A stretch of 64,000 bases of DNA from Candidatus Cloacimonadales bacterium (GCA_963677495.2 CAXXOU010000001.1:736001-800000), one strand, 5' to 3'; numbered from the stretch's first letter, positions 1-64,000 are shown. Made by a program: numbers and translations. Notes: generated by a model not told the origin, from the sequence alone.

Positions 1-429
1 TATCCCCTCATCGCTCTATCATAATAAAGTATAGAAAACTGCCAGATTCAAGTGAGTCTCTTGGGGCTCCCTTAGGCTGGAAGGTAAGAGACTGTCTTGA
101 AAGTAGGCAGAAAAAGGTGATTATAGATTACGTATTAAGATAGACTGATGATAGGCAAATGTCTGACACTTGACCACGGCTTCCGTGGTTTGGGCGTGGT
201 TGATCCGTGGTTATTCCGTGGTAAAACAGCTCATTTCCGGTTGTCTGTTATTCGACTTACTCGGTGAATTTGCTTGTTTTATACTAATTTAAATTTATAT
301 AAATCTCCATAATGTTTACAAAGTCTCGATAATCGGCTTGGTATACATATCAAAATTAACCTTTACAGAATAGAATATTGTGAATAACTGCAAAAGAGTT
401 ATATTATAGAAAACATTGAAGGTGGAGAA

Positions 430-969
430 ATGAAATACACAGTTCTAATTATGATACTTATGGGGTTAGTTATGAGCATTAGTGCAACTATTTATGATAT
501 AGAAGTTAAGTCGATTGATGGTGAGATGATGGAACTTAGTGAATATAAAGGAAAAGTTATCTTAATAGTTAATACTGCCTCTAAATGTGGTTTTACAGAG
601 CAATACGATGGACTTGCAAGACTATATAAACAGTACAAAGATGATGGACTGGTAGTGCTTGGATTCCCGGCAAACAACTTCTTAGGTCAGGAACCCGGAA
701 CAGATGAAGAGATTCAGAAGTTCTGTACTGAGAAATTTGATGTAACATTTCCAATGTTCTCAAAAATTGATGTAAAAGGCAAGAACATACACCCTCTGTA
801 TCAATACCTTACTTCAAAAGAGTCAGGACATGATTTCGGAGGTAAGATAACTTGGAACTTCAACAAATTCCTTATCTCAAGAGACGGGAAAGTCATCAAT
901 AGATTCGGTACAAAAGTATCACCCATAGACGATAAAGTTTTGGAAGAAATAGAGAAAGCTTTAAAATAA
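430..969 (+). CDS. gpx: Glutathione peroxidase family protein (Cys-type), with N-terminal signal-like segment
   Basis: VNTASKCGFT, LGFPANNFLGQEPG and WNFNKFL motifs typical of Gpx/BtuE. Confidence 0.92.
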   Translation: MKYTVLIMILMGLVMSISATIYDIEVKSIDGEMMELSEYKGKVILIVNTASKCGFTEQYDGLARLYKQYKDDGLVVLGFPANNFLGQEPGTDEEIQKFCTEKFDVTFPMFSKIDVKGKNIHPLYQYLTSKESGHDFGGKITWNFNKFLISRDGKVINRFGTKVSPIDDKVLEEIEKALK

Positions 970-1478
970 TGAAATTAGTTTTACTATGTATCCTTCTTCT
1001 ATTATTACTCGGTTGCAAAGGTGATCACAAGACCGTTGAAACATTGGAACTAGATAGATTTATGGGTGATTGGTACGTAATCTCAATCTTACCAAACCCC
1101 ATAGAGAAGAATGCAGTAAATAGTATAGAAAGCTATGCTCTGAATGAAGATGGGACAATATCTATAAGATATACATTCTTCAAAGGGTCAGTGGATGGTA
1201 AGAAAAAGGTTATGAAACCTAAAGCGAAAATCTATAATCATGACAGCAATGCCGAGTGGAGAGTGCAGATGTTTAAACCGTTTTGGTCACCTTACCTTGT
1301 GATTGATTTAGCGGAAGATTACAGATACACAGCGATAGGTGTGCCGAATAAAAAGTTCCTCTGGATTATGAGTAGAACCCCTGTTATGAGTGCTGAGGAC
1401 TATGCAAGTGTGATTGATTCTGTAGCAAAGCAGGGATACAACATAGACAAAATTAAGAAAATCCCTCAAATATGGTAG
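969..1478 (+). CDS. blc: Lipocalin family lipoprotein (Blc-like)
   Basis: Lipobox LLLGC; GDWY motif; DYRYTAIG..WIMSR motifs; start overlaps the gpx stop. Confidence 0.88.
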   Translation: MKLVLLCILLLLLLGCKGDHKTVETLELDRFMGDWYVISILPNPIEKNAVNSIESYALNEDGTISIRYTFFKGSVDGKKKVMKPKAKIYNHDSNAEWRVQMFKPFWSPYLVIDLAEDYRYTAIGVPNKKFLWIMSRTPVMSAEDYASVIDSVAKQGYNIDKIKKIPQIW

Positions 1479-1484
1479 GTGTGA

Positions 1485-3263
1485 ATGAAGATTAAGTATT
1501 TAGATGGGAAAAGATTCCATGCCGGATTGATTGCAGGTGGAAGAGCCGTGATCAAGAGTCGAAACTACTTGAACAAAATAAATGTATTCCCGGTTGCAGA
1601 TGCAGATACAGGTACCAACATGGCTGCTACTATGCAAGCAATATTAGATAGATCTAAGATTGGAAAAACTCTGCATGATACACTCTCATCTGTTTCAGAT
1701 TCAGCGTTGACCGGGGCAAGAGGAAACTCTGGCATAATCTTTGCACAATACTTACATAGCTTAAGTAGTGAATTGCCAAAGAAAGGGCAGATAACAGTAA
1801 AGAAATTTGCAGAAAGTGCACAAACAGCTGTAAAACATCTCTATGACTCTTTAATGAATCCCCGAGAAGGCACCATGCTCACTGTGATTAGAGAGTGGGC
1901 AGATGACCTCGAGAAGCGAAGTCACAAGACTACAGACTTTATGCACCTTTTAACTGAATCATTAGACACAGCCAGAGCATCTTTGAAAGATACTCCTAAC
2001 AAACTAAAAGCCCTTGCGGAAGCGGGGGTTGTTGACGCAGGTGCCAGTGGATTTGTTGAATTTCTTGAAGGTATAGTAGAGTTTATACACAAAGGTTCTT
2101 TAAAAGGACATCATGTACAACCGGTAGAGGATATTGATATTGAGGAAATTGATGATCACACAGAGAAACCTGGAGAATTCCGCTACTGTAATGAAGCTAT
2201 AATCACTAAATGTAAACTTACAGTTAAAGAATTGAAAGAACGTCTTAGCCCGTATGGGGATAGCCTGATAGTTGCCGGAGATCAAGCAAAAATACACCTA
2301 CACATACATTCTAATGAACCGGAAAAGCTATTTGGAGAGCTACAGGAGATTGGAAAGGTTAGTGGCTCTAAGGTGGATGACATGGCAAGGCAGTATGAGA
2401 TTGTTCATGAAAGAGCAAATAAGATCGGATTAATAACTGACAGTACATCTGACATACCCGGTGAGTTGGTTGATAAGTATCAAATCTCTCAGTTACCACT
2501 GGGAATCAACTTTGGTGATAAAGAATATCTAGATAAAAAGACAATCAAGCCTGAGAAATTCTATAGCATGATCAGGACTGAGCCAATTCATCCTGAAAGT
2601 GCTCAACCCACTCCGAAAATGATAAAGACCTTATTTGATTTCACAAGTTCACACTATGATGATGTAATTGTTTTAAGTGTATCTGAATTCCTTAGTGGAA
2701 CCTACAATAGCATGAAACAGATTGCAGCTAATATGGAGAACACGAACATTCATATTGTTGATACAAGGCAGATATCAGCATCACATGGGTTGATTACTAT
2801 GAGAGTTGCAGAAGCAATTGAACAGGGATTAAGTGTAGAAGAGATTCTGGAGAAGCTATCAAAATGGATAGAGGATACGGAACTCTATACTGATATCCAA
2901 ACGTTGAAGTATATGGTCAAATCGGGTCGTGTTAAACCATTCGCAGGCTTTGTAGCTTCAATGCTAAACTTGAAACCATTAGTTATCCTTGATAATACCG
3001 GAAAAGCAAATCTAATTGGCAAAAGTATAATCAGAAAGCAAAATATGGATAGAACAATCAATATGATTAAGGAGAAACTAAAATATAAGAAACTCTATAA
3101 TTATTGTATTGTTCATGCAGAGAACTTGCCTCGTGCCAAACAATATGCAGAGCTCTTAACAACCATTACAGGTAAAAGACCGGCTTATATAATGCCAATA
3201 TCACCGGTTGTTGGTGTGCATAATGGCGTGGGTGTAGTTGGTATAGGTATAATGTATGATTAA
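1485..3263 (+). CDS. DAK2 (FakA-like) - DegV (FakB-like) fusion protein, fatty acid kinase-like
   Basis: N-terminal [18 protein letters not shown] / GARGNSG (DAK2); C-terminal ITDSTSD, SGTYNS, VDTRQIS, SGR, GVHNG (DegV). Confidence 0.88.
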
Positions 3264-4029
3264 TTATGACTCCTTAGCCTTCGCAGCTATAACAATCTTT
3301 GCGTTTATGAACGCAATGTTTCTTCTGGCTGTTACGATCAGAAGAAATGATATCGTTGATATTGCTTGGGGGATGGGGTTTATACTAATCACTGTTATAT
3401 CTCAGATCCTTTATCCCGGATTTGAGCTTCGTAGATTGTTAATCAATATACTTGTTCTTCTATGGGGTTTACGACTTGCGATCTATATACATATAAGAAA
3501 TAAAGCTAAATCAGAGGATTTCAGATATGCTAACTGGCGGAGAGAATGGGGTAGATTCTGGGTAATTAGATCATACTTCCAAGTCTTCATGATCCAAGGC
3601 TTATTCATGCTCTTTATAAGTTATCCAATTTATGCTAACATTCATGCTGAATATGTTGGACTTAATGTTCTGGATCATATTGGTATTCTTGTTTGGCTAA
3701 TAGGTTTCTATTTCGAAGCAATTGGTGACTATCAGATGATGAAGTTCAAGAAAAACAAAGACAATAAAGGCAAGATAATGACAGAAGGTGTCTGGAAGTA
3801 TACTCGTCATCCTAACTATTTTGGAGAATCTGCAATATGGTGGGGATTGTTCCTACTATCCTATAGCTCCACAGGTTGGATCACAATTATTAGTCCGGGT
3901 GCCATTACCTTCACTTTACTATTTCTTTCCGGTATTCCTTTATTGGAAAAGAAGTACAAAGATAACCCTGAATTTCAGGAATATGCAAAGAAAACCAGTG
4001 CGTTCATACCTTGGTTTCCCAAAAGATGA
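3256..4029 (+). CDS. DUF1295 / steroid 5-alpha-reductase-like membrane protein
   Basis: [20 protein letters not shown] and [12 protein letters not shown] motifs; several TM segments. Confidence 0.88.
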
Positions 4030-4712
4030 GAAGTCTATTACTATTTTTACTACTTGTATTTTCTACACAGCTGTTAACAGTTACTGCTGATATATACTTG
4101 CAATCAACAAATGAACTTGTCTATAAGTTCAATGATGATACAGATGTTGTAGGAGACACTTTAAAGTTAATACACAACTACACGAAACCTAACGGTGAGA
4201 TCATTGCCCAGGATATTGCTTATTTTATTGATGATAAGTTAGTGAAAGGAGTAACGAAGCTTTATCCAATGGAACAAACCGGAGAAATAGAGTTTCTTGG
4301 TGAAGAGATTAGATTATCATTTGATGATCAGGGTAAGAAAAAGAGCAAGACTATTGATGCAGTTCCGACAACGATTGCCGGTCCCATGCTGAATAATTTC
4401 ATTATAGAGAACTGGGAGATTCTATTTAAAGGTGACATAGTAAAATACTACCTTCCTGCTCCTGAGTATTTAGCTTTAGGTAGATTCTATCTAAAGAAGA
4501 TTGAGACCAGTAAACATCAAACAGCTAATAGTGTAGTATATAAAATGAAGCCAACTAACATCTTTCTAAAACTGTTCATCAAGGCCAGCTACTTTGTTTA
4601 TGACATTGATTTAAGAAGAATAAAGGCAATACATGGAACAACCATATTACCAATCTTTAGAGATGGTAAATGGCATAAAACATCTGAAGTTGATATCTAT
4701 TTTAATGACTAG
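4026..4712 (+). CDS. Secreted hypothetical protein
   Basis: ORF with signal peptide [17 protein letters not shown] overlap with the upstream stop suggests a start at 4026. Confidence 0.7.
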
Positions 4713-5317
4713 TTATCTAATTCCACCGTCTCGCAAGTATCCCCGGTTCGGAAATTGAAATCCTTCTGCACAACTTCCCAATTACCATAATAGTAGGTTA
4801 AGTATTCCTTATAATCTTTGGGGGCGGAATACATCTTCCCATTAAACTCAAGCTGGGTTTTATTATCATAGAAATGCTTAGGTGTTGATTTAAGAACAGG
4901 TCGCTTATCATCTACAGTCCAGTAGTAATTATCATCATCTAATGGAAATTTAATGAATAAATCCATCATACTGATACCTTTGAAGAAGAGAAACTTTCGT
5001 GTCTGGATTCTTAGGATTCTGGGAGTGCCTTTCTTAAAAGGTCCTGAGTCTTTCTTACATCTTCTAATTTTAGAACGGTAACCTGCCATCCAGATCTTCC
5101 ATCGAATTGCGAAAAGCTTCTTCATGTTCACACTTGAAACGTTTAAATCCATGTCGGTGTCCCATGGTAGAAGTCTGTTTTCTCTAACGATTCCGAGCAG
5201 TGTCCCGGCTTCTAAAAGATAGGGAACATTGTTTTTCTCTAAAATAGTTGTAATATCTTTAAGCATTTTAAGGGCAATCTCTAAGTATTTGCCTTGAAGT
5301 TTGACTGTTCCGGCCAT
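4709..5317 (-). CDS. LicD family nucleotidyl/phosphotransferase
   Basis: GTLLGIVRE..LPWDTDMD motif; YLTYYYGNW C-terminal motif. Confidence 0.85.
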   Translation of the reverse strand: MAGTVKLQGKYLEIALKMLKDITTILEKNNVPYLLEAGTLLGIVRENRLLPWDTDMDLNVSSVNMKKLFAIRWKIWMAGYRSKIRRCKKDSGPFKKGTPRILRIQTRKFLFFKGISMMDLFIKFPLDDDNYYWTVDDKRPVLKSTPKHFYDNKTQLEFNGKMYSAPKDYKEYLTYYYGNWEVVQKDFNFRTGDTCETVELDN

Positions 5318-6360
5318 TAGCGTAAGTATCCTTTTCTAAATATACTATGATAAATAATCTGCATCTTGCGGATAAGATTTAAGGGTTTGTGTTTCTTGGG
5401 GTAATCTGCAGGATTAAGCTTTTCAAGCTCATTTACGATTCTCTCTGCAGTTTTACAATCCAGGTAAGGGTTTACCTCTCCCATTGCTACATCTCTTCTC
5501 TTCTTTAGTTCATCCGGATAAGAAAGACAATAATCAATTGCATCTCTTAATTGATTTGGACTGGTAATGTCATGGGCTTTTTGAGTTCTCCCAATTGTCT
5601 TATAAGTGATAACAGGTTTATCTAGTGCAAGGAACTCATAAACAACTGAAGATGTATCTGAAATCATCAGATCTGATAGGTGTAGATATGGTGAAATATC
5701 CTCTCTTGTGATAATTCTTGCTTTAGAACTATCAATGTCTCTAAACTTAGCTATCTGCTCTTGAGGCATTAGTTCATGGAACTTAAGAAACCAATATTCA
5801 TCATCTTGCATTTCGTTATGAATAGTATCCATTAGTTCAGTTGCTGATTCCATAGTAGTACTAAAGGTTGGAGCATAGAGAATTAGTTTCTTGTCCTTTG
5901 GTACATCCTTAACTGCATCTATCAACTCTTGTGGGTAATTTAGAATAAAATCAAGCTTAATCCAACCGGTTTCAATAACATCAAAGTACTTATATTTCTT
6001 TTGCATCTCCAAGAATCTTTCAGTTACATAAGGCCCTGATGTAAGGAAAACATCAAAGAAATGCCTGATTCTGTAGTGTACAGGTTTCTCGACACCAAGC
6101 CCATGAAAAAGCTGTACTTTGATTCCAGGGATACGGAAATCCACAAAGTTACCAGGAGCTAAGACATAGTCGGGATTAAACTCTTTTGCTTCTTGAATTG
6201 TACCTAGTATTTTAACTTCAGGATGCTTTTCATGGATAGCATTTTTAACTCTCGCAGAAGTGTAGAATGCATACTCTCTTCCTGTTTCTTTTAGGTATAT
6301 AACTAATGGAGCAACTATAGATATCGAATACTGTTTGGATAGATAGAAAAGATACTTCAT
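5317..6360 (-). CDS. CDP-glycerol glycerophosphotransferase family (TagB/TagF-like)
   Basis: QLFHG, ILYAPTF, KFHE and MISDTSSVVYEFLALDKPVI motifs. Confidence 0.85.
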   Translation of the reverse strand: MKYLFYLSKQYSISIVAPLVIYLKETGREYAFYTSARVKNAIHEKHPEVKILGTIQEAKEFNPDYVLAPGNFVDFRIPGIKVQLFHGLGVEKPVHYRIRHFFDVFLTSGPYVTERFLEMQKKYKYFDVIETGWIKLDFILNYPQELIDAVKDVPKDKKLILYAPTFSTTMESATELMDTIHNEMQDDEYWFLKFHELMPQEQIAKFRDIDSSKARIITREDISPYLHLSDLMISDTSSVVYEFLALDKPVITYKTIGRTQKAHDITSPNQLRDAIDYCLSYPDELKKRRDVAMGEVNPYLDCKTAERIVNELEKLNPADYPKKHKPLNLIRKMQIIYHSIFRKGYLR

Positions 6361-7379
6361 TTAATTATCTCCATTATATCAAGAAACTTTTTATAAACCA
6401 CATCAGCTGTAATACCAAGAGTTCTATCAGAAGAATCTTTGCATTCCCAGTTTCTTAAATATGGGTGAGTTGGCTTATGCCAAGCCTGCCATTTCTCAGG
6501 TTGAGAATGCGGCCCAAATATGGCTATTGATGGTGTTTGCATCGCAATTGCAACATGATTGATGCCACCATCCTGAGAGATATACATTTTAGCTCTTTTC
6601 AATAAAGCTCCGGCTTCATTGAATGTTGTTGGCAATGCTAAGATTGGCTCTGTATCCATCATCTCGGCAATTGTTTGACAATCCTGCTCTTCACCGGGTC
6701 CCCAAAGTAAAACAACTTTAAGGTCATGATTCTTCTGAATCATATCTCCGAGTTTTGCAAACTCCTCGAGTGACCACTTCTTAGCTAATACCGGAGTTCC
6801 GGGGGAGAAGACAACAAATCCTTGAAGTGGGATATTCTCTTGATTGAGCCAATCATCTACTCTAGATTGCGATTTATCCTTGATTTTGTAATAGAGTTCA
6901 TGTTGTCTATGCTCGATTCCTAAAGGTTCCAGAGCATCGAACTTCATGATTGAATAGTATCTGTAATTCTGTCTTTTGCGTTGATAATTATAAACCCAGT
7001 TCCAACGTTTAAGTTTCCAACCTATTCTTATCCTTGCTCCACTTAACAATGCTATCTGAGCAGAACCTGAACTTCTTAGCATATCGATTACTAAGTCATA
7101 CTTTGTTTTCCTGACCATGGATACTACTCTAAAACGCTCCCTATAGTAATCCATTCCCTTCTTTTTATGCATAATAACGAGATTATCAAGATAAGGATTA
7201 TCCTCAAGTAGCGTGACATAAGGTTTCTGCACTAAAAAATCTATCTGAGCATCAGGGAACTTTTCTCTAAGAGCCGGGAAATATCCGGTATTGAGGAGTA
7301 CATCTCCAAAAGGTTTGTACTGTATTATTAGTATTTTCTTTACTTTCTTTATATCCTCTACCGGAACCATCTTCTGCAT
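6357..7379 (-). CDS. Glycosyltransferase family 9 (heptosyltransferase-like)
   Basis: FGDVLL, KKW and DGGINHVAIAMQTPSIAIFGP motifs. Confidence 0.87.
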   Translation of the reverse strand: MQKMVPVEDIKKVKKILIIQYKPFGDVLLNTGYFPALREKFPDAQIDFLVQKPYVTLLEDNPYLDNLVIMHKKKGMDYYRERFRVVSMVRKTKYDLVIDMLRSSGSAQIALLSGARIRIGWKLKRWNWVYNYQRKRQNYRYYSIMKFDALEPLGIEHRQHELYYKIKDKSQSRVDDWLNQENIPLQGFVVFSPGTPVLAKKWSLEEFAKLGDMIQKNHDLKVVLLWGPGEEQDCQTIAEMMDTEPILALPTTFNEAGALLKRAKMYISQDGGINHVAIAMQTPSIAIFGPHSQPEKWQAWHKPTHPYLRNWECKDSSDRTLGITADVVYKKFLDIMEIIK

Positions 7380-7388
7380 ATTCTAAAC

Positions 7389-7778
7389 CTACTTATTTGC
7401 GTTTTTATAATCTACGTATTCTTTCTCTTCAACAAGGTTAGAGCCATGAGCAAGATTTATCTCTTTCTTGATATCTGCTCTGTTGTCATTCTCTACGTAA
7501 ACGCTTCTGGCAAGTTCAATAAACCTATCACCAAATCTACCATTATACTCTTCGATGCGTATATCATCCTCAATATGCCAAAGACGTGTGTTTACCTCTT
7601 TTAATCTAAGAAAGAAGTCAGAATCTACAGTAATTCCAATACTTTCCATATCAGCTCTGAGTAACGCATACTCTTTCTTCACGTTTGCAAGCTTTTCTGC
7701 ATTCTTAAACTTTTCTGTTTTAATCTCTAAAATCGTTACTTTGTCTACAAGTTCACCTATTGATACTTCTATTTTCAT
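7389..7778 (-). CDS. DUF6165-like hypothetical protein
   Basis: VSIGELVDKVTILEIK, LWHIEDDIR, FIELARSVY..ND.RA.IK motifs. Confidence 0.75.
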   Translation of the reverse strand: MKIEVSIGELVDKVTILEIKTEKFKNAEKLANVKKEYALLRADMESIGITVDSDFFLRLKEVNTRLWHIEDDIRIEEYNGRFGDRFIELARSVYVENDNRADIKKEINLAHGSNLVEEKEYVDYKNANK

Positions 7779-8767
7779 CTATTACTCCTCTTCAATATTT
7801 CTATGAAGTGTTTAACTCTTAACATAAAACCTGAATGCTGTGTGAATTCACCCTCTTCAAAGACAAACTCACCGTCTCTCTCTATTATTCTTCCGGGCTT
7901 CTCGTCTTTATACATCAAATCAGTTGTTGATTGACCCCAAATCGCTTGAAGCTCATTAACTAGAAGTTCATTATCCACAGTTTCAAAGATGTCAACAGAC
8001 ATCGATAGAAAGTTTCCCTTTTCACATATATCTTTGACAAGGTTGAGTACAGCTTTAGGAGGTAAATCCCAACCTTTTAGTTTCGACCCACTGGCAAAAT
8101 CACCTTTTAGTAGTTTCTTATGACCGAAGTATGAGTCACCGACTTTTACAACTCTCCATTCCCATTTAATCTGCTTAAACTCTTGAATCAGGGCATAGTG
8201 CCGTTGTAGTGTTGCAATTGCCGGAACCGGTAGAATCTTTCCTGTCTTTTGTGGGGTATAACCTGTTGCCAGTTTTGTACCACTGAAACCGAACACATGG
8301 TTAGCTATTCTTTTTGCTACTACTTTGTTCTTAATGATCTTCACGCCTTTACCGGTTGAACCGGTATTAGTTTTAAACACTAATGGATAGTTTGCATTTT
8401 CAACATACTGAAGATAGTCTGCCTTTTTATAGAAAACTTTGGTTGGAACATGCGGAAATCCGTTCAACTCAAGCCAATACGCCATCATCTTCTTGTTCTC
8501 GTAGATAAAAAGTTCATCATAAGAGGGATAGATTGGTCTATTCATGAAGTGAGATATTGTGTATAACTTCTCATCATACATCGCCTTTCGCTCCTGATAC
8601 TTAGAAGGAGGACGACATACGAATCCATCACAATCAGATTTCTTAACATTCTCTAACCAATCAGGTCCGATAATATCGATTATTTCATAATCAATTCCAA
8701 GCTCTTCGCAAGATCTAACATAGTATTTATGCTGGTCTCTAAACGCTGTGAGAATACCTAATTTCAT
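7775..8767 (-). CDS. ATP-grasp (RimK-like) ligase
   Basis: YPLVFK, GSTGKGV, IQEF, EWRV, VDIFE and VNELQ motifs. Confidence 0.78.
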   Translation of the reverse strand: MKLGILTAFRDQHKYYVRSCEELGIDYEIIDIIGPDWLENVKKSDCDGFVCRPPSKYQERKAMYDEKLYTISHFMNRPIYPSYDELFIYENKKMMAYWLELNGFPHVPTKVFYKKADYLQYVENANYPLVFKTNTGSTGKGVKIIKNKVVAKRIANHVFGFSGTKLATGYTPQKTGKILPVPAIATLQRHYALIQEFKQIKWEWRVVKVGDSYFGHKKLLKGDFASGSKLKGWDLPPKAVLNLVKDICEKGNFLSMSVDIFETVDNELLVNELQAIWGQSTTDLMYKDEKPGRIIERDGEFVFEEGEFTQHSGFMLRVKHFIEILKRSNR

Positions 8768-9801
8768 AAATCCTTCCTATAGCTTTCAATAACATGTAGA
8801 GCTCTTTCTGATGCTTTTCCATCAAGCTCATCAAACATCAGTTTATTATATCTAGTCCTAGCTTCTGAAAGCTCATTCGGATTATCTAAAGCTCTTTTTA
8901 ACATTGGTTTCAACTCATCAAAAGTATCTATTCTATAGGTCATCTCATCAAGCATTCCAATTATCTCATCTGTTAATCGCTTAAAAGCAGGAATTCTAAA
9001 GGTTATTATCGGTTTATCCAATGAGTTAAACTCAGCAATTATGGAGCTGATATCAGCAATCATTACATCTGCTAGCAGCAGATATGGCAAGATGTTCTTA
9101 TCTTCAATAAATGTTGTTGTTCTTTTTAGTTTTTCAACTTTAGCTGGAGTAGTCCATTGATGCACTGTCACAAGCACATTGAAATCTGCCTTCAGCTCAT
9201 TAACCCTATCAATCCATTTATCTATTGCCGAGTAGTTTGATTTATCCCAAGTAGCAGTAAACAAAACAGTAAGTTTTTCTTTCGAGAGTCCTAGTTCATT
9301 TCTGAGCTTATCAAGCTGTTCATTTGTTATCTGTCCGTTAAACATAGGATCTATTTTAGGAAAACCTATCGGAACTCCACACATAATATCTTTAGTTTCT
9401 GCATACTTAACTTCATGTTCTGAAGTAAACATGTATGTATCAAAAGCTTGATACTTATGACTTGAAACGAAATCCTTGAAGTGATAAGCCCCATGCCTCA
9501 TTCCAATCTTAGCTATCTTCTTGACCGGATACTTTCTGGCAAGATGACGAGCCATAATCACGATATCAGGATATGTTGGATAGAGGATTGATTCTATATC
9601 ATATTCACTAAGGGTTCTTTGTACTTGCTTACTTCTTGCTACAATCCTTATCTCCGGCATCAGCTTATGTATACTTTGAAAGCAGATATAATCAGCATGT
9701 CCTCCGCATAAGAAGTCAATTTGCTGTTTCTTGTTGAACAACTTTGAAACATACCATCCAAACTTGTACGGTAAAGCTGTGAAATACTGTGAATAGTTCA
9801 T
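8764..9801 (-). CDS. CDP-glycerol glycerophosphotransferase family (TagB/TagF-like)
   Basis: MRHG, GFPKID, LFTATW, ADVMIADISSIIAEF..LDKPII and DGKASER motifs. Confidence 0.82.
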   Translation of the reverse strand: MNYSQYFTALPYKFGWYVSKLFNKKQQIDFLCGGHADYICFQSIHKLMPEIRIVARSKQVQRTLSEYDIESILYPTYPDIVIMARHLARKYPVKKIAKIGMRHGAYHFKDFVSSHKYQAFDTYMFTSEHEVKYAETKDIMCGVPIGFPKIDPMFNGQITNEQLDKLRNELGLSKEKLTVLFTATWDKSNYSAIDKWIDRVNELKADFNVLVTVHQWTTPAKVEKLKRTTTFIEDKNILPYLLLADVMIADISSIIAEFNSLDKPIITFRIPAFKRLTDEIIGMLDEMTYRIDTFDELKPMLKRALDNPNELSEARTRYNKLMFDELDGKASERALHVIESYRKDL

Positions 9802-9804
9802 CTA

Positions 9805-10194
9805 TTAGCTGTCTTTAATCGCCTGCTTCACTTCTGTAGATGAGATATTAGGTGTTCTATCAAGGTAAACTACTTCGCAATAATCTTTTAAAAAGTCAAA
9901 CTTACCATCCCAATCACTGCCCATAACAAACAGGTCAACATTATTGTTCTTCACATCATCTATCTTCTGTTCCCAGTTGTTTTCAGGAATCACTTCATCA
10001 ACATATTGAATTGCTTCCACTATCGCAGCTCTCTCCTCAAAGGGATAAGTACAAACCTTGTTCTTAATAGCGTTAAACTCATCTGTAGAAACTGCAACTA
10101 TGAGATAATCTCCAAGAGACTTGGCTCTTCTCAACAATCGCAAATGTCCGTAATGGAACAGATCAAAGGTTCCGTATGTTAAAACTTTCTTCAT
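9805..10194 (-). CDS. tagD: Glycerol-3-phosphate cytidylyltransferase
   Basis: TYGTFDLFHYGH (HxGH) and RTPNISST motifs; 129 aa. Confidence 0.93.
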   Translation of the reverse strand: MKKVLTYGTFDLFHYGHLRLLRRAKSLGDYLIVAVSTDEFNAIKNKVCTYPFEERAAIVEAIQYVDEVIPENNWEQKIDDVKNNNVDLFVMGSDWDGKFDFLKDYCEVVYLDRTPNISSTEVKQAIKDS

Positions 10195-10576
10195 CTATTA
10201 TAATTCCTTATTTAAACTCATCATTGCTAATAAAGTGTTATTTGTAACAGGATTATTAAGATTGTTAGGTGTCAATAAAAAAGGTTTAGGATAGCTAGCT
10301 TATTGAATGAAACATAGTCTTCTAAAAACTTTTATAACAACAATTCTTTTCATTTCTATTTCTTCTCACCATATATACAAGTCCTTACTCACCTCTGTTC
10401 CAAGTCCTTATTGTCCTGCTTCAAAAACCTTGAATCTCGCTTGTCCCTCCCTAGACCCTCCCTATGAACCCCTAAAGTTATCCACATCGTGTGCATAACT
10501 TATTAGAAGGTGCAAGGAAGTTCTTGATGCGATTAGATAAAGAGTTCCAAAGAGTTAATTAATTGTAAATAATAGT

Positions 10577-10605
10577 TTGACAGAGTGAAAGATTGTCTGT
10601 ATAAG
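10577..10605 (+). promoter_or_regulatory. Sigma70-type promoter of the acyl-CoA synthetase gene
   Basis: TTGACA (10577-10582), 17-nt spacer, TATAAG (10600-10605), upstream of RBS GAGGTG. Confidence 0.6.
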
Positions 10606-10637
10606 ACTATATGTATCATTAATAATGAGGTGAGTTC

Positions 10638-12278
10638 ATGATAAAGGAAGTATTCATACCCTATTACAAACAGACTATTATCAATTATTGGGAAGAGCCA
10701 ATATTCACAGATTACGGTACTGATATAGCATATAAATACCGAGATGTAGCAAGATACACCATGGCTATGAAAAGTTTTTTTGAAATGCTGGATGTTGAAC
10801 AACGGGCGAAAGTTTCTGTTTGTGGTAAGAACAGTTCGCATTGGGCTTTAACATACCTTGGAACAGTTCTTAACAATAGAGTGATAGTGCCTATTCTTCC
10901 TAACTTCCCAAGTAAAGATATTCAACATATAATCAATCATTCTGATAGTGAAATACTATTTATAGATAACGAGATTTTTGATGAGATTAACGAGGAAGCG
11001 TTAAATAAAATAAAGCTCATTATCTCTCTCCAGTCGTTAGAAATCCTTTATAGTTCCAATGATGATATTAGAACAAGTATGGATCAGTTATATAATGCAG
11101 TTACTAAACTTGAAGTTAAGGATTTTGTACTTCCTGAACAGAAAGATAACTCAGAATTGATGGTAATCCTTTATACTTCAGGAACAACAGGTTTTTCGAA
11201 AGGTGTAATGCTATCTTACAATAATATTATGGCGAATATGATATACGCTAATGACAAGTTTGCTTTCCCGAAAGGAGATACAATTCTGGCATTTCTACCT
11301 AGTGCTCATGCCTATGGAGCTTCCTTTGATTTTCTATATCCTTTCATCAGATGTAACCACATCTACTTTATGTCAAAGATTCCATCCCCTAAACTACTTC
11401 TAAGAGCTCTTTCAGAGGTAAAACCGGCAGTAATAGAGGCAGTTCCATTGATATTGGAGAAAATATACCATAAGAAGCTTAAACCGACGTTAAATGAGCC
11501 CAAAATGAAATTGATGCTGAGCTTACCGGGAGTGAATAAACTTGTTTATAAAAAGATTAAAGACAAGCTTATGGAAACATTTGGAGGAAAGCTCAATGAA
11601 ATGATTGTGGGTGGAGCTCCAATGAACCATGAAGTTGAAATATTCTTAAGAAAAGTTGGATTCCCAGTAACTATCGGATACGGGATGTCTGAGTGTGCGC
11701 CATTGATATCATATGAACGCTGGTTTGAAAGACGAATCGGTAGTGTGGGCAGGGAGGTAGATTATCTCCATGTGAAGATAGATTCACCAGATCCGGCAAA
11801 GGTACCTGGCGAAATTCTGATAAAAGGTGAGCAGGTAATGATGGGATATTACAAGAATAAAGAAGCAACCCAGGCCGTATTTACTGAAGATAGCTGGATG
11901 CGTTCAGGTGATATTGGAATCATTGACGAAGATGATTTCATTTTTATCAAAGGTAGAAGTAAGTCTATGATTCTAGGGCCGGCAGGGGAGAATATTTACC
12001 CTGAAGAGCTTGAGTTTACGGTCAATAACTTGTCCTGCATACAGGAATCATTAGTGATAGAAAAGAATGGTAAGATTGTCGCAATGATCTATATTGATAT
12101 GGAGGAAGTTGACAAGTTAAAACTAACAGAAGACAAGATGCTTTCACTGATAGAGGAAAACCGAAAGGAAGTAAATAGTAATTTACCAGCTTATTCAAGG
12201 ATACATGAATTCAAGATTGTAACAGAACCCTTCCAGAAAACCCCTACACAAAAAATTAAAAGATATCTGTATCAGTAA
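10638..12278 (+). CDS. fadD: Long-chain fatty acid--CoA ligase (AMP-binding)
   Basis: YTSGTTGFSKG, GYGMSE, SGDIG, GENIYPEE and KTPTQKIKR motifs. Confidence 0.88.
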   Translation: MIKEVFIPYYKQTIINYWEEPIFTDYGTDIAYKYRDVARYTMAMKSFFEMLDVEQRAKVSVCGKNSSHWALTYLGTVLNNRVIVPILPNFPSKDIQHIINHSDSEILFIDNEIFDEINEEALNKIKLIISLQSLEILYSSNDDIRTSMDQLYNAVTKLEVKDFVLPEQKDNSELMVILYTSGTTGFSKGVMLSYNNIMANMIYANDKFAFPKGDTILAFLPSAHAYGASFDFLYPFIRCNHIYFMSKIPSPKLLLRALSEVKPAVIEAVPLILEKIYHKKLKPTLNEPKMKLMLSLPGVNKLVYKKIKDKLMETFGGKLNEMIVGGAPMNHEVEIFLRKVGFPVTIGYGMSECAPLISYERWFERRIGSVGREVDYLHVKIDSPDPAKVPGEILIKGEQVMMGYYKNKEATQAVFTEDSWMRSGDIGIIDEDDFIFIKGRSKSMILGPAGENIYPEELEFTVNNLSCIQESLVIEKNGKIVAMIYIDMEEVDKLKLTEDKMLSLIEENRKEVNSNLPAYSRIHEFKIVTEPFQKTPTQKIKRYLYQ

Positions 12279-12291
12279 TATATAGCATATT

Positions 12292-12323
12292 AAAAAAGGA
12301 ACCGAGAAATCGGTTCCTTTATT
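12292..12323. terminator. Bidirectional intrinsic terminator
   Basis: AAAGGAACCGA-GAAA-TCGGTTCCTTT hairpin between convergent genes. Confidence 0.8.
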
Positions 12324-12337
12324 CTATGTATTATGAA

Positions 12338-14104
12338 TTATTTACTTATCTTTGCATCTTTAGACATAGGTCTAATATCTAATCTTCTGAACTTAGCATC
12401 AATAGACATCTGCTGTCTACGTGTAAGAGCAGTATTATTTGTAACAAAGTAGAAGTAATTTCTAGCAGTAGCTGATGTATCTAAGAAAGAACCAGCACCA
12501 TCACTAACAGTACCAACTACAGTATATCTTGCCCCAAGTTCTTCAGCTCTATAGATGTTTTGAACAAGTCCAGGAACATCTGTCCAGAAGATTTCAGGAT
12601 AGATACCGTTCATTACTAAAGAAACATTCTGAGGTGGATCTATAGCAGTAGAAGGATAAAGAGCAAATGCTAAATCATTGTCATCCCAGTCCCACTCTGT
12701 ATTAGTGTCATCCCAATTAGCATTGAAACCATCACCAATTGGAGAAGTTGACCACATGAACCATGCATCATCAGGGGTGCCAACACTTGTACCTTCGATT
12801 GAAACCCAGCCATCAGTCATAGCAAGTTCAGCAGGAAGTTCGAAATGATACTTGTAAACAGGACCATTCGAGAATAGAGAATCAGCAACTGTTTCTCTTG
12901 TAATTGTAGGTGTATGAGTCTCGATGACAGTTCCCGGTCTTCCGGTTGCATCATCAAAGTCATAGAACTTTATTTCAAAGGTCATTGGATCTTCTGTGTC
13001 AACTGGAACCCAACCGGAACCATCATGATACCAGTTTATTCCCCAGAAATCCATAGAAGCGATATTCGCAGTCAAACCTTCAAAGCTCTCAGCATGTAAG
13101 TAGCCCGGAGCTAAGTCTGATGTACTCATAGACCAAGGATTATCTCCTTGATTACCTGCAGGTGACTGAGCATAAATAGCACCTGCATCAGCCCATGAAT
13201 TATGGATATAACCTTCTCCGGAAAGTGGAATATTGTGAACTTCTCTGTCATTGATAGTAATAGCTATATTACCTGTAACTGCACCTGTAGCTGATGGAGT
13301 ATACTCAATATAGAAAAGAGTGTTTTCAGATGAACCAAGTGTCAGAGGATATGAATCTGCATTAGGGTCATATACTGAGAAGTCAGCATTTCCGGTAAGA
13401 GCTACGTCCTGCACTACAAGACTACCACCACCTGCATTGGTAATAGTAACTGTGTCATATTTATACCCACCTATAGCAGTTTGACCAAAGTTATAACTGT
13501 CGTAGTTAAGTGATAATATAGGACCTACAACTCCGGATGTTTCAACGTTAGCTGTTGCATACATTTCATAGTTTGTGCCCCAGCCTGCACCCATACTAAG
13601 CCAAGATGTGCCGTTTCCTTGGAAAGTAGTACTAGTCGCTGCATATGTACCATCATCTGATAGCCATTGAACTTCAGCTATGCCGTATGAGCCGAGAGTC
13701 ACAGTGTAAGTGATATAGAATACATCACCGGCTGTAAACGCAAGGTTAAGACTTGTAAGGTCAATAGTTGACCATCCTGTTGTATAAGTTACGAGGTTAG
13801 CTGTTGGGACAGTTACAGAACCTAACTCTGTTCCAGGTTCTCCTGCATTGTCATCATATACATGAACAACAATTGAAGGAGGAGTACCAACTATGGAATA
13901 AAGATAAAGTTCCCAAGATGATAGAGTACAGTCAGCCGGAGCAGTGTACTGAACACCTTGTTCAACGTCACCATACTGATTTGGAGCTGCCCAAAAATAA
14001 GCTAAGCTTGGGCCATAATTGGATAATGCCATTGGGTCTCTGTCTGTTGCAATCAGAGAAAATGCAATTAATAAAACAGACAACAATAGAATAGTTTTCT
14101 TCAT
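12338..14104 (-). CDS. Secreted beta-rich protein with an Ig-like (choice-of-anchor D/ASH-like) domain and FN3-like C-terminus
   Basis: Signal peptide MKKTILLL after RBS AGGAG (start 14104); YNFG..VTITNAG..F..YTP..G Ig-like pattern. Confidence 0.7.
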   Translation of the reverse strand: MKKTILLLSVLLIAFSLIATDRDPMALSNYGPSLAYFWAAPNQYGDVEQGVQYTAPADCTLSSWELYLYSIVGTPPSIVVHVYDDNAGEPGTELGSVTVPTANLVTYTTGWSTIDLTSLNLAFTAGDVFYITYTVTLGSYGIAEVQWLSDDGTYAATSTTFQGNGTSWLSMGAGWGTNYEMYATANVETSGVVGPILSLNYDSYNFGQTAIGGYKYDTVTITNAGGGSLVVQDVALTGNADFSVYDPNADSYPLTLGSSENTLFYIEYTPSATGAVTGNIAITINDREVHNIPLSGEGYIHNSWADAGAIYAQSPAGNQGDNPWSMSTSDLAPGYLHAESFEGLTANIASMDFWGINWYHDGSGWVPVDTEDPMTFEIKFYDFDDATGRPGTVIETHTPTITRETVADSLFSNGPVYKYHFELPAELAMTDGWVSIEGTSVGTPDDAWFMWSTSPIGDGFNANWDDTNTEWDWDDNDLAFALYPSTAIDPPQNVSLVMNGIYPEIFWTDVPGLVQNIYRAEELGARYTVVGTVSDGAGSFLDTSATARNYFYFVTNNTALTRRQQMSIDAKFRRLDIRPMSKDAKISK

Positions 14105-14240
14105 AATATACACTCCTTTTTTGTATAATAGAAACCTACAATAGTCAATTTGGAGAGTTAATTCTTTTGATGTCAATACTTTTCTTAATTATATGAATTG
14201 TCAATGTTGATAAGTTGATTCTAAAGAAGTCTAACAAAAT

Positions 14241-14272
14241 AAGAAAGACCTGCATTATTGCAGGTCTTTCTT
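14241..14272 (-). terminator. Intrinsic terminator of the membrane-protein operon
   Basis: AAGAAAGACCTGCA-TTAT-TGCAGGTCTTTCTT perfect hairpin. Confidence 0.8.
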
Positions 14273-14295
14273 TAATATGTTAAGAACTCAGTTAA

Positions 14296-14898
14296 TTATT
14301 TAATGAATCCCATAATTACATCATTTACGAGGAACTGAATACGACCAATCAAAAGAGAAATACGAGCCATAACTGTATTACCAAATGATGCACCGAATCC
14401 AATCATCATAAACCAGATACCAATCTTAGTGAACTTACCATAGATACCTGTATGAGCTTTTGAGAAATAGAAATAAAGCATAACAGATACTGTTCCTAAG
14501 AAGATAAGGAACATATTGAAGCTATCGATTGGTTGCATAGCTGAGCGCATCTGCACAAGGACACTAGCGTTCATTGAGAGAATAACACCTGAACCTGTCA
14601 TACCCATACCGATAGCGATAGGATAACGTGCAAGCCAGCTAAGTTTATTGTTAAAACGGAACCAGTAGAAGGTACCGATTATACATGGAATCACAAGATA
14701 CCATTTATGTTGAATGAATATTGGCTGATAAACGAATGGGATAAACGCATTCTGCCACATGTAAGGGATACCATATCCTGCTGAAACACCAACAAGAAGC
14801 TGTTCAGACAAACGATACACAGGGTTATCTTTATATAAGAAAGAGAAGATAGCCAATGTAAAGAAAGCTGCAATTAGATTACTTATTATTTCAAACAT
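14296..14898 (-). CDS. Conserved hypothetical integral membrane protein
   Basis: SFLYKDNPVYRLSE..VGVSAGY and FGASFGNTVMARISLLIGR; about 6 TM segments; last gene of the operon. Confidence 0.8.
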   Translation of the reverse strand: MFEIISNLIAAFFTLAIFSFLYKDNPVYRLSEQLLVGVSAGYGIPYMWQNAFIPFVYQPIFIQHKWYLVIPCIIGTFYWFRFNNKLSWLARYPIAIGMGMTGSGVILSMNASVLVQMRSAMQPIDSFNMFLIFLGTVSVMLYFYFSKAHTGIYGKFTKIGIWFMMIGFGASFGNTVMARISLLIGRIQFLVNDVIMGFIK

Positions 14899-14909
14899 CT
14901 CTTCTCCTT

Positions 14910-15896
14910 TTAACCATTTTTCCTTTTCTGATGACGCTCAACGAAATATCCAACATTACCAATAAGAATAAAGAGGAATATCATAACATGAGCAACAGAT
15001 TGAGCATTCATACCGATACGAGCTGTTTTCCACTTGTATTTAATACCTGTGTTAGTTTCAGGATCATAGTCTTTTGAAATATCAATCTTAGCTTTCTCAT
15101 CCTTGTCTTTAAGAATCTCTTTACTGAATGGTCTTCCATTAGGATAATCTTCACTCTCATAAGCAGCGAAAACATCGTTAAGGTATTCATATTCAGCAGC
15201 ACCTTTCATACCTGAAAGCATACCTGTGAGCTGACCGGTCTGAAGGTAAGGATAAGCATCAGCAGCCATAACAGCTGTAACACCGGCAGCAACGTTTACA
15301 CCATAACGTGCACGTGCATAAGTAACCCAACCCATACCATAACTAGCACCTGAAGTTTCTACAACGAGTTTAAGTTCGTTATAGTTGTTAAGGCCCTTCA
15401 TCATAGGTAATGATTCAAGCTTTCTACCTTCATCATCAGTTTCAACGGCAGCAGCAATTCCATCACCCATACCAATAACGATTGGAAGATAAAGAGCAGC
15501 AGGTTTAAAGCCGATGTTGATATAATCTTCACCTGATCTCACATCAGGGAATTCGCTTTTCACTGTATCAATAGCATAACTAATCAAAGGAGCAGCAGTT
15601 TGAAGGAAAGTAAGTGTAAACACTTTAATATTTCTTTCAAAACAATGTCTTAAGATAGCAACTTCCATTGGGTAAAGCTCAGCCATAGTAGATGCATCAT
15701 GAGCAAAACAGATAAGCACAGCTCTATCTTCTCTATCTGAGAAAGAATCAATAAGCTGATACAATTTTTCTGTTGGTTCAGTAGTATATGTCGGTGCGTT
15801 AAATGGAATAAGTAAAGGGATTATAATAGCCAAAGCTACAATAAGATATATCCACTTTCTATCTAAGTCCTGTAATTTTTTAATAAATTCCATCAT
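14910..15896 (-). CDS. Conserved hypothetical membrane protein
   Basis: RBS AAGGAG before 15896; N-terminal TM; YPYLQTGQLTGMLSGMKGAAEYE motif; C-terminal TM. Confidence 0.8.
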   Translation of the reverse strand: MMEFIKKLQDLDRKWIYLIVALAIIIPLLIPFNAPTYTTEPTEKLYQLIDSFSDREDRAVLICFAHDASTMAELYPMEVAILRHCFERNIKVFTLTFLQTAAPLISYAIDTVKSEFPDVRSGEDYINIGFKPAALYLPIVIGMGDGIAAAVETDDEGRKLESLPMMKGLNNYNELKLVVETSGASYGMGWVTYARARYGVNVAAGVTAVMAADAYPYLQTGQLTGMLSGMKGAAEYEYLNDVFAAYESEDYPNGRPFSKEILKDKDEKAKIDISKDYDPETNTGIKYKWKTARIGMNAQSVAHVMIFLFILIGNVGYFVERHQKRKNG

Positions 15897-15903
15897 ATCT
15901 CCT

Positions 15904-16527
15904 TTAGTCGCCACCACCGAGGTAAGAACGCTCGATACCTAACATAATTTTAAGGGATACAGCGGTCATACCAAGACCAACACCAAGCATGAAACCACGC
16001 TTAGAAGCAAGGTTTGGTACGTCCAGAATCCATTGTGCAAAAGCAGGAATTTTCGGGCTAATCATAACACCGTAAGGCACCTGACCTAACATAACTACAA
16101 CCGCTGCTATAAGCAACACAGTCGCTTCAGCTGAACGAGCACGGAAAGCTTTATAGGCTGCGGTAGATATATAGAACGCGAGCAATGAGAACATTGTTGC
16201 AGACATCGGCATTGAGATATTCTTAAATATCCAAATATAAGGTGTACCTTCACCGATTCCCCAGATGAAACCAATTGCTGCAGTTCCGTAGAACGCAAAA
16301 AGTGTAACGTAACTATATTGCCAGTTTGGGGCTTTTCTCTTAATCTTCACAACGTTAACCATTGTGATACTCATAATACCGAGAACAACACCAAATGGGG
16401 ACATAGCTCGGATGAAGACAAGATAGCCCTGATAGAAGTCTTCTGAAATCTTATGAGGAATAATTGCCCATAAGGCAAACAGAAAACTCATGACAATTAC
16501 TATTAATAATGGTACTTGTTTTTTCAT
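15904..16527 (-). CDS. Conserved hypothetical integral membrane protein
   Basis: ATMFSLLAFYISTAAYKAFRARS and VPNLASKRG..LGIER motifs; multi-TM. Confidence 0.8.
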   Translation of the reverse strand: MKKQVPLLIVIVMSFLFALWAIIPHKISEDFYQGYLVFIRAMSPFGVVLGIMSITMVNVVKIKRKAPNWQYSYVTLFAFYGTAAIGFIWGIGEGTPYIWIFKNISMPMSATMFSLLAFYISTAAYKAFRARSAEATVLLIAAVVVMLGQVPYGVMISPKIPAFAQWILDVPNLASKRGFMLGVGLGMTAVSLKIMLGIERSYLGGGD

Positions 16528-16539
16528 TTGTATCTGCTC

Positions 16540-18198
16540 CTATTTATCAGGGAATGCGTTAATTAAAAATGTTATTTTGAATGAAGAAAGCAATGTTCCA
16601 AGGACAACAAAGAAAAGAATAAGGAACTTGAAGTAGTCCTGAGCTTTCAATGTACCAAGCATCATTGGTTCTTTAGAAAGATAAGCAGCTGCTGCATAAA
16701 GCTCTTCACCCATAAGTGTATAGTCACAAGTTGTGATGAAGAAAGGAATCTGTGTAACAGCGTCTGTACCGGAAATCTGAATAGCACCGATTGAGTTACC
16801 GGTTTCTGTCATAATAAGTGATTCAGCGTAGAACATACCCATATAGAAGTTAGTAGCTACTTTTTCACGAACCATGATACCGTTAATACCGGCAACGAAT
16901 GCGAACTGTGAACCTGTCATATAGAATACACTTGAAGGATCAAATGTATCAGGACGACCGGCTTCATAATGAGCTTCTTTCACGATCTCCTGTGCAATTG
17001 GAAGCACGATAACGTCTCTACAAGGAACAAGGATTGGTGTGTCATACTCAGCAGCTTTCTTCGCAACCTGTGAAAGGATTTGAAGACCGGCGAGTGTAGC
17101 AACATCACTAATACCTGAAAGACCTGGAACGAAGAGGATAGGACTACCCATCTCAGTTGCACGACCAATAGCGTTATCGATTTCCTGGATACCTGCGATA
17201 GGACGTAAGTAAAGCGCTTTTCCACGTCTTGCAAGGGCAACCATAATGAATACTAAGAGACCAAAGATGATAGCAGCAATAAGACCGCCGACACGTGTGC
17301 TGTAAATCCAGTTAGGTACTGGGAAGAAATATGCTGTTTTACCATCTTCAGTTTGAAGAGCTTCTCCTTGGAAGAAGTTAGCTTTACCATCTGAAATCAT
17401 AAGTTTGTAGCTCTTGCTACGCATTTCAGTTTCTCTAACTTTTCTGATATGGTTAATTCTAGCTCTTCTGCCTTTGATACTGTTTACTTCAGTAAGAGCA
17501 GGATTGTTAAGCTGTTCAATCTGAGCATTAATTTGTGCAATCTGCTGATCTAAAGCTTCAATGGCTTCTGTTTCAGTAGCAGCATTCTTTTGAGCGATAA
17601 GTTCATCAACGTCTTTCTTAAGCTGAGCCTTAGTCTCATTGTCAACTCCAGGGAAAAGACTTGCACGAAGAACTGACTCAGATGCTTCATCATACATATA
17701 GCTGATGTTATGATCAACAAGGAAGAGTTTCTTATCAACGTCGATATCCTGAACAACAACGTAATCTTTCTTGAGATAATCAGAAAGGTTATTGATGCTT
17801 CTATCAACAGCAGTAACTTCTTTAGCTACTCCATAAGAACCCTGTTGCATATTTTTACTGAAGACAGTGTAATAAGTTTGGTTAAGGTTAATGTTGCTAC
17901 TATTGAAAACGTCACCTGGCTTGAGAGACTTAATAAAGTCATCCCAAACAAGTTCTTGTCTCAAGAAATAGCTGTCATCAAGGTCAGGTCTATCAACACC
18001 TTTGGCTTTGAATCTGATTTCAACATCAATACCATTAGCAGGATCATAACCCTTAGGGAGATTCAATACAATCTTGTTATCCTGATAGAATTCATTATGC
18101 ATAAAGAAAGGTTTATCTTTACCCTTCTCGAAGAAATAGAAATGAATCTGATCAATTTTATAAAGATCATTGATTTTGTAATCATAAGCAATCATCAT
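16540..18198 (-). CDS. DUF6754-like membrane protein (probably the C-terminal part of a frameshifted gene)
   Basis: LRPIAGIQEIDNAIGRATEMG and QIPFFITTCDYTLMGEELYAAAAYLS motifs; no signal peptide. Confidence 0.72.
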   Translation of the reverse strand: MMIAYDYKINDLYKIDQIHFYFFEKGKDKPFFMHNEFYQDNKIVLNLPKGYDPANGIDVEIRFKAKGVDRPDLDDSYFLRQELVWDDFIKSLKPGDVFNSSNINLNQTYYTVFSKNMQQGSYGVAKEVTAVDRSINNLSDYLKKDYVVVQDIDVDKKLFLVDHNISYMYDEASESVLRASLFPGVDNETKAQLKKDVDELIAQKNAATETEAIEALDQQIAQINAQIEQLNNPALTEVNSIKGRRARINHIRKVRETEMRSKSYKLMISDGKANFFQGEALQTEDGKTAYFFPVPNWIYSTRVGGLIAAIIFGLLVFIMVALARRGKALYLRPIAGIQEIDNAIGRATEMGSPILFVPGLSGISDVATLAGLQILSQVAKKAAEYDTPILVPCRDVIVLPIAQEIVKEAHYEAGRPDTFDPSSVFYMTGSQFAFVAGINGIMVREKVATNFYMGMFYAESLIMTETGNSIGAIQISGTDAVTQIPFFITTCDYTLMGEELYAAAAYLSKEPMMLGTLKAQDYFKFLILFFVVLGTLLSSFKITFLINAFPDK

Positions 18199-19319
18199 CT
18201 TTCTTTACTTTCTCCGATGAAGGAAGTAGCAGAGAGAAATGCTGTTGGTTTACCCCACTGAACTTTATTGTAATCACCCTTATCATCCGGTGCATCACCA
18301 GCATAGAAAGTAGTGTCTTTATAGAATTCAGGTAATCTTGAACGCATAGATTTGATAGGTGCTGATAATGTAATGCCACCACCATAAATGCCACCAATTA
18401 CGAATGAGTATTTCTCAAGAGAATCAAAGTCGTAACCTGCAAGTTCACTTACTTTAGCTGATGCGAAAGTAGTACTGGAACTAACTTGGGCAATCTGTGT
18501 TCCATTGTCATAGTTTCCTTCGAGGAATGAATTCAATTTGCTGTCTTCAACGATAAATACTGAATATGCTTGAATCGCACCTGACTGTATTGGGTGTTTC
18601 CACTCAAATTGAACATTTCCTTCTTCAGGAAGGTATTTACTGTAAAAGTCTAAAACCGGAGCTGCTTCATTTGGCATTGGTGTGCCGGAAACAATCTCAG
18701 CTCTTTTGAAATACTTTCTCTGTTCATTCGTTGCAACAACAGTATAATAGTATTCTCTTCCGGCTACAAGTCTTCCTAAAATGCTTCCATGATACCATGG
18801 CATACCTGCATAAACCTGACCATCTTTCTCAACTTTCTTTGATTTGTAATAGTAAGGTTTGATATCCATAGCATAAAGCATGGTTGTTCCACTCTGAAGC
18901 TTCTTAAGTAGCTCCATGTCATGAGGAATCTCTTTGTAAAGCGGACTTGTTTCCATGTCCGGTTGTTTGTCTTTTTTCAGTTTAGCAGGTGAGTTGATGC
19001 TTATAAGCTGTGTCCAACTGCTATCGTAATAGTACATTACATCCGATGAAACACCTGTCTTAGGGTTCACAGGAATTGTACCGACTAAAAAGAGGGAATC
19101 AGGGCTGATACCGCGATATACATGATATTCCTGGATTCTTGCTTCTTTGGGAAGCGGAGTCCAGCTAATACGCAGTCCTGACCCGTCATCGTTGGGGATA
19201 TCTGTAACTTGAAGGTTTTCTACTACCATATTGGCTGGGGCAGCACTCCATAGAGGTGTCACAGCTAATACTAAGAGAACCATCAAAAGAGATAAACCCG
19301 TTTTTCGATGTTTAATCAT
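18195..19319 (-). CDS. Secreted FN3-like repeat protein (probably the N-terminal part of the DUF6754-like gene)
   Basis: Signal peptide; DIPNDDGSGLRISW..YHVYRG and YYYTVVA FN3-like motifs; a second copy of the motif (DAPDDKGDYNKVQW) is cut by the stop. Confidence 0.72.
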   Translation of the reverse strand: MIKHRKTGLSLLMVLLVLAVTPLWSAAPANMVVENLQVTDIPNDDGSGLRISWTPLPKEARIQEYHVYRGISPDSLFLVGTIPVNPKTGVSSDVMYYYDSSWTQLISINSPAKLKKDKQPDMETSPLYKEIPHDMELLKKLQSGTTMLYAMDIKPYYYKSKKVEKDGQVYAGMPWYHGSILGRLVAGREYYYTVVATNEQRKYFKRAEIVSGTPMPNEAAPVLDFYSKYLPEEGNVQFEWKHPIQSGAIQAYSVFIVEDSKLNSFLEGNYDNGTQIAQVSSSTTFASAKVSELAGYDFDSLEKYSFVIGGIYGGGITLSAPIKSMRSRLPEFYKDTTFYAGDAPDDKGDYNKVQWGKPTAFLSATSFIGESKER

Positions 19320-19722
19320 ACGAATCTCCTTCCTTTTTTCGATTCATTTATTTATAATAACTTTATATACACTTTTCTCTTAATTACATAAATCCCTGCA
19401 ATAATAGAACTTACATACAATAAAGTAATTGCAACGACGAGATATAGTGCATACTATTTTCCAGTTTAGTTATTTTTCAATACTTTGTAATACTGTCAAA
19501 TCCTTTTTATAAGGGGAAGTTAGTCCAATTTATGACTATTATTCATCACTCTGAATCGAAAATTTCTCTCAATTATCTTTTGCTCTTCGTTCTCTCTTCT
19601 AAGCGGAAGGAGTTTTTAAGTGACTCCACCATTTAAAACACTTTCTCAGGGATTTGTTACAACTTTTTAAGACTTGCGTTACAGCGAAATCACAATGCGA
19701 AAACGAAACCAGCACCACAATC

Positions 19723-19832
19723 CTGTACCTTTGGATTGGTCCCTAGACCTCCCAAAAGGCGCAACTTAAAGAAGTTAATATTATATTGCAAGATTACCAT
19801 TCCGAAGGTCTGTCAACCATTCGAAAGGTAGA
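19723..19832 (+). repeat. ~108-bp palindromic REPIN/MITE-like element, copy 1
   Basis: CTGTACCTT..GGT..GACCT..[spacer]..ACCATTCCGAAGGTCTG.CAACCATTCGAAAGGTAGA; matches 22907-23013 and the reverse complement of 48989-49097. Confidence 0.8.
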
Positions 19833-20195
19833 TTCATACGGCTATTTCTCAAACTCCCACCCGGTCTCTATTAGTCCAACTAGTAATTCCACCAAATTTG
19901 ACCTGGATTAAGAAAGGTATATTAAGAAGTGCATAATGAAGAAGGCATAAATTTGCCAATTTGCCAATTAATTTGCCCTGTTCCCTCCCTTCTAATCCCC
20001 TGACATCGAAAGGTGTTTCAAAGGTCTCCCACAGGTGACCCTCTCGTGACCCTCTCGTGCAATGCCTCGATTTATCCACATCGTGTGGATAACTAGGATA
20101 TTTATGGAAAACTTGTCGTAGGCACGGGACTGGAAGGGATGAGGTAGGCTCATTTCAGTATTAATGAGAATAATTGTATGATTTGATGGATGGTC

Positions 20196-20546
20196 TTATG
20201 CAATAATATTAAAGAATTGCAATACCTTCACCATGATACCATAAAAGACAATCATAGCACCTGTGGCAATTCCGAATGAGGGCCAGAATGCCATGCCTTT
20301 TTTAAGTAATATTGGAAAGAGTAAAAAGAAGATTAGGGAGGGGATGACTAACCAGAATACTGACTGCGAGAGGGCAATGATTGGTTTAATATCTTTAGTA
20401 TCAATATATAGCCAGATGATTCCAAGGAAAGAGACTAATGGTAATGAAGCAAGTATCCCACCAAGTAGTGTAAAGCGTTTTGAAATCTCTGAGATAAGAA
20501 CAATAATGATTGCTGAAATGAGTGTCTTAAGAGCGAAATGCATCAT
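20196..20546 (-). CDS. DUF3147-like small membrane protein
   Basis: ISEISKR..LGGILASLPLVS..IWLY motif. Confidence 0.78.
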   Translation of the reverse strand: MMHFALKTLISAIIIVLISEISKRFTLLGGILASLPLVSFLGIIWLYIDTKDIKPIIALSQSVFWLVIPSLIFFLLFPILLKKGMAFWPSFGIATGAMIVFYGIMVKVLQFFNIIA

Positions 20547-20899
20547 TTACCGCCTTTTATCTCTTTCTGCTCTTTCTTAGTTAAGCTGTTTAAAACGAGG
20601 TTATAGGAGTCATTAACAAGTTGTGTGAGTAGTTGTACATTGTCCATCTTAAAAACCAACACAGTGTTCCAGTGTTTCTTATTCATATGATAACCGGGTA
20701 TAATGAAATCATACTGTTCTCGCAGAGTGATTGCAAAGTCCGGGTCACTCTTTAAATTGATTCTTAAACCTGATTCATCAGAGATAATAGCAAACAGTTT
20801 CTTTCCAACTTTCATCACAGCATGCTCCGGACCGAATGGTCTATCTTCCCAAGCTCCGGGCAGGTTTTTACACAGTTCAATCAACTCATTAATTTCCAT
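20543..20899 (-). CDS. MmcQ/YjbR family protein
   Basis: PFG..MKVGKKLFA, NLKSDP and PGYHMNKKHWNTV motifs; RBS GGAG before 20899. Confidence 0.88.
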   Translation of the reverse strand: MEINELIELCKNLPGAWEDRPFGPEHAVMKVGKKLFAIISDESGLRINLKSDPDFAITLREQYDFIIPGYHMNKKHWNTVLVFKMDNVQLLTQLVNDSYNLVLNSLTKKEQKEIKGGK

Positions 20900-20945
20900 A
20901 TTGACTCCCATTATTGGTGCAATAAAATAACATCGGAGGATTATT

Positions 20946-21863
20946 GTGAAGAAAAAAAGAAAGATAATATCAAAAGCTAATTTGCTTAACATTTTAGGTA
21001 TATTGATTGGCTCTCTTGGAATGGGCTTTGGCTACAGTCTCTTCCTAATGCCGTTCAAAGTTGCTCCCGGTGGTGCATCCGGTTTAGCACAGATTGCCTT
21101 CTTTAAGTTGGGTATCCAACCCGGTTTGTTTATGTTGTTGGTTAATATACCACTCTTTGCTATCGGATTATGGCAGTTTGGCAAACAGTTTGGTTTTAAA
21201 TCGATTATTGCTATTATTCTAACTTCTGTATTTTCCGATTTCTTTATAAGTGATCACTTCATTGGAGCAGAAGGTTTACAGACGTTCTTATATGATATAA
21301 ATGGGGCAATGAGCTTTACTAATGAATATATCTTAGCCGTGCTGGCAGGCTCATTACTTTATGGAGCCGGAATCGGACTGGTGATTAGGAACAATGGTTC
21401 AACAGGTGGTTCTGATATCCCTGCTCTTCTTATGCGTAAGTATTTCGGTTTCTCGATTGGAACCAGTTACCTTATTATTGATACTGTTATTATCATGCTT
21501 GCAGGATACTTCTTTAAGAATGCTAACCTTATCCTCTGGGCCCTCTTCTCACTTTGGATAAGTTCTAAAGTCGCTGACATTGTGATTGAAGGTTTCTCTA
21601 TTACTAAGGGTGTTACCATTCTCTCAAACAACACAGAACAAATTAGAGAGGAGATACTCTTCGAGATGAATCGTGGTTGCACTATTTATAAAGGTGAAGG
21701 CGGTTTCTCCAGAGAGAAAAGAGACATTATTTATACAATCATAACAAATAGAGAACTTGGTCGACTCAAGAACATTGTGAGAGATATTGATCCGGATGCT
21801 TTCTTTGTTGTTCAGGATATTCATCAAACTCATGGTAGGGGATTTAGAGGATTTGACAGCTAA
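20946..21863 (+). CDS. YitT family membrane protein (C-terminal DUF2179)
   Basis: APGGASGL, NIPLF, GSTGGSD, RGCT..GEGG and IDPDAF motifs; GTG start after GGAGG. Confidence 0.88.
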   Translation: MKKKRKIISKANLLNILGILIGSLGMGFGYSLFLMPFKVAPGGASGLAQIAFFKLGIQPGLFMLLVNIPLFAIGLWQFGKQFGFKSIIAIILTSVFSDFFISDHFIGAEGLQTFLYDINGAMSFTNEYILAVLAGSLLYGAGIGLVIRNNGSTGGSDIPALLMRKYFGFSIGTSYLIIDTVIIMLAGYFFKNANLILWALFSLWISSKVADIVIEGFSITKGVTILSNNTEQIREEILFEMNRGCTIYKGEGGFSREKRDIIYTIITNRELGRLKNIVRDIDPDAFFVVQDIHQTHGRGFRGFDS

Positions 21864-22905
21864 TAGTTTCTTAAAACCAATAGAGTTTATCAGAGAACAA
21901 TTCGATAAGTATGACGTTGTGCTACTTGGTGAATACCACCGAATCAAACAGGACTTGGAGTTTTACTGTAAGCTGATAGAAATGCTGCCGGAAATGGGAG
22001 TTAGTACTATTGGTACCGAGTTTCTTCGTAGAGCAGATCAGCAGTTGATTAATGAGCTAATATCCTCCAATACATTCGACTTTGAGTTAGCGAAGCAACT
22101 CCAGTTCAATATGAGTGTTTTCTGGGGGTACAAAGAGTACATTGATGTTTACAGAGCAGTCTGGAAAGTGAATAAATCAGGATATAAGCTAAACCTTATC
22201 GGTTTAAATGATTCACCTAACTTAGAACTTAAGAACAGGTACCATGCCGAGGGTGTTGAGCTTACGAAAAAGCACTGGAAAGAGATTGGTAAAGGTTGCT
22301 CTGAGGAGTTTTGGGCTGATGCAGTAGTAGATAGAGTTGTAAAGCATAACGAAAAGGTTCTCACTATTACAGGACGTAATCACTCCTTCACAAGTTTCAA
22401 GCAACCGGCAGTTCGGATGCAGGATGGGAATTATACCTTTATTCGTTTCATGGACGACAGGTATGGCAACTACCTAAAAAAAAAGCTACCCAATAGAGTT
22501 TATAACATTTTTATACACTCTCCGAATCTCTTACTTGATTGTGAGTCCTCCAGTTTACCCTGTAATGGTGAGTTTGAAGAACTATTCGATAAGTTTGGGG
22601 AAGCAGGTTTATCTCTTAAGAAAACAATGTATGGCGATATAAATCTAATTGATACAATGTACAATCCCGGGTATGAACAACTCAAACTTTCAGATATCTA
22701 TGATGGTTACATAATCCATACTAAAGTATGTGATTTCAAACATGTTTCTGCTATTCCAAACTTTATAAACGAAACTAATCATATTACTGCAAGGAAGAAT
22801 GTCTGGAATCCAAGTTGCTGTAATCTTACAATAGATGAATTCAATGAAGGAATAGCCCACGATGCTGAAATACAACAATTGTGGTGGGACAGATGTTATA
22901 AGTAA
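21787..22905 (+). CDS. Hypothetical protein of the ChaN/EreA/Tiki-like superfamily (start uncertain)
   Basis: VVLLGEYH, GTEF and TGRNH motifs. Confidence 0.55.
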   Translation: MIRMLSLLFRIFIKLMVGDLEDLTANSFLKPIEFIREQFDKYDVVLLGEYHRIKQDLEFYCKLIEMLPEMGVSTIGTEFLRRADQQLINELISSNTFDFELAKQLQFNMSVFWGYKEYIDVYRAVWKVNKSGYKLNLIGLNDSPNLELKNRYHAEGVELTKKHWKEIGKGCSEEFWADAVVDRVVKHNEKVLTITGRNHSFTSFKQPAVRMQDGNYTFIRFMDDRYGNYLKKKLPNRVYNIFIHSPNLLLDCESSSLPCNGEFEELFDKFGEAGLSLKKTMYGDINLIDTMYNPGYEQLKLSDIYDGYIIHTKVCDFKHVSAIPNFINETNHITARKNVWNPSCCNLTIDEFNEGIAHDAEIQQLWWDRCYK

Positions 22906-22906
22906 A

Positions 22907-23013
22907 CTGTACCTTCTGAATGGTCCTTAGACCTTCAGAATGGTACACTTCGGAGTTGACTTTAAATTACAAGAGCACCATTTCGAAGGTCTGCAACCAT
23001 TCGAAAGGTAGAA
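22907..23013 (+). repeat. ~108-bp palindromic REPIN/MITE-like element, copy 2
   Basis: TACCTTCTGAATGGT..GACCTTCAGAATGGT [spacer] ACCATTTCGAAGGTC..ACCATTCGAAAGGTA; starts just after the upstream stop codon. Confidence 0.82.
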
Positions 23014-23484
23014 CCGTATAACCACATTTCGCTATTGCTCCAACTCCCTGAAATGAAGTTGATGCAGTCAAATCTCTTCCTCACTCCTCAGTCACAATTC
23101 TAGAGTTTATTCTATCTCAAACTTCCCAAAAGCATATCAGTTACCTATTAATGGAAAACAACATTTCAATAGGGTTTTAACAGGTGTCTCTTTGGAAATT
23201 GATAACAATTGTGGCAGAGCAAAGAGACTTTAATCACTATTACGATATGCTTATATAACAAATCTAATCTTCTTACTGCTCACCTGTTCCCCGTTAGCTT
23301 CCCGTTAGCTTCCCGTTAGAAACTCGTTAATGAGAATGGGAATTAGATTTGGTGTAGATTAGGAGTTAAGGTATTTTGGAATTATAGTAAGATAGTGCAT
23401 TGCATGATACCAGACTTCTTACAGAGATGTGGCAAAATATAGTTTCATGACAAGACGCACCAACGCAGATGGTGCACTCCAAAC

Positions 23485-23515
23485 AAAAAAAAGCCTACCG
23501 TTTCCGATAGGCTTT
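23485..23515 (-). terminator. Intrinsic terminator
   Basis: AAAGCCTA..TAGGCTTT hairpin with an A-run (U-tail on the minus strand) after the large surface-protein gene. Confidence 0.7.
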
Positions 23516-23533
23516 CATTATTGTTTATGATTA

Positions 23534-26500
23534 CTATTTCATTAGTATCATTTTCTTTGATTTTGTGTATGTTCCGGATTGCATCTTATAGAAATACACA
23601 CCACTTGAAACAGAACTGTTATTATCATCAACACCATCCCAGATAACTGAATGTCTGCCGGCATTATAATGGTCATTTGCCAGTGTTTTTACTTTCTGAC
23701 CTTTGACATTATAGATGTCGATAGAAACGTTACCTGCTTCTTTCATATCGAAGCTGATAGCGGTTTCAGGATTGAATGGGTTAGGATAGTTGCCACGTAA
23801 TGCTGTAGTAGTAGGAACAATTACTTCTTCCTCTTCACCAACTGTAGCACCATTGTTTGTAAGCATCATGTCATCAACCATCATGAAGAAAGTCTGACTT
23901 GAAACACAATGCAATGCAACTCTGATAGTCTGACCGGCATATGCATCTAAATCATATGTGAACTGAGTCCAGTCAAGAGGGGCATCAACAGGGCTGTCAC
24001 CAGTGATAATAGTGAAATCATCCGGGTCAGCACTTCCATTAGAAATACCCACTTCAAACTGTTCGTTTCCAAACTGGATAGTATATGATCTTGCTAAGAA
24101 CTTAAGGGAAGCAGGATCATTTGATAAAAGAACTTGTTGAGAAATCAACCAGTCATCATTAGAGCCTGAATCAGCAGCAAAGCAAGCAAGATATTGATCT
24201 CCTGTATAAGCATCAGCGAACTGAACAGGAGGAACTGTCATTGATGGATTAAAGGCAATAAATGCCATAGGGTCATTTTCTCCTGTGAAATCTATACCAT
24301 TGTTGAATCCATAAGTTCCTTCACCATCACCATCAATAGTAATCCATGGGCTAAGATCTGTGGTGAATGGATCGAATGTATCGAAACTATCAGCAATAAC
24401 AGGTGGATCTACTTCAGTGAATACAACATTAATTGAGTCGCATGCAGGAGATTCACCGGTAGGACCTGTATATAGTGCAGTAATCTTATATTCATAAGAC
24501 TGATCGAATGTTAAGTCATCAGCTGTATCAAGATAGAACTGAGCTGTAACAGGTTCAGAATTAACAATTACATCATCTCTATAAACATTGTAACCTGCAA
24601 GAGAACGGGTAGGTTCTTCAGGTTGCATCCAAGAGAGAGTTACACCTTGGTAGCTAATATCATGAGCTAAAGCAGTAGGAGGATAGAAACCATCCGGTTC
24701 ATCATGATTATCAGTGATAACCCAGAGAGAGTAGTCTCCTGTAGCCCAGCGTGTACGTCCGTCGTTCTTTTTACCAACTCTATCCATTGCTGGGGAGTTA
24801 TCGAATCTAGCTATTCTAAGATAATAGAAACCTGCTTCAGTGATGTTAGTTGCAATGTATGGATTCATACCATCAGTCCAGCTGTCATCATCAAATGCCA
24901 TAGCCTGATCTTCTGGTACTGTCTGACCGAGGTCATCGAAAGGTCCATAAAGGAATGCAGATAAATCTACGTTAGAACCATAAAGATTCTCTGTATGGAT
25001 TTCAAGGTTAGCAGGAGCTGCCTGCCAGAAAGCATACCAATCAATGTCTGTTACAGGTTCGATGATAGCTTCTAAACCTTCACAATCAAGTACTAGCTCA
25101 GTAGCATCATCAGATTGGTCATTGCTGTCTGCAACATAGGCATAACCATGCAGAGGAATCTCATGCACTTCTCGACTATCAGTTACATTGTCCACAATTG
25201 TAATAAGTGCTTCTTTGTGTCCCGCAGTGGTAGGATTGAAAGTTAAATCAAAACTAACTTCACCGAACTGAGGGATACTGATAGGGTATGTGTTACCGTC
25301 AGTTAGAGTAAATTCACCTGCATCATCACCTGTAAGGGTAATAGCAGGATCGATAACTGCATCGGATTGCCCGAAGTTTGCAATTCTGATATTATAAACA
25401 TCAGAAGTTGTACCAACATTGTGAACACCAAAGTCAACATCCAAAGCACTAAGAATCACATATGGTCCAACACTTGGTGGAATCATGAAGAATCTTGTGT
25501 TTGGTATCAGGTTCGGTGTAAACATTGCTTCCGGTGGAGCGATTGGGTCAGGGTCAGTACCATCATTATAAAAATATATGCTTCTTGGCGTAGCTGTTTG
25601 AGTACAATAAAAGTCCTCTGTTGAATCTCCATATTCAGGTTCATTCTCTTCAACAGCTATAACAAGGTTAGACATACCATCATAGAAGAACATGTTTTCC
25701 AATGTAAAGTCTAACCATCCAGCACTAGTAGGATTTGCTATAGTTCCATTATACACCATAGTTAACTGATCATAAGGTATCCAAGAAGTTGTACTATCGA
25801 AACTCTCTTGGTCAGTTAATCCCATATATACAACCCACTGAGTACTTGAACTTAAGTCTCCACCACCATTGAACTGATATGAGATAGAAGTGATGAATCC
25901 CGCAGAGCCAAACTCTTCAGGTGTGTATATAGATTGAGAGTAACTATATCCGTAATATGGTTCTATAGGTAAGAATTGATTCTCTTCAACGCCATCCCCA
26001 ATGATAACCATGCCTTCAGGTCTTGTAGAGAAAGTCCAGACAGGGCAACCGGTAGCATCACCAACGAAGTTGTAAGGGATAATCTGCCAATAGTAGTCAG
26101 TTTCAAATGCAAGAGGACCTGTGATAGCATATTCGTTAACGAATCCGGCATCAACACCGTCAACTATATTTGTTGGAGGGTTATCAGAACCAAAATATAC
26201 TCTATATCCATCAGGATAGTTTCCACCATCAGCCCACTCTAATATAGGAGTGATGCTCTGGTTTTCTGAACCATCTTGTGGAGCAACTATAGTTGCAGCA
26301 TTTGGTATATCATTGAATGTTGTAAATGACCAAACCGGGCAATTTGTTGCACTACCTATAGCATTATATGGTGTAACTTGCCAGTAATAAACAACACCAG
26401 CAGTTAAACCAGAATAATCGAATGTATAGTTATTACCTGCATCTACCATATCATAGACATCTGTAGGTGGATTATCAGTACCCATACTTACATAATATCC

Positions 26501-28699
26501 GGCTGCGCCCGGTACAGGATTCCATTCAACAGTACCAGTCATTGGTATCTCAATAGCTGCATCAACAGGAGCTACAAGAGTAGTAGGAACTGGAGCTGAA
26601 CCGTTATCCCAGAATGAGATATCATCAAGTGCAACATCACCATTCCACATTGGACCACCGAGATATCTGAATCTAAGCTGTACTACACCTGTGTTGCCAT
26701 TAAGGTCAACATCACCAATAAGCCAATCTTGACCCTGATCACCGGTTAGTGGAGGTCTGATATCCTCAGTCCATTGGGTTCCATCCCAAAGGTCAAAATG
26801 TAGTTCTCCAACATTTGCACCATAAAGGGTGTACCAGAAAGAGCAGAAAGGATTTGCGAGAGCAGAAACATCAACAGGAGGGGCTAATAAGTCACTTCTG
26901 TATCCCTGGTTACCATTTGACTGAGCTCTGGCAAAGAAACCTCCGTTACCTGTGTGGTCACCATTTTGAGGACCGGTTTCCCAGCTTGCCCAGTTATTAA
27001 AGAACCAATCACCCTCATCTTCAGTTCCCTGATCCCATCCGATTGGGATTGCTTCTTCAAGATCAAAGTCCTGAGTGTATGGGAATACTGTGATTGTCTG
27101 GTCAAATCCTTCACCGGTAAGAGCGATTGGATATGTGTTATTCTGATCATCTGTGATTGTAACATTGCATGTTAAAGGTCCGGCATTTACCGGTGTAAAA
27201 GAGATTTCAAAGTTTACAAGTTGGGTTGATGATATTGTTAACGGATAAGTATTGTTATCTGTTAATGTAAAGTCAGTTGTGTTATCCATTGTAACGGATT
27301 GAACAACCAAATCAGCCATACCTGTATTTGTAATTGTATATGTAACAGGATCTGTTGAACTACCGGTATACAGAATTCCATAATCATGGCTATCAGGATA
27401 ATACATCAACTCAGCATCAGGACTAATGTCACCAAAGAAGAGCCTTGTATTTGGGATAGCTGTAGGAGTACCCATTGCCTCTGGTGGAGCATTGGGATCA
27501 GGGTCAGTCATATCATTATAGAAGAAGATACTTCTTGCACCTGTAGTAGTATCACATAAGAAATCCTCAGATCCACCTGCGCAATACTGTGGTTGGTTTT
27601 CTTCAACAGCTATAACAAGATTATCTGTGTTGTTGTAAACAAAAGGAGCTTGTAACACAAACTCAATCCAACCTTCCGCTCCAATAGCAGGTAAAGGTCC
27701 ACTATAAACCTGGACTAATTGTGAGATAGGAATCCAGTCATTTGTTGAAGCAAATGAAGAGTTTGGAGTGTGCCCCATATAGATAACCCATTCGTTACAG
27801 TTAGCCATAGGACCAGCTTCATTAAACTGATAGTATACCTTCTCAATACGCTGGTTTGCTATGTCTATATCTGACTGAAGATATACACTCTGAGAATAGG
27901 AGTATCCATAAAAAGGTTCTATTGGTAATGATTGATTTACTTCAGTACCGTTACCAATTTGAATCACATCAGTTCCTAATTCTGTTGAGAAAGTACCTGA
28001 AAGAGAGTTATCATAAATACTGGTGCTGTTCTTTGCTACAATTTGCCAGTAATAAGTACCGGCATAATCAAGCACTCCGGGATCATATGTCTCTCCGGTC
28101 CCCGATATTGCTTGATCGGCAATGACCGGTGTAGCCGGTAGGGAACCCTCCCCGAAGTAGAGATCGAAGGTCTCTGTGTTAGCTCCCCAATCCCATGATA
28201 AAGTTGTTCCATTGATTGCAACGTTAAATGCACCCGGTGTAGGTACTACGTTTGTTGGAGTACCGGGCATACCTGGATCATTTGGTGTAGAACCAGATAA
28301 ACTTACTAAGTAAGTTCCAGCAGCGTTATTTGAGTAACCTCGAAGATTAAAATAGTACCAGTCTGCATTAGTAATAGAGTAATCGATTTGTGATTGAAGA
28401 GTACCACCTGCATCATCGTTTGATGCTAATTCAGCTATTCCGCTTGAATCGTATAAGTGGAGGTAAGTATCGAATGATGTTGAAGCGTTTACACAGCTGA
28501 TAGTTATGTTGTCACCGGCAACTGCCCAGAACTTCCAATAGTCGTGGTCACCTGCAGTGATTTCTCCGGTATGGTCACCATTAATTATGGTTAACACTCC
28601 GGTATCATCAAATGTGTTGTTAGGTTCAGTCTCAGGATCAGCCCAAAGACATAAAACGGATAATGAAAGAATAACCAATAAAAGTATTGTTCTTTTCAT
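23534..28699 (-). CDS. Large secreted multidomain surface protein (PPC-like, FN3, Ig-like, MAM, cleaved-adhesin/choice-of-anchor J, FlgD-Ig/T9SS-type CTD)
   Basis: Signal peptide MKRTILL; ETEPNN/DHDYW PPC-like; YYWQ FN3 repeats; GDHT..VALDDI MAM; NDDWLIS; GNYPNPFNPET..SGVYFYKM..KKMILMK CTD. Confidence 0.85.
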   Translation of the reverse strand: MKRTILLLVILSLSVLCLWADPETEPNNTFDDTGVLTIINGDHTGEITAGDHDYWKFWAVAGDNITISCVNASTSFDTYLHLYDSSGIAELASNDDAGGTLQSQIDYSITNADWYYFNLRGYSNNAAGTYLVSLSGSTPNDPGMPGTPTNVVPTPGAFNVAINGTTLSWDWGANTETFDLYFGEGSLPATPVIADQAISGTGETYDPGVLDYAGTYYWQIVAKNSTSIYDNSLSGTFSTELGTDVIQIGNGTEVNQSLPIEPFYGYSYSQSVYLQSDIDIANQRIEKVYYQFNEAGPMANCNEWVIYMGHTPNSSFASTNDWIPISQLVQVYSGPLPAIGAEGWIEFVLQAPFVYNNTDNLVIAVEENQPQYCAGGSEDFLCDTTTGARSIFFYNDMTDPDPNAPPEAMGTPTAIPNTRLFFGDISPDAELMYYPDSHDYGILYTGSSTDPVTYTITNTGMADLVVQSVTMDNTTDFTLTDNNTYPLTISSTQLVNFEISFTPVNAGPLTCNVTITDDQNNTYPIALTGEGFDQTITVFPYTQDFDLEEAIPIGWDQGTEDEGDWFFNNWASWETGPQNGDHTGNGGFFARAQSNGNQGYRSDLLAPPVDVSALANPFCSFWYTLYGANVGELHFDLWDGTQWTEDIRPPLTGDQGQDWLIGDVDLNGNTGVVQLRFRYLGGPMWNGDVALDDISFWDNGSAPVPTTLVAPVDAAIEIPMTGTVEWNPVPGAAGYYVSMGTDNPPTDVYDMVDAGNNYTFDYSGLTAGVVYYWQVTPYNAIGSATNCPVWSFTTFNDIPNAATIVAPQDGSENQSITPILEWADGGNYPDGYRVYFGSDNPPTNIVDGVDAGFVNEYAITGPLAFETDYYWQIIPYNFVGDATGCPVWTFSTRPEGMVIIGDGVEENQFLPIEPYYGYSYSQSIYTPEEFGSAGFITSISYQFNGGGDLSSSTQWVVYMGLTDQESFDSTTSWIPYDQLTMVYNGTIANPTSAGWLDFTLENMFFYDGMSNLVIAVEENEPEYGDSTEDFYCTQTATPRSIYFYNDGTDPDPIAPPEAMFTPNLIPNTRFFMIPPSVGPYVILSALDVDFGVHNVGTTSDVYNIRIANFGQSDAVIDPAITLTGDDAGEFTLTDGNTYPISIPQFGEVSFDLTFNPTTAGHKEALITIVDNVTDSREVHEIPLHGYAYVADSNDQSDDATELVLDCEGLEAIIEPVTDIDWYAFWQAAPANLEIHTENLYGSNVDLSAFLYGPFDDLGQTVPEDQAMAFDDDSWTDGMNPYIATNITEAGFYYLRIARFDNSPAMDRVGKKNDGRTRWATGDYSLWVITDNHDEPDGFYPPTALAHDISYQGVTLSWMQPEEPTRSLAGYNVYRDDVIVNSEPVTAQFYLDTADDLTFDQSYEYKITALYTGPTGESPACDSINVVFTEVDPPVIADSFDTFDPFTTDLSPWITIDGDGEGTYGFNNGIDFTGENDPMAFIAFNPSMTVPPVQFADAYTGDQYLACFAADSGSNDDWLISQQVLLSNDPASLKFLARSYTIQFGNEQFEVGISNGSADPDDFTIITGDSPVDAPLDWTQFTYDLDAYAGQTIRVALHCVSSQTFFMMVDDMMLTNNGATVGEEEEVIVPTTTALRGNYPNPFNPETAISFDMKEAGNVSIDIYNVKGQKVKTLANDHYNAGRHSVIWDGVDDNNSSVSSGVYFYKMQSGTYTKSKKMILMK

Positions 28700-28824
28700 A
28701 ATCTTCTCCCTTTTTACAAAGATCAATTATTTCCGAGGTAGGCCTACACCTACCTCGGCCCCTTTAAATTGAACGATAATTAACAGTTTTAAGTAATTGA
28801 TGTCAATTACTTTCTAAATCAGAT

Positions 28825-30078
28825 TCATTTTTTATATCCCGGAGTCCAACTCAGCTCTGGTTTTACCTGTCTTGAATTCCATAGATACTTCTCAATTCTA
28901 TCTCTTAGAGAACCATCTATTTCCTTCTTAACCGGATATATAGCTGACTCTAGAACTCGTTTCATTAACAAGTATGAAGTTTCAACGTAATAGTTTAATC
29001 CCTGGGCAGTACAATGTTTCGCTACATCATTCTCAGTGTGTATATGGAAAGTTCCTTTTCCTCCAAATCTGGCAATATTGACTGAAGGTACTTCATATAC
29101 TGAGAATGGAATACCATCACTACTATAGATATCAAGCTTCTCATTGAAAAGATAACCTTGCTCTTTCATGATACCATTAGCATACCCTAGTAACTGTTGA
29201 GAACCAATAACTGCCATCATATCAGTACCCAAGCTGTCACCTGCAACATCAACATTAAGCACAAGTCCTGCTCTCTTTTGAATCTCTTCCTTGTGTTCTT
29301 CAACGTATGCAGTAGAACCGAGTAGACCTAACTCCTCTCCAGAGAAGAAACATATCTTTAATTCACGCTTTAAGTTAAGCTTATGCAGTTTCTCAGCCGT
29401 TTTTAAGATGCATACAGAGCCACCGGCATTGTCAGTAGAACCATGTGATCTGGCTACAGAGTCTAAATGAGCCACCATGTAAGTAAGTGTATTGTCTAAA
29501 ACAGGTTTTCCAACAGTTGCAACTATATTGTAAGCTGTTCTTTCTTCACAATTCTGCTCTATCTTCATTGTGATTTTTTTACCTGAAAGATTCATTAGCT
29601 TCTCAGCTGTTTTATAAGTAACAGTAACACCTGGGACTGCTCCATCGACCTTGCTTTGTTGTCTGAAAGAGAGTGAACTTTCAGTTCTGTAAGGAGGGGA
29701 AATACGAATGATACCGGCAACTTTCTCTTCATTCATAGCAAGCATAGTGTTACGTGTAATTGAACCTGCCATAATGATTTTGCCTTCCCAGATACCTTTG
29801 TTATAAATAATTTCATTTGCATTTCTAACAAAACAGAATTCACCGGTAAAGCTACCATTGTCGGATAACCCAAATGGCATTGCAGGGAACTCTTTTCCAT
29901 CTATTTCTAATGACGCAACACCTGAATCGAAGCTCCATAATTTGAATGGTTCCTCAACATATGGGATACCTGCTTCATCCAAGTGCTTCTTGATTATTTC
30001 TCGTCCCTTTGCTTCACCTTCCGAACCGGCTAATCTTTCAAAATCTAACTCTTTTAAAACTTGTAATGGTTTAATCAT
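28825..30078 (-). CDS. M28 family aminopeptidase
   Basis: RLAGSEGE, AHLDS, GSTDNAGG, GEELGLLGS, LNVD and SD..PF..H motifs. Confidence 0.88.
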   Translation of the reverse strand: MIKPLQVLKELDFERLAGSEGEAKGREIIKKHLDEAGIPYVEEPFKLWSFDSGVASLEIDGKEFPAMPFGLSDNGSFTGEFCFVRNANEIIYNKGIWEGKIIMAGSITRNTMLAMNEEKVAGIIRISPPYRTESSLSFRQQSKVDGAVPGVTVTYKTAEKLMNLSGKKITMKIEQNCEERTAYNIVATVGKPVLDNTLTYMVAHLDSVARSHGSTDNAGGSVCILKTAEKLHKLNLKRELKICFFSGEELGLLGSTAYVEEHKEEIQKRAGLVLNVDVAGDSLGTDMMAVIGSQQLLGYANGIMKEQGYLFNEKLDIYSSDGIPFSVYEVPSVNIARFGGKGTFHIHTENDVAKHCTAQGLNYYVETSYLLMKRVLESAIYPVKKEIDGSLRDRIEKYLWNSRQVKPELSWTPGYKK

Positions 30079-30198
30079 CTCTATCTCCTAAATGTGATAT
30101 ACTACTTCTAAAGATAGTATTAAGATTGAGCAAGAATTTTTTTAAAGAAGTATTAAAACCCTGTTAAAAAGAGGTGCCGAATTGCATTTAGAAAGGAG

Positions 30199-30420
30199 TT
30201 ATCCACATTTATCCACAATTACACCACAAGCCTTTCCACATGGTTATATTATTGGAATTAAGATATTTAGGATTGTTGAGTCTATATTAGCAGTAAGTTA
30301 TCCACATAAAATGTGTATTTATCCACACTCGGGAAATTTGGATTATTTTACAAAACTGAGCTTTACCCTCTCAAAAACACCTTCACCACGTATTGTTAAG
30401 AAATAATTTCCTGTGGATAA
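30199..30420. promoter_or_regulatory. DnaA-box cluster
   Basis: Perfect TTATCCACA at 30199, 30209, 30298, 30319; TGTGGATAA at 30412; near match CTTTCCACA at 30232. Confidence 0.75.
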
Positions 30421-32022
30421 AGCTGATTTTGTCAAATCTTCCAACCGAATAATTGTCTCACCGGACATTAAATTTCCAATTGTCTTACTACTGATTTTGT
30501 TACCGGCGATATCAAAAATCTCTATTTGAACTCTATCAACAGCCTCTATTAAGTATAATCTTAATTTACTACGATGAAGTGATTTAACCGGATTAGGGAA
30601 AACATAAGCTCCACTTAAAGCATAGCTTTCTTTGACACCTACGGTTTCCAGATCAAGCTCAGGTATAACGCTCTTCAAAATGAAGTATCCGGTTCCTGTA
30701 ACTCTCATACTAAATTCTAAATCTTCTGTTTCAAAAATGCTCAATAATGTGTGATCAGAACTGTAAACCTCAGCTCGATACAAAAGTTTGTTTGGATATG
30801 CAACCCTATCCCATGAAACTTTTAAATTAGAGGAATTAGTTTTCACATTTGGAATAGGATCTCTTACGGTCATATAATCTGGAGCATAGTACTTATTCAG
30901 TATCTTACCCCATCCGGTGTATTGCTCAAACTGTAGATTTACATATCTACCATAGCTATTTTGGAAATAGCTCTTGTAATCAGGAAACCAAATAATGGCT
31001 GTTCCTACATCCGGATTCGTGAAAGTAGAGGAATAAGAGACAAAAGCACTATTAACAGAATCCAAAAGATCACTATATCCCAGCTCATCTAGAGTCATAG
31101 CAAACTCTTTTACATCAACATCCATAGCTCGAGTATTGAACTCATCCAAAGTCTCACGAATCTCTATCAGCTCATCAGTGTCAATGTGTTCAGAGTCAAC
31201 AAACTCCTTTATTGATTTCAATAAACCTGTCTCAGCCCCAAAACTTTCACTACTGACAACTGAACAGGTGACATTTGGAGTAAATGTGTTGGGGTTTTGG
31301 CTTCCCCCCGGAAGGTATGAGTTAACATATACATCCGGAATAGTCAGGACAAACTCTTCAAAACTTGTTTCACACCAGCTGTTAAACAATTCATCATATG
31401 GCATACCGTCAACGGGAACATCATGAACTGATCCAACTATGTAGTCAGCTTCTTTGTAAACTTCAGTTATTACCTCTACAGTCTGCATATTACATGCATC
31501 AAGAACCAATAAATCAAGCTTACTGATATCCTCGAATGCTCTTCTAAGGTCTCCTTTTGAAACATAAAACTTACTGTCCGAGTCATCATCCGGGCAAATG
31601 TATTTTGACTTATAATAATCCAGTTCGTCCCAGCCTTCCCCATGTGACCAGATAAATACAGCTTTTCTATCTGATGGATAACGGGAAAAACCCCATTTCA
31701 TAAAAGACTCAAGAGTCCTCCAGTCACCAGAATCAATCTCGCCCATACTCTTAAGAATTGGGGAGTTTATGCCATCTTCCTCGTCATGAGTAATCTTGTA
31801 TCTGAAAGCTCTATCATCACCGAAGTCATATCCTGCAAAGTCTGCTTGTACTATGACATTCATATTATCAGGGATATCAGCTCTCTCCATCTCATCTATA
31901 TCACTTCTGGCGGATTCGGTTAAACCATTATCTGCTGCCATATAGATAAGTATAGTCCAATCCTCTTCAGCTGCTAACAGTGTTGTAGAAAGTAGGGTCA
32001 GTATTATTAGTAAGTACTTCAT
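30343..32022 (-). CDS. Clostripain-family (C11) cysteine peptidase with C-terminal sorting-like domain
   Basis: WTILIYMAADNGL, DIDEME, WSHGEGW and LDACNM motifs; FPNP CTD; signal peptide from 32022. Confidence 0.88.
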   Translation of the reverse strand: MKYLLIILTLLSTTLLAAEEDWTILIYMAADNGLTESARSDIDEMERADIPDNMNVIVQADFAGYDFGDDRAFRYKITHDEEDGINSPILKSMGEIDSGDWRTLESFMKWGFSRYPSDRKAVFIWSHGEGWDELDYYKSKYICPDDDSDSKFYVSKGDLRRAFEDISKLDLLVLDACNMQTVEVITEVYKEADYIVGSVHDVPVDGMPYDELFNSWCETSFEEFVLTIPDVYVNSYLPGGSQNPNTFTPNVTCSVVSSESFGAETGLLKSIKEFVDSEHIDTDELIEIRETLDEFNTRAMDVDVKEFAMTLDELGYSDLLDSVNSAFVSYSSTFTNPDVGTAIIWFPDYKSYFQNSYGRYVNLQFEQYTGWGKILNKYYAPDYMTVRDPIPNVKTNSSNLKVSWDRVAYPNKLLYRAEVYSSDHTLLSIFETEDLEFSMRVTGTGYFILKSVIPELDLETVGVKESYALSGAYVFPNPVKSLHRSKLRLYLIEAVDRVQIEIFDIAGNKISSKTIGNLMSGETIIRLEDLTKSALSTGNYFLTIRGEGVFERVKLSFVK

Positions 32023-32087
32023 ATATTTAAAGAGAGAAAGGGTGCTGATGCACCCTTTCAATAATATTGTTAAATGTCCTTAGACAA

Positions 32088-33167
32088 TTATTCTCCGTAA
32101 ACTCCGGCTTTCTCATCACCTTTAAGTACACGAACTGCACCTTGGCTGAGAGCTTCCATCTCTTTTTCACCAGGGAAAAGATGGAAAGGAGCGATGAATC
32201 CTGCTCTTTTCTTAATATTGTTAACTGTAAGCTCATTATAAACGAGTCCACCTGTTAAGAAAATAGCATCAACTTTACCTTCGAGAACAGCTGCACAAGC
32301 ACCTATCTCTTTTGCAACCTGATAGCACATAGCATCGAATACAAGTTCAGCTTTCTTATCACCGTTTTTGATTCTCTCAGCTATTTCAATACCACTATCA
32401 GTACCAAGGTAAGCCATTAAACCACCCTGTTTTGCAAGATAACCTGTGAGTTCTTTCTTAGTATAGTTACCTGAATAAGCCATATCAAGAAGGTCACCGA
32501 TAGGAAGAGCACCGGCTCTTTGTGGAGAGAATGGACCCATACCGAGAAGAGCGTTATTTACATCAACTACTCTACCCTGTTTGATAGCAGCAACAGAAAC
32601 TCCACCACCCATGTGAACACCAATCATGTTAACTTCATTGAAAGGTTTGCCCATATCTTCAGCAAGAAGTCTTACAATGTAACGAATGTTAAGTGCATGG
32701 AATAGTGACTGTCTTTCAATCTCTGGAATACCAGAAATTCTAGCAATCTCATCAAACTCATCAACAACAACCGGGTCAACAATGAAAGATGGAAGGTCTA
32801 ACTCTTTAGCAATAGAATCTGCAATATAAGCACCAAGGTTAGAAGCATGAACACGTCCCCAAGTAGTAGGGTCTTTAAGATGGTCGAGCATAAGCTGGTT
32901 CACAGCATAAGTTCCACCTTTAAGTTTGTTCATAAGTCCACCACGGCCAACAACAGCAGCAAGGGTGTTAGGAGATACATTATTCTCTTCCATAGCTTCA
33001 AGAACAAGTTTCTTTCTATAATCATATTGCTCAATGATTCCACCAAACTTATCAAGTTCAACTGGATCATGGCGTAATGTTTTTGTAAACACAGGTGTTT
33101 TGTCGTCATAGACAGCGATTTTGGTTGATGTAGAACCGGGATTAATTGCTAATACTCGGTAGTTCAT
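32088..33167 (-). CDS. buk: Butyrate kinase
   Basis: INPGSTSTKIA, VGRGG, HASNLGA, HALN, HMGGGVSV and PGEKEMEAL motifs. Confidence 0.95.
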   Translation of the reverse strand: MNYRVLAINPGSTSTKIAVYDDKTPVFTKTLRHDPVELDKFGGIIEQYDYRKKLVLEAMEENNVSPNTLAAVVGRGGLMNKLKGGTYAVNQLMLDHLKDPTTWGRVHASNLGAYIADSIAKELDLPSFIVDPVVVDEFDEIARISGIPEIERQSLFHALNIRYIVRLLAEDMGKPFNEVNMIGVHMGGGVSVAAIKQGRVVDVNNALLGMGPFSPQRAGALPIGDLLDMAYSGNYTKKELTGYLAKQGGLMAYLGTDSGIEIAERIKNGDKKAELVFDAMCYQVAKEIGACAAVLEGKVDAIFLTGGLVYNELTVNNIKKRAGFIAPFHLFPGEKEMEALSQGAVRVLKGDEKAGVYGE

Positions 33168-33258
33168 TCAATTCCTCCATTCATATTTTTATTGATTTTA
33201 GCCAAATTAGAAAAGCACTATTGTAAGGTCAATAATTTTATAATACCTAACAGTATAT

Positions 33259-35586
33259 CTAAGGAGATATAATCGAAACTGTCACTTCGTTACCGGAGTA
33301 ATAACTCTTTGCTCTAAAGCTATCTTCATATTGTTTAATTGTTATAGCACCATCTGATCCTGTGATGTAAGTTTCTATTTCACAAGCACAGAGTTTGTTA
33401 AGTGTCTTATCTGAAAGAACAGAGTATCCTTTTTGGTTAACAGGAATAATTACCAAATGTGGTGCTACAGCATTTAGAAATTCATAGCATAGTGTGTTCT
33501 TAGCACCATGATGTCCTGCTTTCAAAACATCACTTCTTAAGTATTCTCTATATTTTTGGAGTACCTCGACTTCTCCCTCAATCTCTAAGTCTCCGGTAAA
33601 AAGCATTGATAAATCATTGAACTCAACTTTTGCAAGTAATGATTGATTATTAGCACTAAACTCTCTCGGATTATCCGCAGGATTTATAAGCGTTAGAGTC
33701 AAATCTCCCTCCCTAATACTTAAAGTATCTATTACAATAGTATGCTTCATATCCGTTAAAATTGATTCAACTTCTTGCCAGTGTTTATAGAGTCTTGATT
33801 TCGCAAAGTTATTACTAATAATGATTTCATCAACATCGCATTCAAGTAGAAGTGGAAGCAACCCACCGTAATGGTCATTATGTTGATGCGTAATTATCAA
33901 TCTGTTAATCCTACTTAGTCCTTCTGCTTTCAGATATGGTAAGACATGTCGCTCAAATGCAGAAGTTGAGTACCTGAAATCACCCAAGTCGATAAGAGTA
34001 ATGTCGTCATTATTTCTTATCAAATGACAATCTCCGTGACCTACAGCAAAAGAGATTATCTCAAACTTATCTCTAGTCCATATGTTAGAAAGAATAAAAG
34101 CAACAGTAAAACATATGAATAGTATAACTAAAACTACTTTCTTCTTAATGATGGGGACAAGTAGTATGATTAACCAATAAAGTGCTATAATTAGTGTTGG
34201 CACAATAATGAAATTAAGTTTAAAAGGAAACCTTCCTGCTAAATTTGAAACGTAAAGTAATAGTTCTTGCGCTATTTCTGAAACCGGCAACAGGAAATTA
34301 CTGATACCGGAGAAAGGAATAAGCAGTATTAGTAAGGTCACCGGAAGATAGAAACTAAAAACCAGTATTGCCGGTACGGAGCTCAGAATACCAACAATAG
34401 GTGCTTCGTGAAAGTAATATAGTATTATTGGTAGAAGGAAAATATTCACACAAATGGTCACAATCACCGGATTTAGCAGATGCTTTTTATACTTGTTCTC
34501 TTCATGTGGATTGATTAATCTCAGGCAAGGAGAAACCACCAAGATGGAATATACTGCGATAAAGCTTAATTGGAATCCGACATTAAATAGTTCTAATGGA
34601 TTTACGGCTAAAATAACTAAAGCTGCTGTTGAAAGTAGCTGTAAAATTCCAATATCACGCTCAAGAAGTTTAGCGATGGAAACTACTAATATCATTATTA
34701 CTGCTCTAGTGACTGATGGTGAGTTATAGCATAGCATCCAGAACCCTAGAATCACAATGTTAGCTAAGAGGATTGTTAATCGTTTGGGTAGAACCAATCT
34801 TAATAACGTGAATATAAACAGATAGATTATTCCAACATGAAGTCCACTAATGGCTAGCAGGTGCATGATCCCCGCTTGCTTGAATAGATCTTTTGTTTCA
34901 AATAGCTCTGATCTTTCTCCTAACAAAATAGCTTTTACAAATCCATGGGTTCCCTGAAACTTAACATTGATAACTCTTAAGACTCTTCTTCGGAGTATAT
35001 TGATATAAATCGGTATTGAGAACTTAGTACTATTTACTATTGTCTTTCCAATGAAAGATCCTTTACCGTGAATACCTTTATTCCTCATGTATTCGGCATA
35101 ATCAAATTGTCCTGGATTCATACTTGTTTCATAGAGCTCCAATTCAATTTTTGAAGTAAACAGATCACCAATACTCAGTATATCATCTCTCGAATACAGC
35201 TTTAGTTTTACTGAAAAAGGAAATATATTTGTTGAGTTGGTTTGCACTTCATACTCATTGTTTCCCAGTACATTTGTCTTTTTGTTAGTAACATACCCCT
35301 CAATATATTCAACATTTTTTTTAGTAAACATGAGATAGTCTTCTAGTGGGTTTGAAACTCTTTGTATCTGTATATCATAAGACAAAGAACCTGAAGCCAT
35401 GATGAGGAGTAAAAGGGGAATAAGCCTGTTTTTAGTCAGTATTGTTATTATCAATAGAGGAACTGCTATCCCTAAAATGTATGGAACTCCTACATAGGCT
35501 TGAATAACTATTCCAAGACCAAAACCCAAAGTAGGGATAAAGAGTGGTGCAGGGAGTTTTTTCATCCCTGATTTGCTTCCTATCAT
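33259..35586 (-). CDS. comEC: DNA internalisation competence protein ComEC/Rec2
   Basis: NPGQFDY, HLLAISGLHV, GFQLSF; C-terminal MBL motifs THQHNDHYGG, FTGD, KAGHHG. Confidence 0.9.
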   Translation of the reverse strand: MIGSKSGMKKLPAPLFIPTLGFGLGIVIQAYVGVPYILGIAVPLLIITILTKNRLIPLLLLIMASGSLSYDIQIQRVSNPLEDYLMFTKKNVEYIEGYVTNKKTNVLGNNEYEVQTNSTNIFPFSVKLKLYSRDDILSIGDLFTSKIELELYETSMNPGQFDYAEYMRNKGIHGKGSFIGKTIVNSTKFSIPIYINILRRRVLRVINVKFQGTHGFVKAILLGERSELFETKDLFKQAGIMHLLAISGLHVGIIYLFIFTLLRLVLPKRLTILLANIVILGFWMLCYNSPSVTRAVIMILVVSIAKLLERDIGILQLLSTAALVILAVNPLELFNVGFQLSFIAVYSILVVSPCLRLINPHEENKYKKHLLNPVIVTICVNIFLLPIILYYFHEAPIVGILSSVPAILVFSFYLPVTLLILLIPFSGISNFLLPVSEIAQELLLYVSNLAGRFPFKLNFIIVPTLIIALYWLIILLVPIIKKKVVLVILFICFTVAFILSNIWTRDKFEIISFAVGHGDCHLIRNNDDITLIDLGDFRYSTSAFERHVLPYLKAEGLSRINRLIITHQHNDHYGGLLPLLLECDVDEIIISNNFAKSRLYKHWQEVESILTDMKHTIVIDTLSIREGDLTLTLINPADNPREFSANNQSLLAKVEFNDLSMLFTGDLEIEGEVEVLQKYREYLRSDVLKAGHHGAKNTLCYEFLNAVAPHLVIIPVNQKGYSVLSDKTLNKLCACEIETYITGSDGAITIKQYEDSFRAKSYYSGNEVTVSIISP

Positions 35587-35832
35587 TGTGAATACCTTAT
35601 TAACTGATATATATAACTATATCAATCTGAGTCAAGAATTTAATTATTCTTCAAGTAAAGCCGGAACGGTTTGAATAACTAGCTGATTAGCATTCAGCTC
35701 GGAAATCTTAACATATTGTAACATCTGAAATTAGATTGCTTAGTGAAATAAAAAGTAGTTGCCAAAATAGCTACTAAATGAAAATATTGATATTCATAAG
35801 AAATGGATTAGTATTTCTTTCAAGGAGGAATT

Positions 35833-37818
35833 ATGATTAAAAAGAATTGGCTTTCTATAATTATATTGATTCTTGCTCTAGTTATCGCTGCTTGTGCAGA
35901 CGATGATAATAATGTTACAGAGCCGGTACAAGGAGATTTCTCGCAACTCGATGTTGCTGATGATTTCTCATTCAATACGATTAATAATGTTGAGTTTGAC
36001 ATTATGGTAAATCAGGGATTACCAAACATTGTCATCGAAATTTATAATGATTTCCCTGCTGACGGTGGCAAAGTTCTTTACAGAGGTGCTACTGATGCTG
36101 AAGGAATTTTTAGTGCAATCGTGCCACTTCCAAACTATCTTGATAAAGTTGTTGTTTCAGGCTTCATGTCAGAAACAGAAGTTGCAATTATCAATAGTAA
36201 AGTTGAGCTTACTTTAGGAACTACTGAAAGAACAACTCCAATTGGTAAGGCAGTACAACCACCTAAGACAGAAATGGCTTATGTTTTACCATACGATGCT
36301 GATGGAACTCCTATCGGTATGACAAGAGACACAATCCCTGCTGGTTTTATGGCTAAAATTAATGCAACTTTACCAGAAAGACAGTCTCTATTTGATTATC
36401 ATCCTGACTACCTTACACCAAGCGTTGAGCTTAATGCTGTAATTATCAATCAGGAAACTGATATTTGGATTACTTTTGTACATGAAGGTGCAGGATACAA
36501 GAATACACTTGCTTACTACTCATACCCAATCGGTAGTGCTCCTGCTACTTCTGCAGATATCGATACTTTAAAAGTTATCTTCCCTAATGCTTCTTATCAA
36601 GGAAGTGGTGGTGGACTGGTAACCGGTGATAGAGTATATCTCGGACATTTCCAACCAAACACTGTTATCAGTTGGGTACTTATTGCTAATGGTTGGCATA
36701 ATGGTCAAGTTCATGAAAGAACTGATACATGGTATTCAAACTACCATTTCAACCACAATAACCGTCAACAAAACATCCAGGTTTGGGATGAAGAATATGA
36801 CAAACTACTCTTCGCTTTTGAAGATATCGAAGTTCCATTGGGTGATAATGACTATAATGACACTATCTTCTATCTGACAGGTAATCCATTAGGTACAATT
36901 GATACATCTAATGTACCACCAATTGATATTATTGATGATGATGATGGTGACGGTATCTCCAATATCTTTGATGATTTCCCTCAGGATCCTGAGAGAGCAT
37001 TTGAAACAAATGACCATACATTCTCTACACTTGCGTATGAAGATTTATGGCCTGATACTGGTGACTATGACTTCAATGATATGGTTCTAGATTATAACTT
37101 CTTCTACCATACAGCTCCGGGCAACATTATCAGACATATTGTTGCAGAGTTCAAGCTTAAAGCTGTTGGTGCTAGTTTCAATAATGGTTTTGCTGTGCAG
37201 TTGCCATTTAACTCTGATCTGATTGAGAGTATCACAGTTGTTGATGGTTCAGATCCGTTAACATACTCGACTATTATCTCTCATCCGGCATTTAGTCCAT
37301 ATGTTGAAGGTGGTAATGAAGGTGTAATAGTTTTCTTTGAAGATACTAATACTCTTATCAACCAACCGACAGGACATTTCGTTAATACTGAATCAGGTCA
37401 GCCATATATCCAGCCAACTGAGATTGCTCTTGATATCAAGCTTGTAACTCAGGACTTCCTTGCTGAGAACTGGCAGTGGCAACCTCCATACAACCCATTC
37501 ATCTTCGTTAATGGTGTGAGAGGACATGAAGTTCATTTAGCTGATTATCCTCCAACATCCCTTGTAGATAACAGTCTTTTCAATATCGGTGATGATGATA
37601 GTAGTTATACTATCGACAGATTCTATCGTACATCCAACAATCTCCCATGGGCATTAAATATTGCCACTGAGTGGGATCATATGTATGAGAAAACTGATAT
37701 TACTAAAGGTTACCTCAACTTCAAAGCTTGGGCGGAAAGCTACGGAACTGTACATCAGGACTGGTATGAAGACCTACCGGGTAACAGGAATTGGGAAAAG
37801 ATTTACATTAGACCATAG
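35833..37818 (+). CDS. LruC-domain (DUF4842/DUF4114-like) lipoprotein
   Basis: Lipobox IAAC; FVHEGAGYKN, AFEDI..DNDYND, AYEDLWP..GDYDFND and PWAL motifs. Confidence 0.82.
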   Translation: MIKKNWLSIIILILALVIAACADDDNNVTEPVQGDFSQLDVADDFSFNTINNVEFDIMVNQGLPNIVIEIYNDFPADGGKVLYRGATDAEGIFSAIVPLPNYLDKVVVSGFMSETEVAIINSKVELTLGTTERTTPIGKAVQPPKTEMAYVLPYDADGTPIGMTRDTIPAGFMAKINATLPERQSLFDYHPDYLTPSVELNAVIINQETDIWITFVHEGAGYKNTLAYYSYPIGSAPATSADIDTLKVIFPNASYQGSGGGLVTGDRVYLGHFQPNTVISWVLIANGWHNGQVHERTDTWYSNYHFNHNNRQQNIQVWDEEYDKLLFAFEDIEVPLGDNDYNDTIFYLTGNPLGTIDTSNVPPIDIIDDDDGDGISNIFDDFPQDPERAFETNDHTFSTLAYEDLWPDTGDYDFNDMVLDYNFFYHTAPGNIIRHIVAEFKLKAVGASFNNGFAVQLPFNSDLIESITVVDGSDPLTYSTIISHPAFSPYVEGGNEGVIVFFEDTNTLINQPTGHFVNTESGQPYIQPTEIALDIKLVTQDFLAENWQWQPPYNPFIFVNGVRGHEVHLADYPPTSLVDNSLFNIGDDDSSYTIDRFYRTSNNLPWALNIATEWDHMYEKTDITKGYLNFKAWAESYGTVHQDWYEDLPGNRNWEKIYIRP

Positions 37819-37837
37819 AAAGCAAAAATAAATAATT

Positions 37838-37867
37838 AAGGCTGTTGGATTTCCAGCAGCCTTTTTT
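37838..37867 (+). terminator. Intrinsic terminator
   Basis: AAGGCTGTTGGA-TT-TCCAGCAGCCTT hairpin followed by a T-run. Confidence 0.8.
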
Positions 37868-37957
37868 CGTTTCTTCCTGGATTTGAAAATAGGTTTTGAC
37901 AAATCAAATACATATAAAAACAATCGTGGAATGTGAGATTTGATTAAGTGAGGATAG

Positions 37958-38632
37958 ATGAAAAAAGCAATAATGCCTTTGATATTGGCTGTACTGATTC
38001 TAGCCGGTTGTGCAGAAAGAATCGAGAAGATAGATTACTCTCTACTTGAAGATGAAATCTTTTTCCAGTTAGACGAGATTTATAAGAATCCCGACTTAGA
38101 GAAGGATATCCCAGATAACAACTTCGATATATTACTTACAAAGAAGAGGACTGATATCTTCTCAAAGAGATATGAAGTACTACAAAAGCAAAAGAACAAT
38201 GTTGGTGTATTCTATGAGGAATATTATTACAACAAGAACTACACTCTGTTTGGTAAGAACTATCCAATGCATAGCTATGAGCTCAAAGCTTTTGTGCGTT
38301 TAAGAGAATCAGAACTGGGATTAGCCTTTTATGATAATGTAATCGAAGCTGAAGTTGTGGAAGAGACATCCAAAGACGAGGAAACCGGATATGCTGAATA
38401 TAGACTCGAAACTGATGATGATTTCGTACTCTATATGACAACAGATGATAACACTGTCTTCAAAGATGATTCTAACTATTTTTATGCCGGACATATATAT
38501 TTTGGCGGTATCCCTGATCCTTTGGGTCTTAAAGTCAAAGTTCATTACGATGAGGAAACTTTTTATGAAGAGGATAATGAGAAGATTATAAAAGCCCTAC
38601 TAATCGAGCAACTTTCCGGTCGTCAAGAGTAA
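37958..38632 (+). CDS. Hypothetical lipoprotein
   Basis: Lipobox LAGC after a signal peptide; RBS GAGG. Confidence 0.72.
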   Translation: MKKAIMPLILAVLILAGCAERIEKIDYSLLEDEIFFQLDEIYKNPDLEKDIPDNNFDILLTKKRTDIFSKRYEVLQKQKNNVGVFYEEYYYNKNYTLFGKNYPMHSYELKAFVRLRESELGLAFYDNVIEAEVVEETSKDEETGYAEYRLETDDDFVLYMTTDDNTVFKDDSNYFYAGHIYFGGIPDPLGLKVKVHYDEETFYEEDNEKIIKALLIEQLSGRQE

Positions 38633-38681
38633 GGAGTCAGCTAAAGAAGGGCTTTAAACGAAGTAGGATTCCTCCCACCAA

Positions 38682-38853
38682 AGGTTTTTAAATTACGAAT
38701 TACTAATTATGAATTACTAATTTATGCCCCAGCATTTAGCATTCAGCATTTGTAATCTTGCATTCAGCATTCAGCATTCAGCATTTGTAATCTTGCATCT
38801 TGCATCTTTCATTTTGCATTTAACTATAGGCTATAGGCTATAAGCTATTAACT
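38682..38853. repeat. Composite heptamer tandem array, copy A
   Basis: Blocks of AATTACG/AATTACT, then CATTCAG/AATCTTG/CATTTGT, then CTATAGG units; direct repeat of 39448-39680. Confidence 0.85.
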
Positions 38854-38891
38854 AAAAAACCCCCGCTCCTCGCAAGAGGAACGGGGTTTTT
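38854..38891 (-). terminator. Intrinsic terminator of the 153-aa gene
   Basis: AAAAACCCC..TCCTC GCAA GAGGA..GGGGTTTTT hairpin next to the stop codon. Confidence 0.8.
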
Positions 38892-38893
38892 GT

Positions 38894-39355
38894 CTAGCTA
38901 CCGTTGTAACTGTTTGTCAGATCATCATACTTACTGATCTTAGGCAGGAAACCATTATCAATGGCATCCTTAACTGTCTGAATCCCGATATCCAAAAGCT
39001 GGATATCAGCAAAGGTAACAGTCTTCAGGTCAATAGTAGGATCATCTTTGTTCACGTTCCACCACATTTTGCTGTAGAGGGCGTAGAATCCAGGATGACG
39101 TTTCTTCTTTCCGAGAACTTCATTTCCATAGCGACGTGTGTAAGTCTTGAGATTGTCAATCCAACCTGAATCGAAACTGTCATAAACAGCTCCCAGGTTT
39201 TCAGCGACAGATCCCATAGTTGCGTTTTGTGTTGTGGCAGCAGGGACAACATAATCTCTACTGAAGCAGATGTAACCTTCATTGAAGGCGGAGTAAACCA
39301 ATTCATCCATCGTTCCTGAGAATGATCTGAATGGCTTCATCATGTTAACTCTCAT
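38894..39355 (-). CDS. Hypothetical protein, paralogue of 45894-46349
   Basis: RBS AAAGGAGATCACA-ATG; shares SG..D.LV, RDYVVPA.T.QN..MG.V..NL, P.IDL.T.T, I.T...AI.N..LP....YD.L with its paralogue. Confidence 0.82.
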   Translation of the reverse strand: MRVNMMKPFRSFSGTMDELVYSAFNEGYICFSRDYVVPAATTQNATMGSVAENLGAVYDSFDSGWIDNLKTYTRRYGNEVLGKKKRHPGFYALYSKMWWNVNKDDPTIDLKTVTFADIQLLDIGIQTVKDAIDNGFLPKISKYDDLTNSYNGS

Positions 39356-39447
39356 TGTGATCTCCTTTTCCTACTTCGCATAAAGCTTCGTAGGACACGT
39401 CCTACCAACGGACGACTTTGTTGTTTTTATTTCCCTAACGCGCGATG

Positions 39448-39680
39448 AGGTTTTAAATTATGAATTAGAAATTAGTAATTAGTAATAAGTATTAAGTAAT
39501 AAATGCTTCAGCATTTAGCATTTTGCATCTTGAATCTTGCATTTGTAATTAAGCATTGAGCATTCAGCATTTTTCATTTAGCATCTTGAATCTTGCATTT
39601 GTAATCTTGAATCTTGCATTTGTAATTTTGCATTTAACTATAGGCTTTAGGCTCTTAGCTATAGGCTAAAAAAACTTCCC
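39448..39680. repeat. Composite heptamer tandem array, copy B
   Basis: Same block order as 38682-38853 with different unit counts. Confidence 0.85.
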
Positions 39681-39703
39681 TCTATTATACGTAGCTTACG
39701 GTT
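39681..39703 (-). promoter_or_regulatory. 23-bp motif (putative promoter or recombination site), left copy
   Basis: Reverse complement AACCGTAAGCTACGTATAATAGA is identical to 45190-45212 and contains TATAAT. Confidence 0.7.
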
Positions 39704-39803
39704 CTTGGATTTCTGCTCATATTTAGTGTTTTTTAATGCAAAATACCAGTTTTTATATTGACACCTATACATGATTTCCACTTAGGTTATTGTAAGGTAC
39801 ATT

Positions 39804-41093
39804 ATGAAATTCAAGATCACCGATTATATTAACGACTATGGTAAAGTTATGGATTTTAACAAAAATAAGTCCGTATATATGCACCAATGGTATCCTTTTG
39901 TTGAAGGGTATTCAGAGCAGTTCATCAATTCTATATTAGATGAACAGGAGAGTATACCAAAAGTTTGTTTGGATCCATTCAGTGGTAGTGGGACAACATC
40001 ATTAGAGCTTCAAAGACGAAAGATAAAATGTTACTCCTTTGAGGTTAATCCATTTTTACATCTTTTATCAAAAGTGAAGTTAGAAACAAGATATTGTTAT
40101 ACCGAATTCTCAGAAATTGTGAGTAAGTTAACTGATGAACTATCCATTGCTATTAACTCCGATATTGATTTTCCTCTAAAGTCTAAGAAATTCATTGTGA
40201 ACGATGGAGTATGTAAAAAATGGAATTACAGTAAAGAGGTTTACTCTATATTACTTATAATTAAAAATACAATAGATAAAATAGAAGATAAAAAATATAG
40301 AGAATTGTTAACCATCAGTTTAGCGTCAATTGTACTACCTGTTAGTAACTTATATAGAAACGGTAAATGCTTATCGTATAAAAAGAATTGGGAAGAAAAA
40401 TCATTAACAAGACAAGAAGTCTTGGACATGTTCTTATCAAACATCAAAGAAAAGATATTACCCGATGTATTAAAACTAAATCGATATGATGATACTGAAT
40501 TGTTTTCCAATAGAAGCAATTGCTTTTTTGGGGATGTTAGAATTAAACTTGATGACAAAGTAGATGACAATTCTATTGACCTTGTTATTACATCTCCTCC
40601 ATATCTAAACTCAAGAGATTATACTGATATTTATATGTTAGAATTATGGGTTTTAGGCTTTGTAAACTCATACGAAGATGTTAGAAGTTTACGCAAATCA
40701 ACACTAAGATCTCATGTTCAAGTAAAATGGCAAGACACAATTGCTCCTCAAAACAAAAAATTGCATACAGTATTAAAAGAATTAGAAACTTATAGTAGTA
40801 GTTTTTGGAATAACAGCATACCGGATATGATAAGTGGATATTTTGATGATATCAGGCATTTATTCTCTATATTATATAGAAAATTGAAACCTGATGGAAA
40901 GATATACTTTAATGTAGCAAATTCAGCTTATTATGGTATTGTGATTAAAGTTGATGAGATATGTGCAGAACTTGCAGAACAAGAAGGTTTTACATGTACA
41001 GAGATTAGAACTGCACGCTGGTTGAAGACAAGTGGACAACAAAAAGATGTTGTGGAACGACTTCGTGAGAGTGTTGTTGTACTTACTAAATAA
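39804..41093 (+). CDS. DNA amino-methyltransferase (probably N4-cytosine; motif I precedes motif IV)
   Basis: HQWYPFVEGYS, LDPFSGSGTT (SAM binding) and VITSPPYLN (motif IV); LRESVV C-terminus. Confidence 0.9.
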   Translation: MKFKITDYINDYGKVMDFNKNKSVYMHQWYPFVEGYSEQFINSILDEQESIPKVCLDPFSGSGTTSLELQRRKIKCYSFEVNPFLHLLSKVKLETRYCYTEFSEIVSKLTDELSIAINSDIDFPLKSKKFIVNDGVCKKWNYSKEVYSILLIIKNTIDKIEDKKYRELLTISLASIVLPVSNLYRNGKCLSYKKNWEEKSLTRQEVLDMFLSNIKEKILPDVLKLNRYDDTELFSNRSNCFFGDVRIKLDDKVDDNSIDLVITSPPYLNSRDYTDIYMLELWVLGFVNSYEDVRSLRKSTLRSHVQVKWQDTIAPQNKKLHTVLKELETYSSSFWNNSIPDMISGYFDDIRHLFSILYRKLKPDGKIYFNVANSAYYGIVIKVDEICAELAEQEGFTCTEIRTARWLKTSGQQKDVVERLRESVVVLTK

Positions 41094-41095
41094 TA

Positions 41096-42145
41096 TTACT
41101 CATCTACATTAAACATTCTACATCCAGAAAAAAAGTTAGTGTTAATGTGTTCATAATCTTTATTAATGATTAAATCATTTATCTTATTCTCAATTGCCTT
41201 GGATTCATCCTCTTTTTCAATTCTTGCATCGAACACTATCAAATAACCACAGCCATCTTTTTTATCGAGGATTTTTATACCCATTGATAAGTATCTGAAT
41301 ATTTGTTCTAAACCATCCTCTACTTTGTCTATTTTGTATGTATAAACTCCTTTTGTATTAGGGTCCCCACATGATTTTCCCATCCATTTAATTTCTATTA
41401 ATGCAAATCTAGATGAGTCCTCAAGTAAGATATCATACCTTGTTTTATCTATAAGTTCTCCCTCTTTTCCTACTTGCATACAACTCTCACGATGAATGAA
41501 TTCTTTCAAGCTTCTTTGAAATAAATACTCAGGTGCTGACCTGAGAAGATTTTTTATCTTTTTATTGGACTCCTTCTTTTCCCGGGTTGTCTGAAAGAAA
41601 AAAAGAGATATTTCCTTTCTATCTAAAGATTTTTGGTATTCATCAAACAATTGGTCAATCTGATCCATAGAATACCGTTTAGTATAAGAATGATACAAAG
41701 AAGGATTATCAAAAATACTTGTTGACACAATCGAAACACCTTCGTAGTATACATTGAATGAATGAGAAGTTTGATCGTTTCTTTCATGGAAGAGAACATA
41801 GCAATTTGAAGCGTCAGTACTTAAACCTTGTATGTTAGAACATGTGCATTGTAAATTCGTTTGATGAATGATGTTTAATGAATTATCTAAGCTTAGACAA
41901 TTAAAGTGAAAAGACTGCTTTATAATCCTAGCAAACTTGACTTGACTGTTATCTAGAATAAAACCATTTTTCTTTATGCTAGAAAGATTTATAACTAATA
42001 AAAATATCCTTTTATCGTCACGCATCCCATCCAATGGCATCAATATCTGATAAAACAAAAGTTGATAGTCTTCTGCAAGTTCTTTATTCAAATTACATAA
42101 TTTTTTGTCTCGAAGACTTCCGAATAAACTTTTATCTATTTTCAC
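41096..42145 (-). CDS. Hypothetical protein with C-terminal PD-(D/E)xK restriction-endonuclease-like domain
   Basis: PEYLFQ..E....RYDILL..ALIEIKW..Q...Y..GYLIVFDAR; GTG start overlaps the upstream TGA. Confidence 0.62.
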   Translation of the reverse strand: MKIDKSLFGSLRDKKLCNLNKELAEDYQLLFYQILMPLDGMRDDKRIFLLVINLSSIKKNGFILDNSQVKFARIIKQSFHFNCLSLDNSLNIIHQTNLQCTCSNIQGLSTDASNCYVLFHERNDQTSHSFNVYYEGVSIVSTSIFDNPSLYHSYTKRYSMDQIDQLFDEYQKSLDRKEISLFFFQTTREKKESNKKIKNLLRSAPEYLFQRSLKEFIHRESCMQVGKEGELIDKTRYDILLEDSSRFALIEIKWMGKSCGDPNTKGVYTYKIDKVEDGLEQIFRYLSMGIKILDKKDGCGYLIVFDARIEKEDESKAIENKINDLIINKDYEHINTNFFSGCRMFNVDE

Positions 42146-42798
42146 TCATCCCCCAAAACAATAGTTTCAAAAATATATCCGAAATAACCAATTAAATAGT
42201 CTTTCATGGTAGTTTCACTACCTACATCACTGGGAAACTGATTATCATACTCTTTCTTAAATTCACCCATGAATTTGATTGTAGCATTATGTGGATTCTG
42301 TGTATCTAAGTTCGACACATTTGAAGACAGTTTTTCTTTGAACTCTTCATCCCTATATATAAACCTAAACAATTTAGTATACCCATAAATACTTTGAAGT
42401 GTTACAGACAAATCTATCCACTCAATTATACTTGTTAACAATGGATCTTTGAGTAGTTTCGACTCAACAACTGAAACTCCTTCATGTGTTAGAATTGGTT
42501 TTTCAACATCATCAATATATCCATTTAGAAGCAATCTATCTAAAGCTTCATTGATTAGATTGCATTGAGGGCCCGTTGAATAAGTAACAAATTCATAAAG
42601 TTTAATTAAGTTAACAAACTCTGGATCATCTAGTGATTTACTATAGAAATGTGATAGTATAATCAACTGATACATGGACCAGTTAATATATTTCTTATTA
42701 ATTTCAATCCAACCAAGTTTCTTTGTATAATACAAAAGAATCAATAAATGTAATGCTGATACAGTTTCTTTGCTTTGTGTCTCGTTTTTATTGTTCAT
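42142..42798 (-). CDS. Hypothetical protein (possible winged-helix middle component)
   Basis: RBS GGAG before ATG 42798; EALDRLLLNGYI..LTHEG wHTH-like segment; overlaps both neighbours. Confidence 0.65.
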   Translation of the reverse strand: MNNKNETQSKETVSALHLLILLYYTKKLGWIEINKKYINWSMYQLIILSHFYSKSLDDPEFVNLIKLYEFVTYSTGPQCNLINEALDRLLLNGYIDDVEKPILTHEGVSVVESKLLKDPLLTSIIEWIDLSVTLQSIYGYTKLFRFIYRDEEFKEKLSSNVSNLDTQNPHNATIKFMGEFKKEYDNQFPSDVGSETTMKDYLIGYFGYIFETIVLGDE

Positions 42799-44863
42799 CA
42801 ATATTCTCCATGAAGGTTTCTCTAGCATCATGTAACGCTTTACTATTTATTTGTGTGATTGATTGACGTCCATAGAACATCATATCAAGTGTCTTTATTC
42901 TGTGTTTAGGTAGTTTCTTTTTTATGTGATTAAGAAAATCACTATTTCCATAATTAAAAGTAACAATCAAACTATTGCTATGTCGCAAGAAATGAATTAG
43001 AGATTCCGCTGCTTGTTGAGAATATGCTATGTCTAAACTAGAATCTGGAGTCTCAAAAATAAACATGGTAGGGTTGACGTAGAATACATCAAGAAAGCTT
43101 AGTCTAAATGACTGTTCCATAAAAAATGATTGGGATTCAGATAATTCATCACTTGAGTTGCGTGGGATTTCATCAATTACTGGAATGTAAGACTCATAAT
43201 TTGGGTTGTAAACACTTTTATCAAATTTCAAATAGCAACTATACGGTAAGAATTTCTCCGCATAAGTTGTAAACAATTTTGATAAATCCTCTGTTAATCT
43301 AATTTTCTTGTCTCTAATATCTTCGTTTAGTTTGTCCAGTTTAGCTTGAGTTTCTTCCTTCTTAGTAATATAGAGGTTTCTTTCTTTCTCGATTTTCTTT
43401 ATTCGCTCAACAATGTAATTGTTATCAGAGATTTCTCCAAATGAACCATCGTTTATCCTAGAATGTTCAAGATTTCTAATTTCAAGGTTTAACTTGAATA
43501 ATCTTGTCTCTATATCCTTTGTCTGGTTATCTAAGGCTTCAAGTTGTTTTTTTGTTTGTTGCTTTTTGTCACGGGTTGCAACAATATTCTGATCTAATTT
43601 TGCTTTATTTTGTATCAGTAATTCAATATTTTTGGGTGCTACTTCATATTGCTTTTGTATTACTGAATCACAATAGAAACAGTTCATCAAATGCTTTTGC
43701 TGAGTAGCCAAGCTTTCATCGATATCTTGCATACAGAAAGGACATAATTTTTTTTCTTCGATATACTTTAAATAGGTGTGGTACCTCGGATCTAATTTAC
43801 TGAATATTTTACGGTCTCGTTCTGACCGATATTTTTGAATTTGAGCTTCTATTTCTCCACATTCAATCATTGTTTTTTCTAACTCAGAAGATAAAATTTT
43901 TCTCTGATTTTCCAATATATTCCTCTTCCCATCAATTTCTTTACTTTTTTCAATATAAGAAAGCTTTTTTTCTCTTAATTCTGAAACATTTGCAGATGAA
44001 TTAGTTCCCGTTTTGTTCATGTCTTCTAATAGTTTTCTAAGTGGTTTTCTATCTTCTGATAGATGTCTTATTCTACTATCAAAATACTTCTTGTCATGAC
44101 TATGTTTCTCAATCTCTATAGAAATATCAGTTAAGAGATATAATGTTAAATATTCTTGAATTGTAAGATCTGCGTTGTTTTTTTCTTCCCAAAAAATAGT
44201 GGATCTAGATTCATCAAAAACGAAAATGTTAATAATGAAGAAAATAAAAGCATCAAAACTAGGTAAATTTGTTAAGTCTTTAACACATTCTTCGTATTTA
44301 TACTGAATTGATTCTCTAAATCTTCTGACATCAAAAGAATCTTTAGAAGTTTTCTCATCATAGCCATTAGTAGAGTTAGTTCCATTGAACTTGTTAAAAA
44401 GTTCGTCATAATCTGCTTGTGGCAGAACTTCTCCATTTTCATTTTGAGAACTATTTTTTTGAATAAGTCTAAATTCAAGGAGCTTATGTTCATATAGACT
44501 TCTTACAACTTCTAGTTGAGAGTCTCCGATTCTAAATGTAACTAACACTTTAGCAGAAGGCTTGATTCCATATGCTTTCATCCTATTTTTGAAATAATCC
44601 CCATGTAAAGCTCTTCGTTTTATAATTCTCTTTTCTTTATAAGTCCTTTCGAATCTAGTATGAGTTCTGTATCCACCAATCAACGCATATTTGAGTATAT
44701 TTATGAAGGTCGTTTTCCCCATGCCATTTCCACCAATGACAAGGTTAATCCCATCAATAAAGTCATAATGAATGTCTTCTTTATAAAGGCTGTAATCAAT
44801 TATTGAAATGCTTTTTAGTGTAGGGAAAATTATTCTGTTATTAAAGACAACATCATTATCCAT
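42788..44863 (-). CDS. SMC/Rad50-like ABC-ATPase with coiled coils and CxxC hook motifs
   Basis: Walker A GGNGMGKTT; FVFDE; coiled coils around CPFC..CFYC; signature LSESQ; Walker B/D-loop FIFETPDSSLD. Confidence 0.88.
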   Translation of the reverse strand: MDNDVVFNNRIIFPTLKSISIIDYSLYKEDIHYDFIDGINLVIGGNGMGKTTFINILKYALIGGYRTHTRFERTYKEKRIIKRRALHGDYFKNRMKAYGIKPSAKVLVTFRIGDSQLEVVRSLYEHKLLEFRLIQKNSSQNENGEVLPQADYDELFNKFNGTNSTNGYDEKTSKDSFDVRRFRESIQYKYEECVKDLTNLPSFDAFIFFIINIFVFDESRSTIFWEEKNNADLTIQEYLTLYLLTDISIEIEKHSHDKKYFDSRIRHLSEDRKPLRKLLEDMNKTGTNSSANVSELREKKLSYIEKSKEIDGKRNILENQRKILSSELEKTMIECGEIEAQIQKYRSERDRKIFSKLDPRYHTYLKYIEEKKLCPFCMQDIDESLATQQKHLMNCFYCDSVIQKQYEVAPKNIELLIQNKAKLDQNIVATRDKKQQTKKQLEALDNQTKDIETRLFKLNLEIRNLEHSRINDGSFGEISDNNYIVERIKKIEKERNLYITKKEETQAKLDKLNEDIRDKKIRLTEDLSKLFTTYAEKFLPYSCYLKFDKSVYNPNYESYIPVIDEIPRNSSDELSESQSFFMEQSFRLSFLDVFYVNPTMFIFETPDSSLDIAYSQQAAESLIHFLRHSNSLIVTFNYGNSDFLNHIKKKLPKHRIKTLDMMFYGRQSITQINSKALHDARETFMENIDEQ

Positions 44864-45189
44864 TATACCCCCTGTATGACATTATAATCAATGATATATG
44901 AAAAATAATTAATAAGTAGATTATGTCAATCTATTTATGTGATTTAATAACTCTTCCCCCACTCACCCCACTATCATAATTCCCAACAAACACCCCACAA
45001 ATTTCTGTGAGTCTCTTGAGGGTCACTGGGGCTGGTTGATAAGTGAGTCTCTCGAAATTGGGTAGTTAGAGATAATTTTTTCATATTTATTATGATAGGG
45101 CATAGAGACCGCATATAATCAATGATTAGATGCATTTGTTATCTTTCAAATCTTTAAAAAATTGTGCTTTTATATACCGATTTATGCAA

Positions 45190-45212
45190 AACCGTAAGCT
45201 ACGTATAATAGA
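45190..45212 (+). promoter_or_regulatory. 23-bp motif (putative promoter or recombination site), right copy
   Basis: AACCGTAAGCTACGTATAATAGA, perfect inverted copy of 39681-39703. Confidence 0.7.
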
Positions 45213-45223
45213 AGGACATTTAT

Positions 45224-45866
45224 TTTGGGCGACCCCATTAGGGTCGAGATTTGTATTACTCGGTTCCATGGGCTGAAGCCCATGGCTATTATAATGTTGC
45301 CCCTTCAGGGCATGAATACAATATTTGTGTAATTGCTCCATGGGCTAAGACCTTGGCTATTATAAGTTTGCCCCTTCAGGGCATGAATAAGATATTTGTG
45401 TAACTGCTCCATGGGCTAAGACCTTGGCTATTATAATGTTGCCCCTTCAGGGCATGAATACGATATTTGTGTAATTGTACCATGGGCTAAGCCCATGGCT
45501 ATTATAATGTTGCCCCTTCAGGGCATGAATACGATATTTGTGTAATTGTACCATGGGCTGAAGCCCATGGCTATTATAATGTTTCCCCTTCAGGGCATGA
45601 ATACGATATTTGTGTAATTGTTCCATGAGCTGAAGTCCATGGCAATATAAGGTTGTCCCGTTTAGACAAGAATGGGGAATAGATTATAACTATAAAATAA
45701 TTCCATATTAAGAACCCTAAATGGGTTCCATAACAATAGCCATAGGTTTCAACCTATGGAATAGAGATACCCCACACCTTAACCCTAAAAGGGTTATATA
45801 ATAATAGCCATAGGTTTCAACCTATGGGACAGGAACGCTCCCCATCCCAACCCTAAAGGGGTTGCC
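45224..45866. repeat. REP/REPIN cluster 1: six tandem 71-72-bp palindromic units followed by inverted units
   Basis: CCATGGGCTGAAGCCCATGG-CTATTATAATGTTG-CCCCTTCAGGGC units at 45266, 45338, 45409, 45480, 45551, 45623; inverted units at 45713-45866. Confidence 0.9.
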
Positions 45867-45893
45867 TTTCAAATAAAAATAAAGGAGATCACA

Positions 45894-46349
45894 ATGAAAA
45901 TTAAACTCGCATGTTGGATTAAATCGGTATCAGGTAAACTGGACGATTTAGTGTTTTGTGTTGATAAAAAGACCGGTAATGTGTGGGTACGTGATTATGT
46001 AGTACCTGCAAGAACAGCTCAGAATACCTTAATGGGATTGGTTTCCAAGAATTTGGCTGTTTATAAGCAAAATGTTAGCGCAGGTTATTTCTCTGATTTA
46101 GAGGATTATTCAGATAAATACAACCTAGCGACGCTAGGTCAACCGGGTAGATTGAATAGTGCTTCTACCTTAAACAAGATGATGTATGCGTTGAAGAGAG
46201 CATATCCCGCAATAGATTTAGTTACAATTACCCCTCAATATGTGGTTGATCATAGTTTACCGATTCGTACAATCGCGGAAGCAATTGAAAATAATCTTCT
46301 CCCTCAAGTGCCACGATATGATGAGTTAGTACATCTCATTGTATCATAA
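45894..46349 (+). CDS. Hypothetical protein, paralogue of 38894-39355
   Basis: RBS AAAGGAGATCACA-ATG identical to the paralogue's; shared motifs along the whole length. Confidence 0.82.
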   Translation: MKIKLACWIKSVSGKLDDLVFCVDKKTGNVWVRDYVVPARTAQNTLMGLVSKNLAVYKQNVSAGYFSDLEDYSDKYNLATLGQPGRLNSASTLNKMMYALKRAYPAIDLVTITPQYVVDHSLPIRTIAEAIENNLLPQVPRYDELVHLIVS

Positions 46350-46376
46350 ATGTACTTGGCTTTCATATACTCCGAC

Positions 46377-46410
46377 AAAATGCCCGGTTTGTTCCGGGCA
46401 TTTGTTTTTT
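46377..46410 (+). terminator. Intrinsic terminator of the 151-aa gene
   Basis: AAATGCCCGG-TTTGTT-CCGGGCATTT hairpin followed by GTTTTTT. Confidence 0.8.
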
Positions 46411-47030
46411 GGGGCGACCCCGTTAGGGTCGGGGATTTATTTTATACGTTTCCATGGGCTGAAGCCACATGGCTATTATAATGTTGTCCCTTTATACAAG
46501 AATTGGGTTGATCTGATTGTATCCATGGGTTGAAGTCAGGGTTATTGTAACGTTGTTCCGGGCATTTGTTTCTTGGGCGACCCCATTAGGGTCGGGGTTT
46601 CGTAAAATTCGTATCCATGGGCTGAAGTCACATGGCTATTATAATGTTGTCCCTTTAGGACAAGAATTGTGTTGATCCGATTGTATCCATGAGTTGAAGT
46701 CAGGGTTATTGTAATGTTGTTCCGGGCATTTGTTTCTTGGGCGACCCCATTAGGGTCGGGGTTTCGTAAAATTCGTATCCATGGGCTGAAGCCACATGGC
46801 TATTATAATGTTGCCACTTTAGGGCAAGAATTGTAGTTGATCTGATTGTATCCATGAGTTGAATCCATGGAAATTATAAGATTGTCCAGTTAGGGCATGA
46901 ACGTGGAATTTGTTGTAATTAAATATATCAATCCGTATAATGAACCCTGAATGGGTTCCATAATAATAGCCATAGGTTTCAACCTATGGAATTGATGCCC
47001 CCAGTCCTTCTACCCTAAAGGGGTAGCCCA
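46389..47030. repeat. REP/REPIN cluster 2: three 164-bp higher-order units plus an inverted unit
   Basis: TTGTTCCGGGCATTTG at 46389, 46553, 46717, each followed by GGGCGACCCC.TTAGGGTCG and CCATGGGCTGAAG; inverted unit at 46943-47030. Confidence 0.88.
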
Positions 47031-47125
47031 TTGTTTCATCTTAGCAAATATTGCAAAATAAAACCATCTTTCTTTGCTTGTAAACAACATTATATTATAT
47101 ACATCTGTAGAAATTTGGAGGAGAT

Positions 47126-47569
47126 ATGTCTACATATACGCAAATATTATATCACATTGTATTTAGCACAAAAGGACGTTATCGAACGTTGGAGCTATCG
47201 AAAAGAGAGGAAATTCTCAAATATGCCTGGGCAGTCTTGAAGAATAACAAATCATATGTTTACCAAATGAACATGATGGATGATCATTTTCATATTCTTT
47301 GTTCGATCCATCCACAGAAAAACCTATCGGATATGGTGAAGCTCATTAAGGCTTCGGTAGGGAATTGGATTAGGGATAACAATGTTTGCCCAAGATTTGC
47401 CGGTTGGCAAAACGGATATGGAGCATTTACAGTTGGGTGGAGTAACCGGGAACATTTAATCAAATATATAAAGGATCAGCAACAGCATCATAAGCGATTT
47501 ACATATGAGGTAGAATATCAGAAATTGTTGGATGATGCAGGGGTTGAATATAATAAAGAATATTTGTAA
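47126..47569 (+). mobile_element. tnpA: IS200/IS605-superfamily Y1 HUH transposase, REP-associated (RAYT-like)
   Basis: YHIVFSTK.R, HUH motif DHFHIL, WQNGYGAFTV and catalytic YIKDQ..HH; REP clusters on both sides; no tnpB. Confidence 0.9.
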
Positions 47570-47571
47570 TT

Positions 47572-47990
47572 TGGACGACCCCGTTAGGGTCGGGATTTCG
47601 TATGATCCGTTCCATGGGCTGAAGCCCATGGCTATTATAAGGTTGTCCCTTTAGGACAAGAATGCATTTTGGTTGGATTATGTTCCATGGGTTGAAACCA
47701 CATGGCTATTATAAGGTTGCCCTGTTAGGGCAAGAACACGATTTTTGTTAGATCTGTTTACGTGGGTGATGTTTATGGCTATAATAATGTTGCCTTGTTA
47801 GGGCTGGAAAATTGATCTGATGTTATTATATCGCATTTATTATAAAATAGAACGTTTATAATAAGATTTTCCAGGTAGGAATTCGCATGATCCCCACATC
47901 TTAACCCTGAAGGGGTTATTCTTATAATAGCCATAGGTTTCAACCTATGGAATTGATATCCCAAGACCTCAACCCTAAAGGGGTTGCCCA
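47572..47990. repeat. REP/REPIN cluster 3
   Basis: Begins TGGACGACCCCGTTAGGGTCG and ends CAACCCTAAAGGGGTTGCCCA (inverted termini); internal CCATGGG..CCCATGG hairpins. Confidence 0.88.
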
Positions 47991-48004
47991 ATTCATTTAA
48001 ATCG

Positions 48005-48034
48005 AAAAGAATACCCGGATTGCTCCGGGCATTT
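48005..48034 (-). terminator. Intrinsic terminator, similar in sequence to 46377-46410
   Basis: AATACCCGGA-TTGC-TCCGGGCATT hairpin. Confidence 0.65.
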
Positions 48035-48048
48035 CACTATACGACGTT

Positions 48049-48627
48049 CTATTCTATCTCTTCAATTAGCAGGTCAAAGTCATCATCCTTTTCAGGTTGA
48101 TATTCAATTATTGCCTTCAATAAGATAGTTTTCTTAATGTGCTTTGCAAGGATTGGACAATACTTTTCCAGTTTCTTTAGTGCACGTTTTATGGCAGTAT
48201 AGACCATATGATAAGTTTGAATAACAAGCTTATCCATGTTTGGTTCTTGATGAGACCATTTCCTAAGAAAGGCTTCAGTGTTAGCGATTTGATCCATTTC
48301 GAGATCATCGAAACGGGATGTATCATCTAGAGCTTGTTTCTTATACGTCCTTAGCTTTGTGAGTAGGTCAGCATTTTCTATCTGCTCCTCTCTTGCTAAG
48401 TCATAACATCTTGTAACATAATCAGCTTCCGTATCACTTGATACAGAATGGTGGTTGTTATGGGATTGGGAGTGCTCAAGGATAAAGAACAAGCGTTGAA
48501 GCTGGGTAGGTTGATTTGGATGAAGTAGAAGTTCTTCAATATACTTGAAACCATTAGTCTTCTTAATCGGTTTATCTTGTTCTTGCGTTATCCATGCATC
48601 ACGGGTAATCTTCAGGTCGTAAAACAT
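48049..48627 (-). CDS. Hypothetical protein (possible stand-alone regulatory helical domain)
   Basis: RBS GAGGT; GFKYIEELLLHPNQ and VYTAIKRALKKL...P.LAKH...I resemble the C-terminal domain of some large ATPase regulators (from memory). Confidence 0.6.
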   Translation of the reverse strand: MFYDLKITRDAWITQEQDKPIKKTNGFKYIEELLLHPNQPTQLQRLFFILEHSQSHNNHHSVSSDTEADYVTRCYDLAREEQIENADLLTKLRTYKKQALDDTSRFDDLEMDQIANTEAFLRKWSHQEPNMDKLVIQTYHMVYTAIKRALKKLEKYCPILAKHIKKTILLKAIIEYQPEKDDDFDLLIEEIE

Positions 48628-48988
48628 TTTTACCTCTTTGACTTAAACTTAGTTTAGTTAAGAGTCTTGGTAAACGGTATTGCAATCGTTTGCCTACACA
48701 GATTGCGATATTAACTCTATTCCCCGGTGTTGGGGAGACCTTACACGTAAAGATGTCCTAAAGGTTAGGACTTAAGGTCAGAGCAAGAATTCATAAAACC
48801 TCCAATGGATATGTTTAATATTATGCAATTTTAATTCCTTCGTAGATATATAATTATGGTGTTATTACGTGAATTGAGTCGGGTGCTGATTATAAGCAGG
48901 ATTATAGGTGACAAAAAAGATAGTTAACAGCTTGCAATAGTTGCTTATAACAAATATATTTTGTATACTTTGTTTACAATTGTATTGA

Positions 48989-49097
48989 TTCTACCTTTAG
49001 AATGGTCACAGACCTTCTAAATGGTACTCTTGTAAAACAATTCCACCTTGTTCGAAGTGCGCCATTCGGAAGGTCTGTGACCATTCCGAAGGTACAG
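48989..49097 (-). repeat. ~108-bp palindromic REPIN/MITE-like element, copy 3 (inverted)
   Basis: Reverse complement aligns end to end with 22907-23013. Confidence 0.82.
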
Positions 49098-49242
49098 ATT
49101 TCCAAACACTCACAAGACCGACCAGGGGGTGATTGGGTTACATACGTAAAACGGTCTCTGGACCGTTCGAATCTCGTCCGAGACTGACGAGTTATATAAA
49201 TACAAGAAATTAACCACGAAAAGCACAGAATATACGAAAATT

Positions 49243-49445
49243 GCTTTGAAAGCTATGTGCAAGTGGAGACACTCGCACTACGAGGGGCTCAACAATTTGA
49301 GCCCTAGGATGTGTCCAAATGGATAGTTTAGTCTGCAAACAATTTCTAGAGTTTGATTGTCATGAAACGAGGGTTCAAGATTTTGAACCCCTACTATATA
49401 GCTTTGCAAGCTATGTGCAAGTGGGGACACTCGCACTACGAGGGG
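49243..49445 (-). repeat. GTAG-type REP elements: 45-bp direct repeat plus a second REP type
   Basis: 49243-49287 vs 49401-49445 (2 mismatches); minus strand GTAGTGCGAGTGTC.CCACTTGC; GTAGGGGTTCAAAATCTTGAACCC at 49369-49394. Confidence 0.75.
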
Positions 49446-49575
49446 TCTTTTTAGGAAGTCCGTTCTCCCGTTGGTCGTGACAAACTCCCTAAAAAGAGGT
49501 AGCTCAGCAGTCCCGGCTGAGGATAACGTCCCGGAGAGACGTTTTACGGGGTTGGTGCATTCCAAAGTAAATCAC

Positions 49576-49604
49576 AAAAAAAGCCTACCGGAATCGGCAG
49601 GCTT
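49576..49604 (-). terminator. Intrinsic terminator
   Basis: AAGCCTACCG-GAAT-CGGCAGGCTT hairpin with an A-run. Confidence 0.72.
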
Positions 49605-49625
49605 AAAATATATTTAAGAACCTTA

Positions 49626-50168
49626 TTATTTCTTATTGGAGTTCATACCTAAGATAAGACCAAGAACAACTGACCATAGAGCAGCTAAACCAATCTGATA
49701 GGTTTTTGGAAGCATGAATGTGACTGTATGTGCAGGAATCCAAAACCAGATAAGACTCATCATGGCTTTATCCAAACCTTTCCAATTCTTCTCTTTGAGA
49801 GGAATATTATCAAGAACTCTGTGTCCGAGAACCAAGGTTAAACCAAACTGAAGGTTCATCAAGGCTGACACCATAAATGCGAAGGCAAAAGTTCCCGGAA
49901 CTATCTTATCAACCATACTTGGGAAGAAGTGATGGATAATGGCAGGTATCTGTCCTTCAGCGTATCCGACGAAGGCTCCTTTGATTAAAACAGCCAAAAT
50001 AACCCACTGAATCATCTTCCATAATGAGATCATTGGACTGAAGGGTAAAAATATTTTCTTGGCAAAAATCCATTTAGATATAAATTCGCCCAGAGTACCT
50101 AAAATGGCAAATTGAATCATAGCCATGTATATGGGATGAGCTTTAACTGCGGTAATGTACCAGTTCAT
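49626..50168 (-). CDS. Membrane protein, Mpv17/PMP22-like
   Basis: QFAILGTLGE and WFWIPAHTVTFMLP motifs; about 4 TM segments. Confidence 0.6.
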   Translation of the reverse strand: MNWYITAVKAHPIYMAMIQFAILGTLGEFISKWIFAKKIFLPFSPMISLWKMIQWVILAVLIKGAFVGYAEGQIPAIIHHFFPSMVDKIVPGTFAFAFMVSALMNLQFGLTLVLGHRVLDNIPLKEKNWKGLDKAMMSLIWFWIPAHTVTFMLPKTYQIGLAALWSVVLGLILGMNSNKK

Positions 50169-50372
50169 ATTGTCTCCTGTATATTATTAATGCTAAATGA
50201 CGGAGTCGAAAAAATGTCTAATGCGTCAAGCAATTAATATTTGATTGAGTTACCTTAGAGGAGGATATCGGTTAACTTATTAGGAACGATAATTTAAGTA
50301 GTAGTGTTGCAAGATGCAACGGATTATATTTTTAACCATACTTTAAGGAACTTGTTTTTAACAGGAGGAAGA

Positions 50373-53300
50373 ATGAAAGCAAGAAGTTTGCTCTGCTTTC
50401 TATTACTGTTTGTGGTAAGTACTGCGTTTGCAGTAATGGAAGTAAGACTAGAAACCGATGATAGATTACAGCTTAGTTTTAAGCTAGATGAATATACTAT
50501 TGTAGAATCTGACACCTATAGTCAGATAAATATTGATAACCTAATGTGGGATAGCCCTGCCGGTACTCCTGAAATTCCATATTATGAGTTCAACGTAGCA
50601 GTCCCTAAAGATGGAGACATTGCTGTTAGTTTAACCACTCTCCAAACTGAAACAGCTAATCTGACTTTACCATTACGACCTGCACCGGAAGTAAGACGTG
50701 GTAAAGAGGTAAGTGAATATCACTATGAAATGAGTGAAAACTACGGTCAATATCAAGGGGATATTCGCATTGATAAAGGTGAATATACTGAGTATAGACG
50801 TTCTGCATTTGTTCCCGTAAGACTTTATCCCATCAGCTATAATGCATCAAGCAATACATTAGATATAGGTATTAAGTTTGATATTAATATCAATATTCTG
50901 GGTAATACGAGAGCAAAGAATAATCATACAGCTAAAGAAGCGAATAGAATCTCACATCTTGTAGTTAACTCCGGTTCAGCAAAGAGCTGGAAGTTGCCTA
51001 GAGAAGAATCAGACATCAACTTTATTGATTGGTCACTTTCTAACCATTGGTATAAATTTAGCACATCCGAGCAGGGAATCATGGAGATAACTGCTAGTGA
51101 TTTAAGCGAATTACCACTGGATGATATCGACCCCAGAACCATTAGAATTCACTCAACTGGTGGTAAGATGTTATCATACCAAGTTGATGAAATGGGTTAT
51201 CAATTAGAGGAAATTCCAATTCTTATCGAAGGAGAAGATGACGGTTCTTTTGATAGTTCAGATAGGATTATTCTCTATGTTGAAGGCCGTGACCTTACAA
51301 GGAAAAACTTAGCCCTTGGTCAATCCTACTATAAGAATCCATATTCAAGTGATACAGTGTATTGGCTTACCTTTGGTGGTAGCTTTCCTGAAGCACCAAA
51401 ACGATTAAGCTATTTGCCAACCTATAGTACTGAAGATATAGAAAGAACTTTTACCAGCTACCCATTTAAGGTACGCAGAGAAAATGAACGCCAAAGACGT
51501 ACCCAAATGGGATTCGAGTGGTATGACTATTTAATGAGTGGAAGTTCATCAGCTACTTATGATTTCAATCTCAATGCTGAAGATGTCTCAGCTGAACAAG
51601 GTGTTTATAAACGATTCGAGATGTCAGTAAGAGAAACGGATTCAGACTTTAATGCATCTACTCATAGAATGGATGTTGACTTTAATAACGAAACAATTGC
51701 TACTTTAACCTGGTTAGGAGCTTCAGCTAAGTTTGTTAGTGTAGTTAACTTTACTCCTGTTAGTGGTAGCAATGCAATTGAGTTGACTGTTAATAGATCC
51801 GGTTCAGATGATATCTTACTTGATTATATAAATATGACCTATTATAGGGACTTAATAAAGCGTTCCGGTAAGCAATACAAACTATCAATTATGGATTTTG
51901 ATGAGAATCAGGTCACCGATTTTAGATTCACTAAAGACAACAGTGAAGATGTGTTTGTCTTGCAGGCAGATGACTTTAACAAAGCTTGGTTGGTTCACCA
52001 CGAAATGGATGGGAATGATTTTAACTTTATTGCAAATTGTACCCAGGTTGGTGGTGAATATACTGAAGAAACAGAGTATATTATAGCATCTCCTGATGAT
52101 TTTATTGAACCGGGAGCTATAGAAGCATACTATCCGGAAGATTTGTCAGTAGCAGAAGCTGTTGACTATCTCATCATTACACCTCAAGAGTTCTTCAATC
52201 AGGCTGATAGATTAGCTCAAATATATAGTAACAACCGTAACTTAAACTGTAAAGTTGTAACTATGGAAAGAGTTATTGATCAGTTTAATGGTGGCATGGA
52301 TGACCCCGGTGCTATAAGAACATATATCTACCATGTGGATAGAGTTAACCCAAGCTCCGAAGATATGTCTGTTGTTCTTATAGGATCCAGTACTTACGAT
52401 TGGAGAAACAATTCCGGTGGTGCTGCCGATAAGAATAAGATGCTTATGTATCAGGAAGGTTCTGTTGCTAGTGACGATTACTTCGTGATGCTTCGCCAAA
52501 ATGCCAGACCTGAACTTCCGATTGGTAGAATTCCGGCTCAAAACGAACAGCAATTAGAGCTGCAAATTGATAGAATTGAGGAATGGAACACAAGCATCAA
52601 TCCGGGTTGGTGGCGAGATACAGTACTGTTTCTTGCTGATGATGACGAAAACGGTGAAGCTTCAGGAGAGTATTCACATACAAGACAAGTTCAAGAGGCT
52701 TCTGAAGTTATCAATCGAAGCGTACTAGTTGAGAAGATATATGCAATTGACTATGAAATGGATGAGTATAAAAAGAAACCTCAAGTTAAAAATAAGTTTG
52801 TAGAAGAGATAAACGAAGGTGCGTTGATATGGTATTATGTTGGTCATGGTTCTTACGATAAACTTGGAACAGAAGACTATTTCAGTGCAATCACAGATAT
52901 TGATAAATTAGATAATACTGATAAGTTAAACTTGTTTATCGCTGCATCTTGTGATGTCGGGCAATTCGATAGCTATAATTTTGATTCATTAGGCGAACAA
53001 CTTCTATTTGCTGATAATGGTGGTGCTATTGCTACTATCTCAGCTACTAGAGAATGTTATGGTAATCAAAATACGTCTCTTATTGAGTTTTTCTTTATCC
53101 ACAACTGTAATGAGAGGCTCTCTATAGGGGAATCACTTATGCTTGCGAAAGCTCAGTCTTCATATGCATCAAATGATAAGAAATATATACTGCTTGGTGA
53201 TCCGTTATTACATATTGTACCACCGGCTGTAGATAACTCAGTTACAACTTCATCAGTAGATGGTATCTTTAACTCTAGAGAAAAGATAGTGCTTGAAGGT

Positions 53301-54236
53301 CAATTTATAAACAGTTTATCAAATGGTGTTGCAGAATTCAGAGCTATCGATAATGATAAGTTCAGTGTTATGCCTGATTTGAATCAATACGCTGTAAATG
53401 GATTACCGTACTACAATGGTGAAGTTAGCGTGAAAGATGGTGAGTATGAATCAACATTTATCATCCCTGATGATATTAGCAATGGTGAGTTAGGTAGAAC
53501 GCTTGCCTATTTCTATGATGAAACTCAGAAGATGGATTTTGTTAGTGTTCTCACTCCGATTTCCTACAGCGATGATCATGTTCAGGTTACAGATACAACA
53601 CCTCCGGTAGCCGAAATCTGGATTGACAATGAAAGTTTTCAGACCGGTGATAGTGTTAGTAAAGAACCTCTATTCCATGCAACTATCAGTGATGAATCAG
53701 GTGTAAATACATTAGGTGCACCTGGTCATAAGATACTTCTCGATTTAGATGACAACAGTGCTTTGTACGACTTTACAGACCACTTCATCTATGACACAGA
53801 CTCATACCAGCAGGGAACCTTAGAAGTAACTCTAACTGATCTGGAACCCGGATATCATAGAGCAACGCTGATTGTATTTGATAATTATAACAATCCATCA
53901 GTCACAACAGTTGATTTTGAGACAACTGATCAGAAAGGTTATGCTTTACATGATTTCCTTCCATATCCTAATCCAATGCCAAAATCAGGTGGTGACTTTA
54001 CTTTCAGAGTAAACGAGTTATCTGATTATACAATAAAAATCTATACTATCTCCGGTAAGAAGATTCGAACTTTAAAGGGTTTCGGAAACGGATTTATCCA
54101 AGTTCCATGGAATGGTAGAGATGACAGGGGAAGCAAGCTTGCAAACAATACTTACTTCCTAAAACTGAAAACAAAATCACGATTTACAAATAAGAGTCTT
54201 GAAAAGACGCAGAAACTTGTAATCTTCGATAAATAA
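50373..54236 (+). CDS. porU: C25 (gingipain-family) peptidase, type IX secretion sortase PorU-like
   Basis: NPYSSDTVYWL, DYLIITP, ASDDYF, IGRIP, YVGHGS, ASCDVG, LLGDP, DTTPP..DESGVN; YPNP CTD; RBS AGGAGG before 50373. Confidence 0.85.
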   Translation: MKARSLLCFLLLFVVSTAFAVMEVRLETDDRLQLSFKLDEYTIVESDTYSQINIDNLMWDSPAGTPEIPYYEFNVAVPKDGDIAVSLTTLQTETANLTLPLRPAPEVRRGKEVSEYHYEMSENYGQYQGDIRIDKGEYTEYRRSAFVPVRLYPISYNASSNTLDIGIKFDININILGNTRAKNNHTAKEANRISHLVVNSGSAKSWKLPREESDINFIDWSLSNHWYKFSTSEQGIMEITASDLSELPLDDIDPRTIRIHSTGGKMLSYQVDEMGYQLEEIPILIEGEDDGSFDSSDRIILYVEGRDLTRKNLALGQSYYKNPYSSDTVYWLTFGGSFPEAPKRLSYLPTYSTEDIERTFTSYPFKVRRENERQRRTQMGFEWYDYLMSGSSSATYDFNLNAEDVSAEQGVYKRFEMSVRETDSDFNASTHRMDVDFNNETIATLTWLGASAKFVSVVNFTPVSGSNAIELTVNRSGSDDILLDYINMTYYRDLIKRSGKQYKLSIMDFDENQVTDFRFTKDNSEDVFVLQADDFNKAWLVHHEMDGNDFNFIANCTQVGGEYTEETEYIIASPDDFIEPGAIEAYYPEDLSVAEAVDYLIITPQEFFNQADRLAQIYSNNRNLNCKVVTMERVIDQFNGGMDDPGAIRTYIYHVDRVNPSSEDMSVVLIGSSTYDWRNNSGGAADKNKMLMYQEGSVASDDYFVMLRQNARPELPIGRIPAQNEQQLELQIDRIEEWNTSINPGWWRDTVLFLADDDENGEASGEYSHTRQVQEASEVINRSVLVEKIYAIDYEMDEYKKKPQVKNKFVEEINEGALIWYYVGHGSYDKLGTEDYFSAITDIDKLDNTDKLNLFIAASCDVGQFDSYNFDSLGEQLLFADNGGAIATISATRECYGNQNTSLIEFFFIHNCNERLSIGESLMLAKAQSSYASNDKKYILLGDPLLHIVPPAVDNSVTTSSVDGIFNSREKIVLEGQFINSLSNGVAEFRAIDNDKFSVMPDLNQYAVNGLPYYNGEVSVKDGEYESTFIIPDDISNGELGRTLAYFYDETQKMDFVSVLTPISYSDDHVQVTDTTPPVAEIWIDNESFQTGDSVSKEPLFHATISDESGVNTLGAPGHKILLDLDDNSALYDFTDHFIYDTDSYQQGTLEVTLTDLEPGYHRATLIVFDNYNNPSVTTVDFETTDQKGYALHDFLPYPNPMPKSGGDFTFRVNELSDYTIKIYTISGKKIRTLKGFGNGFIQVPWNGRDDRGSKLANNTYFLKLKTKSRFTNKSLEKTQKLVIFDK

Positions 54237-54286
54237 ACTCTTAACGAGGAGTGGTTAATACCACTCCTCATTTTATTAAGGTATCT

Positions 54287-55309
54287 ATGCTTAAATCAAA
54301 CCTACTCCTACTAAACAGAATATTTAATCCTCACAGGCTAGTGAATGCGATAAAAATATATTCCTCACTGTTCATCTCAAACATTTCGAAGAAAGCAGTA
54401 GTTTGGGGATATCCAACTGCTGTTATGATTGAACCGACCAATATTTGTAACCTTAAATGCCCTCTGTGCCCATCAGGAAATGGCACTTTACAGAGAGCTA
54501 AAGGTTTTATGGATTTTGAAGTTTATAAGAGCATTATTGATCAAATTTGTAGATATAGCTATCTAGTTGTGCTTTGGAATCAGGGTGAATCTTTTTTGCA
54601 TCCTCAATTTGTTGAGATGATAGATTATGCTAACAGTAAAGGATTATACACTCTCTCTTCTACTAATGCTAACACAGATTTAGATGCAGAGAAGATAGTG
54701 AAGTCGGGATTGGATAGACTCATTGTTTCAATGGATGGAACTACCCAGGAAACCTATAATAAATATAGAGTTAATGGTAAACTTGATAAAGTAATTGATA
54801 ATATCAAAGCTATCAGGGAAGCGAAGAAAAGACTTAAATCCAGCACACCTATTGTAGAACTTCAGTTCTTGGTACTTCGTCATAACGAACATGAAATTGA
54901 CGATATTCGAAAGCTTGCTAAAGAACTTGAAGTTGACCAGTTACGTCTTAAAACAGCTCAGATATACTCAAAAGAGGATATTACTACCTTTCTTCCTCTA
55001 AATCCTAAATTTAGAAGATACAAAATTATTGATGGAGATTTTGAGCTGAAGTTTGGTATAAAGAATCGTTGTAAGCGTATCTGGGAAAACCCTGTAATCA
55101 ATTGGAATGGTGATATGGCTGTTTGTTGTTTTGATAAAGAGGCATCGATTAAGCTTGGAAACATAAAAGAGCAAAGCTTTAAGCAGTTATTTCAAGGAAA
55201 AAGATTCAATAGCTTTCGACAGGCAATACTAAAAAACAGAAGTAAGTTTGAAGTCTGTAGAAATTGTGGAGAGGGTGTTAGACTCAGTATCGAAACAAAG
55301 AATAGTTAG
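54287..55309 (+). CDS. Radical SAM / SPASM domain protein
   Basis: EPTNICNLKCPLC (CxxxCxxC); GES; C..W...NGD..CCFD..C..C SPASM/twitch motifs. Confidence 0.9.
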   Translation: MLKSNLLLLNRIFNPHRLVNAIKIYSSLFISNISKKAVVWGYPTAVMIEPTNICNLKCPLCPSGNGTLQRAKGFMDFEVYKSIIDQICRYSYLVVLWNQGESFLHPQFVEMIDYANSKGLYTLSSTNANTDLDAEKIVKSGLDRLIVSMDGTTQETYNKYRVNGKLDKVIDNIKAIREAKKRLKSSTPIVELQFLVLRHNEHEIDDIRKLAKELEVDQLRLKTAQIYSKEDITTFLPLNPKFRRYKIIDGDFELKFGIKNRCKRIWENPVINWNGDMAVCCFDKEASIKLGNIKEQSFKQLFQGKRFNSFRQAILKNRSKFEVCRNCGEGVRLSIETKNS

Positions 55310-55317
55310 AGGAGAAT

Positions 55318-55770
55318 ATGGACAAAAGAAAGCGCTACCAAAGAATAGAGTCACAATTTAGAGATTTGCTTAAGAAATGCCCTAATATGCTCGCCAGGAT
55401 GGCTACCTTGTCAGCCTTGCTACATCATAAACTCGAGAACTTGTCATGGACCGGATATTATCATATGGTTGATGGAACTCTTACAGTACTATCTTATCAA
55501 GGACCGGTTGCTTGTCAGGAACTTGCCAAAGATGTGGGAGTTTGTTGGGCAGCTATCAATGAAAAGAGAACGCTTGTTGTGCCTGATGTGCATAAGTTCC
55601 CGGGTCATATTGCCTGTGATAGCAGAACGAACTCTGAGATTGTTGTGCCAATATATAATCAAAATGGTGATTTTGTTGCAGTCTTAGATATTGATAGTCA
55701 CCAATTCAACACATTCGATGAAGTGGATAAAGAGGAGTTAGAAAAGCTGATTAAGCTGATGTACTCTTAA
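55318..55770 (+). CDS. msrC: GAF-domain free methionine-(R)-sulfoxide reductase
   Basis: WTGYY, YQGPVAC, GVC, VPDVHKFPGHIACD and SEIVVP..LDIDS motifs. Confidence 0.85.
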   Translation: MDKRKRYQRIESQFRDLLKKCPNMLARMATLSALLHHKLENLSWTGYYHMVDGTLTVLSYQGPVACQELAKDVGVCWAAINEKRTLVVPDVHKFPGHIACDSRTNSEIVVPIYNQNGDFVAVLDIDSHQFNTFDEVDKEELEKLIKLMYS

Positions 55771-55776
55771 GGTAAC

Positions 55777-56874
55777 CTACTCAATCTCCCCATCCTCATA
55801 CATCTGTTTCTTTCCACCGGAAATTATCAGTAGGATTACAGCGAAGGCTACTGATATTCCTATAACATACAATATCGAGTAACTGTAATCTCCGTATCTA
55901 TAGGCTCTGAGGGCATATACGCTATACAGGATAACACCAAACACCCAGACTTTTACCAAGTATGGGAAGATCATTATGCGTATCCAAATCGCACCAAGTA
56001 TATCAAGCATCGGAAACAATATTAAGAACAGATTAAATACAGTAAGGATCACCATTGTTGGAGCTGTCACAAAATCACCATAGAGCAAGTACACTCCTAA
56101 CAAGTGAAGTATTGAAATAGCTGTAATGTAGATAAACATTCTATGTGAACCTACAATTCCTTCGATTACTCTACCGGCAACTACTAGCATAAATACTGAG
56201 ATAGTGCGTGAGTACTCATCAAAAACAAATAGTTGCTTGAAAACATCAACCGAACCTAAACTATTCATATCGGACAATGACTTGAAAAAACCTGTATAGT
56301 TATATAAAATAGAACACAGAATAATTAAGGCTGTATAGATGTATGTAATGACTGCACTGTTCTCAAAATATGGTCCATTGATTAATTCAGGAAAGAACAT
56401 ATGACGAAGCGTAGCTTGTTGCTTCAAAGGCGTAAACATATGCTTGTTTTCTGAGTATGCTTTATTGAGTGTTTTCTCTCCGTCTAAGTTCTTCTCAATA
56501 TCCCTAAAGTCTTTCTTAAAGTTTTTCCTCTTAAAATCCGGGACTTTCCGCTTTGCCATCGGTATTTCATCTAAAGACTTAGCAGGAAGTACTGCATAGT
56601 TACAATAGGAACACACTTCCACAATCGGAGTTCCACTCAGTGAACTCACTCGTTTCGATTTCATTGCTAAGCCACAACCGGGACACGCAGTTCCCATACT
56701 CCCATTATCAGTAACATCCTGCCTTAATGCCAAAAGAGAAGCTCTTTCTCTACCGTTCATTAGAAGAGTGGAAACACTAACAACTGCATGATTACAATTG
56801 GGGCATAAGTATAGTATATCAGGATTTTCAGGTACAGGAATCATCTCAACTGTGCATTTAGGACATTTTGGCAT
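55777..56874 (-). CDS. Double zinc-ribbon plus rhomboid-like membrane protein
   Basis: CPKC..CPNC and CPGC..CSYC; TM region with G..IE..VG; no GxSG visible; RBS GGAGGT before 56874. Confidence 0.6.
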   Translation of the reverse strand: MPKCPKCTVEMIPVPENPDILYLCPNCNHAVVSVSTLLMNGRERASLLALRQDVTDNGSMGTACPGCGLAMKSKRVSSLSGTPIVEVCSYCNYAVLPAKSLDEIPMAKRKVPDFKRKNFKKDFRDIEKNLDGEKTLNKAYSENKHMFTPLKQQATLRHMFFPELINGPYFENSAVITYIYTALIILCSILYNYTGFFKSLSDMNSLGSVDVFKQLFVFDEYSRTISVFMLVVAGRVIEGIVGSHRMFIYITAISILHLLGVYLLYGDFVTAPTMVILTVFNLFLILFPMLDILGAIWIRIMIFPYLVKVWVFGVILYSVYALRAYRYGDYSYSILYVIGISVAFAVILLIISGGKKQMYEDGEIE

Positions 56875-56984
56875 ACATACCTCCATAGAAACAACACTCA
56901 TCATCTTTTGTATGTCAATATAAAGTTTGTAACTGTATATACTATGGGCAAGGTTTATTGAAAGTTTAATAGTCGAATAAATAT

Positions 56985-57015
56985 AAAAAGACTACCGAGA
57001 GTATCGGTAGCCTTT
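56985..57015 (-). terminator. Intrinsic terminator
   Basis: AAAG.CTACCGA..TCGGTAG.CTTT hairpin. Confidence 0.72.
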
Positions 57016-57036
57016 AAGTTTATAATGAAAATGAAA

Positions 57037-59700
57037 CTATTTAAGCAGTAACATCTTCCTTGTTTTAGTGTAGGAACCTTTAGCAAGTTTATAGAAGTAA
57101 ACACCTGATGGAACAGGTTTGTTATCACTATCTTCACCATGCCAAATGATTGTGTGTCTACCGGCATTCATTGAACCTGATTTCAGAGTAGTGATTTTCT
57201 GACCAAGAAGGTTATAAACAGATAAATCAACATCCCCTGCTTCTTTCAAATTGAATGAGATAGAAGTAACAGGATTGAATGGGTTAGGGTAATTCTGTTC
57301 CAATGTAGTCATAATAGGAACTTGAGTCTCATCTGAGTTTGGTACAGCACCATTAGCTGAAAGAATAACAAAGTTTTCAACTAAGAGAAGTTCACTATCA
57401 TTATCCGAAACACAATTAATTGCAATACGAATATCGGTGCCGGTGTAAGCTGTAAGCATAACTCTTTGCATAGTCCAATCTGCACCTGCTTCGATAGGTG
57501 AATCACCAGATACTTCTATAAAATCAGCCGGATCTGTACTGCCTTCAGAAACTAGAACCCTGAACTTCATAGGTTGGTTACCATATGACCTTTGGTAGAA
57601 TTGTACGTAACTACCACCATCGATATGAACTTCTGGAGAGATAAACCAATCATTGTTGTTTACACCATCAGCTCTAATTGCAGCAAGTGTATGATAACCT
57701 GACATAGCGACAATATCTTCATCAGGGAAAAGAGTTCGTGTATCTACAATGCCGAAACCACCTGTTGTACCTTCCCAAGGGATATCGAAATCAGCTAAAT
57801 CAACGTTGTTAACGCCATCTTCATCAAGACTAATCCAGTTTGGGATAATCATATCACCATGGTTAAAGCCTTCAAAGTCTTCTGCTACAATAGTTATTGG
57901 GTTAGCTATTTCTACATAATACTCATCAACAGCCCAGCTGCCGTCAGTTCCGTTAGCTTTTACACCAACTAATAGCTGACCTGTCTGTGTTCCGGTTGCA
58001 TAATCAAACTCCCAAGGACCTTCAGTAAGAGTTTGAGCAAGTGTTCCATTGATATAAAACTCAACATTCTCAAGGTTATCAAGACTGTTCCAAGGATCAG
58101 CAACAATATGAACAGTTTCTCCTTGAAGATATATTGAGCCAGTTACCGGTTCTAACATTTCACAAGTTGTATAAGGGATGTCCATATCAAGGAAACTAAA
58201 AGTAATATCACCATCAACTGTTTCGTTGATATAAGTTATAGGTTTATTAGTAGGTTGTCCAGCCCAGCTTAAACTGTTTGGATTACTCCAGTCATGGAAA
58301 GAGTTTATCTGCATAGTACCCGGAAGTGGGCATGATGCAGAGTTGATATTGCCATTATAAGCTTTAGGATAAAAGCCTTGATGCGCAGTGTTGTTTAAAT
58401 TATTTTGTGGAGCATGATCCATTACATGGTCTTCATCAAAGTGATAGATTATCAGACCATGCCCTGGTACATCACCATTAAAGCTAATCTGCTGTCTATT
58501 TTCAAGAACGTAGAACTCATTATTTGTAGTTGTTTCAAAGATATAGAAATCATGAGCTTCATTAGAGTTTTGTATTGTAATATCTGTAATGTCAGTGTAT
58601 TGGTCTAAATCAGTGAACTCACACCATCCGTAATATTGTTTCATTAACGGGTTATGATGAGCAGGAAGTGAACCACCGGGGCTACCATTCCATGAACCAC
58701 CGGCCATGAGGTCCCACTGACCTGTACCGGGATAACTACCACCTGTTTCATAATCAGTATCGTAGAAGTCAGGTGCACCGAGGTTGTGACCAAACTCATG
58801 ACACATTACACCAATAGTACTAATATTACCATTATAGATTTCAGGTTGGGATGTATACGCACCAACAGTTACACCGTCATAAGTAACTTCTTCTCCATAA
58901 TAGATTAAGTTTGAGCTATGTGACCATATATCAGTAGGATCACCTGATGCTTCTTGACCGGGACCTTGGTGGATGATAGCAATACCATCTACCCAGCCAT
59001 CATTATCATTATCAAACTGTGAGAAATCAAGTCCTGCAGCTTCAGCAGCATCAACAGCATGACGAGTAAACAAACCCCAGTTATTCTGATAGTCATCATG
59101 TCCCCAAGGAACAGTAACCCATTCAGTTACGACTGTATTGACTGTCAGCTGATTATGAGATACTTCATGATAATAATCTCTAAAACTTCCAATACCATTG
59201 TAGTTCTCTGAATTCATATAAGCATCAAAGTCTGCTTGTGCAAATTGAGTGTTTGTGTCACTAAAGTTAGCAAGAATCATAAGAAGGTTGTTTGTTCCAA
59301 CTGAAGGGAAGCCATCTCTTGTTTGTCTAGGGACTGGAATGTTTTCTTTCATACTTTCAATCTGTCTTCTACTAAAGAAGATATCTTTCTCAACTTGACC
59401 AAGAAAAACCTGTTCTCTCTCAGTTCTTAACTCCGGATTTCCGGCTACCATTCCAGACGCAACCATATCTCCATTATCGTTAAGCATTGCATAAACTTTA
59501 TTTCCATCTTTTGAATTAAGAAGTTTGTAGCCATCGATAGTCTCTGACCAATTGATTCTTTCGTCACCTCTCACATAGATACTTAAATCGGTTCCATCCG
59601 TCTGTTTCCAAGTTGTTAATTCAGGGGATGCCGGGACAGCAATAACGCTTAATACGTTAATAAGTGCTAACGTTAGTAGCAATAATACTTTGTTCCGCAT
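57037..59700 (-). CDS. M6 family (immune inhibitor A-like) metalloprotease with Ig-like, cleaved-adhesin and FlgD-Ig/T9SS-type CTD
   Basis: QTDGT..GDE propeptide; GSFRDYY, IWSH, CHEFGHNLGAPDFYD, WDLMAGGSWN; QNYPNPFNP CTD. Confidence 0.9.
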   Translation of the reverse strand: MRNKVLLLLTLALINVLSVIAVPASPELTTWKQTDGTDLSIYVRGDERINWSETIDGYKLLNSKDGNKVYAMLNDNGDMVASGMVAGNPELRTEREQVFLGQVEKDIFFSRRQIESMKENIPVPRQTRDGFPSVGTNNLLMILANFSDTNTQFAQADFDAYMNSENYNGIGSFRDYYHEVSHNQLTVNTVVTEWVTVPWGHDDYQNNWGLFTRHAVDAAEAAGLDFSQFDNDNDGWVDGIAIIHQGPGQEASGDPTDIWSHSSNLIYYGEEVTYDGVTVGAYTSQPEIYNGNISTIGVMCHEFGHNLGAPDFYDTDYETGGSYPGTGQWDLMAGGSWNGSPGGSLPAHHNPLMKQYYGWCEFTDLDQYTDITDITIQNSNEAHDFYIFETTTNNEFYVLENRQQISFNGDVPGHGLIIYHFDEDHVMDHAPQNNLNNTAHQGFYPKAYNGNINSASCPLPGTMQINSFHDWSNPNSLSWAGQPTNKPITYINETVDGDITFSFLDMDIPYTTCEMLEPVTGSIYLQGETVHIVADPWNSLDNLENVEFYINGTLAQTLTEGPWEFDYATGTQTGQLLVGVKANGTDGSWAVDEYYVEIANPITIVAEDFEGFNHGDMIIPNWISLDEDGVNNVDLADFDIPWEGTTGGFGIVDTRTLFPDEDIVAMSGYHTLAAIRADGVNNNDWFISPEVHIDGGSYVQFYQRSYGNQPMKFRVLVSEGSTDPADFIEVSGDSPIEAGADWTMQRVMLTAYTGTDIRIAINCVSDNDSELLLVENFVILSANGAVPNSDETQVPIMTTLEQNYPNPFNPVTSISFNLKEAGDVDLSVYNLLGQKITTLKSGSMNAGRHTIIWHGEDSDNKPVPSGVYFYKLAKGSYTKTRKMLLLK

Positions 59701-59810
59701 AATCTTCTCCTTTTCTACGTGACAAGATAATCGAAACAGGGGGTTTTATGTCAAAAAATATTTTCTTGCCCAAATGCAATGCACGGAAAATCATGCGTTG
59801 AGGTAACAAA

Positions 59811-62800
59811 ATGAGTGTACTATATAATCAATTAGCAGGCAAATTAGACAGATCAGCATTCTTTCAAGCATACAGCTCAGATTTAGATAAAAAGAAGAGC
59901 GGAATGGGCTACTTCAAAACGAATAATAGTCTTAAGATGCTTTTAGTTGCACACGCTTTTCAGCAAACAAAGAAGAAGATTCTTGTGATTACTCAGGACG
60001 ATAAAGTAGCTGAGGAACATTTGGAAGATTTAGACGTACTTTTAGGTGAAAAGTTTTGCAGTTATATCCCTGATTATGAAGTACTACCATACGAACTCCG
60101 CTCTCCTCATTACTCAATTCGTGCTAAAAGAGTTGAAGCTCTAACCCGTATTCTTTCAGATGAACCGGGTGTTTTTGTTATCTCTATACGTTCTCTATTA
60201 AGACGAATTGTTCCTGCTATAAACTTTAAGAGAAATTTAATACATGTTCAGCAGGGTGTTGAAATAAATCAAGATGCACTCTTGGTTCAATTAGTTGAAA
60301 TGGGTTATGAATCAGAATATCAAGTCAATAAGTTAGGACAGTTTGCTCACCGTGGTGGCATAATAGATATCTTTGCTCCCGGATTTGATTATCCGATTAG
60401 ATTGGATTTTTTCGGTGATGAGGTTGAATCTATTAGGCACTTTGATCCTGTTAACCAGCGTTCGAAAGGTAACCCAATTAAGAAACTTAGTCTAATGCCG
60501 ATGCGTGAGTTTTGTATCGATGATATTGATAAAGAATCACTTCGCTGGCAACAAAATGAATCAGGTTTCTTCTATAATTCAATCGAGAATGATGTCTCTA
60601 TTTTACTAAAAGATACTGAAACTATTCCTGATTATTTTGGGGATAACACAATCTTCTTTTTTGATGAAATCCAATATCTTGAGAGTGAGATTCTTCATAT
60701 TAACGAAGAGCTTCTTGAATACTATCAAAGAGAGATAAAAACAAGCACTTTGTTACTCCCAAAACCGGAAGAGATGTATGCCGGAGAAAAACTGATTGCT
60801 AGGATCAAGAAGAGAGAACACTATCTTCTAAATGCAAACAAACAGCTCTTCCATGAGGATATTGCATCAAGAGCAGTACCATACAAACCACCTGAGGTTA
60901 TGCTAAACGACCTTTCCATGTTTGAACAACTATTAGATGACCACATCGACAGAGGATGGAATATATACATTCAGTCTGATAACAAGAGCCAGAGTAAACG
61001 TATGCAGGAGATGCTCATCAGATTGAGTAGCAAGCTTACTTTTACTTTAGGTGTTCTTCATAAAGGATTCAACTTAGAGGATATCAGACTATCAATCTAT
61101 ACTGACCATGAGATCTTCAACAGATATAAGAAGAAAGGCAGGAAGTTTACTCGTAAGGAAGCCTTAGTTGATTATGAAACCCTTAAACCGGGTGACTATA
61201 TTGTGCATATTGACCATGGCATTGGTATGTTCGAGGGTCTTGAACTATTAAGCTTAGATGGGAATCAAATTGAGTGTTTAGCCTTAAGATATGAAGCAGG
61301 TGATAAGATATATGTACCTACTCACCAACTCCGATTGGTAACAAGATTTGTTGCTGATGAGGGTGTGACTCCTAAGATGAATAAGATTGGTAGTAAACGT
61401 TGGGAGAACACAAAGGCAAGAGTTAAGAAACAGATTGAAGAGATTGCAGAAGACATTCTAAAGCTCTATGCTGAAAGAAAGATGCGTCCGGGACTCAGTA
61501 TTGAAAAAGATACCGTTTGGCAGGAGGAGATGGAGGATGCCTTTATTTATGAGGATACTCCTGACCAAAAGACTGCAACAGCTGAGATAAAAAGCGATTT
61601 AGAAGCACCTTACCCAATGGAACGTCTTCTTTGTGGTGATGTTGGATTTGGTAAGACTGAAGTTGCGATTAGAGCAGCTTTCAAGGTTGTGATGTCAGGT
61701 TATCAGGTTGGTGTTCTCGTGCCTACAACACTTCTTGCGGAACAGCATTATAACGTGTTCAGAGAAAGATTAGCTCAATATCCGGTTCGAATTGCAATGT
61801 TAAGTCGATTTAGAACACCTAAACAGATAAAGGATGACCTTGCAGGATTGGCAACCGGTGAAGTGGATATTATCATTGGAACACACAGAATCCTTTCGAA
61901 GGATGTTCAGTTCAAGCGAGCAGGACTCTTAATTGTAGATGAAGAACATAGATTTGGAGTAAGACAGAAAGATAAAATCCGTAGCTTCAAAGCAAACATA
62001 GATACCCTCTACATGTCTGCCACTCCTATCCCAAGAACCTTGAATATGGCTCTTTCAAAGCTTAAAGAGATCTCTCTCATTCAGACTTCTCCAAAAGAAC
62101 GTCTTCCTGTGAGAACGGTGGTGACTCCTTACAACGACTCTGTTATAAAAGAAGCTATTCAGCGTGAAGTTGATAGAGGTGGACAGGTTTTCTACGTCCA
62201 TAATAGAGTACAGACTATTGACTCAGAAGCTGAAAAACTAAGAAAGCTTCTACCAAACGTATCTTTTGCTATTGGGCATGGACAGATGCCGGAAAGACAA
62301 CTTGAAACATTGATGAATGACTTTGTACAAAATAAGTTCCAGGTGCTCGTATCAACAACTATCATAGAGAATGGTATAGATATTCCTAATGCTAATACAA
62401 TTATCATCAATAGAGCTGATAGATTTGGTCTTGCCCAGTTGTATCAGATGCGTGGTAGAGTTGGTAGAAGCTCAAGAAGAGCTTATGCGTATCTCTTAGT
62501 TCCAAAGGGTATGACCCCAATAGCTCTCAAACGTTTAGAAGCAATTGCAGAGTATGACTATTTAGGTGCCGGATTCCAAGTTGCAATGCGTGACCTTGAG
62601 ATAAGAGGTGCAGGAAACTTGCTTGGTACAAAGCAAAGTGGACTTATTAACACAGTTGGTATTAACTACTACAACAGATTACTCCAACAAGCTGTTGAAC
62701 AATTAGAAGAGGGAAACATTGCCTTTGAGGAGGAAGTAGTACCACTTAAGAAGATCTCTGTGAAGCAAGATGTCTTCTTCCCAACAGACTATATCAAAGA

Positions 62801-63218
62801 TGACACCCTTAGAATCCAGATGTATAAACGACTAAGTGAGTTTACAGTTCCTAACGAGTTTGATGAGTTTAAAGTAGAGCTTGAGGACAGATTTGGTAAG
62901 TTACCTGAACGAGCAAAGAAGACAGTTGATTTCCATAAGCTAAAATTCATGGCTACAGGTGCAGGTTTAGCATCTGTAAAAGTTAGAGATAAAGCTCTTA
63001 TTATGGAGTTTGATGAGAAGATCTTGCCCCCTCAAGCTGCGATTGGTAAGTTTATTACCCAGGTGACATCAAATGTCAGATTCGATACAACTAAAGGTTT
63101 AAAAATCATTATTGATTTGGATAGTAAGGCTAAGAAGGATAATATTCAGCTAAGCTCTGAGTATCTCAGTAAGTTCAAAACAATAATTGAAGAAGTAAAA
63201 GCAAAGAAGAAGAAGTAG
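59811..63218 (+). CDS. mfd: Transcription-repair coupling factor
   Basis: RGGIIDIF, VHIDHGIG, CGDVGFGKTEVA, DEEHRFG, SATPIPRTL, QMRGRVGRS and DLEIRGAGNLLG motifs. Confidence 0.97.
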   Translation: MSVLYNQLAGKLDRSAFFQAYSSDLDKKKSGMGYFKTNNSLKMLLVAHAFQQTKKKILVITQDDKVAEEHLEDLDVLLGEKFCSYIPDYEVLPYELRSPHYSIRAKRVEALTRILSDEPGVFVISIRSLLRRIVPAINFKRNLIHVQQGVEINQDALLVQLVEMGYESEYQVNKLGQFAHRGGIIDIFAPGFDYPIRLDFFGDEVESIRHFDPVNQRSKGNPIKKLSLMPMREFCIDDIDKESLRWQQNESGFFYNSIENDVSILLKDTETIPDYFGDNTIFFFDEIQYLESEILHINEELLEYYQREIKTSTLLLPKPEEMYAGEKLIARIKKREHYLLNANKQLFHEDIASRAVPYKPPEVMLNDLSMFEQLLDDHIDRGWNIYIQSDNKSQSKRMQEMLIRLSSKLTFTLGVLHKGFNLEDIRLSIYTDHEIFNRYKKKGRKFTRKEALVDYETLKPGDYIVHIDHGIGMFEGLELLSLDGNQIECLALRYEAGDKIYVPTHQLRLVTRFVADEGVTPKMNKIGSKRWENTKARVKKQIEEIAEDILKLYAERKMRPGLSIEKDTVWQEEMEDAFIYEDTPDQKTATAEIKSDLEAPYPMERLLCGDVGFGKTEVAIRAAFKVVMSGYQVGVLVPTTLLAEQHYNVFRERLAQYPVRIAMLSRFRTPKQIKDDLAGLATGEVDIIIGTHRILSKDVQFKRAGLLIVDEEHRFGVRQKDKIRSFKANIDTLYMSATPIPRTLNMALSKLKEISLIQTSPKERLPVRTVVTPYNDSVIKEAIQREVDRGGQVFYVHNRVQTIDSEAEKLRKLLPNVSFAIGHGQMPERQLETLMNDFVQNKFQVLVSTTIIENGIDIPNANTIIINRADRFGLAQLYQMRGRVGRSSRRAYAYLLVPKGMTPIALKRLEAIAEYDYLGAGFQVAMRDLEIRGAGNLLGTKQSGLINTVGINYYNRLLQQAVEQLEEGNIAFEEEVVPLKKISVKQDVFFPTDYIKDDTLRIQMYKRLSEFTVPNEFDEFKVELEDRFGKLPERAKKTVDFHKLKFMATGAGLASVKVRDKALIMEFDEKILPPQAAIGKFITQVTSNVRFDTTKGLKIIIDLDSKAKKDNIQLSSEYLSKFKTIIEEVKAKKKK

Positions 63219-63824
63219 TTACTCAATAATCTCTACTATTGTATTAGCCCCGTCTTCAGGTAAACTTTGAACAAGTTTTACTACGTCATGGTTCTTAAGT
63301 CTGATACAGCCTTCAGTTGCTTCAGTTCCAATTGATTCAGGTAGATGCGTACCATGAATACCAATACCTCGCCAGTTTTGCTTACTGATAGTCGTCTCCG
63401 AATTGGTCAGCAATCGAATAAACCATGGACCGTAAGCACCTTTAATTGAGCCTTTCCCATCACCAAAGTCATGTTCCCATTTTGATGAATCTTCAATGCC
63501 AACAATAGGGAAACGACCAATTGGAGTTCGCATATCACCAACAGCTTGTTTATCACCTGAGTTAAGACCGGTTGCAACGTAGTATTCTGCTACCTGTACT
63601 CCATCTTTGTAATGATATAGTTTGAATAGATGTTTAATTACTAATAGGTAATGACCTTTTTCTTCTGAATTAGGACGTTTATTGTCTTTAATCTCATCTG
63701 TGAGAATCTTCTTCTGTGGAAATCTCAGTTCCATATCATGACTCCGTTCAATCCGGTTCCTATTGGTTGCACAAGCTGACAGTAAGACCAAACTTATCAG
63801 CAAAATAATTAATCTATAATTCAT
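63219..63824 (-). CDS. L,D-transpeptidase family lipoprotein
   Basis: Lipobox LSAC; GDMRTP.G; GIHGT..IG..ATEGCIRL catalytic motif. Confidence 0.9.
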   Translation of the reverse strand: MNYRLIILLISLVLLSACATNRNRIERSHDMELRFPQKKILTDEIKDNKRPNSEEKGHYLLVIKHLFKLYHYKDGVQVAEYYVATGLNSGDKQAVGDMRTPIGRFPIVGIEDSSKWEHDFGDGKGSIKGAYGPWFIRLLTNSETTISKQNWRGIGIHGTHLPESIGTEATEGCIRLKNHDVVKLVQSLPEDGANTIVEIIE

Positions 63825-63965
63825 GAATATCCCATTACCTACTGTTATTACCTTGAGCTTTGTATCATAACATATTACGTCAATGAAAATTTACAATTGA
63901 CTTTACATTAGAGTGTTATTTTATGTATATTACACAAAATTTTATAAGATTACAAAGGATATATA

Positions 63966-64000
63966 ATGTTTATTGATCATGCGAGAGTGAAAGTCAAAGC
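63966..64000 (+). CDS. obgE: GTPase ObgE, N-terminal fragment (runs off the window)
   Basis: MFIDHARVKVK after RBS AAGGA matches the Obg N-terminus; only 11 full codons visible. Confidence 0.6.
   Translation, partial: MFIDHARVKVK

Follow-up and report, generated by a model that had tools for sequence, protein, structure and literature searches.

The two diverged genes examined here are the outward-facing bookends of a 5.5-kb, low-GC block of defence cargo, a layout missed by an earlier sequence-only reading of the window (the whole 64,000-nt stretch of DNA analyzed). With a probability of roughly 0.55, we read this arrangement as one of five defence-gene slots in the genome, in which the accompanying repeat arrays are passengers and not the working parts of a repeat-RNA machine. 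The B-type gene (153 aa; 38894-39355, minus strand; C terminus ...DDLTNSYNGS) and the A-type gene (151 aa; 45894-46349, plus strand) are divergent ORFs whose products share 32% identity over 148 aa (BLASTP, E 9e-28), and the earlier claim that they are diverged paralogues is thereby confirmed.

In the present genome (G000, 3.4 Mb), the family gives 24 matches, of which 21 are intact, one has an internal stop, and two are fragments; the 22 family genes comprise 15 of the A type and 7 of the B type. Within the order, the family is present in 28 of the 41 genomes and 17 of the 26 genera searched. The bookend proteins have no match in Pfam, NCBIfam, PHROG, or PADLOC and neither a sequence nor a fold match in the PDB, which supports the earlier suggestion of an undescribed family, an unstudied small gene of Cloacimonadota bacteria. 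Structure prediction, proposed earlier as a check, yielded a model of the A-type protein (AF2, pLDDT 84.5) and no fold match in the PDB; Foldseek finds nothing, and the best rows of a structure search are ribbon-helix-helix DNA binders, including omega repressor, at weak scores (Z 3.1-4.1). As no catalytic-type residues are conserved in these ~150-aa proteins, it could be guessed that they are binding or regulatory proteins rather than enzymes.

The slot in the window is one of five divergent pairs in G000, each made of one A-type and one B-type gene lying 4.5-8.2 kb apart. These pairs take up 10 of the 22 family genes; the other 12 lie unpaired among housekeeping genes, and bookending therefore cannot be the family's sole role. 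Cargo in the window consists of a type II N6/N4 DNA methyltransferase gene (39804-41093, plus strand; Pfam N6_N4_Mtase, 2.1e-13; PADLOC MTase_II, 1.3e-62) and an operon of three ORFs encoding 349, 229, and 691 aa (41096-44863, minus strand). The 691-aa protein is an SMC/Rad50-like ABC ATPase similar to Lamassu LmuB (PADLOC LmuB, 8e-21; Pfam AAA_23 and SMC_N matches weak), and the 349-aa and 229-aa proteins have no clear match. The GC content of the cargo is 29-31%, against 36-40% in its flanks. Pair 4 encloses Lamassu genes (PADLOC/Pfam: LmuA, 1e-115; LmuC, 3e-50; LmuB, 6e-147) and pair 3 a C5 methyltransferase gene (2.8e-80) with genes for HATPase proteins; PADLOC finds nothing between the bookends of pairs 2 and 5, and three of the five slots thus hold defence genes.

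Comparison of two genomes, G000 and the congeneric G001, shows that this cargo is exchangeable between lineages. G001 retains the B gene (88.8% nucleotide identity in a 554-nt alignment that takes in the proximal leader), the A gene (75% nucleotide identity), the neighboring C gene discussed below, and both motif copies; its cargo, in place of window positions 39712-44956, encodes an HD-CE/HATPase protein together with a PDC-S06 ATPase (5e-67). On the A side, conservation extends 234 bp inward of the motif through a non-coding stretch (44956-45189, plus strand; 80% identity over 260 columns). The orthologous module has different neighbors in G001 and lies at synteny breakpoints; as breaks in synteny between G000 and G001 recur at intervals of a few kb anyway, this new neighborhood, though compatible with mobility, is weak evidence for it.

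Both window genes share cis-signals that are, as previously claimed, conserved beyond their proteins (23/23 and 17/17 nt against 32% of amino acids). The 23-bp motif AACCGTAAGCTACGTATAATAGA, which contains TATAAT and the short palindrome CGTAAGCTACG, matches exactly at 39681-39703 (minus strand) and at 45190-45212 (plus strand), the two copies forming the pair's inner inverted repeat; at up to three mismatches, the window holds only these two matches, and 100 shuffles hold none. The 17-nt RBS/start AAAGGAGATCACAATGA is identical at 39352-39368 (minus strand) and 45881-45897 (plus strand), with a 13-nt core also recovered by BLAST. In G001, the orthologous A-side motif has three mismatches and the A-side RBS has drifted as well. 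An inner inverted repeat of its own, specific to each pair, is found in six of the seven pairs examined (five in G000, two in G001): 23 nt at 100% in the window, 26 nt at 96% in pair 3, 92 nt at 90% in pair 4, 56 nt at 96% in pair 5, and 27 nt at 89% and 44 nt at 86% in G001. No such repeat was found in pair 2.

At up to three mismatches, G000 and G001 have four copies of the 23-bp motif each, and all eight precede a family gene on the same strand. The motif is nevertheless absent from 18 of the 22 family genes in G000, so that scoring homologues for motif and arrays, as proposed earlier, gave a divided answer: 4 of 22 for the motif, but a clear enrichment of arrays at family genes. It is common to proteins that are 32-53% identical and missing from closer B-type paralogues, a distribution that departs from the protein tree, and unpaired family genes also carry it upstream without a partner copy. 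We propose that the motif is a promoter core facing outward. Compact copies, 35 and 69 nt from the ATG, resemble ordinary promoter-leader-RBS units. No acceptable -35 hexamer accompanies the TATAAT, the promoter scan does not list the motif, and promoter-like sites in the window are not in excess (44 versus 39.5 +/- 7.4). In the window, the motif lies 325 nt (minus gene) and 681 nt (plus gene) from the ATG, and since terminator-like hairpins occur within these leaders, transcription from the motif may fail to reach the gene.

The space between motif and RBS appears to act as an insertion sink with interchangeable contents. Over the eight motif-bearing genes of G000 and G001, the distance from motif to ATG is 35, 69, 113, 276, 308, 325, 681, or 1054 nt, and the filling is heptads, REPs, or an unrelated insert, which bears out the interchangeability noticed in the sequence-only reading. 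At another family gene, the promoter core is the exact site of a 227-bp insert bordered by a direct duplication of 12 bp.

On the B side, the filling is a composite of heptads, detected as a lag-7 array (about 39450-39680, minus strand), which opens with GGGAAG and T7 right after the motif. A second lag-7 composite follows the terminator (38684-38856, minus strand) and runs, in gene sense, from a T run through TAGC-type, ATGC-type, and TAATT-type heptads to a terminal TTTAAAAACC. The two copies align, confirming that the same array type occupies both leader and trailer, and alignment A4 extends the match to the trailers of two more B-type genes. The intrinsic terminator of the B-type gene (38861-38886, minus strand) comes out of the terminator scan with an 11-pair stem (8 GC pairs) and a downstream T run; its G-rich 3' arm and T run double as the 5' boundary of the heptad element. 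The reported terminator mimicry just downstream of the motif is genuine and is seen again at other loci; the leader start mimics the 3' arm because the 5' end of the heptad element is itself conserved. The junction of G-rich bases, T run, and AGC heptads has five regex matches genome-wide, each at a family locus and in the orientation of its gene (three trailers and two leaders), to which the window leader adds a sixth from alignment A4. Terminator-like sites number 17 in the window, whereas shuffles give 3.4 +/- 2.2.

Heptad arrays are a lineage-wide intergenic repeat class, enriched at family genes but not exclusive to them. G000 contains 41 lag-7 arrays, 20 of them in the 2.2% of its sequence that is no more than 1.5 kb from a family gene; control lags of 5, 6, 8, 9, 10, and 13 place no array near family genes and lag 12 places one. 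Nine of the 22 family genes (41%) have such an array on their upstream side, compared with 57 of 2323 gene-like ORFs (2.5%), and six of the seven B-type genes have one inside 1.5 kb, whereas 12 of the 22 family genes do not. The arrays do not, then, flank unrelated genes equally often, an outcome that had been named as damaging to the earlier proposal, but most members lack the motif. That proposal, a repeat-RNA/protein system or a repeat-capturing mobile cassette, holds up in its undescribed family and swappable contents; its private arrays do not hold up, as 21 of the 41 lie far from any family gene and the background DNA of a further relative, G013, has 20 heptad arrays in 200 kb.

Tandem heptamer repeats in intergenic DNA are familiar as the cyanobacterial STRR. 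TAACTGA repeats, described as intergenic in Beggiatoaceae, Cyanobacteria, and Bacteroidetes, are likewise tandem 7-nt units, located in the non-coding stretch from promoter to start codon, with protein binding suspected (PMC4679880). The heptads here share the tandem 7-nt form and that position; compared with the repeats as portrayed there, they differ in mixing unit types within one ordered composite, in forming longer arrays, in a conserved 5' end also serving as a terminator arm, and in being strongly enriched beside one gene family.

On the A side, a REP-type hairpin cluster fills the stretch from motif to RBS (45213-45880, plus strand) and a second one (46411-47030, plus strand; some three units of ~180 bp in tandem) follows the intrinsic terminator (46378-46410, plus strand; scan match at 46378-46403 with 10 pairs and a T run), as the earlier reading had it. 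The terminator's 3' arm and T run recur inside the downstream cluster, near 46553 and 46720. REP/BIME elements are short palindromic units clustered intergenically, often just past terminators, near the gene for a RAYT Y1 transposase. The likeness here is that the palindromes follow a terminator and adjoin a gene for an IS200-like, RAYT-like Y1 transposase (47126-47569, plus strand; Pfam Y1_Tnp, 3.3e-23; NCBIfam transpos_IS200, 66.3 bits, cut-off 55). The differences are that this protein falls below the NCBIfam REP_Tyr_transpos cut-off (30.6 bits, cut-off 80) and that the REP type is low-copy, at 9 to 21 matches per pattern on both strands, and concentrated at three family loci. The units also differ in scoring as Rfam Acido-Lenti-1 (37.1 bits at 45266-45312; gathering score 37), a motif listed among candidate RNAs for Acidobacteria and Lentisphaerae (PMC2864571).

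The present analysis adds a C gene and, upstream of A-type genes, arrays of words phased at 11 bp. The C gene (192 aa; 48049-48627, minus strand) is convergent with the A-type gene and is the third conserved member of the module; G000 has seven paralogues, one beside the A-type gene in all five pairs, and the G001 orthologue is 71% identical at the amino acid level. The protein has no Pfam match, Trans_reg_C included. Its model is of medium confidence (pLDDT 69), and the best 11 VIA-align rows are all OmpR-family DNA-binding domains, the first at Z 7.9 (the tool's caution line is 8), rmsd 2.9, and 95 aligned residues. The C protein is thus probably a split OmpR/ToxR-type winged-helix DNA-binding fold, with a ~75-residue helical insertion dividing the domain, and on this modeled fold it would be the best candidate regulator of the bookend genes. 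It resembles OmpR/PhoB/ToxR regulators over most of the length of their DNA-binding domain, and differs from them in lacking a receiver domain, in its insertion, and in the missing Trans_reg_C match. The 11-bp-phased (lag-11) words recall the tandem sites of such regulators, and the spacing of pho boxes, the phased direct-repeat sites of OmpR/PhoB-type proteins, is comparable. A lag-11 array with its own word lies within 1.5 kb upstream of 14 of the 15 A-type genes, of one of the seven B-type genes, and of 405 of 2323 gene-like ORFs (17.4%). Unlike those 14, the A-type gene of the window has no lag-11 array detected in 44956-45189. The 317 lag-11 arrays of G000 fall into a restricted number of word classes (79 six-mer cores, a few of them dominant), and 297 lie away from family genes.

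From these features, we infer how a slot could work. Each bookend would be its own transcription unit, with the motif as promoter core, a leader, a strong GGAG site, the ~150-aa ORF, and a terminator. The palindrome CGTAAGCTACG probably seats a regulator, which could be the C protein. Paired promoters lie as a near-identical inverted repeat just inside the bookends, and both genes of a pair should therefore switch together. The foreign low-GC anti-phage block between the motifs would be swapped, most simply by homologous recombination in the bookend modules. Spots after the promoter core and after the terminator would be permissive for repeat insertion and amplification, and two genome-wide non-coding repeats may have settled there: heptad composites, beginning with G-rich bases, a T run, and AGC heptads, and REP clusters by the IS200/RAYT-like gene.

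A repeat-binding system, a sharper version of the earlier repeat-RNA/protein idea in which the ~150-aa proteins are sequence-specific binders of DNA or RNA that recognize their own phased arrays (heptads for the B type, 11-bp words for the A type) and have co-diversified with them, seems to us unlikely. It would explain the presence of the respective array type by 14 of 15 A-type and six of seven B-type genes, the restricted lag-11 word classes, and the presence of omega repressor, a heptad-repeat binder, among the top fold rows; in other genera, moreover, heptad arrays of different unit sequence adjoin family genes at 8 of 27 loci, and at one G013 locus an identical heptad lies both upstream and downstream. 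Yet those fold rows are weak and Foldseek finds no match, arrays of both kinds outnumber the family and lie mostly elsewhere, the motif does not follow the protein tree, and array content varies between orthologues, the G001 B gene having a short leader array and no trailer array. Improbable, too, is a mobile element, be it cargo with inverted repeats or the whole C-A-cargo-B module, whose 23-bp repeats are terminal or recombination sites with outward promoters. The pair-specific repeats flanking cargo, the new neighbors in G001, the tyrosine recombinase gene after the B gene of pair 4 with IS21/IS110 elements adjoining the pair, and the 227-bp insert with its duplication all suit this explanation. 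Against it, apart from the IS200-like gene, no transposase or integrase gene lies between the repeats or in window positions 18-64 kb, the window repeats are followed by no direct target duplication, unpaired genes carry the motif singly, A-side conservation passes 234 bp inside the motif, and synteny is broken throughout.

More doubtful still is that nothing is organized here, with fast-evolving small genes lying in repeat-rich intergenic DNA and motif and RBS being remnants of recent gene conversion. The drifted A-side motif and RBS in G001 fit recent conversion in G000, whose DNA is rich in lag-11 arrays, REP clusters, and IS elements, and unpaired members do sit among housekeeping genes. 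However, the A/B/C arrangement is common to five pairs, with two further pairs in G001, defence cargo fills three slots, all motif copies are tied to family genes, array enrichments are strong, and the family persists in 17 of 26 genera.

Defence-gene slots between bookends find their closest parallel in cDHS1 and cDHS2 of Pseudomonas aeruginosa, where conserved flank genes surround a hypervariable, lower-GC, anti-phage-rich block and exchange is suggested to proceed via recombination in the flanks (PMC10250203). Conserved flanks and a variable low-GC anti-phage block are shared features. As that account presents them, the cDHS occupy a fixed chromosomal site between core genes that are single-copy and unrelated to one another (PMC10250203), whereas the flanks here are divergent paralogues of one multi-copy family; the arrangement recurs five times in one genome, the pairs bring along a C gene and carry inverted promoter repeats of their own on the inner side, and the module lies at another place in G001. 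Integron cassettes offer a looser likeness, in exchangeable promoter-less cargo near a fixed promoter and in recombination sites conserved by form and not by sequence. The slots differ in that an integron integrase is absent, the repeats are inverted promoter cores and not attC hairpins after each cassette, and the cargo consists of whole operons in either orientation.

The two open reading frames picked out by the sequence-only reading, a B-type gene at 38894-39355 on the minus strand and an A-type gene at 45894-46349 on the plus strand, are both present and are paralogues (32% identity, E 9e-28) within a family of proteins of about 150 amino acids, here called the bookend family. The elements described with them are likewise in place: 17 nt comprising the ribosome-binding site and start codon are identical in both genes, each gene ends in a clear intrinsic terminator, and a 23-bp motif bearing TATAAT occurs exactly at 39681-39703 (minus strand) and 45190-45212 (plus strand), against zero occurrences expected by chance. 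Because the genes are divergent, with 5.5 kb of other genes (the cargo) between the motif copies, these copies form a perfect inverted repeat around the cargo. We favor, at a rough probability of 0.55, the reading that this is a defense-gene slot. Two outward transcription units under joint control would frame the slot, cargo would be exchanged through the conserved frame of bookends, and the repeat arrays that accompany the genes would be passengers in permissive sites.

The composition of the cargo agrees with a slot of this kind. Its GC content is 29-31%, compared with 36-40% beside it and 37% across the 3.4-Mb genome, in which the window spans C1:736001-800000. It includes a type II DNA methyltransferase (PADLOC MTase_II, 1.3e-62) and an operon of three genes. 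LmuB models of the Lamassu system match the 691-aa protein of this operon, an LmuB-like ABC ATPase (PADLOC, 8e-21), and its 349-aa and 229-aa proteins are without an Lmu match. The genome contains five divergent pairs, in each of which an A-type and a B-type gene lie 4.5-8.2 kb from each other; together these pairs account for 10 of 22 family genes. PADLOC matches are found in three of the five slots. The window pair encloses the methyltransferase and the LmuB-like set, and pair 4 a complete Lamassu system by PADLOC (LmuA 1e-115, LmuC 3e-50, LmuB 6e-147); pair 3 holds a C5 methyltransferase and HATPase proteins, pair 2 unknown genes and a PIN protein, and pair 5 unknown genes and a T9SS-tailed protein. 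The 12 unpaired members lie among housekeeping genes, and bookending is therefore not the sole setting of the family. Pair 2 (L029, C4:773001-788000) is located directly upstream of dnaN-recF, and DnaA-box-like palindromes are present upstream of several A-type genes. In pair 4 (L031, C4:1493001-1505725), the A gene is separated from the neighboring C gene, described below, by insertions of an IS21 pair and an IS110 transposase, and a tyrosine recombinase gene follows the B gene near the contig end.

Exchange of cargo within a maintained frame is suggested by the comparison of two genomes, the one under study (G000) and a complete congeneric genome (G001) that holds the orthologous module. At the nucleotide level, identity between the two is 88.8% for the B gene and its proximal leader together, 75% for the A gene, and 73% for the gene after A. 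Both motif copies are kept, exactly on the B side and with 3 mismatches on the A side. Window positions 39712-44956 show no similarity to G001, where the cargo instead comprises a PDC-S06 ATPase (5e-67) and an HD-CE/HATPase protein. On the B side, similarity ends 9 bp inward of the motif. Conservation reaches further on the A side, where the 234 bp of non-coding sequence inward of the motif are 80% identical. The outer neighbors of the G001 module correspond to C4:394-399 kb and C4:93-95 kb of the genome under study, not to the window neighbors. As synteny between the two genomes is broken every few kilobases genome-wide, this changed neighborhood carries limited weight.

The 23-bp motif is best described, on sequence evidence, as a family-private putative promoter element of which each pair would have its own version. 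Allowing up to 3 mismatches, four copies occur in G000, all upstream of family genes and on the strand of the gene, and in G001 again four of four copies are upstream of family genes. The exact motif and the GGAGATCACAATG site are found at the same three genes in G000, and in the G001 A gene both the motif and the ribosome-binding site have drifted. Pairs other than that of the window are without the 23-bp motif and have, in the corresponding position, inner inverted repeats of their own, with the exception of pair 2, for which none was found. These repeats measure 23 nt (100% identity) in the window pair, 26 nt (96%) in pair 3, 92 nt (90%) in pair 4, and 56 nt (96%) in pair 5; the orthologous pair of G001 has one of 27 nt (89%) and its second pair one of 44 nt (86%). 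Partner proteins are only about 30% identical, and the likeness of the repeats would therefore be maintained by conversion or by selection for shared control. No -35 element was found for the motif. A strict promoter rule (a -10 hexamer followed directly by AGAG) describes just 6 of the 22 upstream regions and was rejected, as was the looser word TAGAG[AG]G, which is about 8-fold enriched on the sense strand yet lies upstream of only 10 of 22 genes. GGAG-type ribosome sites are present at all family genes in G000.

The distances from motif to ATG in the eight copies of the two genomes are 35, 69, 113, 276, 308, 325, 681, and 1054 nt. The shortest motif-bearing leaders have the form of plain promoter-leader-RBS units. 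At another family gene of G000 (L045:5456-5760; C4:1447456-1447760), a 227-bp insert lies precisely at the promoter core, bounded by a 12-bp direct duplication (TATAGTAGAGGG) of that core, and the G001 orthologue of this gene has an uninterrupted 35-nt leader. Taken together, the spread of distances and the 227-bp insert point to a site just after the motif core that takes insertions.

The leaders of the window genes are occupied by arrays as the sequence-only reading had described them. The minus-strand gene has a 325-nt leader of which about 225 nt is an ordered heptad composite (T run, then TAGC-type, ATGC-type, and TAATT-type units), with a second full copy after the terminator. The 681-nt leader of the plus-strand gene is filled with REP-type hairpins, and the same REP type recurs after the terminator. 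The claim that the bases following the motif mimic the 3' arm of the gene's own terminator is also upheld, and it can now be traced to the conserved 5' end of the heptad element (G-rich, T run, AGC heptads): the same element end comes after a hairpin arm in the trailer and, in the leader, after the promoter core. A regular expression for this 5' end gives five matches in G000, all at family loci on the strand of the gene, three after B-gene terminators and two in leaders, and the window leader is a sixth case. The same logic holds on the REP side, since the 3' arm and T run of the A-gene terminator are part of a REP tandem unit of about 180 bp, of which approximately three follow the gene. This REP type, with evident palindromes in its units, is low in copy number and concentrated at three family loci; an IS200/RAYT-like gene adjoins the cluster, with REP clusters on both of its sides (Y1_Tnp 3.3e-23; IS200 equivalog 66.3 bits; REP_Tyr_transpos 30.6 bits against a cut-off of 80).

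What does not stand is the proposal that such arrays are a private part of the module. G000 has 41 heptad (lag-7) arrays, 20 of them within 1.5 kb of a family gene, in stretches that make up 2.2% of the genome; of the control lags, 5, 6, 8, 9, 10, and 13 give none near family genes and lag 12 gives one. An array is present at 10 of the 22 family genes (upstream of 9), and 21 of the 41 arrays front unrelated genes. The family genes concerned are six of seven B-type and four of 15 A-type genes, and arrays flank three of these ten genes both upstream and downstream. At 8 of 27 loci in other genera, family genes are adjoined by heptad arrays whose units are quite different. Among relatives, one genome (G013) carries 21 arrays within the 44.5 kb that surround 10 family genes, compared with 20 in 200 kb of background, and another (G014) 3 in 36 kb near family genes compared with 7 in 240 kb. 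As heptad arrays are also frequent in the background, they are better seen as a lineage-wide intergenic repeat that is enriched at family loci. The G013 background (L098-L107; another family of the order) carries about one array per 10 kb, of many unit types, a density far above that of G000. TAACTGA-type heptamer repeats are similar in being tandem heptamers in intergenic DNA upstream of start codons, but the unit TAACTGA itself is absent here and is replaced by TAGC-, ATGC-, and TAATT-type units. The module parts (motif, RBS, terminator, and C gene) can be set apart from the heptad and REP arrays, which would be its passengers.

The C gene, at 48049-48627 on the minus strand and convergent with the A gene, encodes 192 amino acids and provides a candidate regulator for the frame. 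G000 has seven paralogues, and in all five pairs one of them accompanies the A gene; members of about 192-200 aa lie at C4:774532-775721, C4:1465056-1465565, C4:1491765-1492349, C3:297737-298261, and C4:1047341-1047922. The three copies in G001 each follow an A-type gene, and the family is nearly confined to the genus (5 of 41 genomes). In a VIA-align comparison of its predicted structure (pLDDT 69), rows 1-11 are all OmpR/PhoB/ToxR DNA-binding domains (Z 7.9-6.8, rmsd 2.6-3.6, 82-95 residues), the best with Z 7.9 and rmsd 2.9 over 95 residues, and a helical insertion splits the OmpR-type domain in the model. Foldseek finds the same family weakly (E 0.24 and above), and none of the seven paralogues matches Pfam Trans_reg_C at E up to 5. 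On the basis of this model, the C protein is probably a DNA-binding regulator.

The bookend proteins themselves are less readily placed. G000 has 24 matches to the family, of which 21 are intact genes, one is interrupted by an internal stop, and two are fragments; the 15 A-type genes encode 150-152 aa and the seven B-type genes 153 aa, with 62-81% mutual identity. A profile search of 1.84 billion proteins returned 360 cluster representatives, and the family is present in 28 of 41 genomes of the order searched and in 17 of 26 genera, with at most 22 matches per genome. Pfam, NCBIfam, PHROGs, and PADLOC gave nothing usable, a PDB sequence-profile search gave no match at E 10, and Foldseek gave none at E 0.001 or better against PDB and BFVD. 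The ESM Atlas returned only Cloacimonadota clusters without names, whose taxa place the genome in that phylum. The AlphaFold2 model (pLDDT 84.5) starts with a small beta meander at the N-terminus, continues with five helices, and matches no known fold; the top score in a wide VIA-align search is Z 4.1, and the comparison with ribbon-helix-helix proteins of the omega type reaches Z 3.0-4.1 over 43-49 residues, with none found by Foldseek. The invariant positions (G, Y, L, T, and A) do not look like an active site.

In one unlikely reading, the small proteins bind phased arrays. The arrays upstream of A-type genes speak for this: a lag-11 word array lies within 1.5 kb upstream of 14 of 15 A-type genes against one of seven B-type genes and a background of 17.4% of 2323 gene-like open reading frames. 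Each consists of four to five direct copies of a locus-specific word of 6-7 nt spaced at exactly 11 bp, and an inverted copy often closes the array (examples are at L029 ~5400-5470 and L037 ~5270-5340). They belong to a genome-wide class of 317 lag-11 arrays in G000, which fall into a limited set of word classes, and they link this class to one gene type. The window A gene is the sole A-type gene without such an array. A further step, slightly less probable than array binding, would be to regard the A, B, and C genes as a dedicated slot-keeping system, in which the putative winged-helix C protein of each locus reads the pair-specific inverted repeats, the proteins of about 150 aa bind the 7-nt and 11-bp arrays, and the resulting nucleoprotein frame marks, regulates, and perhaps catalyzes cassette exchange at the defense slot. 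If true, it would amount to a platform for chromosomal cassette exchange that has no relation to integrons, and hundreds of phased word arrays in these genomes would gain a function. An integron proper was rejected, as no Phage_integrase match occurs among the open reading frames of window 18-64 kb.

In another reading, the inverted repeats are the ends of a mobile element that consists of the module or of its cargo; we consider this about as doubtful as array binding. A transposon or insertion sequence with terminal inverted repeats was rejected: no transposase lies between the repeats, the four cargo open reading frames being a methyltransferase, an ATPase, and two unknowns, and there is no direct target-site duplication, the bases outside the motif copies forming a weak inverted repeat. 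Only pair 4 among the pairs has a recombinase nearby. In four DNA runs from a single sample, the contigs match the assembly; the joints present all have short sides of 21-32 nt lying in repeats, and neither an inverted cargo nor an empty site was seen. The least probable of these accounts is that nothing organized is present. The unpaired genes among housekeeping genes would suit it, and the recurrence of one A-type gene, one B-type gene, and an adjoining C paralogue in five pairs argues against it.

Cloacimonadota is an uncultured phylum common in anaerobic digesters, and a literature search combining its name with "defense island" found no paper. Defense hotspots are usually defined by core genes that chance to flank them. 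In this genome, a dedicated multicopy family of paralogues of unmatched fold provides the flanks, with matched putative promoters and a candidate regulator. The closest known arrangement is the core defense hotspot of Pseudomonas aeruginosa (PMC10250203), which likewise has conserved flanks and variable, low-GC defense cargo but, unlike the slot here, has a fixed chromosomal position. Our case further differs in that paralogues of a single undescribed family form its flanks, that five such frames occur in one genome, that every pair has matched putative promoter repeats of its own (not found in pair 2) and a companion C gene, and that phased arrays accompany the A-type genes. If the defense-slot reading is right and the bookends act for the slot, through regulation, insulation, or exchange, this would be a new organization of a mobile immune gene pool. 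Even if they are inert for the slot, divergent family pairs offer a practical beacon for new Cloacimonadota defense systems. Two of the five slots hold unknown genes only.

Several smaller observations concern the ends and leaders of these genes. The last codons of two B-type genes (…CCTATAATGG…; L029:10000-10060 and L031:11060-11120) resemble …CGTATAAT of the motif (39681-39692), and the terminator arm and T run after those two genes resemble the start of the window leader in the same alignment (A4). The idea that the motif is a 3'-end remnant of a former upstream family gene was not retained, as it depends on one 8-of-9 match in that alignment, possibly due to chance; from the sequences, the likeness may be chance or the trace of a former tandem gene. 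No conserved leader RNA was detected, in that the proximal leaders of paralogues are unrelated and Rfam matches only REP units. These units are matched as Acido-Lenti-1 on the plus strand at 45266-45312, 45480-45525, 45551-45582, and 47612-47658, the first scoring 37.1 bits against a gathering score of 37, and this candidate sRNA family may in part consist of REP-type DNA repeats.

No relative of either bookend protein was found in viral contigs by a search sensitive to close relatives only, nor any family relative in one metagenome scan. A further scan gave two independent 1.5-kb contigs with B-type genes (regions of note L135:560-680 and L134:1086-1507), one with a heptad array in the leader and the end of an HNH-type gene upstream, the other with a C-like gene downstream on the same strand. 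Finally, a 25-nt imperfect hairpin at 39371-39395 (minus strand) lies just upstream of the B-gene RBS; in G001 (L084 ~4905-4930, minus strand) it is present as its reverse complement at 23 of 25 positions, as if flipped in place.
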